Below the pieces are notes generated by a model that did no database searches, was not told the DNA's origin, and saw only the letters and a list, made by a program, of their open reading frames with translations. Made by a program: the position numbers and the translations under genes. From NCBI GenBank assembly GCA_030613565.1, contig JAUWLS010000001.1:27355-91354 (forward strand): a DNA stretch of 64,000 nt, in the 5' to 3' direction. The first letter of the stretch is position 1. Each line of letters opens with the position of its first letter. This stretch comes from Candidatus Shapirobacteria bacterium (GTDB lineage Bacteria; Patescibacteriota; Microgenomatia; UBA12405; JAUWLS01). This document shows, piece after piece, positions 1-64,000 of this stretch.

Positions 1-1272
1 GAACCAATCCATGTCACCCATTCTATAAGAGATACTTTTCATTATCTTATCTCTACTCCAATTGGTAATTTTTATCATGGATCTGACTACAAGTTTGATT
101 TAAAGCCCATAAATGAGGCTCCTCCAAACTTGCGTCGTATTGCCCAGCTTTCTCAAAAAGGCATAACCTGTCTTTTATCAGACTGTTTAGGTTCTGATCA
201 TGAGCAATATTCTATGTCTGAGTCCGACCTTGCTGGAAAGATTGATAACCACATTAAAGACTCAAAAGGTCGAGTCTTTGTTACCACCATCTCTTCAAAT
301 ATTGATCGTTGGAGTCAGGCCATTCAGGCCTCCAAAAAGTATGGTCGAAAAATCGTACCTTTAGGTTACTCTGTTAAAAAGATCATTCAGCTAGCCCAAG
401 AGCTAGCTTACGTTGATCTTAAAAAATCAGATGTAATTGATCCTCGTCGTGTTGCAAACTTCCCTGATAAGAATTTAACCTTCTTGGTCGCTGGATTCGC
501 TGCTCAAGCAAATTCTGCTTTAAGTAAGATTGTTATGGGAAAACACCAGGTCAAAATCAAATCTGGTGACAAGGTAATCTTTACCGCCCCCGACTACATT
601 CCAGGAACCACTTCCGGAATCTATAAGCTAATTGATGCTTTAAGTAAAATGGGCGCTGAGGTTATTCATTCAGGATCCAGTAAAGACACTATTCATGTTT
701 CTGGTCATGGTTCTGAAAAAGAGCATGCTCTTTTAGTCAACTTAACTGATCCAAAATTCTTACTTCCTATTGGTGGAAACTACAGGCATGTTAAACAATA
801 CGAGATCATGGCTCAAAGGATGGGTTTTAAACCCGGACAAATCCTTACCCCTGATCCAGAAAGGGCTGTAACCTTCTGGGCCAATGGAAAAGTAGACTTC
901 AATACTCGCATTCCTCACCGACAAGTTCTTGTCGACGGTCTTGGAGTAGGAGACGTTGGCCACATTGTCCTAAGAGACAGACGAACTCTTTCCAAAAACG
1001 GAATCGTTGTTATTACCATGCTTGTTGGTACCGAAAAAGTAGAGCTTCTTCAGGAGTCCTATGTCACCACTCGCGGCTTTGTCTTCGAAAAAGAATCCAA
1101 AGGAGTCTTAAATGAGATTAAAAGAACTGCCGAAAAAGTGTTTCAGGAATCCAAGTCGAAACCAATCAACATCGACTTTGTAAGACAAAAAGTACAAGCC
1201 GCAGTAGAAGATCAAATCTACCGAAAGACCAAAAGAGAGCCTATGGTTGTACCTCTAATTATCCAGGCTTAA
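1..1272 (+). CDS. rnj: Ribonuclease J (metallo-beta-lactamase/beta-CASP RNase); 5' end lies outside the window
   Basis: Frame is open from nt 1. Translated stretch HGSDYKFD..ITCLLSDCLGSDHEQYS and HVSGHGS..ALLVNL resemble RNase J beta-CASP/C-terminal motifs. Confidence 0.7.
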   Translation, partial: EPIHVTHSIRDTFHYLISTPIGNFYHGSDYKFDLKPINEAPPNLRRIAQLSQKGITCLLSDCLGSDHEQYSMSESDLAGKIDNHIKDSKGRVFVTTISSNIDRWSQAIQASKKYGRKIVPLGYSVKKIIQLAQELAYVDLKKSDVIDPRRVANFPDKNLTFLVAGFAAQANSALSKIVMGKHQVKIKSGDKVIFTAPDYIPGTTSGIYKLIDALSKMGAEVIHSGSSKDTIHVSGHGSEKEHALLVNLTDPKFLLPIGGNYRHVKQYEIMAQRMGFKPGQILTPDPERAVTFWANGKVDFNTRIPHRQVLVDGLGVGDVGHIVLRDRRTLSKNGIVVITMLVGTEKVELLQESYVTTRGFVFEKESKGVLNEIKRTAEKVFQESKSKPINIDFVRQKVQAAVEDQIYRKTKREPMVVPLIIQA

Positions 1273-1538
1273 GGCTATTTTAAGCCCAAGGATGTTATAA
1301 TCCACTCATGACTGATCAACTGAAACCTACAGTTTACTTCACTCAAATATCTGGACAAGAGATATAAGATCATTGTGCGGTTGTCCATCCGTGGGAGCTT
1401 CAAAAACAGGACACTTCTAGAGTTTCAAGATCCCCTCAAAGAAGAAGACTTCGTCGTAATTGTGTCCGTTCCTGATCCACTTCCAGGTAAAGAAACCCTC
1501 TTCTTATCACTCTTCCTCCTATTTGTTAAAATAAACCC

Positions 1539-3251
1539 ATGCTCTATTCACGTCTTTTTGGAAAAACTCAAAAAACCACACCCTCTGATGCAGCCATGCC
1601 TAGCCACAAGCTCCTCTATAAGGCTGGCTTTATTCGTCGTTTCTCTACAGGTCGCTGGTCTTTCCTTCCTTTAGGAATGAGAGTCTGGAAAAAGATCTTT
1701 GAAATCATTGAGCAAGAAATGGACGCCATTGGGGTCCAGCGCTTAGTTGTTCCCACCCTTCACCCTCTTCAAATTTGGGAAAAAACCAACCGAGATAAGG
1801 TCTTTGGGGAAGAAATAACTGTTATCGAAGATCATTATGGTCAGACCTTTATTCTTGGGCCTACCGCCGAAGGCATGATGGCTGAACTAGTCAAAATGTT
1901 TTCTCCCTCCTACAAAGACCTGCCTTTGGAAATTTATCAATTCTCCTCAAAATTTCGTGATGAGAAACGACCCCGTGGAGGTCTTTTACGTGTTCGTGAG
2001 TTCATGATGAAAGATGCCTACAATTTCTGTGCCAACGAAAAACAATTTGAAAAAAGTTATCAAAAGTTCTACGATGCCTATCTTCGTCTGGCCCAAACCT
2101 TTGGTTTAAAAGTCACCACTGTTCTTGCTGATTCCGGAGCCATCGGGGGAGCCATTTCTCACGAATTTATAGTTGATAATGAAAAGGGGGACGACACCTA
2201 CTTTGTCTGTGATCATTGCAAACAAGCTTGGAATCAAGAAAAATGTCCTTCCTACCGACCAGATCTAACTCCCAATGAAAAAGAAAAAGACTTTAAAATA
2301 ATCGACCAGCCTCAATGGGTTATGACCATGGAGGATAACATTAAGCATTATGGCCAGCCCACCTGGCATTACCTTAAAAACGTGGTCTATAAAGACCATG
2401 AAGGAAAAATCTATATCGCTTCCGTAAGGGGGGATCAAGACGTTAACGAGACTAAACTCAAAAGATATCTAAAATTAAACCATCTCGACCCGGCCACTGA
2501 TGCTGACCTTGAAAAAATGGGCACCAAGCACGGCTATGTTCATTCTTGGGGAATCAAGTCTGTCACCTATGTCGGAGATGAAGGACTAACTAAAGTTAAA
2601 AACTTCATCGGAGGACAAAAAGCAGACCAGACTGCCTCCAAAACCGTCAACTACGGTCGTGATTTTAAATATGACCATCTTGCCGACATCGTCGATGCCA
2701 AAGACGGTGACATTTGTGCCATCTGCAAAAAGGGAAAACTAAAAGAGAAAAAAGGAATTGAGTGGGGTCACACTTTCAATATTGGTCACTTTTACTCAAA
2801 ACCTCAAAAATGCACTTTTACTAATCAAAAAGGGCAAGAAAAATCTCTCCATATGGGTTCTCACGGGATAGGAGTTGGTCGCTCTCTTGCTCTTGTTGTC
2901 GAAAATTATCATGACAAAAATGGAATTTGTTGGCCCAAAAATCTCACTCCTTATCATGTCCACCTGCTTGGGCTAGATCTTTCTGACACAAAAATCAAAA
3001 AAGATGCCGAATCTCTTTATAAAAAGCTCCAAAAAGAAGGACTAGAAGTTCTTTTTGATGACCGAGAAGATACCACCGCTGGCGAAAAATTTGCCGATGC
3101 CGATCTTATAGGTATCCCCCTAAGAATCCTTGTCAGTAAAAGATCCATTGAAAATGGGGGAGTGGAGTACAAAGAGAGAACTAAAAAAGAATCCAAAGTA
3201 ATCAAGAAAGACAAACTAGTAAAGACTGTCAAAGAGTTTTATAAAAACTAG
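1539..3251 (+). CDS. proS: Prolyl-tRNA synthetase, bacterial type with a reduced insertion domain
   Basis: N-terminus LLYKAGFIRR..GPTAEGMMAELV and class II motifs. Two CxxC pairs flank the insertion region. Confidence 0.85.
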   Translation: MLYSRLFGKTQKTTPSDAAMPSHKLLYKAGFIRRFSTGRWSFLPLGMRVWKKIFEIIEQEMDAIGVQRLVVPTLHPLQIWEKTNRDKVFGEEITVIEDHYGQTFILGPTAEGMMAELVKMFSPSYKDLPLEIYQFSSKFRDEKRPRGGLLRVREFMMKDAYNFCANEKQFEKSYQKFYDAYLRLAQTFGLKVTTVLADSGAIGGAISHEFIVDNEKGDDTYFVCDHCKQAWNQEKCPSYRPDLTPNEKEKDFKIIDQPQWVMTMEDNIKHYGQPTWHYLKNVVYKDHEGKIYIASVRGDQDVNETKLKRYLKLNHLDPATDADLEKMGTKHGYVHSWGIKSVTYVGDEGLTKVKNFIGGQKADQTASKTVNYGRDFKYDHLADIVDAKDGDICAICKKGKLKEKKGIEWGHTFNIGHFYSKPQKCTFTNQKGQEKSLHMGSHGIGVGRSLALVVENYHDKNGICWPKNLTPYHVHLLGLDLSDTKIKKDAESLYKKLQKEGLEVLFDDREDTTAGEKFADADLIGIPLRILVSKRSIENGGVEYKERTKKESKVIKKDKLVKTVKEFYKN

Positions 3252-3256
3252 ATACT

Positions 3257-3505
3257 GTGTCAAGCGAGAGTGATCGGGTAAAGATAAAACGACTTAAAGA
3301 AGAAAAAGCTGAAATTTCAACTTTCTTGCGAAGAGGTGGTTTAACAATCCCTGGAAATGTCTTTTGGCCAAAAAAGCACAGACTAGACAGTATTGATCGA
3401 CTATTGGGAAGTATTTATAAAAATTCACCTTCTTCTGGTTCCACTCTAGTGACGGGGATACATACTACAAGAGATGCTAGAGGAAACAGGTTTAATAAAA
3501 AATAG
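3257..3505 (+). CDS. Hypothetical small protein (GTG start, weak)
   Basis: ORF only; no recognisable motif. The start is non-ATG. Confidence 0.2.
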   Translation: MSSESDRVKIKRLKEEKAEISTFLRRGGLTIPGNVFWPKKHRLDSIDRLLGSIYKNSPSSGSTLVTGIHTTRDARGNRFNKK

Positions 3506-3614
3506 GAAGCCTAACTATTCCAGATATATCCGCCCTCTGTCAGATTTTCTTTTTTTTGTTACCCCACCTTTACTTCTTGTCTCTAGATTCATAACACTAT
3601 GTTTATACACTTTA

Positions 3615-3760
3615 TTGTTTTTTTCCACCGGCCCGTGCCCTTTTGGCATCTGAATTACTATCATAAGTAGCAGCTTCCCTTAGGGCCCTGCTATGACAAG
3701 CGCCTAAATGAGGCCCTCCGCAAACAGGTCTTGTCTTGCATCCAGGAACACATCTTACTA
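3615..3760. ncRNA. Candidate structured small RNA in a GC-rich island (possible SRP-RNA-like hairpin on the minus strand)
   Basis: GC content about 55% versus about 38% in the flanks. Minus-strand hairpin AGCAGGGCCC-UAAG-GGAAGCUGCU is reminiscent of the SRP RNA domain IV GGAAGC motif. Only spurious ORFs overlap it. Confidence 0.25.
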
Positions 3761-3883
3761 CTGAAGTTATTGTTCTCCTTTCCCTTCCTTTCTTCATTGC
3801 TCCTGATTATACCCTCTCCTCTATCCCAAACCCAAACAACACCAGTCTCCTCCCTAAATTCAACTTTTGTGTATACTTATCTC

Positions 3884-5995
3884 ATGGCCAAGCGCGGTAG
3901 AAAAAAGAAAAGGAAATTTGGACTCAATCTCGGATTCAAATTAAAAAAAAGTACCATCCAATCTGTCTTTGCTATTCTTCTTTTCTTACTCTCCGCTATT
4001 TCTATCTTTTCCTATCTTCAACAGGGCTATCTTCCTACCCAGCTCAATCTTCTTTTAATTGAATATCTCGGCTTCCTTTCCATCCTCTTCCCTTTTCTCC
4101 TTCTTCATCTTGGTCTAGTCTTTTCAAAAATCAAAAGTCCTCTGAAAGACACTAATGTCTTTGTTGGTTTCCTTCTCACTTTCATTTCTCTTTTAGGTCT
4201 ATTTAGACAAGGTCTAATTGGTCAATTCTTCTGGTCCGAAAGCTCATTTCTAATCACCCCCTTTGGAGCCCTTCTCATTTTCTTCGGTGGAACCCTTATT
4301 GGTGTTGTTGTTCTTTTTAACACCTCCCTTGCCCAAATTTTTAATCTTCTCCAAAACATTCTAAAAACCATTAAAAGATACTCCATCGGTTTTGAGAAAA
4401 AAGGTAAAAAGAAAAAAGATGCCCGTTTTGCCGGTGAACAACAAAAACTCGAAATTGAAACACCCACTCCCGCACCTGCCAAAATTGAAACCCCCACTCC
4501 TGCACCTGCCGCCATTCCCAAAAATGCTCTCAATCCTTCTTCTCAAAAAAGTAGAATTTGGCAATACCCACCCCTCTCTATTCTTGACTCAGGATCTGGT
4601 AAAAAAGCTGATCGTGGTGACATCAGGAAAAATGCCAGCACCATTGAACAAACCCTCGAATCATTTGGTATCACTGCCCGTGTCTCAGAAATCAACAAGA
4701 GCCCTTCTGTTACCCAGTACGCCCTTGAAGTTGCCCTTGGTACCAAGCTCTCCAAAATCGTTTCTTTAAGTAACGACCTTGCTCTTGCTCTTGCTGCTCC
4801 AACTGGACAGATTCGTATCGAAGCCCCCATTCCTGGTCGTTCCCTTATTGGAATTGAAGTACCAAACAAATCTTTAGAGCTTGTCCCTATGCGCACCATT
4901 ATGTCTTCAGATCCTATGAAAAAAGCCAAATCCAAAACCACTGTTCCTCTTGGTCTTGGAGTTTCTGGTGAACCAGCTGTCGCTGACCTTACCAAAATGC
5001 CTCACGTTTTAGTTGCTGGTCAAACTGGTTCAGGAAAATCTGTTTGTATTAACTCCTGGATCAGCTCTTTACTCTTCAGGGCTTCTCCCGAAGAAGTCAA
5101 AATTATCATGGTTGACCCAAAAAGGGTTGAGCTTACCCGCTACAATGGCATTCCTCATCTACTTACCCCGGTCATTGTCGAGCCTGATCGAGTTCTTTCT
5201 GCCCTTGAATGGTGCACCTCAGAAATGGAAAGACGCTATAAACTCTTTGCTGAAGTTGGAGCCCGAAACATTGAATCCTACAACAACATGGCTGGTTTTC
5301 AGTCTCTTCCCTATATTATCTTTGTCATCGATGAGTTGGCTGACATCATGCTTTATGCTCCTGCCGAAATCGAAGACAAAATCTGTCGCCTGGCCCAAAT
5401 GGCTCGTGCCATTGGGATCCACCTTCTTTTAGCTACCCAAAGACCTTCTGTTGATGTTCTTACCGGGTTAATTAAGGCCAACATTCCTTCTCGCATCGCC
5501 TTTGCTGTTTCTTCTGTCACTGATTCTCGTGTTATTCTCGACTCCCCTGGCGCAGAAAAGCTATTAGGTAGGGGAGACATGCTCTTTACTCCACCCGATC
5601 TTGCCAAACCTCTTCGTTTCCAAGGTGCCTTTATCTCTGACACTGAAGTTGGAAAACTAGTTAATTTTCTTAAAAAACAACAAGAGCCAGAATATGATCA
5701 ACAAATCCTTTCTCAACCCGTTGCTGATCCAGGAGGAAGCAAGACATTCTTAGTTGATGGAGAAGAGAGAGATGAAAAATTCGATGAAGCAGTCACTCTT
5801 GTTGTTAGTTCAGATAAAGCTTCTGCCTCCTTGCTCCAGCGCCGACTTAAATTAGGATACGCCAGAGCTGCTCGTATTCTTGATCAACTAGAGAAAGCTG
5901 GCATCGTCGGTCCCTCCAATGGCTCTAAACCTCGAAAAATATTGACCTCACCTGGCCAAACCAATGTTTCTCCTCCTCTTCCAAAAATTGAATAA
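3884..5995 (+). CDS. ftsK: DNA translocase FtsK/SpoIIIE
   Basis: N-terminal multi-TM region, Walker A VLVAGQTGSGKS, and C-terminal gamma/winged-helix LLQRRLKLGYARAARILDQLE. I chose the ATG at 3884 (MAKRGRKKK) rather than the ORF-track start at 3731. Confidence 0.85.
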   Translation: MAKRGRKKKRKFGLNLGFKLKKSTIQSVFAILLFLLSAISIFSYLQQGYLPTQLNLLLIEYLGFLSILFPFLLLHLGLVFSKIKSPLKDTNVFVGFLLTFISLLGLFRQGLIGQFFWSESSFLITPFGALLIFFGGTLIGVVVLFNTSLAQIFNLLQNILKTIKRYSIGFEKKGKKKKDARFAGEQQKLEIETPTPAPAKIETPTPAPAAIPKNALNPSSQKSRIWQYPPLSILDSGSGKKADRGDIRKNASTIEQTLESFGITARVSEINKSPSVTQYALEVALGTKLSKIVSLSNDLALALAAPTGQIRIEAPIPGRSLIGIEVPNKSLELVPMRTIMSSDPMKKAKSKTTVPLGLGVSGEPAVADLTKMPHVLVAGQTGSGKSVCINSWISSLLFRASPEEVKIIMVDPKRVELTRYNGIPHLLTPVIVEPDRVLSALEWCTSEMERRYKLFAEVGARNIESYNNMAGFQSLPYIIFVIDELADIMLYAPAEIEDKICRLAQMARAIGIHLLLATQRPSVDVLTGLIKANIPSRIAFAVSSVTDSRVILDSPGAEKLLGRGDMLFTPPDLAKPLRFQGAFISDTEVGKLVNFLKKQQEPEYDQQILSQPVADPGGSKTFLVDGEERDEKFDEAVTLVVSSDKASASLLQRRLKLGYARAARILDQLEKAGIVGPSNGSKPRKILTSPGQTNVSPPLPKIE

Positions 5996-5997
5996 CC

Positions 5998-6618
5998 ATG
6001 AAACCTGTTGGAACAATCCTAAAACAATCTCGCCAAAGTTTGGGAATTAGTCTCGAAAAAGTCAGTAAAGAGACTAAAATTCCACTAAAAATACTCAAAA
6101 ACCTTGAGAAAAACAAACTCCAATCCCTCCCTCAAGAACCCTACTGCTCTCTTTATGTGAAAGATTATGCCCTCTTTTTGTCCCTTTCTCCTCAGAGAAT
6201 GGTTGCTATTTGTCGCCGTGATCTTGAAGATCTAAAATCAACCTCCCCCCTCTCCACTTCTTCTGAACTGACCGTTACCCCAAAACTTACTGTTGCTGTT
6301 TTGATTCTTGCCACCTTCCTTCTTTTTGCCTCCTATCTTTTTTATCAATACAGTAAGTTCCAACGTCCCCCTTCTCTTGATATCGATTGGCCCACCACTG
6401 AGTCTGTTGTTCAGGAAGAATTAAGAGTAGAAGGAACAACCGACCCTCAAAACGTTGTTAGAGTTAATCAAAAGCCGATAATGGTTGATCCTGAAGGTAG
6501 TTTTTCCACCACTGTCAAACTTTCTCCTGGAGCCAACACTATAAAAGTTGAAGCCACCTCTTTAAATAAAAAAACAACTACCGAAGAAAAAGTAATTGGC
6601 TTCACCTCAACACCTTGA
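5998..6618 (+). CDS. RodZ-like membrane protein (N-terminal XRE-type HTH, single TM, extracellular C-domain)
   Basis: HTH region LKQSRQSLGISLEKVSKETKIP followed by a TM segment, matching RodZ architecture. Confidence 0.5.
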   Translation: MKPVGTILKQSRQSLGISLEKVSKETKIPLKILKNLEKNKLQSLPQEPYCSLYVKDYALFLSLSPQRMVAICRRDLEDLKSTSPLSTSSELTVTPKLTVAVLILATFLLFASYLFYQYSKFQRPPSLDIDWPTTESVVQEELRVEGTTDPQNVVRVNQKPIMVDPEGSFSTTVKLSPGANTIKVEATSLNKKTTTEEKVIGFTSTP

Positions 6619-6648
6619 CCTTCCCTCTCTTTTTACATAATCTTAAGT

Positions 6649-6912
6649 ATGGATCTTGCCCAAGTCACTCCCTATCTTTTAGTTTTCACTGTCACTTCCT
6701 TAACTGTAGTTCTCGTCATCTCTGGTATCTGGATCATAAAAATTCTTAAAGAATTTCTCCAAACCGTCAAACAAATCAATCAGATCCTAGACGATGCAAA
6801 AGTTGTTTCTGAATCAGTTGCCGAACCTGTTGCCACTCTTTCTGATTTTCTGATGGGCTTAAAAAGCGGATTGGATATGTTCACGAAGTTTAGTAAAAAG
6901 AGTGAAGACTGA
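6649..6912 (+). CDS. Small membrane protein, DUF948-like
   Basis: N-terminal TM followed by a coiled segment. Paired with the next ORF, as DUF948/YtxH genes usually are. Confidence 0.4.
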   Translation: MDLAQVTPYLLVFTVTSLTVVLVISGIWIIKILKEFLQTVKQINQILDDAKVVSESVAEPVATLSDFLMGLKSGLDMFTKFSKKSED

Positions 6913-7177
6913 AGAGAAAAAACAATTCACCCCTGGCCTGCTTACTGGAATGCTCTTGGGAGTTTTGGGTACCGTTCTTTACCAGCAAAGAAAAGACGAA
7001 AAACATATTCAACTTTTAAGAAACAAATTAGCTGAAATTCTAAAGTCTGATTTTGATCTTGAAAAACTATTTGAAACTGCTCGTTCTTCTGTCTCAACTC
7101 CAAAAACTCTCTCCACAAAAACAACCACCCCCAGCACTCCCAAAAAGAAACCTAAACTTTTCAAAAGAAACAAGTAA
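6902..7177 (+). CDS. YtxH-like small membrane protein
   Basis: GLLTGMLLGVLGTVLY glycine-zipper TM typical of the YtxH family, with a Thr/Pro/Lys tail. Confidence 0.4.
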   Translation: MKTEEKKQFTPGLLTGMLLGVLGTVLYQQRKDEKHIQLLRNKLAEILKSDFDLEKLFETARSSVSTPKTLSTKTTTPSTPKKKPKLFKRNK

Positions 7178-7204
7178 GCTTTCTCTTTAGGCTATAATAT
7201 CCTC

Positions 7205-8983
7205 ATGCAAGCCCGAGACTTAAAGGATAAATATATCTCTTTTTTCAAATCCAAAAACCATTCTGAAATTCCTTCCTATCCCATTGTTCCCGAAAACGAT
7301 CGCTCTGCTCTTTTCATAAGTGCTGGAATGCATCCTTTAGTTCCTTATCTTCTCGGTCAACCTCATCCTCAAGGGAAAAGATTAGTCTCTATCCAAGAGT
7401 GTTTAAGAACTGGAGATATTGAAGAAACTGGAGATACTACTCACCACACCTGGTTTGAAATGTTGGGCAATTGGTCTTTAGGTGATTACTTTAAAGACGA
7501 ATCCATTGCTTTAAGTTACGAATTTCTTACCAAAATCTTAAATATTGACCCTTCTCTTCTTCACATTACCTGCTTTGAAGGAAATAAAGATGCCCCCAAA
7601 GACGAAGTCTCTCAGAAAGCCTGGTTGAGCCTTGGTATCAAAAAGGACCATATCCACTTTCTACCCAAAAAAGACAACTGGTGGGGTCCTGCTGGAACCA
7701 CTGGACCCTGTGGACCTGATACTGAGATTTTTGTTGATGTTTTCCCTTCACTTGCTCAAGAAGACTTTGTTGCCGGTAACTTGCGTGGTCGTTACATAGA
7801 GATCTGGAACAACGTCTTCATGCAATATAACTTAGATGAAAAAGGAAACTATCAAAACCTTTCTCAAAAAAACGTTGATACCGGAATGGGGGTAGAAAGA
7901 ACAATCACTGTCCTCTCTGGTCTTACCGACAACTACCAAAGCACTATCTGGAAACCGATCATTCAAAAAATTGAAGATCAAACTAGCCTCCCTTATAAAA
8001 CCAACGAGTCTTCCATGCGTATCATCGCCGACCATCTTCGCTCTGCTGTTTTTGTCCTCGCCGATGAAATCGAACCTTCTCCTAAAGAAGCGGGTTATGT
8101 ACTAAGAAGACTAATCAGAAGAGCCATTGTTCAAGCCAAAAAGTTGGGACTTACTAAAAACTTTACCTCCAGCCTTGCCCAAACCATCATCGACAATAAA
8201 GACAACTATGCTGGAGATTACCCTGAGCTAGAAAGAAACCATGACTTTATCTTAAAAAGCCTAGACGACGAAGAAAATCGTTTCCGAGTAACCCTAGACA
8301 AAGGCTTAAAAGAAATCTCTCGCCTCATTGATAAAAAACAACTTACCGGTCTTAATGCTTTCAATATCTACCAGAGCCACGGCTTTCCTCTAGAGATGAT
8401 TGTCGAAGAAGCCCAAAAAGCAAACCATTCTTTAGACAAAAACTTTCAAAAAGACTTCAAAAACGCAAAAGAAGGGCACATCAAGCTTTCTCAAACTGCC
8501 GCCAAAGGTAAATTTGCTGGTGGCCTTGCTGGTGATGATCCAAAAATTCTTGCCTATCACACCACCACTCATCTGCTTCACGCTGCCCTAAGAGAAATTC
8601 TTGGAGATCACGTCAGTCAATCTGGTAGTAATATCACCAAAGAAAGACTTCGCTTTGATTTTACTCATCCCCAAAAACTAACTGACGATGAAATTAAAAA
8701 AATTGAAGATCAAGTAAACAAACACATCAGTTCTTCTCTTCCTATTACTCAAGAAACCATGACTTACGAAGAATCTCAAAAAAAAGGAATTATTTCTTTC
8801 TTTAAAGACCGCTATCCTCAGAAAGTAACTGCCTATTTTATTGGAGACCCCAAAAACCCCATCTCTGCCGAGTTATGTATGGGTCCTCATGTCGAAAATA
8901 CTAAAGACCTTGGAAAGTTTTCTATTCAAAAAGAAGAGAGCTCAAGCTCTGGCAAACGTCGCCTCTACGCTCTCTTATCTTAA
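7205..8983 (+). CDS. alaS: Alanyl-tRNA synthetase, short form (catalytic, tRNA-recognition and editing domains; no C-Ala domain)
   Basis: FKDESI.., WFEMLGNWSLGDYFK, and editing-site HTTTHLLHAAL. Confidence 0.85.
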   Translation: MQARDLKDKYISFFKSKNHSEIPSYPIVPENDRSALFISAGMHPLVPYLLGQPHPQGKRLVSIQECLRTGDIEETGDTTHHTWFEMLGNWSLGDYFKDESIALSYEFLTKILNIDPSLLHITCFEGNKDAPKDEVSQKAWLSLGIKKDHIHFLPKKDNWWGPAGTTGPCGPDTEIFVDVFPSLAQEDFVAGNLRGRYIEIWNNVFMQYNLDEKGNYQNLSQKNVDTGMGVERTITVLSGLTDNYQSTIWKPIIQKIEDQTSLPYKTNESSMRIIADHLRSAVFVLADEIEPSPKEAGYVLRRLIRRAIVQAKKLGLTKNFTSSLAQTIIDNKDNYAGDYPELERNHDFILKSLDDEENRFRVTLDKGLKEISRLIDKKQLTGLNAFNIYQSHGFPLEMIVEEAQKANHSLDKNFQKDFKNAKEGHIKLSQTAAKGKFAGGLAGDDPKILAYHTTTHLLHAALREILGDHVSQSGSNITKERLRFDFTHPQKLTDDEIKKIEDQVNKHISSSLPITQETMTYEESQKKGIISFFKDRYPQKVTAYFIGDPKNPISAELCMGPHVENTKDLGKFSIQKEESSSSGKRRLYALLS

Positions 8984-9072
8984 TTAGTCAAAATTACCTA
9001 CTTTATTCACTGGAAACCACCCTCAATCCCTAGTAGACTTATTTCACAACCCTTAAAAGGGGGATTGCTTAC

Positions 9073-11304
9073 ATGGAATCACAAAATAAAGATTTTTGGC
9101 TAATAGTCATTGAGGAAAAAGAGATAATTGTCAGCCTGGTCTCTCGTCCAGAAGGTAAACTTCAGGTCCGTGGCATAGGAGAAAAACAAATTTGGTCTGG
9201 AACTGATGAGAAAGAACTTATCTCAGCTGTCGACATCTCCCTAAACACCTGTTCTGAAATTTGCCACTTATCAGAGGATCAGGAACCTGACAGTGTCGCC
9301 TTCATCATTTCCCCTTTCTGGGTAGATGAAGAAGGAGAAATCATTTCTTCCAAAGCCGAACTTCTAAAAAAGCTCTGTACTCAGTTTGATTTTAAGCCCC
9401 TGGGTTTTATCATCGACGATGAGGCCATTGCTCAAGATTCTGATCAAAAAGGAAGTATTTCAAACTCCTTTATTCTTATTCATCTTTCTGCCACTGAATT
9501 TAGAATCTCTCTTATTCACTTGGGAAAAATAAAAGCCCGTGCTAAATATACCCACAGCGGTGACTTAAGTCCAAAAGAACTAGAAGAAGCTATCTCTAGT
9601 CTAGAAACTCAAGTCACTCTTCCTCCTCAAATGATTTTCTGGGGTAAAACTAGTCCCACTCTTGAAGACCAAATGATCAATTATCCCTGGACAGGAAAAA
9701 GGGGTTCTGTTGGATTCCTGCACTTTCCAGAAATCAAACTGATTGATGACCAAGCCCTCTTTTCTACCTTCTCTCAAGTTGTTACTCAAGAACTAGGGGA
9801 GCTTCCCAAACCTCAGGTGGAAGAAGAATCCAAATCCAAAGAAAAAAAAGAGCCAAAAGAAGAAGTTGGTAAAAAAGAATTTAAAACTGATAAGGTCCAA
9901 GAACCAACCCCACCCGCCACTTCCGAAGAAGATGACTTTGGTTTCATTGCAACCGATATTGCCAAGTTCCCTCCTGCCAAAGATCTTCCTTCTGAAAAGA
10001 TTAAAAAAGAATTGGTGCCAGGTACCCCCCTTGTCATAGATGAAATTAGCCCTGTTCCAACTCAGCCCAGTCTTTTAGAAACTGACCCCCTTGCCTCTAC
10101 TGATCCAGCTCCCCCTTCAAAACCTAAAAGGAAATTTTCCTTCAAGCTCCCTAAACTTAAACTTCCTCGTCTCCCTCTTCTTTCTTTCTTAAAAAAGAAA
10201 CCCGCCCTTTTGATTCTCTTTATAGTACTTCCCTTGGTTGGTCTCGTTCTCTCTTGGTACTTTCTTCCCAAAGTAAACATTGTTCTCTATGTAAAACCCG
10301 AACCTCTAGAGTTCACCACCAGCGCCACTTTTGATCCTGACGCTCAGTCTGTAGACAAAGAAAATCTAGTCATTCCTGTAAAACAACTCTCTTTTTCCAT
10401 AACTGAAACTCAAGAAGTTCTTTCAACCGGAGAACTAACCATTGGTGAAAAATCCAAAGGAGAAGTAAAGATTCAAAATCGTACTGACGAGAGAGTAACT
10501 CTTACTAAAGGCACTGTTATAAGTACTGAATCCGGGCTTTCTTTCACTCTTACTTCCGAAGTCTCTGTTGCCAGCAAAACTCCCGACTTCGAATTAGGGA
10601 CAGACCTGTGGGGAGAAACTAAAGCCATGCTTCAAGCCACCCAAATTGGTGCTGCCAGTAACCTTGCTCAAAACACTCGTCTCACTATTAAGGATTACAC
10701 CCAATCTCAATTTATTGTTACTGCTACTGAATCTTTCACTGGAGGTTATGCCGAAACTGTTCAAGCTGTCAGTAAAGAAGACCATCAGGAATTAAAAGCT
10801 CGTCTTATCTCTGCTATGGAAGAAAAACTCCCCCAAATTCTTCCTGAAAAAACCTCTCCTCAAGATCTTTTGCTTCAAAACTCTACTGAAACCGAAGTGG
10901 AAGACATTGAATATTCCCGAGAGGTAGGGGAGAAAGCCCAGTCGGTTTCTGCTACTGCCACCCTGAATGTCACTCTTCAACTTCTCGATCAAGAAACCCA
11001 ACAACAAGTCATCGATGCCTTCTTGAGCCCCACCATCTCTTCCGACCTCACCATTAACCCCGACAGTATTAGCATTACTGTTTCAGAAGATGAGGTCTCT
11101 ATTTCCGCCAGTGCCATCCCTCAACTCGATGCCGAGTCCATTAAGTCCGACCTTCTAGGTCTTTCTGAATCCAAAGCCGAGTCTCTTCTTCAATCTCTTC
11201 CTCGAGTTTACCGTTATACTACAGCCTTTAGTCCTGATCTCCCTCCACCTTTAAAAACCATGCCCCACTCTCCCAAAAACATTAGTCTCGATATCCAATA
11301 TTAA
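9073..11304 (+). CDS. Hypothetical bitopic membrane protein (about 370-aa N-domain, KE-rich linker, TM, about 350-aa Ser/Thr-rich exodomain); paralog of 23370..24947
   Basis: Central TM PALLILFIVLPLVGLVLSWYFL. N-terminal FWLIVIEEKEIIVSLVS resembles TIVWVQKDSVSIFLLGK of the paralog. Its stop overlaps the sortase start. Confidence 0.6.
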   Translation: MESQNKDFWLIVIEEKEIIVSLVSRPEGKLQVRGIGEKQIWSGTDEKELISAVDISLNTCSEICHLSEDQEPDSVAFIISPFWVDEEGEIISSKAELLKKLCTQFDFKPLGFIIDDEAIAQDSDQKGSISNSFILIHLSATEFRISLIHLGKIKARAKYTHSGDLSPKELEEAISSLETQVTLPPQMIFWGKTSPTLEDQMINYPWTGKRGSVGFLHFPEIKLIDDQALFSTFSQVVTQELGELPKPQVEEESKSKEKKEPKEEVGKKEFKTDKVQEPTPPATSEEDDFGFIATDIAKFPPAKDLPSEKIKKELVPGTPLVIDEISPVPTQPSLLETDPLASTDPAPPSKPKRKFSFKLPKLKLPRLPLLSFLKKKPALLILFIVLPLVGLVLSWYFLPKVNIVLYVKPEPLEFTTSATFDPDAQSVDKENLVIPVKQLSFSITETQEVLSTGELTIGEKSKGEVKIQNRTDERVTLTKGTVISTESGLSFTLTSEVSVASKTPDFELGTDLWGETKAMLQATQIGAASNLAQNTRLTIKDYTQSQFIVTATESFTGGYAETVQAVSKEDHQELKARLISAMEEKLPQILPEKTSPQDLLLQNSTETEVEDIEYSREVGEKAQSVSATATLNVTLQLLDQETQQQVIDAFLSPTISSDLTINPDSISITVSEDEVSISASAIPQLDAESIKSDLLGLSESKAESLLQSLPRVYRYTTAFSPDLPPPLKTMPHSPKNISLDIQY

Positions 11305-12053
11305 TGTCCTATCTCTACGTAAAAACAACTAAAAAATCCCGCCCCCAAGTTTTAAACAGAAAAGGAAAGAAACTTCTTTCCCTTACTCTTCTTCTTTTTG
11401 GACTCTTTCTTTTGGGCTCTGCAGTTTATCCAATTTTAAGTTACCAACTTTCTTATTCCTCAAAATTTTCTTTAATTCTAGATCCCCGTTCAGCTCAGTC
11501 TTTCAACCAAAAACTTCAGAGAGGATCAATTGATGTTTCGGCCAAAGAGATTGACCCAAAGGACTACTCTCTTATCTCTTCCTGGTTTGAAACCAATCCG
11601 GATACCAATCCCCAAGAAACCAGAAGAACCACTAATGTCATTTCTCAATATTCTCTAGCCATCCCTAAACTGGACATTAATCATGCCGCCGTCCGAACCG
11701 ACAACCAAGATCTTAAAAAATCTCTCATCCAGTATCCCAACACCGCTCCTCCCGGACAACTGGGAAACACTGTTGTTTTTGGTCACTCCGTCCTTCCTCA
11801 ATTTTATGATCCCCAAAACTACTACACTATTTTCTCCACCCTCTATACTCTAAAACTCGCTGACCCCATCTATATCACCTACGACGGCATTACCTACACC
11901 TATCGAATTGAAGAAATCTTTGAAGTTCTCCCTACTGATCTCTCTGTTTTAGAACAACGCTTCGACAAGCGCTCTCTTACTCTTATCACCTGCACTCCCC
12001 CTGGAACCTACTTAAAACGTCTCATAATTAAGGCTCGTATAGTAGACTACTAA
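11304..12053 (+). CDS. Sortase (transpeptidase) family protein
   Basis: N-terminal signal anchor, catalytic His in VVFGHS, and TLITCTP (TLxTC) catalytic Cys motif. Confidence 0.8.
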   Translation: MSYLYVKTTKKSRPQVLNRKGKKLLSLTLLLFGLFLLGSAVYPILSYQLSYSSKFSLILDPRSAQSFNQKLQRGSIDVSAKEIDPKDYSLISSWFETNPDTNPQETRRTTNVISQYSLAIPKLDINHAAVRTDNQDLKKSLIQYPNTAPPGQLGNTVVFGHSVLPQFYDPQNYYTIFSTLYTLKLADPIYITYDGITYTYRIEEIFEVLPTDLSVLEQRFDKRSLTLITCTPPGTYLKRLIIKARIVDY

Positions 12054-12054
12054 G

Positions 12055-12420
12055 ATGAATCTTCTATCTATCGATTTTGGCACCAAACACATCGGCCTTG
12101 CCATCTCTATAAAAAACATCATCTCTCCTTTAAAGACCATTCCCAACGATAAAACAACCATAGAGGAAATTAGGTCAGTTTGTGACGAGTACCAAATTGA
12201 AAAAATAATCATGGGCCTCTCTTCAGGCAAAACCGCCAAACTCACTCTAGAGTTTACAACCCACCTAAAAAAAATGTTAAAATTACCAGTAGAGACTGTA
12301 GACGAGACTCTCTCCACCAAGGAGTCCTGGTCCACTTTAAAAACAAAATCCCTTAAAAAATGGAAAGAGAAGAAAGATTCTCTCTCTGCCGCCCACATTT
12401 TAAAAAGGGTTGTTCTCTAA
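12055..12420 (+). CDS. ruvX: Putative pre-16S rRNA nuclease / Holliday-junction-resolvase-like YqgF
   Basis: LLSIDFGTKHIGLAIS N-terminal RNase H-like motif; about 120 aa. Confidence 0.75.
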   Translation: MNLLSIDFGTKHIGLAISIKNIISPLKTIPNDKTTIEEIRSVCDEYQIEKIIMGLSSGKTAKLTLEFTTHLKKMLKLPVETVDETLSTKESWSTLKTKSLKKWKEKKDSLSAAHILKRVVL

Positions 12421-12475
12421 AATTAAAAATTACACAAAACCAAAACCAGACTTAAAACTCTGTTTTTTAAAATAA

Positions 12476-12676
12476 ATGTTTAAAAACGTAATTTCTCCCA
12501 TCCAAGCTTGGTTACTTTCCCAAGGTCGCTGTGTCGGCTGTGGTAATCCTTTAAAAAAGGGTAAATCAGAGAATCGACAAGATGGTACCAAAAAGGTAAC
12601 CTGCAAATGTGGTCGCATCTTCATCCATGATCAAAAATCAAAAACACACCGCCGTGCCCTCTTCGAAGAAATCTAG
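12476..12676 (+). CDS. Small zinc-ribbon protein (CxxC..CxC)
   Basis: CVGCGNPL...CKCGRIF. Overlaps the mltG start, so it is uncertain. Confidence 0.3.
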   Translation: MFKNVISPIQAWLLSQGRCVGCGNPLKKGKSENRQDGTKKVTCKCGRIFIHDQKSKTHRRALFEEI

Positions 12677-13637
12677 ACCCAACCCATTTTTTCAGATCCT
12701 CCCTTCTCTCCTCACTATTTCAGTCTTTCTTCTTCTGCTGACTTTTTTCTATCTTAAAAATGGCCTTCAACCTGCCGATCCCAATGGTGAAACCCGTGCC
12801 TTTGTTGTCAATCAAGGTGAGGGCCTTTCCACCATTATTAAACGTCTTGATAAAAACGGCCTCATTAAAAACCCTCTCTCTTTCACTCTCCTTGCTTATA
12901 AGCAAGGTATGCAGACCAATCTTCAGGCCGGTTCCTTCAATCTCTCTCCTGCTTTTACACCACAGCAAATGCTTAAGACCTTAACTACTGGTCGTCAGGA
13001 CTATTGGTTAAAAATCACCGAAGGCTGGCGTCTTGAAGAAGTTGAAACTTATCTTGAAAGCCTTGGATTTGAAAAAGAAGAAATCGCTATTCTGACAAAA
13101 ATTGAAGAAGGAGCCCTCTTTCCTGACTCCTATCTTGTTCCTAGAGACTACACTTTAGAAAACATTCTTCCCCTAATTGATAAAAACTACCAAAAAAAAC
13201 TAAAAGAAGCTAAAGCCGGTGGTACTGCCACTCTCACCGACCAAGAAGCTTTAATTCTTGCCTCCATCATTGAAAGAGAGGCTCGTACTCTAAAAAGTAA
13301 ACAGCTAATTTCTGGAGTTCTTCAAAATCGACTTGATATTGGTATGGCTCTCCAAGCCGACGCCACCGTCCAATACGCCAAAGATTCAAAAATCATTCCC
13401 CAAAAGTACTGGCAGCCCATTACCAGAGCAGATCTTGCTTTTGACTCCCTCTTTAATACCTATCTTCAACCCGGCCTCCCCCCTGCTCCTATTTGTAATC
13501 CTGGATTTGATTCTCTTTACGCCGCCTTTCACCCCACTCCCTCCGACTACATTTACTACATAACTGGAAACGATAACCTTATGCACTACTCAACCACTCT
13601 CGAGGGCCACAATGCTAACATAAGTGAATACCTCTAA
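12609..13637 (+). CDS. mltG: Endolytic murein transglycosylase MltG/YceG
   Basis: Signal-anchor TM followed by a YceG domain (..NQGEGLSTIIKRLDKNGLIKNP.., LQAGSFNL). The start may be the internal ATG at 12627. Confidence 0.75.
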   Translation: MVASSSMIKNQKHTAVPSSKKSRPNPFFQILPSLLTISVFLLLLTFFYLKNGLQPADPNGETRAFVVNQGEGLSTIIKRLDKNGLIKNPLSFTLLAYKQGMQTNLQAGSFNLSPAFTPQQMLKTLTTGRQDYWLKITEGWRLEEVETYLESLGFEKEEIAILTKIEEGALFPDSYLVPRDYTLENILPLIDKNYQKKLKEAKAGGTATLTDQEALILASIIEREARTLKSKQLISGVLQNRLDIGMALQADATVQYAKDSKIIPQKYWQPITRADLAFDSLFNTYLQPGLPPAPICNPGFDSLYAAFHPTPSDYIYYITGNDNLMHYSTTLEGHNANISEYL

Positions 13638-14343
13638 GATGCACATCAAAAACAAGGTCGCTATTATTACAGGAGCCAGTTCAGGTTTAGGAAGAGCTCT
13701 CTCCATTGAACTTGCCAAAAGAAAAGTTGGAGTCTGTCTACTTTCTCGTTCTGAAAAAAAACTAAAATCCTTAAAAAAAGAAATTGAAGGTACGGGAGGC
13801 AAGGCCATAATTTGTCCTCTAGACATCAAAAATCCTCAAGAGATCAAAATTGCCATAAAAACCATCCACAACCTTTTTTCTAGAATCGACATCCTTATAA
13901 ACTGTGCTGGAATCTACACTGAAGGTAACTTAACTGACCACACCATAAAACAAATCAACGACCTTATTGATACCAACCTTAAAGGAACTATTTTTACTAC
14001 CCACGCCGTCCTCCCGTATATGCAAAAGCTAAACTTCGGCCACATTGTAACCATATCTTCTACTGCCGGAAAACTACCCAAGAGAAACCAAACTCTCTAT
14101 TCCACCACCAAGTACGCTCTCAATGGTTTTCATCAAAACCTTCAAAAGGAATTAAAACCCACCCGTATAAAATGCACTGCAGTCTATCCTAGTAAGATGA
14201 ACACTTCTCTTTACAAAAGTGCCAAGATAAAGAAACAAATGAAAAACTACTTAGACCCTGAGGATGTAGCTAAATTAATCGTGGACACCATGGACCAACC
14301 TCAAAACCTTATTGTGGATGATCTGACCATCAAGAGAAATTAA
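13624..14343 (+). CDS. Short-chain dehydrogenase/reductase (SDR)
   Basis: KVAIITGASSGLGRA Rossmann motif; YSTTKYAL catalytic YxxxK. The likely start is the ATG at 13639. Confidence 0.8.
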   Translation: MNTSKMHIKNKVAIITGASSGLGRALSIELAKRKVGVCLLSRSEKKLKSLKKEIEGTGGKAIICPLDIKNPQEIKIAIKTIHNLFSRIDILINCAGIYTEGNLTDHTIKQINDLIDTNLKGTIFTTHAVLPYMQKLNFGHIVTISSTAGKLPKRNQTLYSTTKYALNGFHQNLQKELKPTRIKCTAVYPSKMNTSLYKSAKIKKQMKNYLDPEDVAKLIVDTMDQPQNLIVDDLTIKRN

Positions 14344-14378
14344 CCTTAACTACCCATTCTTTTCTTAGAAACCAAACA

Positions 14379-14654
14379 TTAAAGAAATGCCGCGACTGCA
14401 GTTGCTGTACCTAAAATTAGTGCTAAAAGGTTGGGAACCAGTATAAACCAGTCTTTTTTACCATATGCATACAACCCCCAGAAAAGTCCATTAAAAACCG
14501 TTGCTAGTGGTTGAATAAAAATTTCACTTCTTCCCTGAATATTTGAAACAAATACTTCAAACAATGAAAAGAACATCACTGCAGACATGAAAGAGGCTAT
14601 ACCCCCAATTACCTTCTCATTCTTCTTTAACCTTTTTTGAAGCAAGTTCGTCAT
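14379..14654 (-). CDS. SemiSWEET/MtN3-like 3-TM small membrane protein
   Basis: 91 aa with three TM segments. A conserved Trp (LFWGLYAYG) in TM2 and Asn (VPNLL) in TM3 match the SemiSWEET binding pocket. Confidence 0.45.
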   Translation of the reverse strand: MTNLLQKRLKKNEKVIGGIASFMSAVMFFSLFEVFVSNIQGRSEIFIQPLATVFNGLFWGLYAYGKKDWFILVPNLLALILGTATAVAAFL

Positions 14655-15206
14655 GCAATTTATCTTAACATGGGTAATATATATCTTTTTATGACCTGGC
14701 TTAAAAATAGATTTTTCCCCTCATATACCTTATGATGCAAAGCATGAATCAAATACGAGAACTCTTTGACAGAAGAAGAGTTAGGGGAGAGAATATGGCA
14801 TTGAAGTTTCCACACATTATTCCTACAGAAAATAACTAATATTCAAATGCCAAGAACCAGAAACTCAGAAGGACAAAGGTTACCATAGACAAGCAAGATT
14901 TTACGCCAGGGATCCAGACACCTCTAGTCTTGGAGGAGAAAGAGCTTATAATCATTTGGTAGGTTGTCGTACCTGCCAGACTAGAATTCAGGCTGCCATA
15001 GACAAGAATCCTCGTACAATCTATCCAGAAAGAACAGCTCAAGAAGTAATCCAACGAGTCAAACCTTTCAGTAGTCACTGGAGTTGGTAAAAACCCTAGA
15101 CTTTTCTCCTTTTTACCTTTAAAATACCCAAAGGTGCTAATTTCACCAATTTGCCTGTTGACCCGATGATTCAAAACATATAGAATACTTGCGCCCTAAA
15201 CCAAAT

Positions 15207-15241
15207 ACGGACTAATTCCAAAAAGTCCGTTATTTTTTTTA
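15207..15241 (+). terminator. Intrinsic terminator (ACGGACU-loop-AGUCCGU plus U9) upstream of rpoB
   Basis: Perfect 7-bp stem followed by a 10-nt T-run. Confidence 0.5.
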
Positions 15242-15275
15242 TCAAATCTAAAAATTAACCTAAAAATTTTAATAA

Positions 15276-18200
15276 ATGACAGCGGCCAAAAGAACCAACT
15301 GGGGAGAAAATTTCAAAAACCTTCCTGAAGTAGACCTCGTTGAAGTTCAAAAATCGTCCTGGAAAGTTTTTCTCGAAAAAGACCTTAAAACCATCTTCGA
15401 AGGCCTCTCTCCTATCACTGATTACACTGGCAACAACTGGTCTTTAGAACTCGGAAAACTCTCTATTGGCGAAACTGCTATCACTCCTACCCAAGCTAAA
15501 GAAAAAGGACTTTCTTACTCCCTTCCTGTTCGAATCAATACTATTCTAACTAATAAAAGAACTGGTCGTGCTAAAGAAGAAGAAGTATTTCTAATCAATC
15601 TCCCTCAAATGACTCCTGAGGGAACTTTCATCATCAATGGTATCGAAAGAGGTATTATCTCTCAACTAGTTCGTTCTCCCGGAATCTACTTTACTGGTGA
15701 ACAAGATCGTTCCACCGGAAAAATGCTTTTCAAGGCTGAAATTAGACCTGTTCATGGTTCTTGGCTTGAATTCTTCGTTGGTCGAAAAAACGTCATCTTT
15801 GCTCGAATTGATCGCCGACGCAAATTCCCCGCTACTATCCTATTAAGATCTGCCTTCCCTTTTTCCGACAAAGACCTTACTAAAGAATTTTCTGAATTCA
15901 TCATTCCCACTATTGAATCTGATTCAGCCAAAACCCAAGAGGAAGCTCTTCTTGAGTTCTATAGAAAACTACGTCCTGGTGAACCAGCTGTTTTGGAAAA
16001 CGCTCAAAACCTCTTCACAGACCGTTTTTTCAAGAAAAAGACCTATGAATTAGGCCGGGTTGGTCGCTACAAAATCAATAAAAAATTCGGTTCTAACCTA
16101 GACGACAAAAATGAAGAAAATTGGGTCCTTCATCAAGAAGACCTGATGAATACCGTTAGATACCTAATTAAACTTCAAAAAGGTGAAGAAAAACAAATTG
16201 ACGATATTGACCATCTTGGTAATCGAAGACTCCGTCAAGTTGGTGAAATCATCAGTCAAATCGCTCTTAAACCTGCCACTCTCCGCTTCGAGCGCATGAT
16301 TAAAGAAAAGATGAGTCTTGCTTCTACTAAAGAAAAGGTCAATCCTTCCCAAATCATTAATCCTCAACCCTTCACCTCTGCCTTAAACACCTTCTTCAGA
16401 AGCAACCAATTATCTGCCATTCTAGATCAGACTAATCCTTTGGCTGAACTTGATCTTCTTCGTCGAATTACTGTTGTTGGACCAGGTGGTTTAAGCCGAG
16501 AAAGAGCCTCCTTCTCTATAAGAGACGTTCACGGCTCACAATATTCAAGAATTTGTCCTGTTAGATCTCCTGAGGGTCCCAACATTGGTCTTGTCACTTA
16601 TCTTGCTCTTTATGCCAGAATCAATGATTATGGTTTCTTAGAAGCCCCCTATCTTCCAGTAAAACACCAAAAAGGTAAAGCCAAAATTGCCCTCAAACCC
16701 GTCTATTTGTCAGCCGATGATGAATACAATCATTACATTACTCACCGCGGAATCGAAATCAACGACAAAAACGAAATTACTCAAAAATGGGTACCTGTAA
16801 GATATCAAAACGAATTTTTCGAGTCTGCTCTATCTAATGTTGAATACATCGATCTTGTTCCTAGACAAGTAATTGGAACATCCGCTTCCTTGATTCCTTT
16901 CTTAGATCACGATGATTCCACCCGTGCACTCATGGGTTCCCACATGCAATGTCAAGCCGCTCCTTTAGTCAAAACATCTCGTCCCATTGTTGGTACAGGA
17001 ATGGAAGGAGACATAGCCGCCGCCTTAAACAGAATTGTCCAATCCCGACATGAAGGTAAGGTAATTTGGGTTGACGCTAATAAAGTTGTTCTTAAACTCA
17101 AGAAAAAAGCCGATCTTAAGGTTGAACTTCCTGATTGGATCGAGCTAGATAAAACCGGTAAAGAAGCCACCTATCACATCAAAAAGTTTAAACGAACTTC
17201 TCCTTATGGAACTTGTTACAACCAAAAAGTAATTATTAACCTTGGTGACGAAATCAAACCCAAAGACGTCCTTGCTGATGGTCCTTCATCTGACCAGGGA
17301 GAACTCGCTCTTGGTCAAAACCTTTTAGTTGCCTACGCTTCTATTGATGGACTAGGTTACGAAGACTCTATTCTCATTTCAGATCGCCTTGTTAAAAAGG
17401 ACCTCTTTACCTCTATCCAAATTGCTCAATACGAAGCTCAAGTTGTTGAAACCAAGCTCGGTCCTGAAGAATTAACCAAAGACATTCCTAATGTTTCTGA
17501 TGCTGACCTTGCCCGACTTACTGAAGACGGCATTGTTATGGTTGGAGCCAAAGTTGGACCCAACGATATCTTGGTTGGAAAAGTAGAACCTAAAGGAGAA
17601 AAAGAACTTACCGCTGAAGAAAGACTTTTAAGAGCAATTTTCGGTGAAAAAGCCAGAGAAGTTAAAGATACCAGTCTTCGAGTGCCCAACGGTGAAGGTG
17701 GAATTGTCATTAGTGTTTCTATTCTTGATCGAGATAAAGGTGATGAACTTGATCCAGGAGTCAACAAAGTTGTAAAAGTCTACGTTGCTCAAATGCGCCA
17801 AGTCCAAGAAGGAGACAAGGTCGCTGGTCGTCACGGAAACAAGGGTGTTATCAGCCGAATCATGGCCGAATATGATATGCCTCGTCTTGAAGATGGAACT
17901 CCAGTAGACATTGTTATCTCACCTCTTTCTGTTATTTCTCGTATGAATCTCGGTCAAATCCTCGAGTCTATTCTTGCTTGGGCCGGACACAAACTAGACA
18001 AACACTACGCTGTTCCTGTTTTTGAAAACTATCCTGAAAGTAAAATTGCTAAAGAACTAGTAAAAGCTGGTCTTCCAGCTGATGGTAAAACTACTCTCTA
18101 CGATGGTCGAACCGGAGAAGCTTATGATCAAAAAGTCCTCTGTGGTTACGGATACATTCTTAAACTAATCCACATGGTCGACGATAAAGTCCACGCTCGT

Positions 18201-18608
18201 TCCACCGGACCTTATTCTCTAGTCACTCAACAACCTCTTGGTGGTAAAGCCAGAATGGGTGGTCAACGTCTTGGAGAAATGGAAGTCTGGGCTCTAGAAG
18301 CACATCGAGCTGCCTACATGCTTCAGGAAATGTTAACTCTAAAATCCGACGATATTGATGGACGTACTCGTGCCTTCCAATCCATTATTAAGGGTCAAAA
18401 GATCCCCCCTCCAACTCTCCCTGAATCATTCATGGTTTTAGTTAAAGAACTTGCTGGATTAGGAATCAGTGTTACCCCAGAAGAGGTAACCTACCTTCCT
18501 AAAGAAACTTTAACCCTCAATGACGAAGAGAAGTATTCCAAAAAAGACAAAGAGGAGAAAGATTCTGACAGAAAAAAGGATAAAAAATTAAAAAAGGATA
18601 AAAAATAA
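15276..18608 (+). CDS. rpoB: DNA-directed RNA polymerase beta subunit, with a Lys-rich C-terminal tail
   Basis: Full-length RpoB signature regions, e.g. GQRLGEMEVWALEAH. Confidence 0.95.
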   Translation: MTAAKRTNWGENFKNLPEVDLVEVQKSSWKVFLEKDLKTIFEGLSPITDYTGNNWSLELGKLSIGETAITPTQAKEKGLSYSLPVRINTILTNKRTGRAKEEEVFLINLPQMTPEGTFIINGIERGIISQLVRSPGIYFTGEQDRSTGKMLFKAEIRPVHGSWLEFFVGRKNVIFARIDRRRKFPATILLRSAFPFSDKDLTKEFSEFIIPTIESDSAKTQEEALLEFYRKLRPGEPAVLENAQNLFTDRFFKKKTYELGRVGRYKINKKFGSNLDDKNEENWVLHQEDLMNTVRYLIKLQKGEEKQIDDIDHLGNRRLRQVGEIISQIALKPATLRFERMIKEKMSLASTKEKVNPSQIINPQPFTSALNTFFRSNQLSAILDQTNPLAELDLLRRITVVGPGGLSRERASFSIRDVHGSQYSRICPVRSPEGPNIGLVTYLALYARINDYGFLEAPYLPVKHQKGKAKIALKPVYLSADDEYNHYITHRGIEINDKNEITQKWVPVRYQNEFFESALSNVEYIDLVPRQVIGTSASLIPFLDHDDSTRALMGSHMQCQAAPLVKTSRPIVGTGMEGDIAAALNRIVQSRHEGKVIWVDANKVVLKLKKKADLKVELPDWIELDKTGKEATYHIKKFKRTSPYGTCYNQKVIINLGDEIKPKDVLADGPSSDQGELALGQNLLVAYASIDGLGYEDSILISDRLVKKDLFTSIQIAQYEAQVVETKLGPEELTKDIPNVSDADLARLTEDGIVMVGAKVGPNDILVGKVEPKGEKELTAEERLLRAIFGEKAREVKDTSLRVPNGEGGIVISVSILDRDKGDELDPGVNKVVKVYVAQMRQVQEGDKVAGRHGNKGVISRIMAEYDMPRLEDGTPVDIVISPLSVISRMNLGQILESILAWAGHKLDKHYAVPVFENYPESKIAKELVKAGLPADGKTTLYDGRTGEAYDQKVLCGYGYILKLIHMVDDKVHARSTGPYSLVTQQPLGGKARMGGQRLGEMEVWALEAHRAAYMLQEMLTLKSDDIDGRTRAFQSIIKGQKIPPPTLPESFMVLVKELAGLGISVTPEEVTYLPKETLTLNDEEKYSKKDKEEKDSDRKKDKKLKKDKK

Positions 18609-18611
18609 AAT

Positions 18612-21600
18612 ATGACCGCCTTCAAAAACATTCAAGACTTCAAAAAACTAAAGATTCAAATTTCCTCACCAAAGATAATTAAAAAATCTTCTTTCGGGGA
18701 AATAACAAAAGCTGAAACCATCAACTACCGAACCTGGAGACCTGAAAAAGACGGACTTTTCTGTGAAAAGATTTTTGGTCCTGTAAAGGATTGGGAATGT
18801 TACTGTGGAAAATATAAAAAAATTCGGTTTAAAGGTGTAATCTGTGATAAATGTGGAGTTGAAATAACTCACTCCCGAGTCAGAAGAGAAAGAATGGGTC
18901 ACATTAATCTTGCTTCTCCCGTTATTCACATGTGGTTCTTAAAATCCGCTCCTTCTCCTCTCTCTGTAATCTTAGCCATCCCTCAAAAAGACCTTGAAGC
19001 TGTTGTCTATTTTGCCAAATTCTTAGTTACTGAAGTTGACAGTAAAAAGAAAAAAGAAGCCGCTAAAAACCTCAAAGAAAACATTCAAAGACAACTCAAA
19101 GATCTAGAAGTCTCATTTAAAAAGAGAGAGAAACAAATGGATGCCGAAAACGAAAGACAAAAGAAAAAGTTGGTAAAAAAGATCAAAAACAAAGATCAGC
19201 TTAAACTTGCCCAAGAAGAATTGGACATTAAGCTAAAAACCACCCTTCAAAAACTTAAAAACCAAATCAAAAATGAAAAAAGCAAAGTTGAAAACCTTGG
19301 TCGTTTCTTAGAAGAAAAAGTTAAACACCTTGAAATCCTTTCTACCCTAACTGATGAAGAACTTTTCCATCTTAGTAACTTCAAAGCCGACTCTTTCTTT
19401 AAGTACCACATGGGGGCTGAAGCTGTTCTTAAAGTATTAGATCAACTAAACCTTAAAAAAATCGTTAAAGAACAAAAAGCTGCTTTCAAAAAGACCTCCA
19501 GCAAACAAAAGAAAAAGAAAATCCTTCATCGTATCCGAATTTTAAATGGTCTTATTGAAAACGACATCAGTCCTGCTTGGCTAATTCTTAAAAACCTCCC
19601 TGTTATTCCCCCTGGTTTACGACCCATGGTCCAACTAACTGGTGGACGTTTTGCAACTTCCGATTTAAACGATCTTTACCGAAGAGTAATCAACAGAAAC
19701 AATCGTCTTAAGAAATTGATGGGTCTTGGTGCTCCTGAAATCATTCTCCGAAATGAAAAGAGAATGCTTCAAGAAGCTGTAGACATGCTCATTGATGCTG
19801 AAAAAGCAGTTAGAGGAAAGAGAAAAACCATGAAGAGAACTCCTCGCTCCCTTTCTGATCTTCTAAGAGGTAAAAAAGGCCGTTTCCGAAGAAACCTTTT
19901 GGGAAAAAGAGTCGACTATTCAGGTCGAAGTGTAATTGTTGTCGGACCCGAACTTAAACTAAATGAATGCGGTCTACCTAAAGAAATTGCTCTCGAGATC
20001 TTCAGACCATTCGTTCTTCGCGATCTAATGTTAAAGGACTTGGTTCCCAACATTAAATCAGCCAAAAACCTAATCGATCATCGAACTCCTGAAGTTTATG
20101 ATTCCTTAACTCGTGTTACCAAAGATAAATACATTCTCTTAAACCGAGCCCCCACTCTTCATAAACTCTCTATGCAAGCTTTCAAGCCAATTCTGATTGA
20201 TTCTCTAGCCATAAGACTTCATCCCTGTGTCTGTTCTGGATTCAACGCTGACTTTGATGGAGATCAAATGGGTGTTCATTTACCTCTTTCTGAGCAGTCT
20301 CAAAAAGAAGCTAAAAAACTAATGCTTCCTAGTAAAAACATCTTAAAGCCTTCTGATGGCAATCCTGTTGTTGTTCCAGCAAAAGAAATGACCGTTGGTT
20401 GTTTCTACTTAACCAAAGTAAGAGAAGAAGATGCCGGAAAAGAAAAAAACTATCAGGATCTTCCTGTCTTTGCTACTGAAAGAGAAGTTGGTCTAGCTCA
20501 CGAAACCCAAAGAATTCAATTAAGGCAGTTAGTAAATGCTCGCATTGACGGAAAAGTTGTTCAAACCACTTATGGAAGAATTGTCTTCAATCAAGCTCTT
20601 CCCAAAGAAATTCCTTTCATTAACGATTCTTTAAATGGATCTCACCTCAAAAAACTTGTTTTGGACACTCTTCATGAGCACGGTCGAAAAGTAACCGTTA
20701 AACTAATTAATAGTCTTAAAAATATCGGATTCTACGGATTTACTCTTTCTGGAATCTCTATTTCCATGGTTGACTGTGGCTATCTTCCTGAAAAAGGTAA
20801 AATTATCGAAGAAACCAATAAAAAGGCTCTTCAAATTGAAGAAAACTTTAAATTTGGTCTTATCACCGATGATGAAAAAACCAGACTTATCCAAAACATT
20901 TGGATGGAAGTCACTGAAGAAATTGCTGAAAAAACCTGGGATCTACTCGGTTCCGACTCAGCTATTAAACTTATCAGTGGATCTGGTATTAAGCGTGTTT
21001 CTCGAGATCAAATCAAACAGCTTTCAGGTATGAGAGGACTAATGGTCGATCCTTTGGGTCGTATTGTTCCTCTTCCTACCAAGTCAAACTTCAGAGAAGG
21101 TCTTTCTGTTTTTGAATATGTTACCGGAAGTCGTGGTACCAGAAAAGGTCTTATCGACACCGCTTTAAAGACCGCTGATGCTGGTTATCTAACCCGCCGA
21201 TTAGTAGACGCCGCCCACTCCTCTATTGTTAGAGAAGAAAACTGTGGAACTACTAAATTCAAAGTTATCAGTCAGGTTGATACCAAGAGAGGTAAATACT
21301 ACGCCCGAAGGCTTTTTGGTCGAACTTTAGCTCAAAATGTTCTTGATCCTAAAACAAAAAAAGTTCTTCTTAAGAAAAAATCCTTACTCAATGAGCAAGC
21401 AATCGATCTCATTCTTGAAAAGAAAATTAAAGAAGTTCCTGTTTTCTCACCTCTTTATTGTCGATCTCAATATGGAGTCTGTGCCAAATGTTATGGATCT
21501 GATCTTGCTACCCACAAAAAAGTAAAGATTGGTGTTCCTGTCGGTGTTGTTGCTGCCCAATCCGTTGGTGAGCCTGGAACCCAACTTACCATGAGAACCA

Positions 21601-22340
21601 AGCATATTGGTGGAGTTGTAGGTCTCGACGTTACTCAAGGACTTCCTCGTGTTCAAGAACTTCTTGAAATCAGAACTCCCAAAATTCCTTCTCCTCTCTC
21701 TGAGATTGCTGGTAAAGCTAGAGTTAAGGAAATCGAATCTGGGTATGAAGTAACTGTTACCGGCACTGACAAAGAAAAGAAAGTTGTTACCTACATTCTT
21801 CCTGTCACCGCCAATATTTCAATCAAAGACAAAGACCTTGTCGGCACTGGAACTCAACTTTGTACCGGTAACCTAGATCTTCGAGAAATCCTAGCTGTCC
21901 GTGGTCTTGAAGCAGCACAGCGATATCTTATTGAAGAGGTTCAGGCTGTTTACGAGTCTCAAGGTATTGCCATCAACGACAAGCACTTTGAAGTCTTGGT
22001 TCGTGAAATGAGTGGAAAGATCAAGATTAGTGATCCAGGTGATTCTACTTTCCTTTATGGAGAATACGTCGAAAAACCTCTTTTTGATGCCACTAATAAA
22101 AAATTAAAAGCCAAAAAGAAACTACCTGCAAAAGGAAAAGAAACTCTTCTTGGTTTGATTCAAGCCGCTTTAAACACTAACTCTTGGCTATCAGCTGCTT
22201 CCTTCCAAGAAACCACTTCTCGCTTAACCGAAGCTTCACTTTTAGGTAAAACCGATAATTTGATCGGCATGAAGGAAAATGTTATTATCGGACGTCTTGT
22301 CCCCACCAGCAAGGATCGAGTGGACATTGACGTGAACTAA
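18612..22340 (+). CDS. rpoC: DNA-directed RNA polymerase beta' subunit
   Basis: Zn motif CYCGKYK..C..CGV, and NADFDGDQM catalytic motif. Confidence 0.95.
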
Positions 22341-22343
22341 ACC

Positions 22344-22823
22344 ATGCCTACTTTTAATCAACTAGTCAGAAAAAAGAGAAAAACTCGCTCTAAGAAGTTA
22401 AGAACAGCTGCTCTAAGAGACAGCCTCAACAACTTAAAGAGTAAGATAACTGTCCAAAACAGTCCCTACAAGAGGGGAGTGGTCACTATGGTTAAAACCA
22501 TGACTCCTAAAAAACCTCACTCTGCTTTAAGAAAAGTAGCCAAGGTTCGTCTTTCTAATAAAAAAGTCATTACCGCCTATATCCCTGGAATCGGCCACAA
22601 CATTTCCGAACACGGAATTGTTTTAGTTAAGGGTGGCCGTGTCCGAGACTTACCAGGTGTTCGTTATAAAATCGTTCGTGGACCTTATGACGCAGGTTCT
22701 GTTGTTGGTCGCCAGCAATCTAGAAGTAAATATGGCACCAAAAAAGACGGTAAAGTTGATGCATCAAAACCGGCCACTGACACCAAAGCTCCTGCTGCTC
22801 CTGCTGCCACCCCTGCCGCTTAA
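22344..22823 (+). CDS. rpsL: 30S ribosomal protein S12 with an approximately 30-aa Ala/Pro-rich C-terminal extension
   Basis: PTFNQLVRK...[15 protein letters not shown]. Confidence 0.9.
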
Positions 22824-22840
22824 TAAATTTCAAATAAAAA

Positions 22841-23320
22841 ATGTCTAGAAGAGGAAGAGTAAAAAAAAGAATAATCCTACCAGATCCTATTTATAGATCA
22901 GTCCTTATCAGCCGACTTATTAACCGCTGTATGATAGATGGTAAAAAGTCAGTTACTCAAAAACAAGTTTATAAAGCTTTTGAACTGGTAAAAAAGGAAA
23001 GTAAAAAAGATCCTTTAATTATCTTCGAGCAAGCTCTTGATAATATTAAGCCAAAAGTCGAAGTTAAAACACGACGTATTGGTGGTGCTTCTTATCAAGT
23101 TCCTATTCCTGTAAGTGGTGGTCGTCAAACCTCTCTTGCTATTCGATGGTTGGTCGCCTTTGCCCGTCAAAAGTCCAACAGTCAATTCCACAGCTTTGCC
23201 GAAAAACTATCCACTGAGATATTAGATGCTCAAAAGAATGAGGGTTCAACCATTCAAAGACGTCAGGAAATAGAAAAGATTGCTGAAGCCAACAAAGCAT
23301 TTGCTCATCTTCGTTGGTAA
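22841..23320 (+). CDS. rpsG: 30S ribosomal protein S7
   Basis: Typical S7 sequence and position after rpsL. Confidence 0.9.
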   Translation: MSRRGRVKKRIILPDPIYRSVLISRLINRCMIDGKKSVTQKQVYKAFELVKKESKKDPLIIFEQALDNIKPKVEVKTRRIGGASYQVPIPVSGGRQTSLAIRWLVAFARQKSNSQFHSFAEKLSTEILDAQKNEGSTIQRRQEIEKIAEANKAFAHLRW

Positions 23321-23369
23321 GCTCTTCTTTCCAAAGTAGCTAAAATCTACTAAACTTAAACTAAGTCCT

Positions 23370-24947
23370 ATGCTATTGTCTGGGAAAAAAACTATTGTCT
23401 GGGTTCAAAAAGATTCTGTCTCTATCTTTCTTCTTGGTAAAAAACCAAAAAAGTCTTCTTTTGACCTAAAACTTTTTACCTCAAAAACTTCAAAAAGCCT
23501 CCTTCCTCTTTCTAGCTTTTTAAAAGAAAACAAAGTCAAACAGGTTTCTGTTCTTGTCAACGAGCCTCTCTCTGGTCAGCAATCTTTTGTCTACGATGCT
23601 CCAGAAGACCAAATAAGTCGCCAAGAATTAATCGGTATTGCCTCTCATTCCTTTTCTTTTGAGATTGATAACCCTTACCTTGCTTACGATTTTCATAAAA
23701 AAGCAGATAAAACCGTAATTCGTGTCACAGGCATTGATCAAAAGAAACTGGAACCAGTTTTAAAAAACCTTCAAGATCTCGGAATTAAGGTCTTGGGTTT
23801 TGACCTCGTTTCTTCTTCTCTAGCAAAGATCTTTTCTCGTTTTCATCCAAAACCCTTTATCCTCCTTCACTCCCTGGACAAAAAAAAGACCCTCGTTCTT
23901 ATTATTCACAATTCCAAGGTTTATCATTCAGAACTTAAAAACACTACCTCCTTAAAAATCCAATCCATCGTAAATAAGGTTAAGATGTTTTTCGATACTG
24001 GACCTTTAGATAAAATCTTCTTCCAAAGTGGTTGTTTACCTGACCTAACTAAAGATAGTAAACTGCATATAGTCAATTTTAATAGCGAAGACATTACTCG
24101 AAAATTAAAGTTAACCAAAGACCTACCTTTGCCAGTATTAGGTACTACTCTAAAACAAAAAAAACAGTTAATAAAAATTAAACCTAAAACAATGACCTTA
24201 GATGAAAAACCAAAAAAAGAAAAAGAAGAAGTGGTCAAACTTACTGACACTGAGAAAAAACCTCAAATAAAAGAAGAAATTGAACCAAAACCAGAAAAAG
24301 AACTTGAAGTAAAAGAAGATTCTAAAGTGGAAGAGATTAAAGAAAAGCCCCAAGAACAGGAGAAAGATGACTCTGAGGAAGCTTTCAAAATCCTCGCCGC
24401 TTCTCAGGTTGAGAAATCACCTAAGGGCAAGATCCTTATCCTTGCTGTGGTTTCTGCTCTAGTTACAGTCGCCATTCTCACTATCTTTGTTTTAAAACCA
24501 TTTTCTAAAGACACCACAGATTCAACAGAAGAACCCCTTGTTCAAGAAGTTCCTACTCAGGCCCCGTCACCAACTGCCACTCCCGCACCTGAAGTTTTTT
24601 ACGAAGCCTCGGTTAAAGTTCAAAACGGAACTTCTATTGCTGGCCTTGCAGGTACCTTAAAATCAGAAATCACCGATCTTGATTTCGAAGAAGTGACTGC
24701 CACCAATGCGCCAGAAAAAACTACTAAAAACACCATTTCCTGCAAGGAGTCCTACCTTGATACTGCCAATTCTTTGAAAGAAAGCTTAGAAAACATTTTC
24801 CCTGCCAGTATATCTGCTGATCTTGAAGAAGATGATGATTACGATATCATTATCACTATAGGAAAAGATCTTGAAGAAGAAGAGACAGTGGAAGAAGAAG
24901 TAGAGGAGGAAGAGACTGATGACGAGGAAGAATCTACCCAAGAATAA
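23370..24947 (+). CDS. Hypothetical bitopic membrane protein inserted between rpsG and fusA; paralog of 9073..11304; acidic C-terminus
   Basis: Same architecture as 9073..11304: N-domain, KE-rich linker, TM ILILAVVSALVTVAILTIFVL, exodomain ending in an EEEETVEEEVEEEE run. Confidence 0.55.
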   Translation: MLLSGKKTIVWVQKDSVSIFLLGKKPKKSSFDLKLFTSKTSKSLLPLSSFLKENKVKQVSVLVNEPLSGQQSFVYDAPEDQISRQELIGIASHSFSFEIDNPYLAYDFHKKADKTVIRVTGIDQKKLEPVLKNLQDLGIKVLGFDLVSSSLAKIFSRFHPKPFILLHSLDKKKTLVLIIHNSKVYHSELKNTTSLKIQSIVNKVKMFFDTGPLDKIFFQSGCLPDLTKDSKLHIVNFNSEDITRKLKLTKDLPLPVLGTTLKQKKQLIKIKPKTMTLDEKPKKEKEEVVKLTDTEKKPQIKEEIEPKPEKELEVKEDSKVEEIKEKPQEQEKDDSEEAFKILAASQVEKSPKGKILILAVVSALVTVAILTIFVLKPFSKDTTDSTEEPLVQEVPTQAPSPTATPAPEVFYEASVKVQNGTSIAGLAGTLKSEITDLDFEEVTATNAPEKTTKNTISCKESYLDTANSLKESLENIFPASISADLEEDDDYDIIITIGKDLEEEETVEEEVEEEETDDEEESTQE

Positions 24948-25191
24948 AAGCGAAGAGGATACTGTCGTTGTTTTAAAACAACTCAACTATTCTCTTACTA
25001 AACTAGTAAAAAAGAACACTCCTCAGTACAAGTTTCTTTTAGGAATCTTTTCAGGATTAGGAACAGTCTTTGGACTTACTGTTGTTCTCACCTTTATTCT
25101 CTACATCCTTACCAGACTTTCTTTTGTTCCTGTTCTTGGAGATGTGGCCACTCAGATCGTGCGAATCGTTCAGTCTAATCTGGGTAACTAA
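24919..25191 (+). CDS. Small hypothetical membrane protein
   Basis: 90-aa ORF with one or two TM segments. Confidence 0.35.
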   Translation: MTRKNLPKNKSEEDTVVVLKQLNYSLTKLVKKNTPQYKFLLGIFSGLGTVFGLTVVLTFILYILTRLSFVPVLGDVATQIVRIVQSNLGN

Positions 25192-25270
25192 AGTTCCTAC
25201 CCAGCCTTCATTTCCCTACCTTTCTGTGTTATTATTCCAAAGCAATACAATAAGTCTTTTCTAAAGACTG

Positions 25271-25298
25271 CTCGTGCCTAAAAGACGGGCGGTTTTTT
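25271..25298 (+). terminator. Weak intrinsic terminator or attenuator-like hairpin set upstream of fusA
   Basis: CUCGU-loop-ACGGG stem followed by U6; alternative overlapping hairpins at 25253-25286. Confidence 0.3.
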
Positions 25299-25311
25299 AA
25301 ATCAAAAACAC

Positions 25312-27408
25312 ATGGCTCAAGATAAACCTAAAACAAACCGAGATGTCTCTATGGAGAAGGTTAGAAACATTGGAATTATCGCCCACATTGATGCTGGTAA
25401 AACCACCACCACCGAAAGAGTTCTTTTCTACACCGGAAAAACCCACAAGATAGGTGATATTGACGATGGAACCACCGTTACTGACTGGATGGATCAAGAA
25501 AGAGAGCGAGGAATCACCATTGTTTCCGCTGCCATTACCACTTTCTGGAAGGGCTATCGCTTTAACATCATTGACACCCCCGGACACGTTGATTTTACCG
25601 CTGAAGTTGAAAGATCACTTCGTGTTCTTGATGGAGGAATTATGGTCTTCGATGCCGAAGAAGGAGTTCAAGCCCAATCAGAAACTGTTTGGCGACAGGC
25701 CAATAAGTATGAAGTTCCTCGTCTTGCTTTCATAAACAAGATGGACAAAATTGGAGCCGACTTTGAAAATACTTTAGAAATGATCAGAGACCGACTTCAG
25801 GCTACTCCTGCCGTTATAACTATTCCAATCGGAAAAGAACATGCTTTCAAAGGTTGTATCGATCTTTTAAATGAAAAAATGTACATCTGGGACAAAGATG
25901 AAATAGGAGTTGAATATACTACCACCGACGTCACTGACGAATACAAAGAAGAAGTAAAAAAATGGAGAGATATTCTTGTTGAGCAAGTTTGTTCTGAAGA
26001 CGATGTCCTTCTTGAAAAATTCCTAAATGACCAGGTGCCATCCATTGAGGAACTTAAAAAAGTACTAAGAAAAGCCACTATCGATAAAAAACTATTCCCC
26101 GCCTACTGTGGCTCTTCTTTGAGAAACAAAGGTGTTCAACCTGTTTTAGATGGTGTTGTTGATTTCCTTCCTTCCCCAATCGACCTTCCTCCTGTGGCTG
26201 GACTTGACCCCAAAACCGAAGAAAAATTAGAGAGAAAACCCCAAAACTCAGAGCCTCTTTCTGCTCTTCTTTTTAAGGTTCAAACTGATCCTCACGTTGG
26301 AAAGCTTTCTTATCTTCGTATTTATTCTGGAGTTTTAAAATCTGGATCTTCTGTTCAAAACGTAACTAAACGAAAGTCAGAAAGAATTGGTCGTCTTCTT
26401 TTAATGCACGCTGATAAAAGAGAAGCTATTGATGAAGCATATGCCGGAGAAATCGTTGCCTGTATTGGTCTTAAAGAGTCTTCAACTGGAGACACTCTTT
26501 GTGATCCTACTGCTCCCATCTCTCTTGAAAACATCTCTTTCCCTGATCCTGTTATTCATCTTTCTATTGAACCAGCTACCAAAGAAGATCAAGAAAAAAT
26601 GGGTCAAGCCCTCCATCGTCTTTCTGAAGAAGATCCTACTTTCTCAGTTAAAGTTGATCATGAAACTGGACAAACCATTATCTCTGGTATGGGAGAACTC
26701 CATCTTGAGATTTTAGCTGAAAGACTTAAAAGAGAATTTAAAGTCAACGCTACTACTGGTAAGCCCCAAGTTGCTTATCGAGAAACTATTAGAAACGAAG
26801 CTGAAGGTGAAGGTAAATACATTCGCCAAACCGGAGGTAGGGGACAATTTGGTCACTGTTTACTAAGAATCGAACCTAAGCCCAGAGGAGAAGGTTTTGA
26901 ATTCGTCTCTGAAATCAGAGGTGCTTCTATTCCTTCAAACTTCATTCCTTCCATTGAAAAAGGTGTTAAAGAAGCCTTAGAAAAGGGTGTTATTTCTTCC
27001 TATCCTATGGTAGATATTAAAGTTGCTGTTTACGACGGATCTTACCACGAAGTCGATTCTTCTGACATGGCTTTCAAAATTGCTGGATCCATGGGACTTC
27101 AAGCTGCAGTCAAAAAAGCCAATCCTACCCTCGTCGAGCCTATTATGAAGATCGAAGTTACTACCCCTTCTGACTTTTTAGGAGCAGTTATGGGAGACCT
27201 TTCTTCAAGAAGAGCTCAGATTCTTGGCACTGAAGATAGAAATTCTTATACTGTCATAAACGCTTCTATTCCTCTTGCTGAAGCCAGAGGATATGCTACT
27301 GTTATAAGGAGCCTTACTCAAGGCAGGGGTAATTTTTACATGGAACCCAGTCATTATGATGAAGTTCCCACCAATATTATGAAAGATTTAGTTAATTCTG
27401 AAAAATAA
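25312..27408 (+). CDS. fusA: Elongation factor G
   Basis: AHIDAGKTTTTER, DTPGHVDF. Confidence 0.95.
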   Translation: MAQDKPKTNRDVSMEKVRNIGIIAHIDAGKTTTTERVLFYTGKTHKIGDIDDGTTVTDWMDQERERGITIVSAAITTFWKGYRFNIIDTPGHVDFTAEVERSLRVLDGGIMVFDAEEGVQAQSETVWRQANKYEVPRLAFINKMDKIGADFENTLEMIRDRLQATPAVITIPIGKEHAFKGCIDLLNEKMYIWDKDEIGVEYTTTDVTDEYKEEVKKWRDILVEQVCSEDDVLLEKFLNDQVPSIEELKKVLRKATIDKKLFPAYCGSSLRNKGVQPVLDGVVDFLPSPIDLPPVAGLDPKTEEKLERKPQNSEPLSALLFKVQTDPHVGKLSYLRIYSGVLKSGSSVQNVTKRKSERIGRLLLMHADKREAIDEAYAGEIVACIGLKESSTGDTLCDPTAPISLENISFPDPVIHLSIEPATKEDQEKMGQALHRLSEEDPTFSVKVDHETGQTIISGMGELHLEILAERLKREFKVNATTGKPQVAYRETIRNEAEGEGKYIRQTGGRGQFGHCLLRIEPKPRGEGFEFVSEIRGASIPSNFIPSIEKGVKEALEKGVISSYPMVDIKVAVYDGSYHEVDSSDMAFKIAGSMGLQAAVKKANPTLVEPIMKIEVTTPSDFLGAVMGDLSSRRAQILGTEDRNSYTVINASIPLAEARGYATVIRSLTQGRGNFYMEPSHYDEVPTNIMKDLVNSEK

Positions 27409-27412
27409 AAAC

Positions 27413-27441
27413 TTGCTAATCTTGCTTTCTATTGGTACAAT
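27413..27441 (+). promoter_or_regulatory. Sigma70-like promoter TTGCTA-17-TACAAT upstream of tuf
   Basis: Near-consensus hexamers with a 17-nt spacer, about 60 nt upstream of the strong RBS AAGGAGA. Confidence 0.35.
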
Positions 27442-27502
27442 CTTTAAGCTTATCTAGGCACAAAAATATTAATAAATTAAAAAACAAAAGAAGGAGAAAA
27501 AA

Positions 27503-28696
27503 ATGTCCGACGACAAAAAATTCATAAGAAACAAACCCCACATCAACGTTGGTACCATCGGCCACGTCGATCACGGTAAGACCACTCTTACCGCAGCTCT
27601 ATTAAAAACTTTGGAAGAAAAAGGTCAGGCTAAAGCTAAAACCTACGCCGATATCGCTAAGGGAGGTACAGTAAGAGACGCCAATAAAATCGTCACTATT
27701 GCTGTTTCCCACGTCGAATACGAGACTGAAAAAAGACATTACGCCCACATTGACTGTCCCGGACACGCCGACTACGTCAAAAACATGATCACTGGTGCTG
27801 CTCAAATGGATGGTGCTATTCTTGTTGTTTCTGCTCCTGATGGCCCAATGCCTCAAACCAGAGAACACATTCTTTTAGCAAAACAGGTTAACGTTCCCGC
27901 CCTTGTTGTTTACTTAAACAAGGTCGATCTCGTTGATGATCCTGAATTTTTGGATCTAGTTGAAATGGAAATCAGAGAACTCTTAAAAAAGTATGAATTC
28001 CCCGGAGACGAAGTTCCAATCATTAAGGGTTCTGCTCTTAAAGCCCTCAATGGTGATGAAGAAGCTAAAAAGTCCATCATGGAACTTACCGAAGCTCTCG
28101 ATAACTACATCAAAGAACCAGCCCGTGAGCTAGATAAACCTTTCTTAATGCCTGTTGAAGATGTTTTCTCAATCAAGGGCCGTGGTACAGTTGCCACCGG
28201 TCGTATTGAAAGAGGAGTCATTAAAGTCAACGAGGAAATCGAAATTGTTGGTCTTAACGCCACCAAAAAGACTGTTGTTACCGGAGTTGAAATGTTCCAC
28301 AAAATGCTTGATCAAGGTCAGGCTGGAGACAACGTCGGTATTCTTCTTCGAGGTGTTGAAAAGACAGACATTGAAAGAGGACAAGTATTGGCCAAACCCG
28401 GATCAATCACTCCTCACACCAAGTACACTGCAAAGGTTTATTTATTGAAAAAAGACGAAGGTGGTAGACATACCCCCGTTTTTGGTGGTTACAAACCCCA
28501 GATCTTTATCGGTACCACTGATGTTACCGGTTCTGTAGAACTGGCCGAAGGAACTGAAATGATCATGCCCGGAGACAACTCAAATGTCACCGTAACTTTG
28601 ATCAAACCAGTTGCTCTTGAGGAAGGTCAAAACTTCGCTATCCGCGAAGGAGGACTAACCGTCGGTGCTGGAGTTATCACTAAAATAGTCGAGTAA
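27503..28696 (+). CDS. tuf: Elongation factor Tu
   Basis: [21 protein letters not shown]. Confidence 0.95.
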
Positions 28697-28710
28697 ATTA
28701 AAAATATATT

Positions 28711-29022
28711 ATGGCTAAAGCTAGCCGGATCAGAGTCCGCCTCAAATCATACGATCATCGTATCATCGATGAGGCTGCTGAAAAAATTGTTCAAGCAGTG
28801 GTTACTGCCGGGGCAACAGTCGTTGGTCCCATACCTTTGCCAAACAAAAAGAAAACCTTTGTGGTTACTACTAGTCCTCACACTGATAAGAACGCCAGGG
28901 AGCACTATCAGATGATTGTTCACAAAAGGATAATCGATATCTTAAACGCAAGTTTAAGAACCATTGATCGTCTACAACATCTTGATCTTCCCGCTGGAGT
29001 TCAAATCGAAGTGAAGATGTAA
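28711..29022 (+). CDS. rpsJ: 30S ribosomal protein S10
   Basis: Typical S10 sequence. Confidence 0.9.
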   Translation: MAKASRIRVRLKSYDHRIIDEAAEKIVQAVVTAGATVVGPIPLPNKKKTFVVTTSPHTDKNAREHYQMIVHKRIIDILNASLRTIDRLQHLDLPAGVQIEVKM

Positions 29023-29046
29023 TTCGACTTATAAAAAATTTAAAAA

Positions 29047-29072
29047 AGAGGGGTTAAAGCCCCTCTTTTAAT
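29047..29072 (+). terminator. Intrinsic terminator/attenuator hairpin between rpsJ and rplC
   Basis: AGAGGGG-UUAAAG-CCCCUCU followed by UUUUAAUU. Confidence 0.45.
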
Positions 29073-29112
29073 TGACTATATGCTCAATAGCTATTTAGTA
29101 AAAAAAGGAAAG

Positions 29113-29853
29113 ATGCAACAAGTCTATCTAGAAGATGGGAGACTTTTTGGCATCACTATTCTTCACTCTCCTCCCGCCACTATTCTCCAGGTAAAAGACA
29201 ATAAAAAAGATGGCTACCAAGCCCTTCAATTAGCCTTCGGAGAAAAGAAAAGAGCTAAAAAAGCTATTCTTGGTCACATTAAAAAATCTGGTTCCAAAAT
29301 CCCCGCTAGAATAAAAGAAATAAGACTAGCCCAAGACGCCGAAGTTGAATTCAAAGTAGGGGATCAAATAACCATTGATCAAATTCTTGAAGATAGAGAT
29401 ATTGTAAAAGCAACTGGAACTTCAAAAGGTCGTGGATTTGCCGGAGTTATTAAAAGACACGGTTTCCATTCCCAACCCGCTACTCACGGTGCTTCTGACC
29501 GAGAAAGAGCTCCTGGTTCCATTGGTGCCCAAACTCCTGGAAAAGTTATTAAAGGTAAAAAGATGCCTGGACATATGGGAAATGCCACTATTTCTGTAAA
29601 AAACCTTAAAGTCTTAAAAGTAGATAAAGAACAAAATCAAATTTGGATTATTGGCTCTGTCCCCGGACACATCAATTCCTGGATTGAAATCAAAAAAACT
29701 AATAAAAAAGCTGCCGACACCTTTAAGCTCCCCACTCCTCCTAAACCCCAAAAAGAAGAAAAAGACTCAAAAGAAAAAACCGATAAAAAAGCCAAGAAAA
29801 AGACTAAAAAAGAAACTGACAATAAAAGTTCCCCCAAAAAAGAAGAAAAATAA
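29113..29853 (+). CDS. rplC: 50S ribosomal protein L3 with a Lys-rich C-terminal extension
   Basis: MQQVYLEDGRLFGITIL. I chose the ATG at 29113, which has RBS AAGGAAAG, over the ORF-track start at 29080. Confidence 0.9.
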   Translation: MQQVYLEDGRLFGITILHSPPATILQVKDNKKDGYQALQLAFGEKKRAKKAILGHIKKSGSKIPARIKEIRLAQDAEVEFKVGDQITIDQILEDRDIVKATGTSKGRGFAGVIKRHGFHSQPATHGASDRERAPGSIGAQTPGKVIKGKKMPGHMGNATISVKNLKVLKVDKEQNQIWIIGSVPGHINSWIEIKKTNKKAADTFKLPTPPKPQKEEKDSKEKTDKKAKKKTKKETDNKSSPKKEEK

Positions 29854-29856
29854 GCC

Positions 29857-30525
29857 ATGACTACTAAAAAGAAACTAATTGCTAATTTTTATGATCTCAA
29901 AGCTACTAAACTAGACAGCATTTCTCTAGACCCTGCCTTTTTTGATCTAAAAGATAATCCCGATCTTATCGCCCAATCCGTAAGAGTCTATCTTTCAAAT
30001 CAACGCAGAGCAAAAGCAAAAGTTAAAAACCGATCTGAAGTAAGAGGAACTACCAGAAAAGTCTGGAAACAAAAAGGAACTGGTCGTGCCCGTCACGGTG
30101 ACCGAAGAGCTCCTATCTTTGTTGGTGGTGGTAAAGCCCACGCTCCCCGAGGAGACCAAAATTTTAAACTTAAACTAAGTAAAAAAATGAATCGTCTTGC
30201 CAGACTCATTGTCCTCTCCCACTTTGCCAGAAACGAAAAAATAATTGCTCTAAAAGACATTTCCTCACTTCCAGAAAAAACCAAAGCCGCCAGTGATCTT
30301 CTAAAAAACCTCGGAAAGAAAGAGAAATCAATCTCTTTGGCAAAAAGAGTTGCCCTTATTACTACTCCTGATCAATCTGCTCCCCGCGCTGCTTTCAAAA
30401 ACATTAAAAACGTAACCCTTATTTCATCTGAAAGTTTAAATACCTACCAACTAAGTCTCCACCCCTTCCTAATTTTCAGCAAAGAAGCTTTAGATATTCT
30501 TCAAACCAAAAAAAATGAAAATTAA
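29857..30525 (+). CDS. rplD: 50S ribosomal protein L4
   Basis: Order and sequence are typical. Confidence 0.9.
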   Translation: MTTKKKLIANFYDLKATKLDSISLDPAFFDLKDNPDLIAQSVRVYLSNQRRAKAKVKNRSEVRGTTRKVWKQKGTGRARHGDRRAPIFVGGGKAHAPRGDQNFKLKLSKKMNRLARLIVLSHFARNEKIIALKDISSLPEKTKAASDLLKNLGKKEKSISLAKRVALITTPDQSAPRAAFKNIKNVTLISSESLNTYQLSLHPFLIFSKEALDILQTKKNEN

Positions 30526-30823
30526 AATCAGTCTTAAAGACGTAATTAAGTCACCAATCCTAACCGAAAAAGCTCTCATTGATCAGGCTAAAGGTAAATA
30601 TCACCTTTGGGTACACCCTGAAGCCACTAAGGGTCAAATTGATCGTGCCTTCCAAGAACTTTTCTCTATAACCCCTCTTTCCATAAACACCACCACCTTA
30701 AAAGGAAAAGAAAAATTCAACCACCGTACTCGTTCTACTACTAGACGCCCTATTCGTAAAAAAGCAATCATCACCATTAAAAAAGGAGAAAAAGTCAAAG
30801 AGTTAACTATCAAAGAAAAATGA
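30515..30823 (+). CDS. rplW: 50S ribosomal protein L23
   Basis: Order and sequence are typical. Confidence 0.85.
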   Translation: MKIKISLKDVIKSPILTEKALIDQAKGKYHLWVHPEATKGQIDRAFQELFSITPLSINTTTLKGKEKFNHRTRSTTRRPIRKKAIITIKKGEKVKELTIKEK

Positions 30824-31572
30824 AATACCGAATCCAAAAACTAAAAACCATTAAAAAGAAAAAATCTGGCCGAGACAATAAAGGTCACATTTCTGTCCGT
30901 CATCAAGGTGGTCAGCAAAAAAGATTTTTACGTCTAATTGACTGGAGAAGAGATAAGGTTGATGTTGAAGCTACAGTTAAGTCCATAGAATATGATCCTA
31001 ACAGAACCGCTGATATTGCTCTTTTGGTTTACAAAGACGGTGAAAAGAGGTATATTCTCTCACCAGAAGACCTAAAGATAGGGGATACTGTTATTAGTTC
31101 TGATGCAGCTCCAATTCAAACTGGAAACTGCCTTAAACTAAAAAATATCCCTGCTGGTATAGCCATCCATGGCCTGGAATACATTCCTGGAAAAGGTGCT
31201 CAAATTGCCCGATCCGCCGGAGCTTCTCTTCAGGTTCAGAGTATAGAAGCAGATAAGGCTATAATTAAGCTTACTTCTGGAGAAATTAGGGTTTTTAACG
31301 CTAACTGTAAAGCCACTATTGGCACAGTCGGTAATTCCCAACATTTCAATAAAAAACTAAAGAGAGCTGGTCAAAAAAGATTGATGGGTATCAGACCCAC
31401 AGTCCGAGGTGTAGCCCAACATCCTGATTCTCATCCTCACGGAGGTGGAGAAGGAAGATCAAGTGTTGGTATGAAATACCCAAAGACTCCTTGGGGTAAG
31501 CACGCTCTTGGTAAAAAGACCAGAAAAAAGAAAAAACATTCAAGCAAATATATTATTAAAAGAATAAACTAA
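30820..31572 (+). CDS. rplB: 50S ribosomal protein L2
   Basis: GRDNKGHISVRHQGG, HPDSHPHGGGEG. Confidence 0.9.
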   Translation: MKYRIQKLKTIKKKKSGRDNKGHISVRHQGGQQKRFLRLIDWRRDKVDVEATVKSIEYDPNRTADIALLVYKDGEKRYILSPEDLKIGDTVISSDAAPIQTGNCLKLKNIPAGIAIHGLEYIPGKGAQIARSAGASLQVQSIEADKAIIKLTSGEIRVFNANCKATIGTVGNSQHFNKKLKRAGQKRLMGIRPTVRGVAQHPDSHPHGGGEGRSSVGMKYPKTPWGKHALGKKTRKKKKHSSKYIIKRIN

Positions 31573-31575
31573 AAC

Positions 31576-31851
31576 ATGTCCAGATCTTCAAAAAAAGGAC
31601 CCTATATTGATCCCAAACTCTTAAAAAAGGTTTTGGCCAATAAAAGCAAAAAACCCATCAAAACTTGGGCCAGGGCTTGTCAAATCCCTCCTCAGTTCTT
31701 GGGTCATACCTTTTTAGTCCACGATGGACGCAACTTCATAAACGTCTATGTTTCCGAGGAAATGATCGGTCACAGACTTGGTGAATTTGCCCATACCAGA
31801 ACTTTCAGAGGTCATGGTCGTGTTGTTAAACGTGTTATAGAAAAAACCTAA
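31576..31851 (+). CDS. rpsS: 30S ribosomal protein S19
   Basis: Typical sequence. Confidence 0.9.
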
Positions 31852-32273
31852 TGGTAAAAGAAAAAAAACCTATCGCTAAAAAGAAAGCTGTTGCTGCTCC
31901 TAAAAAAGCAGTCTCTTCCGCCACCCCTGCTATTAAAACCTTTTTTGTCTTTAAAAAGATGGTCCCCATGTCTCCTCAGAAACTGAGACTAGTTGCCAGA
32001 GCCATAAAAGGACTCTCTCCTCAAACTGCTCTCACTCAACTTAAGCTAACCGACACTAAAAGAACTAGAATTATGGCCAGACTTATTCACCAACTACTTT
32101 CTGATGCCAAATCAAACTTCAACCTTGATCCTCAAACAGTTCAAATAAAAGAAATTCATATCGATGAAGATCAAAAGCTAAAAAGAATGGACAAATCACA
32201 CTCTGCTCGTTTTCAGTCTGGTGTTCGAATAACCAGAAAGAGCAAAATTAAAATTATCGCCCAAGGAAAATAA
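31851..32273 (+). CDS. rplV: 50S ribosomal protein L22 with an N-terminal extension
   Basis: Position and sequence. Confidence 0.85.
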   Translation: MVKEKKPIAKKKAVAAPKKAVSSATPAIKTFFVFKKMVPMSPQKLRLVARAIKGLSPQTALTQLKLTDTKRTRIMARLIHQLLSDAKSNFNLDPQTVQIKEIHIDEDQKLKRMDKSHSARFQSGVRITRKSKIKIIAQGK

Positions 32274-32274
32274 T

Positions 32275-32925
32275 ATGGGACAAAAAGTAAATCCACTAAG
32301 TTTTAGACTAGAAATTAAAAATAGCCGTCACAAATGGTTATCTCGTTGGTATGCTCCCAAAAATCTTTTCCGACATCTTCTCATCGAAGACATTAAAATC
32401 AGAGAGTTTTTAAATAAACGTCTCGACTCTGCCGGTCTTGCTCAGGTAAGAATTGAAAGACTAAACAAAAAAATAAAAATCATTCTCCTTACTACTCGTC
32501 CTGGTTTGGTTATCGGTCGCGGAGGAAAAGGTCTTGAAGAACTCAAAAAAGATCTTGTTTCTATCATTAAAAATAAATCATCCCAAAAGAATCTTGAGAT
32601 TCAAGTAGAAGAACTCAAGAACCCCGATTCTTCAGCAAAACTAATCGCTGACAAGATCGCCTATCAACTTACCAGACGTCTTCCTTACCGCCGAATTGTT
32701 AACAACGCTATGGACAAGGCTATGAGCTCCGGTGCTCAAGGAATCAAGATTGTTCTTGCTGGCCGAATTAATGGGGCAGAAATTAGCCGTACTGAAAAGT
32801 TTTCTACTGGCCCTGTTCCTCTTTCCACTCTAAGAACACACATTGACTACTATGAAAGACCATCTTTAACCCGCTCCGGTTATATCGGTGTCAAAGTCTT
32901 TTTAAATAAAGGAGAAAATGTCTAA
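32275..32925 (+). CDS. rpsC: 30S ribosomal protein S3
   Basis: KH domain. Confidence 0.9.
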   Translation: MGQKVNPLSFRLEIKNSRHKWLSRWYAPKNLFRHLLIEDIKIREFLNKRLDSAGLAQVRIERLNKKIKIILLTTRPGLVIGRGGKGLEELKKDLVSIIKNKSSQKNLEIQVEELKNPDSSAKLIADKIAYQLTRRLPYRRIVNNAMDKAMSSGAQGIKIVLAGRINGAEISRTEKFSTGPVPLSTLRTHIDYYERPSLTRSGYIGVKVFLNKGENV

Positions 32926-32927
32926 AC

Positions 32928-33335
32928 ATGTTACAGCCTAAAAAAACAAAATACCGAAAACAGTTCCGAGGAAAAATGAGAGGTAACTCTAAAGGTCACC
33001 GCTTAAACTTTGGAGATTACGGACTTAAAGCTATAACTAGAGGTTGGATCAGCTCTGCCCAAATCGAAGCTGCCCGACGTGCTATCACTGGTTACACCAA
33101 ACGCGCTGCCCGTGTTTGGATTAGACTCTTTCCTGACAAACCAATCACTAAAAAAGGTGCTGGTGCCCCCTTGGGTGCAGGTAAAGGAGATGTTGAAGGC
33201 TACGTTGCCGTTGTTAAACCTGGTAAAGTAATGTTTGAGGTTTCCGGGGTCGAAGAAGAGATTGCCCGAGAGGCACTAAGAAGAGCTGGATCTAAAATTT
33301 CAGTAAGAACAAAAATAATTAGCAAAAGCTACTAA
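32928..33335 (+). CDS. rplP: 50S ribosomal protein L16
   Basis: MLQPKKTKYRK. Confidence 0.9.
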   Translation: MLQPKKTKYRKQFRGKMRGNSKGHRLNFGDYGLKAITRGWISSAQIEAARRAITGYTKRAARVWIRLFPDKPITKKGAGAPLGAGKGDVEGYVAVVKPGKVMFEVSGVEEEIAREALRRAGSKISVRTKIISKSY

Positions 33336-33340
33336 GAAAA

Positions 33341-33565
33341 ATGATAAAAAAATCTGATAAAATCGCCTACCTGCAAAAAACTAAAAAAGTTTTGGAAACT
33401 GAGCTTCAAAAAGCTCAGAAGAAATTAGTTGCGACTAGAATCAAAGTCAGGCTTGGTCAAGAAAAGGATCATTCTAAGCTTAAGAAAATAAGATACGAAA
33501 TCGCCCTTATAAAAACTATCTTAAAAATAAAATTAAACCAAAAAGATGAAAAAAACCAAAAATAA
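33341..33565 (+). CDS. rpmC: 50S ribosomal protein L29
   Basis: Position and size. Confidence 0.75.
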   Translation: MIKKSDKIAYLQKTKKVLETELQKAQKKLVATRIKVRLGQEKDHSKLKKIRYEIALIKTILKIKLNQKDEKNQK

Positions 33566-33809
33566 AACTACCACCGAAAAACAAGGAAAAACCTTCCAAG
33601 CTGTCGTTGTTTCCAATAAAATGGAAAACACCATTGTTGTCACCATGGACATCAAAAAACCTCATCCTAAATACAAAAAAATACAAAAAAAGACCAAAAA
33701 ACTTTATGTTGACGATAACTTAAAAGCAAAGATTGGAGACAAGGTCCTCATCAGAGAAGTTCGTCCCATTTCTAAATTAAAAAGATTTACAACTGTAAAA
33801 ATTATCTAA
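33546..33809 (+). CDS. rpsQ: 30S ribosomal protein S17
   Basis: Position and sequence. Confidence 0.85.
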
Positions 33810-34177
33810 TGATTGCCTTAAGATCCATCCTAAAACCAGCCGATAACACCGGGGCCAAAAGACTCCGAGTTATCCATGTCTACGTGGGATCTCGCAGGAG
33901 GTATGGTCATATTGGCGATATCGCCCTCGCTTCTGTCATTGAAGCTGCTCCTGGAGGAATGGTTAAAAAGAAAGAAATGGTAAGAGTTGTTATTATCCGC
34001 ACCAGAAAAGAGAAACGCCGAGAAGACGGTTCTTACATTCGTTTTTCTGACAATGCCGCTGTCATTGTCGACAACAACGGAAATCCTCGAGGTACTAGAA
34101 TCTTCGGTCCTGTCGCCCGAGAAATTAAAGAAAAAGGTTTTACAAAAATTGCCTCAATGGCTAAGGAGGTAGTCTAA
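33809..34177 (+). CDS. rplN: 50S ribosomal protein L14
   Basis: [17 protein letters not shown]. Confidence 0.9.
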
Positions 34178-34178
34178 A

Positions 34179-34502
34179 ATGAAAATCAAAGTAAACGATA
34201 CTGTAAAAATAAGAATTGGAAAAGATAAGGGTCGAACTGGAACAGTTCTAAAATCCTTTCCTAAAAAAGGCACTCTTTTAGTTGAGGGTATCAATCTCTA
34301 CAAAAAACATTTAAAACCTCAACAAGGACAACCTGGAAGCATTGTTGAAAGAACCAGACCTATCGCTGTTTGTAAAGTTAGCCTGGTTTGCCCTTCTTGC
34401 AAGAAAGCCACCAGAGTTGCTTACAAAATTGATAAAAACAAAGAAAAATACCGAGTTTGTAAAAAATGCGACTCCATAATTAAAATAGATTCAAAAAAAT
34501 AA
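34179..34502 (+). CDS. rplX: 50S ribosomal protein L24, with a CxxC..CxxC zinc ribbon
   Basis: KOW motif and position. Confidence 0.85.
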   Translation: MKIKVNDTVKIRIGKDKGRTGTVLKSFPKKGTLLVEGINLYKKHLKPQQGQPGSIVERTRPIAVCKVSLVCPSCKKATRVAYKIDKNKEKYRVCKKCDSIIKIDSKK

Positions 34503-34503
34503 A

Positions 34504-35040
34504 ATGTTAAAAAAAGACTTTCAAGATACCATCGCCAAAAAACTTCAAACCGATATTGGTCTTAAAAACATTTTTTCCACTCCTCATCTTTTAAAGATCA
34601 TTATCAACCAAAGAGTTCCTGAGGCCAGAGAAAACAAAGAAGCTATTGCTGAAGCCACCGCTGAACTAGCCGCTATCACTGGTCAAAAACCAGTTGTCTG
34701 TCTAGCTAAAAAATCAGAAGCTGGATTCAAAATCAGAAAAGGTGATCCACTTGCCCTTAAAGTAACTTTAAGAAGAAGTAAGATGTATGATTTTGCCGAA
34801 AAATTATTCAAAATTGTTCTTCCCACACTAAGGGATTTTAAAGGACTTTCTCCTGATTCTTTTGACCAAAGTGGAAACTATTCCTTCACTCTAGAAGAGC
34901 AAACTGTCTTCTCCGAAGTTAATCTTGATAAAGTTAGGAAAGTTAGAAGTTTGCAAATCACCTTTGTAACCTCTACTTCTGTCAAAAAAGAAGCAAAAAT
35001 GTTACTATCTGCCCTAGGTTTGCCTTTTTCTAAAAAATAA
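34504..35040 (+). CDS. rplE: 50S ribosomal protein L5
   Basis: Typical sequence. Confidence 0.9.
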
Positions 35041-35042
35041 AT

Positions 35043-35228
35043 ATGGCCAATGTTGCAAAAATAGTTAGAGAAAAAAAGAAACTACGTTTCAAAACACGTT
35101 ATCGAAACCGTTGTCAGCTTTGCGGCCGACCAAACGGTTACATTCGTATGTTTGGAATGTGTCGTCTTTGTTTCCGAAAACATGCCTCTGCCGGCCTTAT
35201 TCCAGGAGTTAAAAAAGCAAGTTGGTAA
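35043..35228 (+). CDS. rpsZ: 30S ribosomal protein S14 type Z (Zn-binding)
   Basis: 61 aa, CQLCGR..CRLCFR. Confidence 0.9.
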
Positions 35229-35235
35229 AAACAAT

Positions 35236-35622
35236 ATGGATCCTATAGCAGACTTTTTAATCAGAATAAAAAATGCCTATCTCGCCAAGAGAAAGACTTT
35301 TGTCGTACCTCATTCAAAAACCAAAGAGGCTATCGCTAAATTACTAGTCACCCACACCTTCATCAAAAAATTCTCAGTTAAAGAAGAAGATGATAGAAAA
35401 AACATTTTTGTTGAACTTCTTTATAGAAACAACAAACCAGCTCTTCAAGATCTCAAAAGGGTCAGTAAGCCTGGACGACGCATCTACACCACTGTCGATG
35501 CCCTTCCTTGGGGTAAAACACCAAACACTCTCTTTATTATTTCCACCTCTCAAGGCCTTATGTCCCAAAGGCAAGCCAAAGTCAAAAACGCTGGCGGAGA
35601 GATTATGGCCCAGCTCTGGTAA
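35236..35622 (+). CDS. rpsH: 30S ribosomal protein S8
   Basis: MDPIADFLIRIKNA. I chose the internal ATG at 35236 over the ORF-track start at 35152. Confidence 0.9.
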   Translation: MDPIADFLIRIKNAYLAKRKTFVVPHSKTKEAIAKLLVTHTFIKKFSVKEEDDRKNIFVELLYRNNKPALQDLKRVSKPGRRIYTTVDALPWGKTPNTLFIISTSQGLMSQRQAKVKNAGGEIMAQLW

Positions 35623-35625
35623 AAC

Positions 35626-36171
35626 ATGTCAAAAATAGGTAAAAATCCCATTATTATTCCCGATACTGTAACCATAAAAGTTGAGGACAATCTAGTGACT
35701 GTTACTGGTCCCAAAGGTGAATTAACTCTCACTCTTCCTTTAAAAATCAAAGTTAAAATAAACAAAAAAGAATTACTTGTCGAAAGACTCTCTGAAGACA
35801 AACAGACTAGATCTAATCACGGAACCTTCCGATCTCACATTCAAAACATGATTACTGGTGTAACCGAAGGTTGGCAAAAAGAACTTCAAGTAGTTGGTAC
35901 TGGTTTCAGAGCTGCAATCGAAGGAAAATTCCTTTCTCTAATCGTTGGTTTCATAAACCCAGTTAAACTTCCAATTCTCAAAGGCTTAACTGTTACTGTT
36001 GATCAAGATAACAAAATCGTTGTTTCTGGTATAGATAAAGTCTTAGTTGGTCAATTTGCCAGCAATGCCAGAAAAGCTAGAAAACCAGACGCTTATCAGG
36101 GAAAGGGTGTTCGTTACGTTGGTGAGCATGTTAAATTAAAACCCGGTAAAGCAGTTAAAACAGAGGCCTAA
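35626..36171 (+). CDS. rplF: 50S ribosomal protein L6
   Basis: Typical. Confidence 0.9.
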   Translation: MSKIGKNPIIIPDTVTIKVEDNLVTVTGPKGELTLTLPLKIKVKINKKELLVERLSEDKQTRSNHGTFRSHIQNMITGVTEGWQKELQVVGTGFRAAIEGKFLSLIVGFINPVKLPILKGLTVTVDQDNKIVVSGIDKVLVGQFASNARKARKPDAYQGKGVRYVGEHVKLKPGKAVKTEA

Positions 36172-36173
36172 AA

Positions 36174-36527
36174 ATGAAAATCATAAAAAACTCATCTGAA
36201 AGAAGAAAAATCAGAACCAGAAAAAAACTCTCGGACAACAAGGGTTTACCAAGGTTTACTGTCTTTCGATCCAATCGTTATCTTTGGGCTCAAATCATAG
36301 ACGACAAAAAAGGACTTACTCTTCTTTCTTCTACTACCAAAACTCTTCCTGAAACTAAAGAAAAACTGACTAAAACTCAAGAAGCTCAAAAACTAGGAGA
36401 GATTATAGCTAAAAAAGCCCTCAAATTAAAAATTACCCGGGTTCGTTTTGATAAGGGACCTTATCGCTTCCATGGACGCGTTAAGGCTCTTGCTCAATCA
36501 GCCAGAAAATCCGGTTTAAAATTCTAA
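36174..36527 (+). CDS. rplR: 50S ribosomal protein L18
   Basis: Typical. Confidence 0.85.
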   Translation: MKIIKNSSERRKIRTRKKLSDNKGLPRFTVFRSNRYLWAQIIDDKKGLTLLSSTTKTLPETKEKLTKTQEAQKLGEIIAKKALKLKITRVRFDKGPYRFHGRVKALAQSARKSGLKF

Positions 36528-36534
36528 ACAATTC

Positions 36535-37014
36535 ATGCCAGCACCAACAAACAAAAGAAGAGGTTTTTATTCCCAAAAACCAACTGATGAATATACTGAA
36601 AAAGTAATTCAAATTAAAAGGGTTTCTAAGAAAACCAAAGGTGGAAATCAATCTTCCTTCACCGCCCTAACTGTCGTTGGCGACAAAAAGGGAAAAATTG
36701 GTATCGGATTTGGCCGAGCCAAGGATGTTTCTAGTGCTATTAAAAAAGCCATCCGAAAAGCAAAAGCTGACACTACTCAAATCACCATAGTAGAAGACAC
36801 TATTCCAGCTGAGATCAAACTTAAATACAAGTCTGCTATCATCCTCTTAAAACCCGCCAAAAAAGGTACTGGTATTATTGCCGGCGGCCCCATAAGGTCT
36901 CTGATTCAAGTTTCTGGTATCAAAAACATTGCCAGTAAAATTATGGGAAGCAGGAACAAAATATTAAATGTTAGAGCTGCCCAAAAAGCTCTTCAAATAA
37001 TTTCCAATGCTTAA
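36535..37014 (+). CDS. rpsE: 30S ribosomal protein S5
   Basis: Typical. Confidence 0.9.
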   Translation: MPAPTNKRRGFYSQKPTDEYTEKVIQIKRVSKKTKGGNQSSFTALTVVGDKKGKIGIGFGRAKDVSSAIKKAIRKAKADTTQITIVEDTIPAEIKLKYKSAIILLKPAKKGTGIIAGGPIRSLIQVSGIKNIASKIMGSRNKILNVRAAQKALQIISNA

Positions 37015-37492
37015 CTCTCTTAAAAAAATTACCCACAAAAGTAAAAAAAGGATTGGCCGTGGATACGGATCCAAAAAAGGTGGCCATACTTCCACCCGTG
37101 GTAGTAAGGGAGCAAAGGCTCGCTACAAAATCAAACTAACCTACGATGGTACCAAGATTAAAAAAGGATGGATCAAGCGCATGCCCCTTTTAAAAGGAAA
37201 AGGCAAAAACACATCCTTAAGAGTCAAACTAGCTGTTGATCTCAATCAAATTGAGAAATGGTACAAAGCTAACGATATTGTCAAAAGGGAAGATCTTCTT
37301 CAAAAACTAAACGTCAGAAAATCTGATATTAAAAAGGCCAAAGTAAAGGTTCTTTCTAGAGGAGAGATAACCAAGCCCCTAACCTTTAATGTTCCTTGTA
37401 CTAAAAACGCTACTGATAAAATTCTTGCCCAAGGTGGCAAAATCACTATTAAACTGAAAACTGATATTGGCTCTGATAAGATAAAGGGATGA
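37007..37492 (+). CDS. rplO: 50S ribosomal protein L15 (directly follows S5; no L30 gene)
   Basis: Typical. Confidence 0.85.
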
Positions 37493-38784
37493 AAGAACCC
37501 GCAAAGCTAATAAGACTCTATATCGAGGGAATAAAAACCCCCGTCCTCAGAAAGAAATTTCTTGTAACACTCCTTATTATTGCCCTCTTCAGACTTATTG
37601 CCCACATCCCTGTCCCGGGTGTTAACCTTTCTCTTTTAAAACAGTTCTTTGAGGGTAATCAGTTTCTCTCTCTTTTAGACATCTTCTCTGGAGGAACTCT
37701 AGCCAACTTTTCCATTGCTGCTTTAGGATTAAACCCCTACATTAATGCCTCTATTATGCTTCGTCTTATGACCATGGTCATAAAAAAGCTTGAGGATCTT
37801 TCCAAAGAAGGGGAGTATGGTCGGGCTAAAATTGACCAATATACTCGCATAATTACAATCCCCCTTTCAATTCTTCAAGCCTTCTCCATGTACGGAATCC
37901 TGCGTTCTCAAAACATTATTCCTACCGTTTCCCCCCTTCTTCTTGCTGCCCTAATCTTAAGCATGACTGCTGGTACCATGATCACTCTCTTCTTGGCAGA
38001 ACTAATAAACCAGTACGGCATTGGAAATGGTGTTTCTGTAATCATCTTCGCTGGAATCGTCGCTCGCTATCCTGTCAGCATTATGCAAACCTCTTCCACC
38101 ATCGGGTCAAGCGGACTTTTCAACCTCCTAGCCTTTTTGGTTCTAGCCCTAATTCTCACTCTTGGAATCGTCTTTGTTGAAGAGGCTGTTTTAAGAATTC
38201 CAATTCAGTATGCAAAAAAAATTACTGGAGGAAAAGTCTATGGTGGGCAAAGCACTCATCTTCCTCTAAAGGTTGATACTGCTGGAGTTATGCCTATTAT
38301 TTTCGCTCTATCTTTAGCCACCATTCCTTCCATGATTGCCCAATTTATGTCTACCCTCAATCAAGAATCTCTATCAAGCCTTGCTGACTCTATCAGTCGT
38401 TTTCTTTCTCCGGGTTCAAATTCTTACACTATTTTCTATTTTATTCTTGTTGTCGTCTTTACCTACTTTTACACCGGCGTGGTTTTTAAACCCAAAGATG
38501 TTGCTGAAGATTTAAGAAAATCCGGTGCTTTCATTCCTGGAATTAGACCCGGAAACGCTACTGAGAAACGTCTTTCCTTCCTCTCTTCTCGGGTTACTGT
38601 CATTGGAGCTGTCTTTCTAGGTCTCGTCGCTATTATTCCTAGTATTGCCCAAAACCTAACTGGAATCACCACTCTTACTGTCGGTGGTACTAGTCTCTTG
38701 ATTGTTGTCTCTGTAATCATTGAACTAACTAGGAAAGTAGAAAATGTGGTTCAAATGTATCGTTATGAAAAGTTTAGTTACTAA
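37489..38784 (+). CDS. secY: Preprotein translocase SecY
   Basis: 10-TM protein in the conserved position. Confidence 0.9.
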
Positions 38785-38793
38785 GCTCTCCTT

Positions 38794-39357
38794 ATGAATC
38801 TAATTATCATCGGCCCCTCAGGATCAGGAAAAGGAACCCAGGCTAAACTTATTGCCAAAAAATATAACCTCACCCATATTTCTACTGGCCAACTCATAAG
38901 AGATCATATTAAAAAGAAAACCACTCTTGGCAAGAAAGCTCAGTCTTATGTAGAAGATGGTCGTTGGACCCCAACTAAAATTGTCCTAAAAATTCTTTTT
39001 GAAAACCTTAAAAACAAATTTATCATTGATGGTACTCCTCGCTATCTAAAACAATGTCCTCTCATTGATAAATATCTAAAAAAACATAATCAAAAACTAG
39101 ATGCTGTAATTTATCTTCATGTCACCAAGCAAGAATTACTTGATCGTCGCCAACTCTATAAAGAAAAATTTCAAGACCAATCTCGACCAGACAGTACCCC
39201 TGAAGCTTTCGAAGCTCGATATCAGTCTGGTAAAAAAACCATTGGACCCATTTTGAAATACTACAAAAAGCAAGGTAGGTTAATAAAGATAGATGGGAAT
39301 CGACCAGTCAAACCCATCTTTAAAGACATTTGCTCAACCCTAAATTCTCTTTTATGA
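38794..39357 (+). CDS. adk: Adenylate kinase (short form without the Zn lid)
   Basis: IIGPSGSGKGTQA. Confidence 0.85.
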   Translation: MNLIIIGPSGSGKGTQAKLIAKKYNLTHISTGQLIRDHIKKKTTLGKKAQSYVEDGRWTPTKIVLKILFENLKNKFIIDGTPRYLKQCPLIDKYLKKHNQKLDAVIYLHVTKQELLDRRQLYKEKFQDQSRPDSTPEAFEARYQSGKKTIGPILKYYKKQGRLIKIDGNRPVKPIFKDICSTLNSLL

Positions 39358-40121
39358 AATCCCTTTCTAAAAAACATTCCTCCCAATTAGAGGGGGGGCA
39401 AATTCTCTCCCAACTTCTTTTTTCAACCCTTTCAGAAGTGAAACCTGGAGTGTCTACACTAGACCTTGAAGCTCATTTTCAAAAAAAACTAGATGAAACT
39501 GGACTTGTCGCCTCTTTTAAAACGGTCGACAACTATCCTTTTTGTACCTGCATTAACATAAACGAAGGAATTGTTCATGGACTTCCTAAAAAAGAAGCAA
39601 TCATTAAAGAAGGGGACCTTGTTTCTATAGATGGTGGTCTTGTTAAAAAGAGCTTCCATGCTGACATGGCCTACACTATCCCTGTTGGGAAAGTTTCTGA
39701 CAAAATAAAGGCCTTTTTAAAAACTGGAGAAGAGGCCCTGGAGTTGGCTATCAACCAAGCTCGTCCCGGAAACAGGATCGGAGACATCTCAAAAGCTATC
39801 CAAGACCATATTGAATCTGCCGGTTACTCTGTTTCACCCCAGTTAACCGGTCATTCTATTGGAAAAAAACTACATGAAGACCCTCTCATTCCTGGAGTTC
39901 TCACGCTTCCTTTAAAAAACACTCCTCGTATTAAAGCTGGACAAAGCCTTGCTATTGAGGTAATTTATTCTCTGGGGTCAACTGAGCTTGAAACTGAATC
40001 TGACAATTGGACGATTCGCACCAAGGATCGTTCACCCACCGCCCTCTTTGAAAAGATGGTTCTGGTCACTCAAGAAAAAACCATAGAAGCTACCAATTAT
40101 TTAAAAAATTTAATAAAATAA
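39330..40121 (+). CDS. map: Methionine aminopeptidase type I
   Basis: Pita-bread fold motifs; start uncertain (possibly 39354). Confidence 0.8.
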   Translation: MLNPKFSFMKSLSKKHSSQLEGGQILSQLLFSTLSEVKPGVSTLDLEAHFQKKLDETGLVASFKTVDNYPFCTCININEGIVHGLPKKEAIIKEGDLVSIDGGLVKKSFHADMAYTIPVGKVSDKIKAFLKTGEEALELAINQARPGNRIGDISKAIQDHIESAGYSVSPQLTGHSIGKKLHEDPLIPGVLTLPLKNTPRIKAGQSLAIEVIYSLGSTELETESDNWTIRTKDRSPTALFEKMVLVTQEKTIEATNYLKNLIK

Positions 40122-40127
40122 ACCTAA

Positions 40128-40346
40128 ATGGTCAAAAATCAACAAGACAGAGTACAAGGCACTGTTACTGAAGCCTTGCCCAACACCCTTTTTAGAGTCA
40201 AGCTTGAAGGTGAAGAAGGAAGTGAAATTATTGCCCATCTTGCGGGAAAATTAAGACTTCATCGCATTCGGGTCATGGCTGGAGATCGAGTTACTCTCGA
40301 ACTCAGTCCACAAAAAGATAAAGGACGCATTGTTTATCGCGGATAA
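40128..40346 (+). CDS. infA: Translation initiation factor IF-1
   Basis: S1-like fold, 72 aa. Confidence 0.9.
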   Translation: MVKNQQDRVQGTVTEALPNTLFRVKLEGEEGSEIIAHLAGKLRLHRIRVMAGDRVTLELSPQKDKGRIVYRG

Positions 40347-40397
40347 AGATCAATTTTACTATTGTCTTTCTGCCTCGCTTAGGATAGAATACTCAAT

Positions 40398-40420
40398 GCC
40401 CCCTTCGGGGAGATTTTTTT
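40398..40420 (+). terminator. Hairpin (CCCC-CUUC-GGGG) plus U7 after infA
   Basis: Seen in sequence. Confidence 0.4.
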
Positions 40421-40430
40421 GAGTCCAAAA

Positions 40431-40544
40431 ATGAAAGTAGCAGCAAGTGTAAAAAAAAGATGCAAAAAGTGCAAGATTGTTCGTAGAAACGGACGAATTC
40501 ATGTCATTTGCGAAATTAAAAGACACAAACAAAAACAAGGATGA
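40431..40544 (+). CDS. rpmJ: 50S ribosomal protein L36 (below the ORF-track size cut-off)
   Basis: Translates to [37 protein letters not shown]. Its stop TGA overlaps the rpsM ATG. Confidence 0.85.
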
Positions 40545-40960
40545 GAATCTCAGGAATAGACATACCAGACCATGAAAGAGCCGAGATTGGTTTAACTCGT
40601 TTTTTTGGTATTGGAAGAACTCTAGTTAAAGACCTTTTGAAAACCACCAAAATTGACGCCAACAAAAGAGTAAAAGATTTTACAAGAGACGAAGTTACCC
40701 GAATCATAAAAGCCCTCGAGGACATTCAAACTGAAGGTGACCTAAAAAGAGAAATTCGTGATAACATCCAAAGATTAAAAGTAATTAAGTGTTACCGTGG
40801 TATCCGCCATATCTTAAACCTTCCTGTTAGAGGACAAAGGACCAGAGTCAATGCCCGAACCAGAAAAGGTAGTAAAAAGACTGTTGGTGCACTTACTAAA
40901 GAGGCTTGGGCAAAAATGGAAGCTCAACAAAAGAAAGCCTCTATTGCTAGAAATAAATAA
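40541..40960 (+). CDS. rpsM: 30S ribosomal protein S13
   Basis: Typical. Confidence 0.9.
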
Positions 40961-40962
40961 AC

Positions 40963-41361
40963 ATGGCTACTAAATCTAAAACTAAGAAAGTCAAAAAAAC
41001 CATCAAACACTTTACTGAAGGTCGTTTATATATTAATGCCACCTTTAATAACACTATTGTTACCATCACTGATCCCCAAGGAGATGTTCTCACTTGGGTT
41101 TCTGCAGGATCCGCCGGATTTAAGGGAACTAGACGATCCACTCCTTATGCTGCTACCACCACTATTGAAAAAGCTTTAGAAAAAGCCAGAACCGAATTTG
41201 GTATGAACAAATACTCTGTTTTCGTCAGAGGACCAGGTACTGGGCGTGACGCCGCCCTAAGATCCCTAAGAGCAAATCGAAATCTTTCAATTTTAAAAAT
41301 TTCTGACGTCACTCCTATTCCTCACAATGGTCCTCGACCACCTAAACAGAAAAAAGGATAA
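40963..41361 (+). CDS. rpsK: 30S ribosomal protein S11
   Basis: Typical. Confidence 0.9.
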   Translation: MATKSKTKKVKKTIKHFTEGRLYINATFNNTIVTITDPQGDVLTWVSAGSAGFKGTRRSTPYAATTTIEKALEKARTEFGMNKYSVFVRGPGTGRDAALRSLRANRNLSILKISDVTPIPHNGPRPPKQKKG

Positions 41362-41369
41362 AAAATATT

Positions 41370-41990
41370 ATGGCCAGATTAACTAAAAAATGTCGTCAAT
41401 GTCGAAGAGAGGGTGTAAAACTCTTTCTAAAAGGCGATCGCTGTCATACAGGAAAATGCCCTATTGAGAAAAAGGGTGCTGTTCCTCCAGGTCAACACGG
41501 AATCAAGTCTTTCCGACGCATTTCTTCTTATGGCCAGCAGCTAAGAGAAAAACAAAAGACAAAAAGAATTTATGGTGTTTTAGAAAGACAATTCAGAAAA
41601 CTCTACAAAGAGGCTGAAAGAAAAAGGGGAGATACAGGCTTTCTTCTTCTACAGCTTCTAGAACTACGTCTTGATAATGTTATTTATCGACTAGGCCTTG
41701 TTCCTTCCAGATCCTTCTCTCGTCAAATCATTACCCATGGTCACGTAACTGTTAATGGAAAAAAGATGGACATTCCTTCTTACTTGGTTAAAAAAGACGA
41801 CCAAGTATCTATTTCTTCTCAAATTGCCAAGATGACTTCTGTTCAATCTTGGATCAAAGAGAAGAAAATCAAAACTCCTTCTTGGCTTGATAAAAAAGCC
41901 ATTGTTGGAAAAGTTATCGGTCTCCCCGAAAGAAAAGAAATCGACGAGGGAATCGATGAAAGTTTAATCGTAGAATATTATTCAAAATAA
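41370..41990 (+). CDS. rpsD: 30S ribosomal protein S4 (Zn-ribbon form)
   Basis: CRQCRREG..CHTGKC. Confidence 0.9.
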   Translation: MARLTKKCRQCRREGVKLFLKGDRCHTGKCPIEKKGAVPPGQHGIKSFRRISSYGQQLREKQKTKRIYGVLERQFRKLYKEAERKRGDTGFLLLQLLELRLDNVIYRLGLVPSRSFSRQIITHGHVTVNGKKMDIPSYLVKKDDQVSISSQIAKMTSVQSWIKEKKIKTPSWLDKKAIVGKVIGLPERKEIDEGIDESLIVEYYSK

Positions 41991-42011
41991 AAGTTAAAAA
42001 TTTTTTTTATT

Positions 42012-42932
42012 ATGATCACTACTAATAAGTTCAATATCAAAAAAGTCAAAGAAACCGCTGACTACGGTAAATTTACTCTTTCTCCTCTTCTTGGAGGTTT
42101 TGGTCACACCCTAGGAAACACTCTAAGAAGAATTCTTTACATCACCATTCCTGGTGCTGCTGTCACCAAGATGAAGGTCAAAGGTGCTGATCACCTCTTC
42201 ACTACTCTTCCTGGTATTAAAGAAGATCTTGTTGATATTAGCCTTAATCTCAAACAAGTTAAATTCACCTATGAATCTGAAGAACCTGTAGTTCTTAAAC
42301 TAGAAGCAAGTGGTGCAGGTAAAATAACTGCAAAGGATATTAAACTTGTTCCTGGTATTGAAATTGCCAATCCTGATCAAGTTATTGCTAACCTTGCTGA
42401 CGCTAAATCCAAACTAAGCATTGAACTAACCGTTGAATCTGGTCGTGGGTATCAGTCAGCCAAAGAAAGAGAAACAGGTATCATCGGAGAAATCTCTCTT
42501 AATGCCGATTTCTCTCCTGTTAGAAAAGTTAGTTACCAGGTTGAACCTGCTCGTCTAGGTAAAAAATATAACTACGATCAGCTCACTCTCGAAATTTGGA
42601 CCGATGCTTCTCTTGAACCCTCAAGGGCTTTAGAGTTAGCTACCAGAGATCTTATTGCCTCTCTAATGCAGATTGTTGACCCCAAAGAATTCGAAGAAGA
42701 ACTAGCTGCTGATCTAGCTAGCGCTGAAGAAGCAGAACAAGTCTACTTAGTAGAAGAAATTGATCTTCCTCTTCGTGTTACCAACGCTCTTAAAAAAGCA
42801 GACTACAGTCAGGTAAGTGATCTAATTAAAGCCGGAAGACCTGAAGTTTCAAAAGCCAAAAACGTTGGTGAGAAATCTCTTAAATTAATAGACGCTTGGT
42901 TAGCAGAAAAAGATCTTTCTTGGTCAGCTTAA
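42012..42932 (+). CDS. rpoA: DNA-directed RNA polymerase alpha subunit
   Basis: Typical NTD and CTD. Confidence 0.9.
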   Translation: MITTNKFNIKKVKETADYGKFTLSPLLGGFGHTLGNTLRRILYITIPGAAVTKMKVKGADHLFTTLPGIKEDLVDISLNLKQVKFTYESEEPVVLKLEASGAGKITAKDIKLVPGIEIANPDQVIANLADAKSKLSIELTVESGRGYQSAKERETGIIGEISLNADFSPVRKVSYQVEPARLGKKYNYDQLTLEIWTDASLEPSRALELATRDLIASLMQIVDPKEFEEELAADLASAEEAEQVYLVEEIDLPLRVTNALKKADYSQVSDLIKAGRPEVSKAKNVGEKSLKLIDAWLAEKDLSWSA

Positions 42933-42948
42933 ATTTAACCCCTCAAAA

Positions 42949-43443
42949 ATGAGACATCGCTTAAAAGGTAAAAAAATGGGTCGCAACCATCACCAAAGAA
43001 AAGCACTTTTCTTGGGACTTGTTCGCGCCATGTTTACCCACGGCTCTATTAAAACTACTGTCACCAAAGCCAAGGCCGTCCTTCCTTTGGTAGAAAAAAT
43101 AACCAATAAAGCTAAAAAAGGCGATCTCATTTCTAAAAGGTTTCTCTATCGCTACCTTCAAGACCAGTCTTGGGTCAATAGAGTATCTGAAACTATTCAA
43201 AAGGAGTTTGCAGATCAAAACGGAAATTACACCAAGATCACTCCTCTTTTTAAAAGAAAAGGAGACAGGGCTATTGTAGTTCGTTTTGAATTTACAAAAC
43301 CCCTAGATCTTGCTGTTCCTGTAAAACTCAGTAAGAGTGAGCTAAAAAAACAAGAGAAGAAAGCTAAAAAACAAAAAGCTAAAAAAGTAGGAAAAACTAA
43401 AAAAGCTCTTCCTAAAAAGAAAGAAGTAAAGGAGAAAAAATAA
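42949..43443 (+). CDS. rplQ: 50S ribosomal protein L17 with a Lys-rich C-terminal tail
   Basis: Typical. Confidence 0.85.
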   Translation: MRHRLKGKKMGRNHHQRKALFLGLVRAMFTHGSIKTTVTKAKAVLPLVEKITNKAKKGDLISKRFLYRYLQDQSWVNRVSETIQKEFADQNGNYTKITPLFKRKGDRAIVVRFEFTKPLDLAVPVKLSKSELKKQEKKAKKQKAKKVGKTKKALPKKKEVKEKK

Positions 43444-43444
43444 A

Positions 43445-43864
43445 ATGACCAAAACTGTTCACATACCAAGAGAAAAAATAAAAAGAGAATGGCATCTTGT
43501 TGATGTTAAAGGTCAAACTCTTGGTCGTGTCATGACCCAGATATCCTCTCTTCTCATTGGTAAACACAAGCTTGATCTTTCTTTCCACAACGATCATGGT
43601 GATTATGTTGTTGTCATCAATGCCAAAGACATTAAAGTCACTGGTCGCAAGATGATCCAAAAAATCTATTATCGCCACTCCGGTTATGCAGGAAACCTAA
43701 GAGAACTAACCTTAAAACAAATGATGGAAAAGGACCCCAGAAAAGTTATTTTTCATGCCGCCAAAGGAATGATTCCTAAAAACAAACAAAGAGACAGAAG
43801 AATGAAAAGATTAAAAGTTTTTGTCGATGAGAATCATACTTTCCAAGACAAGTTCACAAAATAA
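43445..43864 (+). CDS. rplM: 50S ribosomal protein L13
   Basis: Typical. Confidence 0.9.
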   Translation: MTKTVHIPREKIKREWHLVDVKGQTLGRVMTQISSLLIGKHKLDLSFHNDHGDYVVVINAKDIKVTGRKMIQKIYYRHSGYAGNLRELTLKQMMEKDPRKVIFHAAKGMIPKNKQRDRRMKRLKVFVDENHTFQDKFTK

Positions 43865-43866
43865 AA

Positions 43867-44265
43867 ATGGCTAAAAAATATTACTACACCAAATCAAAAA
43901 GACGTTCTGCAATCTGTAACATCAAAATGTTTCGAGGAAAAGTTAAAAGTACTGTTAATGGTAAAAAACTTTCCACCTATTTTCCTCTAAAGTTGCAACT
44001 TGTTAACGTTAACCTTCCTTTTGAGCTTACTCAAACTGAAGAAAAATTCTATTTTGAAGCAAAAATAAGCGGTGGTGGAAAATCAGGTCAATCTGATGCT
44101 CTCAGACTCGCTGTTTCCAAAGCTCTAGTTCTTCATGATGAAGAAAAATTCCGTCCCATACTAAAAAAGGCTGGCCTTTTAACTACTGACGCTCGTGTCC
44201 GAGAAAGAAGAAAAGTTGGTACTGGTGGTAAGGCCCGTCGTGGAAAACAATCTCCTCGAAGATAA
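43867..44265 (+). CDS. rpsI: 30S ribosomal protein S9
   Basis: C-terminal ..GKARRGKQSPRR. Confidence 0.9.
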   Translation: MAKKYYYTKSKRRSAICNIKMFRGKVKSTVNGKKLSTYFPLKLQLVNVNLPFELTQTEEKFYFEAKISGGGKSGQSDALRLAVSKALVLHDEEKFRPILKKAGLLTTDARVRERRKVGTGGKARRGKQSPRR

Positions 44266-44283
44266 ATACGCTATACTCAATTT

Positions 44284-45048
44284 ATGCCTCTTTTCCATCT
44301 TCTTTTTCTCTCCTTAGTCCAGGCTATTTCCGAGTTCCTACCCATCTCATCTTCAGGACACCTAAACCTTTTCCAGCATATCTTTGGGGACACCCCCTCT
44401 CTTGTTTTAGATATCTTTCTAAATACTGCCACTCTTTTTTCAGTTTTACTTTTTCTAAAAGACCCTCTTTTGTCTTTGTTAAAGAACACTATCTCCTTTC
44501 AGAAAAAAGCCATAGACAAACTAAAGCTTATTTTTATTGCCTCTCTCCCTGCCGCTGTCTTTGGTCTTCTTTTAAATCAATTCCCTGATTCGATTACCAA
44601 CGTAAAAATACTCCCTCTCACTTTTTTATCTACTGGACTTCTTCTTTTCTCAACCCGCTACCTTTTACCAAGAAATGAGAAATTAACCCCCCAAAAAGCC
44701 CTTTTAATCGGTATTTTTCAAGCTTTAGCTATCTTGCCTGGCCTTTCTCGCTCTGGACTTACCCTTTTTGCCGCTATTTTGTCTGGTTTGTCTCTAAAAT
44801 CTGCCTTTGAGTTCTCTTTTCTCCTTTTTATACCTGCCTCCTTAGGGGCTCTCTTATTAAACCTTCCTGATCTGGGCAGTCTTAGCACTCTTGGCCTTAT
44901 TCCTTCTTTAGGTTCCTTTCTAATAGCCTTTGTTGTGGGTTATTTCTCCCTTTCCTTCCTAAGAAAACAACTAGAGTCCCAAAACCTATGGCTTTTCTCC
45001 TTTTATTGCTTTTTTATTGCCTCTGTTTCTCTTTTTCTATCAGTCTAG
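44284..45048 (+). CDS. uppP: Undecaprenyl-diphosphatase (BacA/UppP)
   Basis: SEFLPISSSGHL and PGLSRSG motifs. Confidence 0.85.
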   Translation: MPLFHLLFLSLVQAISEFLPISSSGHLNLFQHIFGDTPSLVLDIFLNTATLFSVLLFLKDPLLSLLKNTISFQKKAIDKLKLIFIASLPAAVFGLLLNQFPDSITNVKILPLTFLSTGLLLFSTRYLLPRNEKLTPQKALLIGIFQALAILPGLSRSGLTLFAAILSGLSLKSAFEFSFLLFIPASLGALLLNLPDLGSLSTLGLIPSLGSFLIAFVVGYFSLSFLRKQLESQNLWLFSFYCFFIASVSLFLSV

Positions 45049-45282
45049 CTATTTTTTCTGTTTCAATACCCCACTTTCCCGTATCCACCCTTTTTTTTCA
45101 AAAAATTCTATTCCATCCTCTAAAAGTCTCCTTTTTTGCTCTTTCCACCCTCCCAATGAAAACTTTTCTGCCAAATATCCACCTTTCCTGATCACTCTGT
45201 GGCAAGGTACTAAGGGGTCTTGGTTTCCCATCAGTGCCCACCCCACCTTTCTTGCGTCTTTTGTTTCTAAAATTTCTGCCAC
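45049..45282 (-). CDS. ogt: O6-alkylguanine-DNA alkyltransferase C-terminal domain protein (active-site PCHRVI). No canonical start; the open frame extends to 45399 into the truB 3' end
   Basis: ..FIPKGKVLTYGQVAEIL..VGWALMGNQDPLVPCHRVI matches the MGMT DNA-binding/active-site domain. Confidence 0.6.
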   Translation of the reverse strand: MAEILETKDARKVGWALMGNQDPLVPCHRVIRKGGYLAEKFSLGGWKEQKRRLLEDGIEFFEKKGWIRESGVLKQKK

Positions 45283-45349
45283 CTGACCATAAGTCAGAAC
45301 CTTGCCTTTTGGAATAAATTTAACAACTTCTCTTATCCTGTCAAAAATT

Positions 45350-45994
45350 TCATATTTTCTCAGCCTGATCCACTCGATACTCTCCGATTGCTGTCCTTCT
45401 TAGTCCTGATACTACTGCCGGTAAATCTAGTTTTTTCCCTATTTCTTCCACTACTGATCTAACATAAGTCCCACTTCCTACTTTCATTACCAACTTCAAA
45501 ACATAGCCGTCTTTTATCTTTCTGTGACCAGTAAGCTTGATCCAGTAAATCTTCATCTTTTTAATTGGTATCTCTACTCCTGTTTTTCCCTCTCTTGCCA
45601 TTTTGTAAAGTCGCTTGCCTTTTACTTTAATTGCCGAATAGTAGGGGACAGCCAGATCAATTTCACCCTCTAAGGATTTTAAAATTTCTTCCACCTTTTC
45701 TATGTTTACTGAATTTACTTTCTTTTCTTCTATTATCTTTCCTTCAAGATCCCCAGTTTCTGTTTTTTTACCCAAAAACACTTCTACTTTGTAAATCTTT
45801 GAAAGACCAATTAAGTCAGTTAATTTCTTGGTTCCCTTATTAACTCCGATTATCATCAGTCCACTAGCTAGAGGATCCAAGGTCCCTGAATGCCCCATCT
45901 TTCTTATCCCTGTTTTAACCCTTAGCTTTCTAATTACATCAAAAGAGCTAATCCCTCCGGGCTTGTCTATTAACATTAAGTCTTCTTTATCCAT
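45350..45994 (-). CDS. truB: tRNA pseudouridine-55 synthase
   Basis: LIDKPGGISSFDV..GHSGTLDPLASG. Confidence 0.9.
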   Translation of the reverse strand: MDKEDLMLIDKPGGISSFDVIRKLRVKTGIRKMGHSGTLDPLASGLMIIGVNKGTKKLTDLIGLSKIYKVEVFLGKKTETGDLEGKIIEEKKVNSVNIEKVEEILKSLEGEIDLAVPYYSAIKVKGKRLYKMAREGKTGVEIPIKKMKIYWIKLTGHRKIKDGYVLKLVMKVGSGTYVRSVVEEIGKKLDLPAVVSGLRRTAIGEYRVDQAEKI

Positions 45995-46008
45995 CTCGTC
46001 CTATTTTA

Positions 46009-46347
46009 TCAGTCTAGTGCTCGAATTGCTCCCGCCACATATCCAAGACCTGTTTCCCCCAATCTGCTTCTGGCAGAAACCCCTTCAGGTTTTGCTCTAA
46101 TCATCGCCCTCAGTTTTCTTTCTGCGCCATTCCCTAACCTATTCAGCACTTCTTGAGGAATTAAACACACATCAGAATCTGGTCTCTTGGGATTAAATCT
46201 TGGAAAAATACTTGATTCTCCACCATCCACTGTTACAACCCTCCAATCATTCTCCCTCAACAAGCGCCAAGTTCTTCCATAGATCCTCTTCGCAACACCT
46301 TTGTTAGGTGATTGTCGCGTCAATTGAACCATCAATTCCCTTGTCAT
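46009..46347 (-). CDS. Hypothetical Arg-rich protein with elevated GC content (about 45%)
   Basis: ORF with a composition distinct from the surrounding genes; no recognised motif. Confidence 0.4.
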   Translation of the reverse strand: MTRELMVQLTRQSPNKGVAKRIYGRTWRLLRENDWRVVTVDGGESSIFPRFNPKRPDSDVCLIPQEVLNRLGNGAERKLRAMIRAKPEGVSARSRLGETGLGYVAGAIRALD

Positions 46348-46468
46348 GTAGACAATTATATACCCACCAACTTAGGCAGAAACAAAACGTTGAAGTTAAG
46401 ACTCATTGATTAAAATAAGAATTGCTTAATTGACACTTTATCCTATAGTTTGATACAACCCTTCCACT

Positions 46469-46585
46469 ATGAACAGTAATTCAAGTAAAAATTTAGTTTC
46501 CTGCGTCCCTTTCATTGGGATGTTTTTTGCGGTCCTTATTGCCGCCAAAACCAAAAACCCAGGAGGTTTAGTCTACTTGAGATGA
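46469..46585 (+). CDS. Candidate 38-aa hydrophobic peptide (MNSNSSKNLVSCVPFIGMFFAVLIAAKTKNPGGLVYLR); apparently leaderless
   Basis: Upstream TTGACA promoter-like box at 46430; strong terminator immediately downstream; single TM plus basic residues. Confidence 0.25.
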   Translation: MNSNSSKNLVSCVPFIGMFFAVLIAAKTKNPGGLVYLR

Positions 46586-46607
46586 TTTTATAACTGTTCG
46601 TCCAGAC

Positions 46608-46634
46608 AAGCCTCCGAAACGGAGGCTTTTTTAT
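46608..46634 (+). terminator. Intrinsic terminator GCCUCCG-AAAC-CGGAGGC plus U6
   Basis: Perfect 7-bp GC-rich stem followed by a T-run. Confidence 0.55.
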
Positions 46635-46755
46635 TTCTCCCTGTTTTTCCTCTTTTCGGAGCTTTTTCCGGCCAAACAAGCAAAATCGCTTGTTCACCTA
46701 GCACTGGGTTTTTCTGGGTCGGGCCGGAACGTTAAAAATTTAAAGGAGGAAAAAA

Positions 46756-47916
46756 ATGAAAATAAAAAACAAACCCTTGGTTTGGTATTTCTTATTCACC
46801 ATTCTAAGCGGCATGCACCTGTTTTCCGCCGTGATGGTGATCTTCTACAAAGACTGGGGTGGTTTGAATCAATTTCAGATCCAAACCCTTCAGTCAGTTT
46901 TTTCAGTGGGAATTGTACTTCTGGAAATCCCAACCGGATTAGTGGCCGACCTTGTCGGCAGAAAGCAATCTCTTATTCTAGGTAGCTTTATTGCTGCCTT
47001 GGGCTTTGTACTCTATGGTTCCTTTTCTGGGTTCTCAAGCTTTTTGGTTGCAGAACTTATCATTTCCCTAGGATTCTCACTAATTTCAGGTGCTAACAGT
47101 GCCTTACTTTTTGAAATCCTGGAGAAACAGAAAAAAGAACATGAATTACAAAAGATAAGAGGACGGGTTAGAGCCGCAAAGCTTCTTACTTATGCTTTTT
47201 CTGCTCAACTAGGAAGCAAGATCGCCTCTTTGTGGGGATTAAATGCCCCCATGTTTCTTACCGCCCTTCCAATCTTTATGGCCACTTTTGCTGTCATGAT
47301 GATTCCGGAAGAGAAAAAGGAAAAAACAAAGAAAGGAGAGTCCAAAATTCAGTTAGCCATGAAGGGGCTGATTATCTTAAAAGATAAAAAGATCTTTCGC
47401 TTGGCTATAAACGGAGCTTTGGTCAATTCTTCGGCCTACTTTCTGATTTGGTTTTACCAACCACTTATAAGAAAGCTAGGAATGCCCCTTGAATCAAACG
47501 GAGTTTTCTACTCTGCCATGGTGTTGGTCGAAGCAGTAATTGCCGCCAACTTTGGTCGTATTGGAAAATACACTAAAAGGTACCTAGATTTTTCTGCCCT
47601 TGTGACGGGAATATCATTTCTTTTAGCTGGTCTTTTTCCAAGTCCTGCCACTCTCACAGCACTACTGCTTTTTGCTGGAGGTTTTGGTTTAACAAGAATG
47701 GAACTTGTTAATTCCAAAATACAGCTTCTAACACCATCTGAGAATCATGCAACCCTATTGTCCGCAGTTTCCTTGTTGGCAAAACTTGTTCTGATTCCCC
47801 TTAACCCCCTTGTTGGATTAGTAGCTGACAAGTCTCTTTCTCTCGCCTTTCTGTTGGTAGGAACAATACCTTTTTTAGTATTGGTTTTTTTACCAGTCAG
47901 ACCGGAGGAAGAATAA
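46756..47916 (+). CDS. MFS transporter
   Basis: 12-TM profile; strong RBS AAAGGAGG. Confidence 0.8.
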   Translation: MKIKNKPLVWYFLFTILSGMHLFSAVMVIFYKDWGGLNQFQIQTLQSVFSVGIVLLEIPTGLVADLVGRKQSLILGSFIAALGFVLYGSFSGFSSFLVAELIISLGFSLISGANSALLFEILEKQKKEHELQKIRGRVRAAKLLTYAFSAQLGSKIASLWGLNAPMFLTALPIFMATFAVMMIPEEKKEKTKKGESKIQLAMKGLIILKDKKIFRLAINGALVNSSAYFLIWFYQPLIRKLGMPLESNGVFYSAMVLVEAVIAANFGRIGKYTKRYLDFSALVTGISFLLAGLFPSPATLTALLLFAGGFGLTRMELVNSKIQLLTPSENHATLLSAVSLLAKLVLIPLNPLVGLVADKSLSLAFLLVGTIPFLVLVFLPVRPEEE

Positions 47917-47923
47917 AGAAAAG

Positions 47924-47960
47924 AGCTTAGGTGTCCCAGCACCTAGGCTCAACTCTTTTT
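47924..47960. terminator. Bidirectional terminator hairpin between the convergent MFS and NUDIX genes
   Basis: GCUUAGGUG-loop-CACCUAGGC with U-runs on both sides. Confidence 0.4.
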
Positions 47961-47989
47961 AGCTCTCAATTTACTTTCCTCCTTTTTAC

Positions 47990-48502
47990 TTATTTATTAT
48001 CTTCCTCTTCCCAAGCCAACCCGCCTTCCCAGTAAAGTGATTTTTTAGAAACCAGTGCCTCTTTTAATTTCCTAAGGTCCTGAAGTTTTTTCTCTTCCAT
48101 TTTCAAAGAATTCTTATCAAGATCAAAAAACCCAAAATCAATTACTTCATCTTCGTCTATTTTTATCTTTTTAATTAGTTCTTCTGGTAATTCTCTTATC
48201 CCAAAGAAAAACTGTAAACTTTCTCCTCTGTAAGAACTATTCATCACATATTTAACTCCTAAAAAGACAGGATTCTCTATTACCAAACCGACTTCTTCCC
48301 TAACTTCTCTTTTTACTGCCTCCAGTGGTGACTCTTTCTTATTCACCATTCCACCGGCAAGACTCCACTCTTTTTTGTAACTTGCCTTCACCAGAAGCAA
48401 TTCTCCCTTTTTATTTAAAATAACCATACCTGAAGCACACCTTTTTCGAGGCAACTGAGCAAAATATTTTTCAGGCTCTATCCAGTTTTTAACCACGGCC
48501 AA
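47990..48502 (-). CDS. NUDIX hydrolase
   Basis: NUDIX box GGMVNKKESPLEAVKREVREEVGL. Confidence 0.85.
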   Translation of the reverse strand: MAVVKNWIEPEKYFAQLPRKRCASGMVILNKKGELLLVKASYKKEWSLAGGMVNKKESPLEAVKREVREEVGLVIENPVFLGVKYVMNSSYRGESLQFFFGIRELPEELIKKIKIDEDEVIDFGFFDLDKNSLKMEEKKLQDLRKLKEALVSKKSLYWEGGLAWEEEDNK

Positions 48503-48575
48503 ATTATATCATCAAAGATATTCAGTAAAGTCAACTTCACTTGACGACTAATCCTTTCAGTTAGACAATCAGTCT

Positions 48576-49277
48576 ATGAGTACACAAATAGATATTCACC
48601 CAGTTCAGTCGTCAATTTTATGTCGACTCCTTTTTACAAAAGAAGGTCGTTTTAAAGATCTTAATACCCTTAATCTCAGTACTGACCATTTTAGTTTCCA
48701 CATCAAACAACTAACCGACTGGGGACTAGTAAAAAAACTAGAAAAAGGAAAATATACCCTTACTCCAAAAGGTAAAGAATTTGCCAACCGTTTTGATACC
48801 GACAAAAACGAAGTTGAAAGACAAGCTAAGGTCGCAGTTTTACTTGTTGCTGTAAAAACAATAAAGGGAAAAAAGAAATATTTAATCCAACAAAGACTTA
48901 AACAACCTTATTTTGGATTCTGGGGTTTTGTCACCGGAAAAATTGCCTGGGGAGAAATTACAAAAGAGGCCGCATCAAGAGAGTTGAATGAAGAAACGGG
49001 ACTCAAAGGAAATATAAAACTAGTCGGTGTGAAACACAAAATAGATTACACCCAAGATCAAAAACTCCTAGAAGATAAATATTTTTTCGTATTCAAGGTA
49101 ACTAATTTAAAAGGAAAACTAAAAGAAAAATTCGAAGGAGGAAGAAACAAATGGCTAACTGAAGAAGAAATTCTCAAACTTAAAAACCTTTTTGACGGGG
49201 CAGAAGAAAGTATGAACTTCATTAAAAAACCCATTTTCAAGTTCAGTGAAATCAAGTATCTTGTAAAAAAATACTAA
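48576..49277 (+). CDS. Winged-helix DNA-binding domain fused to a NUDIX hydrolase domain (NrtR-like, inverted domain order)
   Basis: N-terminal wHTH (..HFSFHIKQLTDWGLVKKLEKGKYTLTPKG) and a C-terminal NUDIX box GKIAWGEITKEAASRELNEETGL. Confidence 0.75.
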   Translation: MSTQIDIHPVQSSILCRLLFTKEGRFKDLNTLNLSTDHFSFHIKQLTDWGLVKKLEKGKYTLTPKGKEFANRFDTDKNEVERQAKVAVLLVAVKTIKGKKKYLIQQRLKQPYFGFWGFVTGKIAWGEITKEAASRELNEETGLKGNIKLVGVKHKIDYTQDQKLLEDKYFFVFKVTNLKGKLKEKFEGGRNKWLTEEEILKLKNLFDGAEESMNFIKKPIFKFSEIKYLVKKY

Positions 49278-49320
49278 CCTTTCCCAAAAGTAGTAAAGGA
49301 AAAGTTGATAAAACAGGTGA

Positions 49321-50109
49321 ATGAAAATCGACATTTCACCGGATATTACAAAAGACCAGTTTTTTCTAAAAGATCAAAAAATCCTTGAAAAAATAGTTAG
49401 TCTAGCCAAACTTCAGAAAAAAGACGTGGTCTTAGAGATTGGTGCCGGTCCTGGCAATCTTACTCAAAAACTTGCCCTAAAAGTTTCAAAGGTAATTGCT
49501 TTTGAAATTGATAAACGTTTTAAGCCCATTCTTTCCACTCTACCCTCAAACGTTGAAGTCCATATTGAAGATGCCTGGGACTACATCCAACTTCACGGCA
49601 AATTTAGAAAGAAAAAAGTTTATAACAAAGTAGTCTCTAATCTTCCATACTGCCTTTGTGAACCTCTTTTGCACAATCTAACCTTTCTTGATTATGACAA
49701 AGTTATCCTCCTTGTCCCAAAAAAATTCATTAAAACCATTAAAAAAAATCCAATATTCTCCTCTTTTTTTAAAGTTGAAAAACACCTTGATGTTCCAAAA
49801 CAAAAGTTTAATCCCCAACCCAAAACTGACTCTGCTGTAATTGAGTTAATTAAACTTCCCGACCCAGTCAAACACCCCAACTTACCCCTGTTTTTAAAAC
49901 AATACATCTACCAACACGAAGGTCAAAAAACCAGAAATTCTCTAACCGAAGGAATCATTCATTTTTATCGTCTGACAGAAGAAAAGAAAATAACTAAAAA
50001 CGAAGCCAGAGAAAGAATAAAAAAAAGCGGTATTCCCCTAAAAATACTTGAATCACTTCCACTTACATCTTCAATCTATGAACAGATAGACAAAAATTTT
50101 ATTAACTAG
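49321..50109 (+). CDS. rsmA: rRNA adenine N6,N6-dimethyltransferase, KsgA/RsmA (Erm) family
   Basis: VLEIGAGPGNLT SAM motif and VVSNLPY catalytic motif. Confidence 0.75.
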   Translation: MKIDISPDITKDQFFLKDQKILEKIVSLAKLQKKDVVLEIGAGPGNLTQKLALKVSKVIAFEIDKRFKPILSTLPSNVEVHIEDAWDYIQLHGKFRKKKVYNKVVSNLPYCLCEPLLHNLTFLDYDKVILLVPKKFIKTIKKNPIFSSFFKVEKHLDVPKQKFNPQPKTDSAVIELIKLPDPVKHPNLPLFLKQYIYQHEGQKTRNSLTEGIIHFYRLTEEKKITKNEARERIKKSGIPLKILESLPLTSSIYEQIDKNFIN

Positions 50110-50121
50110 GTATTCTTATTT

Positions 50122-64000: not shown

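Follow-up and report, generated by a model that had tools for sequence, protein, structure and literature searches.

The locus raises the question of whether two large bitopic membrane proteins, here called A and B, form a paralogous pair and what each of them does. Both are encoded in a 64,000-nucleotide stretch of Candidatus Shapirobacteria DNA (the window), A in front of a sortase gene and B behind rpsG. A large part of bacterial diversity belongs to the CPR/Patescibacteria, and there has been hardly any work on their cell envelopes; our literature search found no description of either the A or the B family. We found that A and B belong to two separate bitopic envelope families of Shapirobacteria-type Microgenomates, and that a paralogous pair cannot be demonstrated. 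We assign a probability of about 0.5 to the joint reading that A is a transmembrane scaffold organising the sortase, that B is a VirR/Cei-like partner protein with a LytR_C domain, and that the two are separate families.

Table 1. Positions of the features discussed, numbered from the first nucleotide of the window.
Feature	Residues	Nucleotides	Strand	Remarks
Protein A ORF	743 aa	9073-11304	+	Bitopic, ASKHA-TM-baseplate-J-like; putative sortase partner
A ASKHA (actin-like) domain	1-242	9073-9798	+	Minimal; cytoplasmic (modelled)
A segment aligned with B	70-160	9280-9552		Weak but reproducible
A linker	243-368	9799-10176	+	Lys/Pro/Glu-rich, disordered; pLDDT <50
A linker FGF motif	289-291	9937-9945		G290 and F291 invariant
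A TM helix	377-397	10201-10263	+	AF2 helix; hydropathy segment about aa 367-401
A extracytoplasmic domain	400-743	10270-11301	+	Baseplate_J-like beta module, then alpha/beta modules
A Baseplate_J-like module	459-584	10447-10824		Pfam region
Sortase ORF	249 aa	11304-12053	+	TM anchor N-in, aa 22-47
Sortase cytoplasmic peptide		11304-11324	+	N-terminal MSYLYVK (Y-x-[YF]-x-K); Y5 and K7 at least 85% conserved
rpsG		22841-23320		Upstream neighbour of B
Protein B ORF	525 aa	23370-24947	+	Bitopic, LytR_C exodomain; directly 3' of rpsG
B N-domain	1-265	23370-24164	+	Cytoplasmic alpha/beta
B segment aligned with A	99-191	23664-23942	+	Weak but reproducible
B linker	266-350	24165-24419	+	Lys/Glu-rich (K 24%, E 24%); low pLDDT
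B TM helix	353-374	24426-24491	+	AF2 helix; hydropathy segment about aa 350-379
B LytR_C domain	413-500	24606-24869	+	Extracytoplasmic; followed by acidic tail
DUF5665 gene	90 aa	24919-25191	+	Small membrane protein; overlaps B 3' end by 29 nt
Terminator-like hairpin and T-run		25275-25300	+	Consensus scan; between DUF5665 gene and fusA
fusA		25312-27408		Downstream of B and DUF5665 gene

The TAA stop codon of A and the ATG of the sortase gene share one base (TAATG), in agreement with the overlap reported in the earlier note, and sortase translation is probably coupled to that of A through it. Offsets between the two codons in relatives are mostly -3 to +5 nt. The sortase gene was found directly 3' of A at 69 of 70 loci and alaS 5' of A at 56 of 57, the modal gene order being ftsK>rodZ-like>alaS>A>srt>ruvX>mltG, where the rodZ-like gene encodes a RodZ-like HTH_25 protein. 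The A family (13 full-length and 212 metagenome relatives) reaches down to 22% identity, and its linkage to the sortase persists in relatives at 24-26% identity. A conserved and apparently translationally coupled sortase partner gives a handle on where surface proteins are anchored in very small cells.

A near-ubiquitous sortase family has been described in Microgenomates (PMC6744442). The window protein matched Pfam Sortase (PF04203, E 1e-25) and, like known sortases of classes A-F, combines the sortase fold with an N-terminal membrane anchor and the catalytic residues His161, Cys230 (in LITC) and Arg239, which showed conservation of 85% or more across 63 sortases. None of the NCBIfam class models reached its cutoff; class C scored best (62.5 bits versus 160), and classes D, E and F also stayed below theirs. 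Unlike class A-F enzymes, the window sortase has a conserved cytoplasmic tail (MSYxYxK), found in 55 of 66 unique A-sortase pairs, and its family almost always lies downstream of an ASKHA-TM partner. We know of no precedent for a sortase with such a tail or such an upstream partner. LPxxG-type substrates, as used by known sortases, occur in relatives: LP[AT][ATV]G candidates, which are unrelated 160-aa proteins, were encoded near the A-sortase pair at 8 loci. A scan of all window ORFs gave no credible C-terminal sorting signal, and the C-termini of A and B have no LPxTG-like motif followed by a hydrophobic stretch and a basic tail, as had been stated before.

The AF2 model of A (mean pLDDT 77.8, about 90 for both folded domains) contains a single TM helix, oriented N-in according to the positive-inside rule. 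Foldseek searches with this model returned ASKHA proteins and the phi812 baseplate at E-values of 1e-8 to 1e-6. PilM, one of the actin-like folds that the earlier note had put forward, was among the top structural matches. In the model, the N-domain is built of two tandem RNase-H-like subdomains (bbb-a-b-a-b-a), the arrangement that defines ASKHA folds, and consists of the 1A/2A core only, 242 residues with no 1B, 1C or 2B insertion. The phosphate-1 (DxG) and phosphate-2 (DxGGG/T) nucleotide-binding loops are absent. The hairpins at the corresponding positions, which were placed by secondary structure and not by residue-level superposition, read FWLIVIEEKEIIVSL (beta1-beta2) and SFILIHLSATEFRISL (beta1'-beta2'), and vestigial glycines were seen there in distant family members only. 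On the basis of the model, we confidently assign the N-domain as an actin-like (ASKHA) fold with a degenerate nucleotide site. The linker that follows carries two short motifs: FGF, seen as [FLIM]GF in 68 of 70 members, and, close to the membrane, the basic LPK..KLP.

On the outer side of the membrane, A matched Baseplate_J (PF04865) above the curated Pfam cutoff, with supporting fold similarity, and its family profile matched the PDB entry of TRI-2 (8v3w, E 1.3e-5). The match to the Baseplate J/gp47/TRI-2 wedge proteins of contractile phages and tailocins covers only about 130-160 residues. Unlike these proteins, A is membrane-anchored, fused to a cytoplasmic domain and encoded among housekeeping genes; at 70+ loci, its neighbourhood held no contractile-tail or baseplate cluster and no phage genes. 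A would be a case in which core envelope biology has recruited a scaffold of the ASKHA pseudo-ATPase kind together with a structural domain from phages.

Protein B has a single predicted TM as well, preceded by a linker whose length varies across the family. Its exodomain was identified as LytR_C, a domain associated with the cell wall (PF13399; 37.3 bits versus a cutoff of 22.2, E 5e-9), which was matched by 26/26 family members, while the LCP catalytic domain was matched by none of the 26. The B profile also matched PDB entry 2m5y (E 9e-5). PDB sequence and profile searches returned nothing for the N-domain of either protein; as the A domain is ASKHA by structure and equally invisible to these searches, the miss carries no weight for B, whose N-domain is possibly ASKHA-like.

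The genomic position of B was followed in 80 species-level genome loci. An exhaustive hmmsearch recovered the family (33 representatives), whereas word-index searches with whole B or its N-domain had returned 3 close relatives and 2 fragments. B followed rpsG at 79 of the 80 loci, mostly after a gap of 20-150 nt (49 nt in the window, with no predicted terminator inside), and the complete order rpsG-B-DUF5665-fusA was kept in the three close relatives L001-L003. The insertion after rpsG is therefore not an artefact of one assembly, and its retention argues for selection. The earlier note placed B between rpsG and fusA, which is correct for the window, although the DUF5665 gene, which it did not mention, lies there too. 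As a statement about the junction in general, only the rpsG side holds: in most relatives fusA is 1.3-6.9 kb farther from B and dTDP-rhamnose genes intervene, with rmlB, rmlC and rmlD found downstream of B. Judging from spacing and position, B may be co-transcribed with rpsG and co-expressed with translation genes. The fixed rpsG-B order offers a clear-cut example of an envelope gene lodged in the str cluster of ribosomal-protein genes, which is otherwise highly conserved. It could be useful as a marker of the lineage, and it could point to a coupling of wall homeostasis to growth rate.

A and B had previously been described as paralogs of common architecture, each with an N-domain of about 350 residues and a Ser/Thr/acidic exodomain. 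The order of N-domain, linker and one TM is indeed common to both. The N-domains are shorter (about 240 residues in A, about 265 in B), since the remainder beyond the folded part is disordered linker, and the exodomains proved to be different folded modules. The description of a lineage-specific envelope component fits both proteins, which are conserved, lineage-specific envelope proteins.

They could still be true paralogs, with N-domains inherited by duplication from one ASKHA-TM ancestor, and serve as a matched pair of scaffolds for the envelope or for division that have had their exodomains swapped. We doubt this, but part of the evidence points that way. Besides the common architecture, one N-domain segment aligned reproducibly between the families (hhalign score 29.8, E 0.0016, probability 16%). 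This score was reached by 0/200 shuffles, with blocks of 10 or 20 columns, and all 400 together with a reversed control were beaten; the alignment grew as the profiles deepened. Sub-threshold HMM cross-matches fell in the register of this alignment and were reciprocally enriched, the register being consistent when the B HMM was the query, though non-independence among family members inflates the P-values of this enrichment. Both genes also occur together in the window genome and on contig JAQWEN010000001.1. Against this, the similarity covers only about one third of the domain and the exodomains are unrelated. The best BLASTP E-value between A and B was 1.5, hhalign probabilities with progressively deeper profiles were 0.55%, 4%, 11% and 16% and never higher, and the B N-domain, used as query in the exhaustive hmmsearch, picked up no member of the A family. 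Paralogy is thus not demonstrable.

A less probable alternative is that A serves as an anchor of the divisome or elongasome, in place of FtsA or in addition to it. It would bind FtsZ or another cytoskeletal filament and use a TM in place of an amphipathic helix, and the adjacency to the sortase would do no more than bring surface anchoring to the septum. In FtsA, too, a folded domain is tied to its membrane anchor by a long flexible linker; the FGF motif is kept in the linker, and ftsK, the RodZ-like gene and mltG are conserved neighbours. However, A has neither the 1C (SHS2) subdomain nor ATP-binding loops, its Pfam search gave no FtsA or SHS2_FTSA match at E<=1, and its tightest linkage is to the sortase and not to ftsZ or ftsQ. 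Unlike FtsA, A also possesses a true TM and a 340-aa exodomain.

GspL (T2SS) and PilM-PilN fusions have the same domain plan as A, in which one TM connects an actin-like domain in the cytoplasm to an extracytoplasmic domain. In GspL the actin-like domain is joined by fusion and in PilM by docking of the PilN N-terminal peptide, and in both cases the result is a non-enzymatic scaffold across the membrane. We regard this as a likeness of design and not as family membership. That A is itself an assembly platform of this type for a pilus or secretion machine, whose fibre subunits the sortase anchors or polymerises, seems very improbable. The class C match of the sortase is to a pilus type but far below cutoff, and relatives have genes for small LPxxG proteins close by; no pilB, pilC, pilN, pilO or pilin genes, nor secretion genes, were found in the conserved A neighbourhood, and Pfam/NCBIfam searches of A gave no PilM_2 or T2SS-L match. 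In contrast to GspL and PilM-PilN, A has only 1A/2A, an exodomain that is Baseplate_J-like and not of the PilN/PilO ferredoxin type, and a sortase partner.

The reading of A as a prophage or tailocin remnant or, given the adjoining sortase, as a sortase substrate, with B as a neutral insertion without function, is largely refuted and was rejected for A on synteny and the missing sorting signal: the housekeeping neighbourhood is fixed in >70 contigs, the Baseplate_J-like module is fused to TM and ASKHA across the whole identity range of the family, the A C-terminus is not that of a substrate, and B keeps its place behind rpsG.

In the scaffold reading that we prefer, A would follow the design of GspL or PilM-PilN and would couple an interaction in the cytoplasm to the outer face of the membrane. 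Where the wall grows, it would organise the anchoring of LPxxG surface proteins by the sortase. Its baseplate-like exodomain may act as a platform for oligomerisation or wall contact. In the most specific version, by analogy with PilM-PilN and FtsA-FtsN, the ASKHA domain would dock the N-terminal peptide of the sortase. Structures of such peptide docking are found among the structural matches of A: PilM:PilN1-12 (5eou), FtsA with FtsN 1-29 (7q6i) and PilM-PilN (2ych).

Several observations run counter to these proposals. About six sortases genuinely do not carry the tail motif, yet are paired with an intact A, and presence of the motif did not covary with the A N-domain score across pairs. FtsA binds FtsN through its 1C subdomain, which A does not have. 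The ORF scan found no sortase substrate encoded in the window.

For B, the closest known parallels are VirR and Cei, LytR_C 'solo' proteins; B likewise is membrane-anchored and has a LytR_C exodomain with no LCP catalytic domain. VirR binds LCP proteins via LytR_C, localises to the nascent wall and affects peptidoglycan remodelling (PMC11832169). By analogy, B might act as a non-catalytic partner of LCP wall-glycopolymer ligation and of peptidoglycan remodelling, with its cytoplasmic domain giving a connection to the inside. Unlike VirR and Cei, B has a folded cytoplasmic domain of about 265 residues, a long Lys/Glu linker and a fixed place after rpsG. To our knowledge, VirR and Cei have neither such a domain nor such a linker.

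A bolder combination of these ideas is unlikely. It would make A the first known dedicated sortase partner reaching into the cytoplasm, capturing MSYxYxK with its degenerate actin-fold domain and, through a baseplate-wedge-like exodomain that oligomerises at the outer membrane face, forming a fixed sortase platform that ties anchoring to wall growth and division in Microgenomates. B would be an anciently related actin-fold scaffold for LytR_C/LCP glycopolymer attachment, and its place behind rpsG would make its dosage follow the growth rate.

Promoter and terminator scans of the region gave site counts not above shuffled expectation. The small gene behind B was assigned to DUF5665 by Pfam (PF18910, E 1.7e-12). 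It was considered as a general partner of B and rejected, since only the window and L001-L003 have it behind B; the DUF5665 gene is a clade-specific companion of B.

Bitopic membrane proteins A and B and the sortase are encoded as an earlier note had described, and their architectures are established. The stop/start overlap of A and the sortase is real, one base of TAATG being common to the TAA of A and the ATG of the sortase. Hydropathy gave one transmembrane segment per protein (A, ~aa 367-401; B, ~aa 350-379; sortase, aa 22-47), and the basic residues N-terminal of each predict an N-in orientation for all three. The pre-membrane segment is Lys/Pro/Glu-rich in A and Lys/Glu-rich in B.

Features of the window and of related loci (positions are those of the window or of the locus named)
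Feature	Locus	Position	Strand	Remark
RodZ-like gene	window	5998-6618		directly 3' of ftsK
alaS	window	7205-8983		592 aa
A	window	9073-11304	+	743 aa
Sortase	window	11304-12053	+	249 aa
Zinc-ribbon-like ORF	window	12476-12676		66 aa; ruvX-mltG interval
rpsL	window	22344-22823		S12, 159 aa
rpsG	window	22841-23320		directly before B
B	window	23370-24947	+	525 aa
DUF5665 small membrane protein gene	window	24919-25191		90 aa; overlaps B 3' end by 29 nt
Hairpin + T-run	window	25275-25300		just 5' of fusA
fusA	window	25312-27408		beyond B
NUDIX hydrolase gene	window	47990-48502	-	
NUDIX hydrolase gene	window	48576-49277		
NUDIX hydrolase gene	window	53587-54039		
~160-aa LP[AT][ATV]G protein	L088	10670-11158	-	
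~160-aa LP[AT][ATV]G protein	L099	10412-10909	-	
~160-aa LP[AT][ATV]G protein	L103	10843-11322	-	
~160-aa LP[AT][ATV]G protein	L105	8215-8694	-	
~160-aa LP[AT][ATV]G protein	L091, L100, L101, L107			
rml / FAD amine-oxidase-like genes	L062	9085-12509		between B and fusA
rml / FAD amine-oxidase-like genes	L012	8446-9456		between B and fusA

The near-obligate A-sortase module is a stronger finding than the proposed paralogy of A and B. The order alaS-A-sortase-(ruvX)-mltG was found in three relatives (24-30% identity), and in a fourth (26%) the sortase again adjoins A. A metagenome scan for A gave 212 relatives, and 80 loci were kept. Of the 70 loci with enough sequence 3' of A to hold a sortase, 69 had it as the very next gene, with an offset from stop to start of mostly -3 to +5 nt, and alaS lay directly 5' of A in 56 of 57. 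The commonest order was ftsK > RodZ-like HTH_25 > alaS > A > sortase > ruvX > mltG, and an independent assembly of run SRR12623517 also has the A-sortase-ruvX segment.

The RodZ-like protein combines HTH_25 with a C-terminal Glucodextran_B-like domain. Typical bacterial alanyl-tRNA synthetases are far longer than the one in the window (587-623 aa in relatives), which from its length probably lacks the C-terminal domain. The small CxxC...CxC ORF has strongly conserved counterparts, likewise placed, in the related loci L004 and L006.

Sortase residues H161, C230 and R239 are at least 85% conserved, so by its residues the active site is intact; the enzyme fell outside every NCBIfam class. Unexpectedly, its cytoplasmic N-terminus is conserved as well (M-S-Y-[LI]-Y-[LV]-K, Y5 and K7 at least 85%). 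The Y-x-[YF]-x-K motif was present in most unique A-sortase pairs (55/66), and about six sortases have no tail motif yet are paired with A. No covariation was found between the tail motif and the A N-domain score. As the earlier note had stated, no window ORF carries a credible C-terminal sorting signal (two scans of all ORFs). Likely substrates were found in eight related loci, 3-4 kb from the A-sortase pair: a secreted family of ~160 aa that combines a signal peptide with a beta-rich domain and ends with LP[AT][ATV]G, then a hydrophobic stretch, then a basic tail. No homolog is encoded in the window, but the family's signal indicates that sortases of the lineage have conventional substrates.

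A was modelled by AF2 from a 13-sequence family alignment, with pLDDT of ~90 over aa 1-242 and 400-743 and <50 over aa 243-368. In the model the N-domain consists of two tandem bbb-a-b-a-b-a units. Foldseek agreed on the actin/Hsp70/sugar-kinase (ASKHA) superfamily but ranked Ppx/GppA first (8e-9), followed by PilM (1.5e-7) and FtsA (1.2e-6). We therefore call the modelled domain a minimal ASKHA core; by these matches, a preference for FtsA/PilM is not robust. Insertions 1B, 1C and 2B are absent, as are the DxG and DxGGG loops: the two hairpins that bear them in ATP-binding members read FWLIVIEEKEIIVSL and SFILIHLSATEFRISL. With the nucleotide-binding motifs lost, the domain most likely has no catalytic role and acts as a scaffold. 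The disordered linker carries an almost invariant FGF motif (68/70 members) and a basic juxtamembrane LPK...KLP motif. The exodomain scored above cutoff against Baseplate_J (PF04865), as 7 of 13 members do, and is a partial member of that family outside any phage context. Distant A members (P0009-P0013; L136, L144, L152, L158, L159) have an extra peptide before the first strand, M-x-LPF[FL]-KK... or MDLK-x-ILPKKK, which is missing in the window; several of them pair with sortases without the MSYxYxK tail.

B was found in at least 80 species-level genomes, labelled mostly Shapirobacteria, Woesebacteria or Microgenomates (33 representatives at 50% clustering, mostly 435-544 aa). It follows rpoC-rpsL-rpsG in 79 of 80, mostly after 20-150 nt; the 49-nt gap in the window holds no predicted terminator. 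Its claimed position between rpsG and fusA holds in the window, where the DUF5665 gene is present too. This compact form is limited to a close clade (window and L001-L003), and DUF5665 was rejected as a companion across the wider family. Where fusA was seen in relatives it lay 1.3-6.9 kb downstream. In both loci examined the interval contained rmlB, rmlC and rmlD (dTDP-rhamnose) and a FAD amine-oxidase-like gene, tying the locus to wall-glycopolymer synthesis. The hairpin before fusA is terminator-like, and a functional one would stop the rpsL-rpsG-B-DUF5665 transcript ahead of that gene. Both this hairpin and the gap free of terminators count as weak evidence, since predicted sites were no more frequent than in shuffled sequence. 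All 26 B-family members tested match LytR_C (PF13399) and none has the LCP catalytic domain. VirR and Cei, which are LytR_C solo proteins, keep the wall of M. tuberculosis intact; VirR uses LytR_C to bind LCP ligases and is found at nascent wall (PMC11832169). By analogy, B probably works like these, with a cytoplasmic connector added.

The paralogous pair proposed in the earlier note did not survive. BLASTP of A against B gave a best E of 1.5. The hhalign probability was 0.55% (13-sequence A against 3-sequence B profile), 4% against 26 B sequences, 11% with N-domains only and 16% (E 0.0016) with 67 A and 81 B sequences. An exhaustive hmmsearch with the B N-domain over 1.84 billion representatives returned 33 proteins with no A-family member among them, and the exodomains are unrelated. 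Judged from sequence, A and B are thus not paralogs by normal criteria. One register recurred in every comparison (A aa 70/91-160, B aa 99/123-191) and lengthened with deeper profiles; among the HMM matches it was consistent in the B-HMM direction. Its score (28.4 to 29.8) exceeded all 400 shuffles (10- and 20-column blocks, means 14-21) and the reversed control. Among the top 60 non-self sub-threshold HMM matches, 18 and 11 came from the other family against ~2.4 expected, an enrichment whose P-values are inflated by relatedness within families. The A segment concerned is alpha2-beta5-alpha3-beta1'-beta2'-beta3' of the actin-like core. We slightly favour reading B as ASKHA-like and the residual signal as possible ancient fold-level kinship, not demonstrated duplication. 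If not dropped, the pair can at most become possibly anciently related actin-fold scaffolds. The note's observation was thus partly confirmed as a whole, and its interpretation, a lineage-specific envelope or cell-division component, partly supported.

Neither N-domain matched any Pfam, NCBIfam or PDB sequence family, and no description of either family was found in the literature searched. The kinds involved are known: bitopic actin-fold scaffolds for A, and for B LytR_C solo proteins, among which its cytoplasmic half is unusual. The design of A is like that of GspL/PilMN and FtsA, but A has no 1C subdomain, ATP loops or sequence match to them, and its neighbours differ. What is new is that A is partnered with a sortase, that the sortase tail is conserved and that B is fixed in place after rpsG. 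In the overall picture, to which we give a probability of about 0.5, A would organise the sortase as a transmembrane scaffold built on the GspL/PilM-PilN plan, and B would be a VirR/Cei-like protein. The baseplate-wedge module of A could be a platform for oligomerisation or wall contact, and the ftsK/rodZ-like/mltG neighbourhood suggests that A may act at sites of wall growth. Docking of the sortase N-terminal peptide by the ASKHA domain is a speculative and rather improbable refinement; complexes of just this kind are among the structural matches, namely PilM:PilN1-12 (5eou), PilM-PilN (2ych) and FtsA with FtsN 1-29 (7q6i).

The window (GC ~39%, low; CPR genome) carries rpoB-rpoC-rpsL-rpsG...fusA-tuf and S10/spc ribosomal genes, and its nearest named relatives are Candidatus Shapirobacteria MAGs. 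Every 2-kb bin across 1-64000 had a negative GC skew (-0.01 to -0.35) on the strand bearing nearly all genes; a Microgenomates genome reportedly has unusual strand composition disparity. S12 has an Ala/Pro/Lys-rich C-terminal extension, and extensions of differing sequence occur in the close relatives L001 and L003. Three separate NUDIX hydrolase genes are clustered in 6 kb, and one of them is a fusion with a winged-helix domain.
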